Below, in pieces: positions 1 through 14,173 of a stretch of 14,173 bases of DNA; the first letter of the stretch is position 1; each line of letters begins with the position of its first letter. The stretch lies in the NCBI GenBank assembly GCA_045805065.1, contig JBJMMA010000013.1, forward strand, positions 1 to 14,173. The letters are read 5' to 3'. This DNA comes from Bdellovibrionia bacterium (lineage in GTDB: Bacteria; Bdellovibrionota; UBA1018). The position numbers and the translations under genes are program-made. Below the pieces are notes generated by a model. That model had not been told where the DNA came from. It saw nothing but the letters and a program-made list of their open reading frames with translations, and searched no databases.

Positions 1-77
1 CGCGTTCACTCGGGAATGATACTGAGAGCACCGATTGGACCTCGATAACAAGGCTCTCATGATTGAGGAGAACCCCT

Positions 78-779
78 ATGTCTACGACGTTTAAGAAAGC
101 CTTTGAAATGAAAAACTTGATGATGACTGCAGCCGTTGGTGCTTTGATGCTTCCATCTCTCGGATGGAGTGCGGCAGATGGTCGCGGCCACAACGGTCCT
201 AACCTTGCGCCGACTTCGATTCCCGTTTCTCTGGATCATGGAATTAGTGCGGGTAAAGTCCAACAAGCAATGACGGTTTGTTTCACAACTGGCGATTCCA
301 AAGCAGGCATTGTTTCAGTACTTCACCGCCTTGCAGACGAAATTACCGGAGGTCATGGGGGCTCGTCTGATTATACGTACTATGGAACCGCTGAGGAATA
401 TGGATCGTCCAAGGCTTTCTATAGCAAAGGTTACATTTACCATGCCTTGGAGACGACAGGTTATGGTTCATTTCGTTTCTATCCTAAACTTGAACTTCAT
501 GACACGGAGGATTCAGGAACAGTGACTCTGCAACTTCCCGCGGTCCTTCCGAGCGTAAGTTACCAATCTATAGTTCAAGACACGGGCTATGACGAGTATG
601 GAAGGGAATCTAAAAGTGATCGGATATTGATGGGCATATCGATTAACTTCGATCCATCTGTCTACGGAACGGCAGTCCGTTTGATCAACTCCAATACTCA
701 TGTAAAGTCTGCAATCACGGTCAACACTGTTGAGTACGTTGAATGCCTCAAGAACGAACTTCAAAGACGGGCAGAGTGA
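78..779 (+). CDS. Secreted hypothetical protein
   Basis: Long ORF (63..779 in the track). SD GAGGAG at 65-70 points to ATG 78; ATG 108 is an alternative. N-terminal signal-peptide-like segment (KNLMMTAAVGALMLPSLGWSA). No recognisable domain. Confidence 0.75.
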   Translation: MSTTFKKAFEMKNLMMTAAVGALMLPSLGWSAADGRGHNGPNLAPTSIPVSLDHGISAGKVQQAMTVCFTTGDSKAGIVSVLHRLADEITGGHGGSSDYTYYGTAEEYGSSKAFYSKGYIYHALETTGYGSFRFYPKLELHDTEDSGTVTLQLPAVLPSVSYQSIVQDTGYDEYGRESKSDRILMGISINFDPSVYGTAVRLINSNTHVKSAITVNTVEYVECLKNELQRRAE

Positions 780-787
780 TATTTAAA

Positions 788-1807
788 ATGTGGAGGGAGA
801 TTCAAGCGGTCTCCCTTCTTTATTTATTTTTCTTTGTGGGAATGGGTCAGGCCTTTGCCTCTCGAGGCGAATGTAGCCTAACACCTCTTTCAAGCTGGAT
901 TAACGTTAAAGCACAGCCACCCGTTGAGCCTGGAAGTATCAAGGCTTTTTCACAATGGGAGCAAAGAGAGTACGACGCGCGAGTCGAATCTTCGCGCGAA
1001 GTCTACCGTGAATATTTTTCTGGTCAATTAGACACTCAATCACTCGGCCAATGTTTGAGTGCACAACCTGATCGTGGGATGTTCTACGCCACTCTTCAGT
1101 CCGTTTTCTTCGATCAAAGCATTGAAAAGCTTCGCTCTTCAAAAAGCCCTGCCATTCGGAATTTCCTGCATTTGATAGATGCAAAGTATCCCGATCTCTC
1201 GCGAGCAATGTTTCGTATCACTGGACACTTTAAAGAGGCTTCGCCAACGGATTTGAAGGGCGGCTTTCACCGCGCAACAGGTTCCATATTTATGGACTTC
1301 GATCGCGTCACGCCGTCGGAATGGCTTGTAATTTTTTGCCATGAGCTTTTGCACAGTTTAGATGAGAAGCTTTGGGAAGCCGTTCGAGCTTACTCGCAGC
1401 CTGAATTAGTGAAATCTTTTGCAGAGTGGTCAAACGACATCGGTGATGTCTCGCAGCTTTCGCGCGATCAAAAGCAGTCTCTGACCAGCTGGATTGATGC
1501 GGGATTGGGACGCGGACTGTGGGCGGAGTATCGTGCCTGGGTTCCAACTTTTCAAATCTATCTGCAAGGAAAGTCAGAAGGCCTCTGGCCTGAGATTGAT
1601 TGGATGGAAACTGTTCTCGAAAGCCGCAAGCAAGGTGAGACCTTCGAGCGTTCTCTCTACAGTTATATCGACGAACATTCGGCTGATCCGACGGATGGGA
1701 TTTTTTCTCGGCCTTTGATTCAAAGCGCTCTCAGGTCGGAGCGGGCTAAAGTTAGAAACGCGAAAGCAGCGCTTCCTGAGCTCGGAAGTTTAGGGTCCGT
1801 TCGGTAA
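788..1807 (+). CDS. Secreted hypothetical protein with HEXXH (HELLH) putative zinc-metallopeptidase motif
   Basis: ATG 788 lies 8 nt after the upstream stop. Hydrophobic signal peptide ending AFA. Contains FCHELLHSLD and a downstream WAEYRAW Glu as candidate third ligand. Confidence 0.7.
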   Translation: MWREIQAVSLLYLFFFVGMGQAFASRGECSLTPLSSWINVKAQPPVEPGSIKAFSQWEQREYDARVESSREVYREYFSGQLDTQSLGQCLSAQPDRGMFYATLQSVFFDQSIEKLRSSKSPAIRNFLHLIDAKYPDLSRAMFRITGHFKEASPTDLKGGFHRATGSIFMDFDRVTPSEWLVIFCHELLHSLDEKLWEAVRAYSQPELVKSFAEWSNDIGDVSQLSRDQKQSLTSWIDAGLGRGLWAEYRAWVPTFQIYLQGKSEGLWPEIDWMETVLESRKQGETFERSLYSYIDEHSADPTDGIFSRPLIQSALRSERAKVRNAKAALPELGSLGSVR

Positions 1808-1811
1808 CTCA

Positions 1812-2213
1812 ATGAAGACTAAAACGAAAACTCCACGGCCATTTGAATTCGTATTGGACGAACTTGCGGACTTGGATCCGATCACCAAGCCAATGTTCGG
1901 AGCAATTGGTGTTTACGTTCGCGATGCGATTGTTTTGATACTTCGTGATCGCCCCAAGTCTCCTAGCGATAATGGAGTTTGGCTTGCGACGACTGCCGAA
2001 CATCACGCGTCGCTTAAAAAAGATTTTCCGAGCATGCGCTCGATCGAAGTCTTTGGCCCTGGTCCTACAGGCTGGCAGGTTCTTCCAAGTGATGTGGATG
2101 ACTTTGAAGAATCAGCGATTCGTGCTTGCGAACTCATCAAAAAAAGCGACCCTCGGATCGGAAAAATTCCCAAACCCAAGAGTCGCTCCAAAAAGTCTGC
2201 TCGGTCAAAATAG
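1812..2213 (+). CDS. TfoX/Sxy N-terminal-domain-like protein
   Basis: FVLDEL...TKPMFGAIGVY matches the (K/R)xMFGxxGxY signature of TfoX-N proteins. Basic C-terminal tail. Starts 4 nt after the upstream stop. Confidence 0.65.
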   Translation: MKTKTKTPRPFEFVLDELADLDPITKPMFGAIGVYVRDAIVLILRDRPKSPSDNGVWLATTAEHHASLKKDFPSMRSIEVFGPGPTGWQVLPSDVDDFEESAIRACELIKKSDPRIGKIPKPKSRSKKSARSK

Positions 2214-2214
2214 G

Positions 2215-2982
2215 TTACATCTCGCCTTGCATGACGGCAAACACAGCGCCTTGTGGATCAGCGATGATCGCAAACGTTCCGATGTTTGGAATTTTGGTTG
2301 GCTCTTTGTGGACCTTTCCACCAAGCTTCACGGCCTTTTGCGCGAAATCCACGCAGTTCTCGACGATGAAGTAGGTGATCCAGGCATTGGGAGCGCCCGG
2401 AACGGTGATCATTCCACCGATGCCGTCTTCGTCTTTTTTAATCAATGTGTACGCGGCGTGAAAAGTCGACGTATCAATGGACCAACCAAATACGGTTGAA
2501 TAGAACTTTCCGGCGATGTCCTGATTTTGCGTCATGAGCTCGCGCCAGCAAACAGAGCCCGGAACTTCCTGAATGCCTGCACCAGCGAAACGCTTGGCTT
2601 GCCAGAGTCCAAAGACGGCGCCGGTTGGGTCCTGCACAATGCTCATTCGGCCATGTTCCATGACATCAAAGGGCATCGCATGGGCACGGCCTCCGGCAGC
2701 TTGAACTTTTCTTACTGCCTCATCGACGTTTTCCACCGACACATACGCCATCCAGTTGGAGGGGATTCCTTGCTCTCTTTGATCCTTCATCATGGAGTAG
2801 AGTGCGGAGACTGCTCTGCCATCGATGAAAAACATCGTGTAGGTTTCGCCGCCACCGATGGGACGCTCCTGCGCTTCCCAGCCAAAGAGGCTTGTGTAGA
2901 ATTTTGTCGCGGCTTTTTGGTCGGTGCTTACGAGCTCGGTCCAGCAGAAGGTGTTGGGTTCGTGTCTTGAGACGTCCGTCAT
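2215..2982 (-). CDS. Two-domain VOC family (glyoxalase/bleomycin-resistance, Cfp32/Rv0577-like) protein
   Basis: Two repeats: FCWTELVSTDQKAATKFYTSLFGW...DPTGAVFGLWQ and VCWRELMTQNQDIAGKFYSTVFGW...DPQGAVFAVMQ. SD AGGGAGA upstream on the minus strand. Confidence 0.92.
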   Translation of the reverse strand: MTDVSRHEPNTFCWTELVSTDQKAATKFYTSLFGWEAQERPIGGGETYTMFFIDGRAVSALYSMMKDQREQGIPSNWMAYVSVENVDEAVRKVQAAGGRAHAMPFDVMEHGRMSIVQDPTGAVFGLWQAKRFAGAGIQEVPGSVCWRELMTQNQDIAGKFYSTVFGWSIDTSTFHAAYTLIKKDEDGIGGMITVPGAPNAWITYFIVENCVDFAQKAVKLGGKVHKEPTKIPNIGTFAIIADPQGAVFAVMQGEM

Positions 2983-3279
2983 GGCGATTCTCCCTGTGTC
3001 AGAGTAAAGGTTGGAGTTTAGCTGCTAAGGGGTTCGAGCTGGGCTGTCTGGTCAGATTAGCTCGCTCCTTCAGCAGCGTCCACGCCAATTGCCGCTTTTA
3101 AAGGAGCGTATCGCCCTGTTTAAGAGCGTCGTTAGAAGGTCGCGTGCTTGTTATAAAATTAAGTCAATTCAATGACTTAAATGCAATATCTTTACTGGTA
3201 TCGCGAAGTACGATATGATATGTCGTATATAGATTCGATATTGCAGATAAAACATCCCGGAAGGGGCTATTAGCTGTTG

Positions 3280-3304
3280 ATATCGGACCTAGTTCGTCGT
3301 AGAT
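3280..3304 (+). promoter_or_regulatory. IscR type-1-like Rrf2 operator overlapping a candidate sigma70 promoter of the isc operon
   Basis: ATA-TCG-GAC-CTAGTTC-GTC-GTA-GAT fits the ATA-N3-GAC-N7-GTC-N3-TAT geometry of IscR type-1 sites. It overlaps TTGATA(3277-3282)-N17-TAGATC(3300-3305) and ends 28 nt before the Rrf2 start. Confidence 0.55.
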
Positions 3305-3332
3305 CAAGCCAAACCTTAAAAGAGTAGTTGTT

Positions 3333-3872
3333 GTGATTAAACTGAACCGGACCACCGAATACGGCCTGATGGCGCTGCGGCATATGAGCCGTAAGACCCA
3401 GCACAGCCTTCAGAGTGCGACCAGCTGCGAAGTGACAAGCGCGAGAGAAATCGCTGAGTCCTACGGGCTTCCGTTTGAGATCACGGCAAAGACTCTTCAA
3501 CGTTTGAAAGATACGGGACTCATTCAATCCGCGCAGGGCGCTCGCGGTGGGTACACTTTGAAGCGCTCACTGACTGAGATCAATCTGGCTGAGTTTCTTC
3601 AGCTGATGGAAGGTCCTCAGGCAGTTGTCGCCTGCGCAACCACAGGCGAGCTTGCAGTGGTGACGCCGCCAACGACTGGCTGCGGCTGCGAGTATAGACC
3701 GAAATGCGACATTAAGTCTGTGATGGGTGATTTGAACGCGCGAGTGCTGGGATTTTTGTCAGGAATCCGCCTTGCCGAGTTGGTCGAGAGCCAACAGCAG
3801 CCACAGCAACAAGTTTTTAGACAGGGAAATGAACATGAACGGAAAAGTGAAACTTCCAATTTATCTCGATAA
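3333..3872 (+). CDS. iscR: Rrf2 family Fe-S cluster assembly transcriptional regulator (IscR-like)
   Basis: Rrf2 wHTH ([35 protein letters not shown]), C-terminal Cys cluster, first gene of the isc operon. GTG start. Confidence 0.85.
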
Positions 3873-5061
3873 TCACGCGACCACTCCGATGGACCCCGAA
3901 GTCCTTCAGACGATGCTGCCGTATTTCACGGACGTCTTCGGAAACGCTGCAAGCCGCAACCACGAGTTCGGCTGGACGGCTGAGGCTGCAGTCGAAAAGG
4001 CTCGCTCTCAGATCGCAAAATTGATCGGTGCAACCGATAAAGAAATCATCTTCACGAGCGGCGCGACCGAGAGCGACAACCTCGCACTCCTGGGCGTTGC
4101 TGAGATGTATAAGGAGAAGGGACGTCACATCATCACTTCTCCAATCGAGCACAAGGCAATCCTGGATGCTTGTCATCACCTGGAGACCAAGGGTTTCACG
4201 ATCACTCAAGTGCCAGTCGACAAGTACGGAATGGTGACGCCGGAAGCAGTCAAAGCTGCGATCCGCCCAGACACGATTCTCGTCTCTGTCATGGCCGCGA
4301 ACAACGAAATCGGCACGATCAACCCAGTCGCTGAGATTGGCAAAGTCTGCCGCGATCACGGCGTGTTCTTCCACACTGACGCAGTTCAGGCCCTTGGGAA
4401 AGTCGAGATCAACGTCGATAAGATGAACATCGATCTTCTCTCGATTTCCGCTCACAAGATTTACGGACCAAAAGGTATCGGCGCTCTGTATGTTCGCCGC
4501 AAGAACCCACGCGTTCGCTTGAGCCCGATCATTCACGGTGGTGGCCATGAGCGCGGTATGCGTTCGGGAACGCTCAACGTGACGGGCATTGTCGGTTTCG
4601 GCAAGGCTTGCGAGCTTGCGCAAAAGAACATGGCATCTGAAGTGGAGCGCATCAAGAAGCTTCGCGACAAGCTCTGGGACGGAATTCGCTCCCAGCTCGA
4701 CGAAGTCTACTTGAACGGCCATCCAACGGAACGCCTGTCAAACAACCTCAATGTGAGCTTTGCTTTCGTGGAAGGTGAGTCGCTCATGATGGGCATGAAG
4801 GAGCTCGCTGTTTCCAGCGGTTCTGCATGTACCTCGGCGTCACTCGAACCTTCCTACGTCTTGAAGTCGATCGGCGTCGGTGAAGATCTTGCACATACGA
4901 GCATTCGCTTTGGTTTGGGCCGCTTCACGACCGAAGAAGAGATCGATTTCACGATCGACAAGGTTGTCACCACGGTGAAGAAACTCAGAGATTTGTCGCC
5001 TCTCTATGAAATGTTCAAAGAAGGCATCGATTTGAAATCCGTCCAGTGGACGGCGCACTAA
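3835..5061 (+). CDS. iscS: Cysteine desulfurase IscS
   Basis: [21 protein letters not shown]-lysine [10 protein letters not shown], catalytic SSGSACTS, IscS-type C-terminus [20 protein letters not shown] at 3823-3827 favours ATG 3835 (3829 alternative). Confidence 0.97.
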
Positions 5062-5098
5062 TAGGTTCATTTAAAAGTTAGCGCAGGAGATCAGTACA

Positions 5099-5488
5099 AT
5101 GGCATACACTAATAAAGTCGTACAAGAATTTGAAAACGCCAAGAACGTGGGCTCGCTCGACAAGAACCAGCCAAACGTCGGTACCGGATTGGTCGGCGCA
5201 CCTGAGTGCGGCGACGTCATGAAGCTTCAGGTTGAAGTGGATGACGCAACCGGTGTGATCAAGGACGCAAAGTTCAAGACGTTCGGTTGCGGAAGCGCGA
5301 TCGCAAGCTCTTCTCTCGCGACCGAGTGGATCAAGGGCAAGACGATTGAGCAAGCGCTCGCAATCAAGAATACGGATATTGTTGAAGAGCTGTCGCTTCC
5401 TCCGATCAAGATTCACTGCTCCGTTCTGGCAGAAGATGCGATCAAGGCTGCGATCGGCGACTATCTTAAGAAAAAGGAGAATCGCTAA
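5099..5488 (+). CDS. iscU: Fe-S cluster scaffold IscU
   Basis: GAPECGDVMKLQ, FKTFGCGSAIASSS, LPPIKIHCSVLAEDA. SD AGGAGA. Confidence 0.97.
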   Translation: MAYTNKVVQEFENAKNVGSLDKNQPNVGTGLVGAPECGDVMKLQVEVDDATGVIKDAKFKTFGCGSAIASSSLATEWIKGKTIEQALAIKNTDIVEELSLPPIKIHCSVLAEDAIKAAIGDYLKKKENR

Positions 5489-5490
5489 CT

Positions 5491-5826
5491 ATGAGCATGA
5501 TTACCGTTACTGAAAAAGCAGTCAGCGAGATCAAGCGCATTCAGGCCAATGATCCTACCGCGAAAGACACCGCTCTTCGCGTGATGGTGGTTGGCGGCGG
5601 ATGCTCTGGGATGAGCTATAAGCTGGGATTTGATAATCAGCCAGCTGCTGCAAACGACAAAGTTTACGAGAAAGACGGCGTCAAGATCATCATCGATCCG
5701 AAGTCGTTTCTTTATCTTTCGGGCACCGAGCTTGATTTCACGGATGGACTGAACGGCACGGGTTTCGTTTTCAAAAACCCAAACGCAAAGCGTACCTGTG
5801 GCTGCGGTTCCAGTTTCTCCGCCTAA
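5491..5826 (+). CDS. iscA: A-type Fe-S carrier IscA (HesB family)
   Basis: GGGCSGMSY, GFVFKNPNAKRTCGCGSSF. Position in operon. Confidence 0.95.
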   Translation: MSMITVTEKAVSEIKRIQANDPTAKDTALRVMVVGGGCSGMSYKLGFDNQPAAANDKVYEKDGVKIIIDPKSFLYLSGTELDFTDGLNGTGFVFKNPNAKRTCGCGSSFSA

Positions 5827-6376
5827 TTACTTCTCCGCATTGGGCGTAAAGCGGCGGTTTGGCCAGAACAAGGCCGACCTCGAAAGCCGTTTTTATAGGC
5901 TCTCGCGTGAGCTTCACCCGGATCGCTTTGCGACGGGTAGCGCCGACGAGCGCCGTCAGGCGTTGGAGAAGATGAGTCTGGTGAATGAGGCGTACGGAGC
6001 CCTGAAGGATCCGGTACGACTTCGAGATTATTTTCTGAAGCTGGTGGGCGTTGGTGGCGATGCCAAGGCGCAGATTCCGGTTGAGCTTGCAGAGAGCTGG
6101 TTTGAGCTTCAGGAAGTCCTGATGGAAGATCCAGTCGAAGGACAGCAAAAGGTTGAGGCTTTCAAGGCCGAGCTTTTGGATCTGAAAGAGAAGAAGCAGC
6201 AGGATATCCAGGCGCTTGAGACTGGCATTGATTGCAAGCTCGACGAGACAAGCGATGACGTCGCTGCTGCGATGCCTCTTTTTCAAAAACTTGCGACGCT
6301 GGTCCGAGATCTGAATTATCTCGATTCGATGGAAAGGGACGTGGAGCGTATCCGCGGCAAGCGTAATGTCGGTTGA
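5798..6376 (+). CDS. hscB: J-domain co-chaperone HscB (start uncertain)
   Basis: NYFSALG, LHPDRF, VNEAYGALKDPVRLRDYFL. Lies between iscA and hscA. The only in-frame start upstream of the J-domain is GTG 5798 inside iscA. Confidence 0.9.
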   Translation: MAAVPVSPPNYFSALGVKRRFGQNKADLESRFYRLSRELHPDRFATGSADERRQALEKMSLVNEAYGALKDPVRLRDYFLKLVGVGGDAKAQIPVELAESWFELQEVLMEDPVEGQQKVEAFKAELLDLKEKKQQDIQALETGIDCKLDETSDDVAAAMPLFQKLATLVRDLNYLDSMERDVERIRGKRNVG

Positions 6377-8237
6377 ACTAGGACAGCAGAAGCGGACCGA
6401 TCCGATTATCGGAATCGACCTTGGAACGACGAACAGCCTGGTCGCCTTTGTGCGCGACGGGAAACCTGACGTATTGCGCTCGCGCGAAGGCAAGCGCCTG
6501 GTCCCATCGGTTGTTTCGTTTATCGATGAGTGCCCGGTTGTAGGTTACGCCGCAAAACATAAGAAAGTTCGCGATGCAAGCCACACGGTTTTCTCCGTCA
6601 AGCGCCTGCTGGGTCGTGGCTTTGAAGATCTGAAAGATTCCAACTCCAAGCTTCCTTACGAAATCGTTGCAGGTGAAGGCCAAGGGGGCGGATTAATTCG
6701 CGTGAAAGTAGGCGAGCGCACCTTTACCGCTATTGAGATTTCCGCGATGATTTTACGCGAGCTCAAGGCCAGCGCTGAACAGGCTCTGGGCACTTCGGTG
6801 TCTCGCGCTGTGATCACGGTTCCAGCGTACTTCAACGATAGCCAAAGACAGGCCACTCGCGCTGCAGGACGCCTTGCGGGCCTTGATGTTCTGAGAATCA
6901 TCAATGAGCCTACGGCTGCGTCCCTGGCCTATGGCTTGGATCGCAAGAAACAAGGGCTGATCGCAGTTTATGACCTGGGCGGCGGAACTTTCGATCTTTC
7001 CATCTTGAAGCTTCATGATGGAATCTTTGAAGTGCTTGCAACCCATGGCGATACGGCCCTGGGTGGAGATGATCTCGACCAGGCCATTGCTCGTGTCACT
7101 GCGGATGAGATTCACAAGAAGACCGGTTTTGATCCTCGCCAGGATATCCACGCCTGGGCGTCAGTTCTTGAAGCCGCTGAATTGACCAAGATCACTTTGT
7201 CCGAGCAATCTCACGCTACATTGGAAGTCGATCTTCCAAATGGCGAAAAGTATCGCCGTGAGTGGACGATCGAAGAGTTTGAAAAATGGGCGCGCCCGAT
7301 TCTCGAGCGCACTCGTGAGCCATGTCTTCAGGCACTGAAAGACGCAGGCATCAGCCGCGAAGAGCTTTCTGACGTCGTGATGGTGGGTGGCCCTACGCGC
7401 CTAAAGATCACGCAAAAAGTGGCCGAAGAGATTTTTGCTCGCAAGCCCAACACATCCGTTCATCCGGATGAAGTCGTGGCAACGGGCGCGGCGATTCAGG
7501 CCGACATTCTGGCCGGTAACAATAAAGACTTCCTGCTTCTCGATGTCGTTCCGCTTTCTTTGGGACTTGAGACTTACGGGGGGTTGACCTCGCATCTCAT
7601 TCCAAGAAACACCCGAATCCCGACCGTGGCTCGCGAAGTCTTCACGACCTTTGCTGACAATCAGACGGCGGTCGATATCCATGTTCTTCAAGGTGAGCGT
7701 GAGAACGTTGCTGACAACCGCAGTCTTGCACGCTTCAAGCTCCGTAAGATCGAGCCGATGCCAGCAGGTCTTCCTCGCATCGAAGTGACTTTTTTGATTG
7801 ATGCCGACGGCATCTTGAATGTCGCTGCAAAAGATCTCAAGACCGGTAATGAGCAATCCGTTGAAGTCCGTCCAAGCTATGGTCTGACTGACGCTCAAGT
7901 GGAGCAGATGTTAGCGGATAGCAGTCAGAACGCCGAAGCCGATGTCGCATTCAGAAAACTCGTGGACGCGAAGAACGACGCTGAACCTGTGCTTCGTGCC
8001 GCAGAAAAGAACTTGCCTGAGGCTTTCCGCCTTTTGCCTGAAGCCGATGCTCATAAAATCGAAGAGCGCCTGAAGGCTATGCGCACCGCTATGGCAGGAA
8101 ATGATCCAGAAACGATTCGCCAATCTGCATATCTGCTTGATCAAGCGACCGTGAAGCTGGCAGAACTGATCGTGCGCGAAGCCGTGGTACAAAATTCGTC
8201 TAATCCTAACTCCCAAGAAAAATCTGAGAAGAAGTGA
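6366..8237 (+). CDS. hscA: Hsp70 family Fe-S chaperone HscA
   Basis: GIDLGTTNSLVA, TVPAYFND, YDLGGGTFD, LLLDVVPLSLGLET, VEVRPSYGL. Position in operon. Confidence 0.95.
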   Translation: MSVELGQQKRTDPIIGIDLGTTNSLVAFVRDGKPDVLRSREGKRLVPSVVSFIDECPVVGYAAKHKKVRDASHTVFSVKRLLGRGFEDLKDSNSKLPYEIVAGEGQGGGLIRVKVGERTFTAIEISAMILRELKASAEQALGTSVSRAVITVPAYFNDSQRQATRAAGRLAGLDVLRIINEPTAASLAYGLDRKKQGLIAVYDLGGGTFDLSILKLHDGIFEVLATHGDTALGGDDLDQAIARVTADEIHKKTGFDPRQDIHAWASVLEAAELTKITLSEQSHATLEVDLPNGEKYRREWTIEEFEKWARPILERTREPCLQALKDAGISREELSDVVMVGGPTRLKITQKVAEEIFARKPNTSVHPDEVVATGAAIQADILAGNNKDFLLLDVVPLSLGLETYGGLTSHLIPRNTRIPTVAREVFTTFADNQTAVDIHVLQGERENVADNRSLARFKLRKIEPMPAGLPRIEVTFLIDADGILNVAAKDLKTGNEQSVEVRPSYGLTDAQVEQMLADSSQNAEADVAFRKLVDAKNDAEPVLRAAEKNLPEAFRLLPEADAHKIEERLKAMRTAMAGNDPETIRQSAYLLDQATVKLAELIVREAVVQNSSNPNSQEKSEKK

Positions 8238-8244
8238 ACTTGAT

Positions 8245-8547
8245 ATGCCAAAAGTAACCTTTTTACCGATGAACGAAACTTACGAAGCAAAAGACGGCGA
8301 AAGCCTTCTGGATGTCGCGATCGCGCATGACGTTCCACTTCAGCATGCTTGCGGCGGCTTCTGTGCTTGCACGACGTGCCACGTTCACGTGAAGTCTGGC
8401 CTCGAAAATCTTTCTCAGTCTGAAGAAGACGAAGAAGAAAGACTCGATCGCGCAACGAACATCACGCTGCAATCTCGCCTCGGCTGCCAAGCCAAGATCC
8501 ATGGCGATGTTACGGTCGAAATCCAAAACATCGGCCACGGACATTAA
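8245..8547 (+). CDS. fdx: ISC-type [2Fe-2S] ferredoxin
   Basis: HACGGFCACTTCHV ... SRLGCQA adrenodoxin-type motif, directly after hscA. Confidence 0.95.
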   Translation: MPKVTFLPMNETYEAKDGESLLDVAIAHDVPLQHACGGFCACTTCHVHVKSGLENLSQSEEDEEERLDRATNITLQSRLGCQAKIHGDVTVEIQNIGHGH

Positions 8548-8707
8548 TCGCTAAAATCAGAACATCTTAAAAATAAAAAGATCGCTTTGGTGTCGGTTCG
8601 GCCATCCTGGCCTCCATTTTTGCCCTGCTTTGCAGGGCATCGCATCCTGCTAAAATGGAACCTCACAAAGCGGTCTTTTTATTTTTAAGATGTTCTGATT
8701 TTACGAT
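8547..8707. repeat. Long palindromic element (MITE/REPIN-like or structured RNA) with branched core
   Basis: 8552-8581 is the perfect 30-bp reverse complement of 8674-8703. Pairing extends inward (8583-8589/8666-8672, 8595-8598/8659-8662) and outward (8547-8550/8704-8707). Internal hairpins at 8600-8612, 8621-8639 and 8642-8650, plus stem 8614-8620/8652-8658. Confidence 0.85.
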
Positions 8708-8816
8708 GGGTATCGCTTGTCGGGTCGCGGTCGTTGCGTTATCAGATTGATTAAGACGATCGTTGCTGAGTGGACTCTTTATCTCTCCTGCCACTCTGCT
8801 TAGAGGTCTTCGGTGA

Positions 8817-8855
8817 GAGGTATGTCTTTTTCAAATTTTGAAAGGATCATACCTT
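8817..8855 (+). promoter_or_regulatory. Hairpin sequestering the SD and start codon of the deaminase gene
   Basis: AGGTATG(8818-8824)/CATACCT(8848-8854) and TTTCAA(8829-8834)/TTGAAA(8838-8843) pair symmetrically. SD AAAGGA (8841-8846) lies in the 3' arm. Confidence 0.45.
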
Positions 8856-9303
8856 GAAAATCTCCGAACCGTTTCTTCTTCAAACTCTTAGTATTGCTCA
8901 AAGTGCTAAAGATCATGGGAATCATCCCTTTGGTGCTTTACTCGTTCATCAAGATAGGGTGATTGCCACTGCTGAAAACTCTGTCGTATCTAATTGCGAC
9001 GTGACGGCTCATGCCGAGATGAATTTAGTCCGACAAGCCTATGGGAAATTTTCCCAGGAAGTTCTCCAAGAGAGCGTTCTTTATTCAAGCACTGAGCCTT
9101 GCGCTATGTGCTGCGGAGCTATCTATTGGGCAGGAGTTGGATCGGTCGTTTTTGGTTGTAGTAACAAAACCCTTTCTGAGATCGCGGGCCGAAGTCTGGA
9201 AATTCCATGTTCTGAAATCTTTCAGCGAGGGAGCAGGTCAGTTTTGGTTTTAGGTCCGGTCCTTGAGGAGCGTCTTAAAGTCATTCATGTCGGGTTTTGG
9301 TAG
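8854..9303 (+). CDS. Nucleoside/nucleobase deaminase (cytidine-deaminase fold, GuaD-like)
   Basis: GNHPFGALLV, TAHAEMN, STEPCAMCCGAIYWAG zinc motifs. TTG start with SD AAAGGA 7 nt upstream. Confidence 0.9.
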   Translation: MKISEPFLLQTLSIAQSAKDHGNHPFGALLVHQDRVIATAENSVVSNCDVTAHAEMNLVRQAYGKFSQEVLQESVLYSSTEPCAMCCGAIYWAGVGSVVFGCSNKTLSEIAGRSLEIPCSEIFQRGSRSVLVLGPVLEERLKVIHVGFW

Positions 9304-9366
9304 TGATAATTTTAAGCTTAGGCTGCCTGTCTGGCTCGAGGTCTGAAAGTTGCTTCGGCTTATCGA

Positions 9367-9537
9367 ATGGCCACTAAGAAGAAACCGGGTCTTTGGGCGA
9401 ATATTCAGAAGAAGCGGAAAAGAATCGAAAAAGGCAGTGGGGAGCACATGCGTAAGAAGGGCGAGAAAGGAGCTCCTAGCTCGCGGTCGCTTCGCAAGGC
9501 GCAGGTTGACTCTCGTCGTAAAAAGAAGAGCGCTTGA
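9367..9537 (+). CDS. 56-aa highly basic small protein (GLWANI...KRKRIEKGSGEHMRKKGEKGAP), resembling a small phage protein family
   Basis: Translated by hand: MATKKKPGLWANIQKKRKRIEKGSGEHMRKKGEKGAPSSRSLRKAQVDSRRKKKSA*. Shorter than any ORF in the track. Fills the gap between the deaminase and the convergent gene. Confidence 0.75.
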   Translation: MATKKKPGLWANIQKKRKRIEKGSGEHMRKKGEKGAPSSRSLRKAQVDSRRKKKSA

Positions 9538-9540
9538 GTT

Positions 9541-10317
9541 TTAGCTTCCAAGGTCTAAGAGAGTGACCTTTTGATCCTTCGGAAGTTTCTCGCGGGGGAT
9601 CGTGTCGCCGATCTCTTTTTCGTAATCGGCTAAGGTTAAAACCTCATTGATTTCGATTTCGCTTAAGTCGATATTTTCGAGTTCAGAGTCTAGGCTGTGG
9701 ATGTTTTTCAGGAACAGTTCTTTCGCTTCTTTTGCGGTTTTTGCTCCTACAGCGCATTGGCCGTCCAGGCCACGCTCCTCGATCGTGAACATCACGATGA
9801 AAACAGACTGCTTTTTGCGGCTGGCTTTTAACTGTTTCTCAGCTTCTTTGGATAGTTGAGATATCTGTGCGCGATCCTTCGGATGAAAATTCACGGTGAC
9901 TTGAGTTGGGTTCTCGGAGTGATCAAATGTGATTTTCAATGTTTCAAGTTCAGGTTGAAGGAGTTGCCACACGGAAGGCGCGAAATAGGAAGTTTGTTTG
10001 TAAGTAGGCGGGATGGCGTGAATCTCGATCACGGCCATGTTGCGATGTTCGCTCGCTCCAGGAGTGTATGACTTCATTTCGAATGAGGGATCGACTTTCA
10101 ATAAGAGCGCCGTATATTCGTCTACCTCATCGTTTGGGCAATAGATCAAACTCCGTAGCGTTTCGTTCCCAATGTCAGTTTCCCACGAAGTGGCCTGAAG
10201 CTTTTTGAAACGTTCTTTGATGGAGTTCCAGTCCTCTCGAGGGATCATGGCTAAGCCATAGAGCGTTTGATCGGGGAGAGGGCTTTTGGTCATGGCTAAG
10301 TTTTGCATGCGTCTCAT
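9541..10317 (-). CDS. Hypothetical protein (start uncertain; ATG at 10308 or 10293 also possible)
   Basis: Uninterrupted 258-codon ORF with plausible globular composition, divergent from oppA. No family recognised. Confidence 0.7.
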   Translation of the reverse strand: MRRMQNLAMTKSPLPDQTLYGLAMIPREDWNSIKERFKKLQATSWETDIGNETLRSLIYCPNDEVDEYTALLLKVDPSFEMKSYTPGASEHRNMAVIEIHAIPPTYKQTSYFAPSVWQLLQPELETLKITFDHSENPTQVTVNFHPKDRAQISQLSKEAEKQLKASRKKQSVFIVMFTIEERGLDGQCAVGAKTAKEAKELFLKNIHSLDSELENIDLSEIEINEVLTLADYEKEIGDTIPREKLPKDQKVTLLDLGS

Positions 10318-10394
10318 GAGACGGCAAGTCAGTTTGGCGCCCCATTGGGCAAGCGTTTCTCGCTAAATGCTCAAATTTGGGTTAGCCTTGAGTC

Positions 10395-11984
10395 ATGCGT
10401 ATCCAGCTGAATCTCAAGGGTATCCTTTGTAGGCTTTTGGTTGTCGGCGTTCTGTTCTCATCGCTTGCGCCTCATGCGATGGCGGCGGGTGAGGCTGACG
10501 CTAAACATACGTTTACTTTTCGGATTAATGGCGAGCCTGCGACGCTGGACTGGAATCGCGCGCACACGCCGATTGAGACCTATCTCATGGTCAATCTCAT
10601 GGAAGGTCTGGTTGGTCTGGATGACAACCTGAAACCTGTTCCTGCTCTTGCTCAAAGCTGGAAAGTCAGTGCGGATGGCAAGACCTACACATTCAAGCTC
10701 AGGCCCGACGCTCAGTGGAGCGATGGAGTGCCGGTCAAAGCCAAGGATTTTGCCTTTAGTTGGAAGCGACTTCTTCAGCCACTGACCGCGGCCTCTTATG
10801 CTTATCTGCTTTTTGATATCGAAGGCGCTGAAGAATATAACAAGGGTAGCCTCCAGGATTTCTCCAAGGTGGGAATCAAGGCGGTGGATGACCTCACTTT
10901 TGAAGTGAAGCTCAAACACCCTGTCGCTTTCTGGCATTACATTCCCACTTTCTGGGTCACGTTTCCTTTGCGCGAGGACATTGTCGCAAAGTACGGCGCG
11001 CGCTGGGACATGCCAGGTCGCATGGTGACGGTGGGACCCTTCACGCTCGAAAGCCATGATCTTGAATCCAAGATCGTCTTGAAGGCAAATCCCAAGTACT
11101 ACGGCCCGCATGGCAATATCGAGAAGGCAGTGGGACTCATCGTGAAAGATGACTCAACGGCCGTAACGCTTTTTGAGTCAGGCCGGCTTGATTTCATGAC
11201 GGACATTCCGTCGCTGGATCTTCAGCGCATGGCTAGTAAGCCTGAGCTCAAGACTTTTCCCTATCTCAAAACCGGATATCTTGCGTTTGTCGTCGGTAAG
11301 TTTCCGCTATCGAACGTCCGGGTTCGCCGCGCGATTGCGATGGCTATTGATAAGAGCCAGTTCGGAAATCTGCTTCATGGAGGGCAAGCGCCTGCCGCGA
11401 GTTTGGTGCCGCCTCAGCTCATGGGGTACTCCAAAAAGGCAGCACCCGAATACAATCCTGTTGCGGCGCGCAAGGAGTTAGCTAAGGCGGGACTCGATCT
11501 GTCTCGTCCAATTGAGATGGATATGATCCTCTCCAACTGGGAGAAGAATCTGACTTTAGCTCAGTTCATCCAGGCCCAGCTGAAGAAAAACTTAGGCATT
11601 ACGCTCAATTTGCAGCCCTTTGACCATAAAACCTTCCGGGCGCAGCTAGATTTGAAGATCTATGGATCCTATCTCCTGAGTTGGAGCGGGGATTACCCGG
11701 ATCCTGATAATTTCATGTCGGTATTCCTGGGTGGGGCCGGAAACAACCGGACCGGGTGGAAAAATCCTAAGTACGATGAGCTCGTTGTGAGCGCCCGATC
11801 TGAACAAAATTCCAAGCTTAGGGAAAAAAAGTATACCGAAGCGCAGAAAATTCTTTTAGAAGAAGATGCGGTGGTTGTCCCGCTGTTCTATGAGCCTAAT
11901 CCTGCTTTGGTCCAAAAGCGCGTGAAGGGGCTCGAGCTCAACCCCCTGAATTACCTCTATTTTAAGAAAGTTAATTTGGAATGA
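10395..11984 (+). CDS. oppA: Peptide ABC transporter substrate-binding protein (SBP family 5, OppA-like)
   Basis: EPATLD, NLMEGLV, PALAQSWKVSADGKTYTFKLR...WSDG, GPF, VRRAIAMAIDK, WSGDYPDPDNF. Sec signal peptide ending AMA. Confidence 0.92.
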   Translation: MRIQLNLKGILCRLLVVGVLFSSLAPHAMAAGEADAKHTFTFRINGEPATLDWNRAHTPIETYLMVNLMEGLVGLDDNLKPVPALAQSWKVSADGKTYTFKLRPDAQWSDGVPVKAKDFAFSWKRLLQPLTAASYAYLLFDIEGAEEYNKGSLQDFSKVGIKAVDDLTFEVKLKHPVAFWHYIPTFWVTFPLREDIVAKYGARWDMPGRMVTVGPFTLESHDLESKIVLKANPKYYGPHGNIEKAVGLIVKDDSTAVTLFESGRLDFMTDIPSLDLQRMASKPELKTFPYLKTGYLAFVVGKFPLSNVRVRRAIAMAIDKSQFGNLLHGGQAPAASLVPPQLMGYSKKAAPEYNPVAARKELAKAGLDLSRPIEMDMILSNWEKNLTLAQFIQAQLKKNLGITLNLQPFDHKTFRAQLDLKIYGSYLLSWSGDYPDPDNFMSVFLGGAGNNRTGWKNPKYDELVVSARSEQNSKLREKKYTEAQKILLEEDAVVVPLFYEPNPALVQKRVKGLELNPLNYLYFKKVNLE

Positions 11985-12382
11985 GTGATATAAAGTCGCT
12001 GATTGGTCAGCGATCTGAAAAAAAGACGTTTCATGTGACCGAAGAACGCCTCAAGCAGTTCTGTGCGGCCATTGGCGCAGTGTACGAGGGCGAAGCTCCG
12101 CCAACGTTCATGACCATTTTCCGCGAGTCTGAATTCAGAGTGTTCTCCGACATGAATATCGCACTCTCCCGCGTTCTCCATGCGGATCAGGAATATCGCT
12201 ACCTGGGCAAGATCCTGCCAGGCGATGACCTCGAGTTCGACACGGTTTTGACCAAGGCTGTGGAAAAGCAGATCTCGACCGGTTCGAGTATTTTCATGGT
12301 TTATGAAACCGAGATTCGCGCACTCCGAGGCGGCTCTGCCGTACCTGTCGGCGTATCAAAAACGACGGTCATCATCAGGTAA
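11981..12382 (+). CDS. MaoC_dehydrat_N / FAS1-like hot-dog protein (HadA-like non-catalytic partner)
   Basis: FCAAIG...APPTF...VLHADQEYRY...ILPGDDL. ATGA overlap with the oppA stop. Confidence 0.8.
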   Translation: MSDIKSLIGQRSEKKTFHVTEERLKQFCAAIGAVYEGEAPPTFMTIFRESEFRVFSDMNIALSRVLHADQEYRYLGKILPGDDLEFDTVLTKAVEKQISTGSSIFMVYETEIRALRGGSAVPVGVSKTTVIIR

Positions 12383-12388
12383 GGGATT

Positions 12389-12793
12389 ATGGAACTTCAA
12401 ACGGGCACGCCGATCGAATTTATCGCACTTCCTCAGATCTCCCAACCACAGCTCAATGCTTATGCCCAGGCTTCCGGGGATATGAACCCGATTCACTTGG
12501 ACGAAGAAGTGGCAAAGTCCATGGGCCTTCCCGGCGTCATTGCGCACGGAATGCTCTCCGCAGGTTTTTTGGGCGAGCGCGCCCGCCGTGCCGTTCGTGA
12601 AAGTTCAAACTACAGCGATTTCAAACTGTCTCGCTTTCAAACTCGCTTCAAGGCAATGGTTCTCCTGGGAGATAATATCTCCGTGGGCGGAACGGTAAAA
12701 GAAGCGACGGATACGAAGCTCGTTTTGGATCTTCAGGCCAAGAACCAAAAAGAAGAAGTCGTCACAACGGCTACTGCTGAGTTCGTTAAATAA
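12389..12793 (+). CDS. MaoC family (R)-hydratase/dehydratase (HadB-like)
   Basis: Hydratase-2 motif YAQASGDMNPIHLD...GLPGVIAHGM. SD AAGGGA. Confidence 0.9.
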   Translation: MELQTGTPIEFIALPQISQPQLNAYAQASGDMNPIHLDEEVAKSMGLPGVIAHGMLSAGFLGERARRAVRESSNYSDFKLSRFQTRFKAMVLLGDNISVGGTVKEATDTKLVLDLQAKNQKEEVVTTATAEFVK

Positions 12794-12833
12794 GCTCAGT
12801 TCTGAGCTTCGCCTGTGTCTCTCGTGACACAGG
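12792..12833 (+). promoter_or_regulatory. Two tandem inverted repeats after the MaoC gene: terminator/stabiliser and/or sigma54 activator site
   Basis: AAGCTCA-GTTC-TGAGCTT (12792-12809) and CCTGTGTC-N6-GACACAGG (12812-12833). No U-tract. The second contains TGT-N10-ACA. Confidence 0.45.
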
Positions 12834-12915
12834 ATTCAACTTAGTCAACTGACGTGATCTTAAACACTTGGACAGGCTCTATGCGTTTTTAACAACGTTA
12901 GACATTGTCATGTGC

Positions 12916-12931
12916 TGGAACGCGCGTTGCA
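12916..12931 (+). promoter_or_regulatory. Sigma54 (RpoN) -24/-12 promoter
   Basis: TGGAACGCGCGTTGCA versus consensus TGGCACG-N4-TTGCW: one mismatch, exact GG-N10-GC spacing, intergenic and oriented toward the downstream CDS. Confidence 0.75.
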
Positions 12932-13031
12932 CAATCTACCTATACAAACATAGCTGAATAACTGCGGTCAGAATGTACGCTTCTAATTGCTTTGGGGAAG
13001 CTCTCGTTTCTCGATGAGGGCTAGGGGCAAA

Positions 13032-13955
13032 ATGAAAGACAGTATGACTTACAACTTGAATCATCTTCTGAGCACTCGTCGTGGCATTGTGTGCTTACTC
13101 GCATTGTCTGCTTTTTCTTCGATCCCTTACGCCTTCGCGGGAGCGCAAGATCACTGCGCATCCAATATCATTGAAAAGATCGAGGAACTCTCATCTTCAA
13201 GAGAGCTCGTCCCGACGGATAGAGTTCCGACGATATCCTATAGGGATGTCATTAATGGTCGTATTCCTCAGTTTAAGAAGACGCCCTCTTTCGAATTTCA
13301 AACACCGGATGGCGGTTTTATCACGGTACTGGACGTGAGTTCTTCAAAGGTACGGGATAATCCCAATCTCGGTCGGGCGCTGAAGATATGGAACATCAAA
13401 GTAGAAAGAGAGTTTCGAAAACGACTTGCGAAGTTCAGATCCTATTTCAAGAATGGTGGCAAGCGCAGGCTGAACTCGCTCGATTTTCCTGACAGGACGG
13501 TGGTGATTCTGAAGACGAAAAAGTCGCTGAATGATGGCTCTCCATCGGTAGATTCTGGAATGCGAATTGTGTTTGGGCGCAATTCTGACGAGAAGCTGCC
13601 CTTTCAGCAGGAGTTTTCAGACTACAATCGAGCTGAAGTCGCGGCGGAAATCGGAAGACTCTACGGCCCTGGCGATGGGCCGCTTCTGCTTCACACAGGA
13701 ATGAGAGTGATCGAACAAGCTCCAGAAGTGCGTGAAGTATGGGTGCATACCTCATGGCCTCACGCGAAGCTGTACGGGAGGATGGGCGCGAAAGCAGAAA
13801 CAGCCGATATCGATGTGCGAGATCCGCTGACGCTGCCATATCCTGTGAATGTGATTCTCCGATTTGATCGAGAGAAGGTCCACGGCGTTATTGATAAAAC
13901 AAAGGAACAGATGAGTTCATCCAAAAAACAGATACTGAGCCAGAACGCGAGTTAA
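13032..13955 (+). CDS. Secreted hypothetical protein with a C-terminal GNAT (FeeM/LuxI-like) fold
   Basis: SD AGGGG before ATG 13032. Signal-like RRGIVCLLALSAFSSIPYAFA. C-terminal MRIVFG..EKLPFQQEF..AEIGRL..VWVHTSWPHAKLYGRMG. The CDS is solid; the fold call is tentative. Confidence 0.65.
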   Translation: MKDSMTYNLNHLLSTRRGIVCLLALSAFSSIPYAFAGAQDHCASNIIEKIEELSSSRELVPTDRVPTISYRDVINGRIPQFKKTPSFEFQTPDGGFITVLDVSSSKVRDNPNLGRALKIWNIKVEREFRKRLAKFRSYFKNGGKRRLNSLDFPDRTVVILKTKKSLNDGSPSVDSGMRIVFGRNSDEKLPFQQEFSDYNRAEVAAEIGRLYGPGDGPLLLHTGMRVIEQAPEVREVWVHTSWPHAKLYGRMGAKAETADIDVRDPLTLPYPVNVILRFDREKVHGVIDKTKEQMSSSKKQILSQNAS

Positions 13956-14007
13956 GAGGGTTGCATTGCTCAATTAAAGTAAATGAGTTGAAAAACTTGG
14001 AGGGTTC

Positions 14008-14035
14008 TTAAGTTTCCGTAATCGGAGGCCGATAA
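14008..14035 (+). promoter_or_regulatory. Sigma28 (FliA) promoter
   Basis: TAAG(14009-14012)-N15-GCCGATAA(14028-14035): perfect -10 octamer and consensus spacing (TAAA-N15-GCCGATAA). Confidence 0.75.
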
Positions 14036-14047
14036 GAATTTGACAGC

Positions 14048-14173
14048 ATGAGACGCAACGTTGCTTCGCAAAGATCGATTTCAGTAAGGCTTTCGCTTCC
14101 GCGAAATCTCCTTCTCCTGCTGACGGCTTTTCTGGCGTCAGTAGGTGTTGCGCATTCCGCCGATCACGACGAC
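14048..14173 (+). CDS. N-terminus of a secreted protein (truncated by window end)
   Basis: MRRNVASQRSISVRLSLPRNLLLLLTAFLASVGVAHSADHDD... is open to the window edge, with a Sec signal peptide and an A-H-S/A cleavage site, downstream of the sigma28 motif. Confidence 0.6.
   Translation, partial: MRRNVASQRSISVRLSLPRNLLLLLTAFLASVGVAHSADHDD

Follow-up and report, generated by a model that had tools for sequence, protein, structure and literature searches.

Introduction

TwoAYGGAY-type repeats are widespread and abundant, and both their function and the strand on which they act are unsettled. In the printed Rfam consensus of the motif (RF01731), two hairpins with CAUGGAUG apices sit on a long basal stem rich in A and T, and Weinberg et al. 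(2010; PMC2864571) list it among probable RNAs without a cis-regulatory role. In its account of the motif, a preprint (bioRxiv 10.64898/2026.09.22.753630) gives median copy numbers of 11–23 per Pseudomonas group with up to 202 copies per strain, describes REP arrays that adjoin TwoAYGGAY as well as variants with extra hairpins, and leaves open the choice between a Csr/Rsm sponge and a mobile-element-like expansion. A second related system is the REPIN, in which, according to the portion of Bertels and Rainey (2011; PMC3116915) dealing with the hairpin, the spacer varies and its pairing is kept by compensatory change.

Here we describe a palindromic element in a window of 14,173 nt, the whole stretch of DNA that was analysed, from a Bdellovibrionia bacterium (GCA_045805065.1, contig JBJMMA010000013.1). 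The element is probably one copy of a genome-wide, REPIN-like palindromic repeat family related to TwoAYGGAY. The genome forms a compact test case for such repeats, with subtypes side by side, a subtype linked to tRNA 3' ends, nesting of the RAYT-type REPIN kind and turnover relative to a congener.

Results

Location and fold of the element

The element is a 161-nt palindrome (8547–8707) between fdx, the last gene of a complete isc operon (Rrf2 regulator, IscS, IscU, IscA, HscB, HscA, and Fdx), and an ORF resembling cytidine or tRNA-adenosine deaminases (Table 1), which is followed by an ORF without assigned function on the - strand and then by an SBP_bac_5 gene. In a related genome (G004), the SBP_bac_5 gene lies directly after fdx, and in the congener (G001), a Y1-transposase-like ORF takes this place. 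The window copy thus sits at a synteny break between fdx and the deaminase-like ORF, at the place where the original prediction saw the conserved isc operon end and unrelated genes begin, although the comparison with G001 and G004 yielded no clean empty site between fdx and the next gene.

Table 1. Parts of the palindromic element and its neighboring genes, in window coordinates.
Feature	Position	Strand	Basis
fdx (2Fe-2S ferredoxin), last isc operon gene	8245..8547	+	Pfam Fer2 E 3.5e-12; ORF list
Basal stem left arm, AT-rich: 8547-8550 outer 4 bp, C8551 bulge, 8552-8589 main arm	8547..8589	+	inverted repeat 38 nt, 97%; fold
5' junction GTGTCGGTTC, subtype signature	8590..8599	+	kept in 5/6 subtype copies, C238 copy deviates; fold
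Hairpin H1 GGCCA-TCC-TGGCC, first family-defining hairpin	8600..8612	+	sequence; model R1 aligns to family H1
Stem P2 5' strand CCATTTT	8614..8620	+	inverted repeat
Extra variable hairpin Hvar TGCCCTGC-TTT-GCAGGGCA, subtype mark	8621..8639	+	inverted repeat
Hairpin H2 GCA-TCC-TGC, second family-defining hairpin	8642..8650	+	position same as H2 of types I and II
Stem P2 3' strand AAAATGG	8652..8658	+	inverted repeat; fold
3' junction ACCTCAC	8660..8666	+	CCTCA ending common to 6/6 subtype copies
Basal stem right arm (8666-8703 plus CGAT 8704-8707)	8666..8707	+	inverted repeat; fold
Cytidine/tRNA-adenosine deaminase-like ORF, downstream	8854..9303	+	Pfam dCMP_cyt_deam_1; NCBIfam TadA 72.9 bits, below cut-off 150

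The two 38-nt arms (8552–8589 and 8666–8703) are 97% complementary, with the first 30 nt pairing perfectly, and are separated by 76 nt. Beyond them, ATCG at 8547–8550 pairs with CGAT at 8704–8707 over the bulged C8551, which extends the stem to about 42 bp and brings it into contact with the last base of the fdx stop codon (8545–8547). The 42-bp stem ends in GATTTTA. In the centroid fold, the interior forms two nested three-way junctions, in which GGTTC (8595–8599) of the 5' junction pairs with GAACC (8658–8662) and P2 encloses Hvar and H2. As RNA, the + strand folds at -87.5 kcal/mol, compared with -35.3 ± 3.7 for 200 shuffles (z -14.3, equaled by 0/200), and the - strand folds at -83.8 kcal/mol (z -12.2). 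CATCCTG occurs twice in the window copy and GTAG is missing from its sequence. The stems, side hairpins, and junctions described in the original prediction were all found where it had placed them.

The earlier reading had also named a fold-back artefact at the read level as a possible source of the palindrome. Logan contigs of four runs, which belong to one study and are possibly the source samples, reproduce the element and both of its junctions with 0 differences from the window copy. One 250-nt contig covers 8495–8744 and so contains the complete element with sequence on either side; further contigs cross its left (8421–8688 and 8463–8709) or right (8568–8806) junction.

Two further candidates were rejected. 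A small ORF of 12 codons on the - strand lacks its start codon in the related copy at C39:8023. An integrase att site had been considered from direct repeats of tRNA or gene ends in four loci (L054, L107, L100, and L056), and the window copy has no such repeat.

A multi-copy family in the genome

A BLAST search of the window element against its own genome matched the core, not the arms, at C39:35-118, C39:8080-8177, and C238:8081-8184, with 80% identity and E of about 1e-15 for the C39 matches, and each of these copies carries its own, different long arms. A palindrome scan of the genome recovered 54 long inverted repeats, nearly all of which hold two CATCCTG/CAGGATG apex hairpins. CATCCTG is the commonest apex of all hairpins with a TCC or GGA loop (158/5,810), and the two hairpins lie on one strand in 47/50 of the two-hairpin clusters (51 clusters in total). 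Each family apex consists of two same-strand hairpins with C(A/T)TCC(A)TG loops.

The catalogue of the family comprises 45 elements with a median length of 132 nt (range 116–201), built of arms with a median of 39 nt (31–57) around cores with a median of 54 nt (44–105); the GC fraction is 0.36 in the arms versus 0.58 in the core. A covariance model (R1), made from 37 type I and II cores only, found 40 copies of these types in the genome, 37 of them being its own training sequences and three new, which brings the family to at least 48 copies. These scans, together with the covariation described below, bear out the expectation that the element has many intergenic relatives, in which the CATCCTG hairpins are conserved and the stems covary. 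Doublets also occur, and 6/6 of them are divergent on the GGA strand with starts 204–295 bp apart. The assembly is split into 262 contigs, at whose ends several members of the family are located.

Conserved cores, free arms, and the indicated strand

Among the 37 cores, 88.3% of cells pair, compared with 76.5% in shuffles, and 13/23 pairs have changed on both sides. The covariation score was reached by 0/500 shuffles, and registers slid out of place pair at only 28–40%. A second, independent set, made up of 24 matches in ten further genomes and aligned by fitting to the model, gave 81.1% versus 61.8%, with 17/22 pairs changed on both sides. The arms behave differently from the cores: the left arms of different type I copies share 43% identity (median of 406 ungapped pairs), whereas their cores share 86%. 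Within one copy, the arms are 96% complementary (versus the median left-arm identity of 0.43 between copies), and of the 1,807 arm positions in total, 1,726 form Watson-Crick pairs. The MITE with a TA duplication that had been among the options of the original prediction does not agree with these arms, which differ between copies; the TA at both ends of the perfect arms is real in the window copy but is found in only 2/45 members and is not a trait of the family.

At several sites, an arm reaches into the upstream gene. The arm at C39:8023 includes 6 nt of tRNA-Gln when counted strictly and 13–14 nt when one indel is allowed, the one at C175 includes about 10 nt of tRNA-Arg, and the one at C91 the last 14 nt of an ORF.

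Two kinds of evidence bear on the strand. In the core stems, G·T pairs outnumber A·C pairs on the TCC strand by 43:8, and in the arms by 27:14; the independent set from relatives gives 36:6, a ratio that comes mostly from two positions. Copies are not independent of one another. Moreover, in 31 of the 38 elements that could be scored, the TCC strand runs in the sense direction of whichever gene or tRNA 3' end is nearest (p 1.2e-4). The ORFs behind this count were called by a crude longest-ORF heuristic, and 10/48 elements were unscored, having no gene or tRNA 3' end within 400 nt. All four tRNA-linked copies of the subtype described below (4/4), and the window copy as well, follow their upstream gene on the TCC strand. 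Across 43 catalogued elements, one lies between divergent genes and 19 lie between convergent genes. The family prefers the 3' ends of genes and tRNAs and is oriented so that its TCC strand is sense relative to the gene upstream of it. By pairing pattern and orientation, the results point to the window's + strand, the TCC strand, as the one that would be folded, either as RNA or as single-stranded DNA.

Core types and the subtype of the window copy

Type I (about 30 copies) and type II (about eight) share one order of parts, in which H1 is followed by a P2 stem capped by H2. A third type comprises six copies, namely the window copy (C13) and those at C39:1, C39:8023, C175:1, C105:18293, and C238:8066. 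It is marked by the 5' junction GTGTCGG (5/6, from which the C238 copy departs), the 3' junction CCTCA (6/6), and one or two extra hairpins placed in P2 before H2, the C238 copy being without an extra hairpin. All six fold independently to one plan of basal stem, H1, and a P2 holding Hvar and H2. The sequence of Hvar is different in each copy of the subtype and is missing from the C238 copy, and the stems vary in a compensatory manner: P2 reads CCACTTT/AAAGTGG, TTCATGTC/GACATGAA, or CTCAAA/TTTGAG in other copies, and a C-G pair of H1 is T-A in both C39 copies. Four of the six lie directly behind tRNA genes; the window copy lies behind the isc operon instead.

R1 aligns with the C238 copy from end to end (19.8 bits, E 3.7e-4) and with the window copy through H1 only (9.6 bits, E 1.8). 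The family membership of the window copy therefore rests on its architecture and on a chain that leads from the window copy to C238 by BLAST and from C238 to types I and II by R1.

The distribution of type III was determined by a signature pattern search, as the alignments had register shifts between two sub-groups. The signature was found in 3/116 genomes of the order, with four matches in the present genome, three in G105, and one in G091, and the reversed control pattern gave 0 matches. Two of the three copies in G105 follow tRNA genes (Met and Gln), and at the far end of the tRNA-Gln copy, the 3' end of the tRNA and its trailer are repeated in inverted form without a mismatch over 23 nt (23/23). 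This arrangement parallels that of C39:8023, which also lies behind tRNA-Gln. A metagenome scan for the signature returned 53 loci, of which four are genuine (L295, L313, L316, and L318), and no tRNA was found within 300 nt of these four.

A 17-mer of H1 occurred at no fewer than 121 loci in genome contigs. Among the matches listed, most were coding or at translation starts, because the reverse complement of the 17-mer reads as a Shine-Dalgarno sequence plus ATG, and about 20 were palindromic elements. The same scan of viral contigs gave 58 loci, none of which lay in a palindromic element when inspected by eye. A literature search with the motif strings returned nothing relevant.

REP sequences, RAYT genes, and turnover among relatives

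The genome contains seven Y1_Tnp matches of two kinds. An inverted REP of the GTAG type flanks a RAYT-like ORF at C111, and the paralogue of this ORF at C34 matches NCBIfam REP_Tyr_transpos with 72.2 bits (cut-off 80). The C111 REP also bounds units of about 240 bp, 77–86% alike, that have a type I palindrome in the middle. Within 110 nt, this REP is found on both sides of 12 of the 45 elements, on one side of five, and on neither side of 28; the window copy belongs to the last group, having no REP 10-mer within 110 nt. Part of the family is thus nested between RAYT-type REPs, in line with the suggested REPIN-type behavior of non-autonomous DNA: 12/45 elements lie between the same inverted GTAG-type REPs that flank the RAYT-like ORF. 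The original prediction had also proposed to look for copies flanking a Y1-HUH or RAYT gene: the C111 RAYT-like ORF and these 12 elements have a REP in common, and no CATCCTG hairpin occurs within 300 nt of the seven Y1 genes.

R1 matches were found in 16/61 related genomes, with 40 copies in the present genome, 13 in the congener, and 1–5 elsewhere. The second kind of Y1 gene (type 2) is multi-copy in relatives, with 14 in G001, and is present in 37/61 genomes. Its homologues occur in 14/16 R1-positive versus 23/45 R1-negative genomes, and the RAYT-like type in 8/16 versus 9/45, kin being counted in both comparisons. The co-occurrence of the family with Y1 genes is weak.

Sites also differ between the congeneric genomes. 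G001 has only short hairpins at the sites syntenic to the REP-bounded unit at C10:13813-14047 and to two doublets on C134, in comparisons that are not clean and involve genomes only about 80% identical. At eight shared filled sites, cores are 61–93% identical and arms about 52%, and the arms are self-complementary to 82–100% in each genome (means of 0.94 in G000, the present genome, and 0.92 in G001). At some of the shared sites, the core subtype is not the same in the two genomes. The left arm at C10:11001 also resembles the sequence behind a stop codon in G001, over a stretch too short to carry weight. The family therefore turns over between congeners, and the expected patchy occurrence, with filled and empty sites differing between close relatives, is seen both in the R1 counts and at C10 and C134. 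Near-identical copy pairs and target duplications were not seen in the family, so that a transposition event is undocumented.

Match to RF01731

A scan of the whole window against Rfam gave 0 matches at E <= 1, and RF01731 did not match the window copy even at E <= 10. Sibling copies do resemble this model: nine matches were obtained in 20 loci, spanning model positions 1–168 with 26.4–38.9 bits and always on the GGA strand. The RF01731 cut-off of 43 bits is reached by no family member, the best scoring 38.9, and 0/5 matches in the whole genome pass it. One option at the outset was a structured RNA of a family that could not be named; the lack of a name is not borne out, since siblings of the window copy are near-threshold matches of a motif described in 2010 and taken up again in a 2026 preprint. 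In genome annotation, these copies, which score under the Rfam cut-off, would be missed.

Discussion

Alternative explanations

The fragmentation of the assembly (262 contigs, with several copies at contig ends) might raise the concern of an assembly artefact or a chance one-off palindrome, but the element and both junctions recur without a single difference in the contigs of four runs, 0/200 shuffles fold as well, and related copies exist in this and other genomes, and this explanation can be set aside with near certainty. A small RNA transcribed from the - strand that titrates Csr/Rsm is also improbable, more so than the cis-acting RNA considered below. GGA in a hairpin loop is the target of CsrA. 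In the sponge reading, the GGA loops of the two apical hairpins would bind a CsrA dimer, and indeed GGA lies at the apex of both - strand loops (CAGGAUG), a single csrA gene is present in the genome (C164:1923-2081, 90.9 bits), and RF01731 and RsmW are placed in one Rfam clan (CL00106). A sponge role for TwoAYGGAY is a proposal cited in the discussion of the preprint (bioRxiv 10.64898/2026.09.22.753630). The wobble pairs, however, favor the other strand in core stems, arms, and relatives alike (43:8, 27:14, and 36:6), and in 31/38 elements the GGA strand runs antisense to the closest gene or tRNA upstream. Wobble ratio (43:8) and orientation together indicate the TCC strand and argue against the sponge reading here. 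An RNA from the - strand would also enter the tRNA gene in antisense in 4/4 tRNA-linked copies of the subtype, a consensus scan found no promoter-like site on that strand, and the H2 hairpins of the C39 copies have lost GGA, their + strand loops reading CATCACG and CTTCACG. If the evidence for the opposite strand holds, the idea of a Csr sponge needs revisiting for at least part of the family.

The orientation that disfavors a sponge would be expected of a selected cis-acting RNA at transcript 3' ends that is not mobile DNA, such as a long terminator or a processing hairpin (e.g., an RNase III or tRNA-trailer signal) whose apical loops bind a host factor or pair with Shine-Dalgarno-like sequences. 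The position behind gene and tRNA 3' ends on the sense strand (31/38), the scarcity of elements between divergent genes (1/43) relative to convergent ones (19/43), and the covarying stems of both the 37 cores and the 24 matches in relatives are all consistent with this explanation. So are the short hairpins of G001 at sites of elements in the present genome and the tRNA-Gln palindrome that includes an inverted tRNA 3' end in two genera (23/23 nt in G105). H1 with its T-rich tail was scored as terminator-like in a terminator scan, at one site compared with 1.0 expected from shuffles. Such an RNA would not be expected to swing from 40 copies to 13 to 0–5 among relatives, to have its core subtypes replaced at shared sites, to occur as doublets, or to be nested, in 12/45 cases, within REP-bounded units of about 240 bp that are 77–86% alike; near-perfect stems of 40 bp are also far beyond what termination needs. 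We consider a purely cis-acting RNA unlikely on this balance.

Proposed behavior of the family

Membership of the window copy in a REPIN-like repeat family remains the preferred explanation. The family may spread or turn over as DNA that is non-autonomous and is acted on in the form of a folded single strand, which would be the TCC strand. The paired apical hairpins would be a likely protein-recognition module, and the AT-rich arms may drift freely as long as they stay self-complementary, with selection on the hairpin, or correction of quasi-palindromes by template switching, keeping them paired. At the isc locus, the element would give the transcript a very stable 3' hairpin that may act as a terminator or as protection of the 3' end.

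A broader and much more tentative idea, which we regard as doubtful at present, is that the whole TwoAYGGAY superfamily is a mobile module handled as single-stranded DNA and active through the TCC strand, rather than a Csr sponge acting through the GGA strand, that it homes to gene and tRNA 3' ends, and that fold-back or template-switch copying of one arm or of the upstream flank builds or renews its long stem. This idea would explain the near-perfect palindromes with unrelated arms at orthologous sites, the inverted tRNA 3' ends in the tRNA-Gln palindromes of two genera, and the finding, in other phyla, of cores placed within the T-loop where a tRNA-Ser 3' fragment is duplicated.

Comparison with described repeat families

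MITEs of the IS630/Tc1 type and integron attC sites resemble the family in being palindromic, short, and intergenic, and the perfect arms of the window copy begin and end in TA. The arms are unconserved between copies here, unlike those of IS630/Tc1 MITEs. In attC sites, the base is conserved and the apex is variable, and the family shows the reverse. The CsrB, RsmY, and RsmZ sponges have in common with it the GGA in hairpin loops, here on the - strand, in a genome where csrA is present, but the family offers only two such sites per unit and no promoter or terminator of its own was found for it. The likeness to the REPIN/RAYT system goes further, since both are non-autonomous palindromic doublets in extragenic positions with a variable spacer that stays paired, a RAYT-like ORF is flanked by its own REP, and 12/45 members are bounded by inverted GTAG-type REPs. 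In contrast to REPINs, the window copy and 27 others are without REP and GTAG, the conserved part is the asymmetric apex instead of the ends, and the two apical hairpins are direct repeats rather than inverted ones.

TwoAYGGAY is the closest match. Like the family, it has two successive hairpins on a common long AT-rich basal stem, with CA(U)GGAUG apices on one strand, and, going by the preprint's account of the motif, it is likewise multi-copy, very uneven in number, and associated with REPs, with divergent doublets about 250 bp apart and extra-hairpin variants. The window copy itself is single and without REP, and a third, variable hairpin is added between its two family hairpins; its subtype as a whole stands apart from TwoAYGGAY in this extra P2 hairpin, in going undetected by RF01731, and in its link to tRNA 3' ends. 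The loops differ as well: against AYGGAY in TwoAYGGAY, the - strand of the window copy has CAGGAUG, that is, AGGAU without the Y. Most family loops lack the Y too, although 5/86 catalogued loops read CATCCATG, the exact complement of the Rfam loop. The conserved family apex is the mirror image of the TwoAYGGAY motif, since the loops that contain TCC on the + strand become GGA loops when the - strand is read, and where Rfam gives the GGA strand, the strand evidence here indicates its complement. The window copy belongs to a rarer subtype of repeats related to the known TwoAYGGAY motif and is not a new kind of element.

Variation at the apex and pitfalls of motif searches

In some copies of the palindrome, both in the genome of origin and in its congener, H2, the second of the two family-defining apical hairpins, has an additional hairpin inserted within its loop, and the apex appears prone to such nested insertions. 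Exact-motif scans for the H1 hairpin need caution because they also retrieve translation starts: in phage contigs, the reverse complement of the H1 16-mer recurs where a conserved ORF begins and supplies both its Shine-Dalgarno sequence and its start codon (viral loci L154, L160, L172, L193, L197, L207, and others). Two metagenome contigs, L313 and L316, are identical in the core, right arm, and downstream flank, whereas their left sides are unrelated, a mismatch that probably reflects chimeric assembly across the repeated core.

Transposase-like genes and other ORFs

The genome of origin encodes a RAYT-like ORF on contig C111 with inverted GTAG-type REPs on its flanks, and the exact REP 10-mer of these flanks occurs 39 times in that genome. 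Next after a paralogue on contig C34 comes a tandem hairpin repeat of another kind. A lone GAC(A/T)TCCTGTC hairpin, conserved between the two congeners, lies a short distance upstream of the polymorphic unit that is bounded by REPs. Both genomes also encode a second, divergent family of Y1/IS200-like proteins (~200 aa; 25–30 bits on Pfam Y1_Tnp), which is multi-copy across many relatives, with 14 copies in the congener and 19 and 17 in the related genomes G003 and G036, respectively. Four ORFs of the window (133–354 aa) had no match in Pfam, and the three of them scanned against NCBIfam had none there either.

Coordinates of features in the genome of origin (G000) and its congener (G001)
Feature	Genome	Location	Strand
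Copy with hairpin inside H2 loop	G001	L287:1519-1614
Copy with hairpin inside H2 loop	G001	L291:1510-1606
Copy with hairpin inside H2 loop	G000	C105:18293-18493
RAYT-like ORF	G000	C111:8410-9063	(-)
Lone hairpin	G000	L269:4255-4280 (C10)
Lone hairpin	G001	L279:2990-3010
Second Y1/IS200-like family	G000	C226:9476-10078
Second Y1/IS200-like family	G000	C143:7321-7923
Second Y1/IS200-like family	G000	C243:85-711
Second Y1/IS200-like family	G000	C251:16003-16488
Second Y1/IS200-like family, adjoining fdx	G001	C393:939-1538
Pfam-negative ORF	G000	window 743-1807
Pfam-negative ORF	G000	window 1812-2213
Pfam-negative ORF	G000	window 9541-10317	(-)
Pfam-negative ORF	G000	window 12987-13955

Related elements in other organisms

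Among the named loci, L045, from a MAG labelled Bdellovibrio sp., has the highest tblastx identity to the genome of origin (88% over 66 aa of the Lon N-terminus, against C246:8094-8291), a similarity that gives only a weak hint of the lineage. The same MAG also has a two-hairpin element with long arms, situated after a stop codon.

At L053 and L054 (Bdellovibrionales MAG) and L107 (Sinimarinibacterium), an intact tRNA-Ser is adjoined by a duplicated tRNA 3' fragment, the T-loop of which holds an inserted two-hairpin core; at L107, tandem repeats of this unit also include the terminator of the tRNA. Related cores of 150–190 bp in a Solimonas MAG (L100) and a Rhodanobacter MAG (L056) are flanked by diverged direct repeats of 33–42 bp that are copies of the first codons of a gene, an arrangement that looks as though an element had arrived carrying a 5' end to replace the original one.
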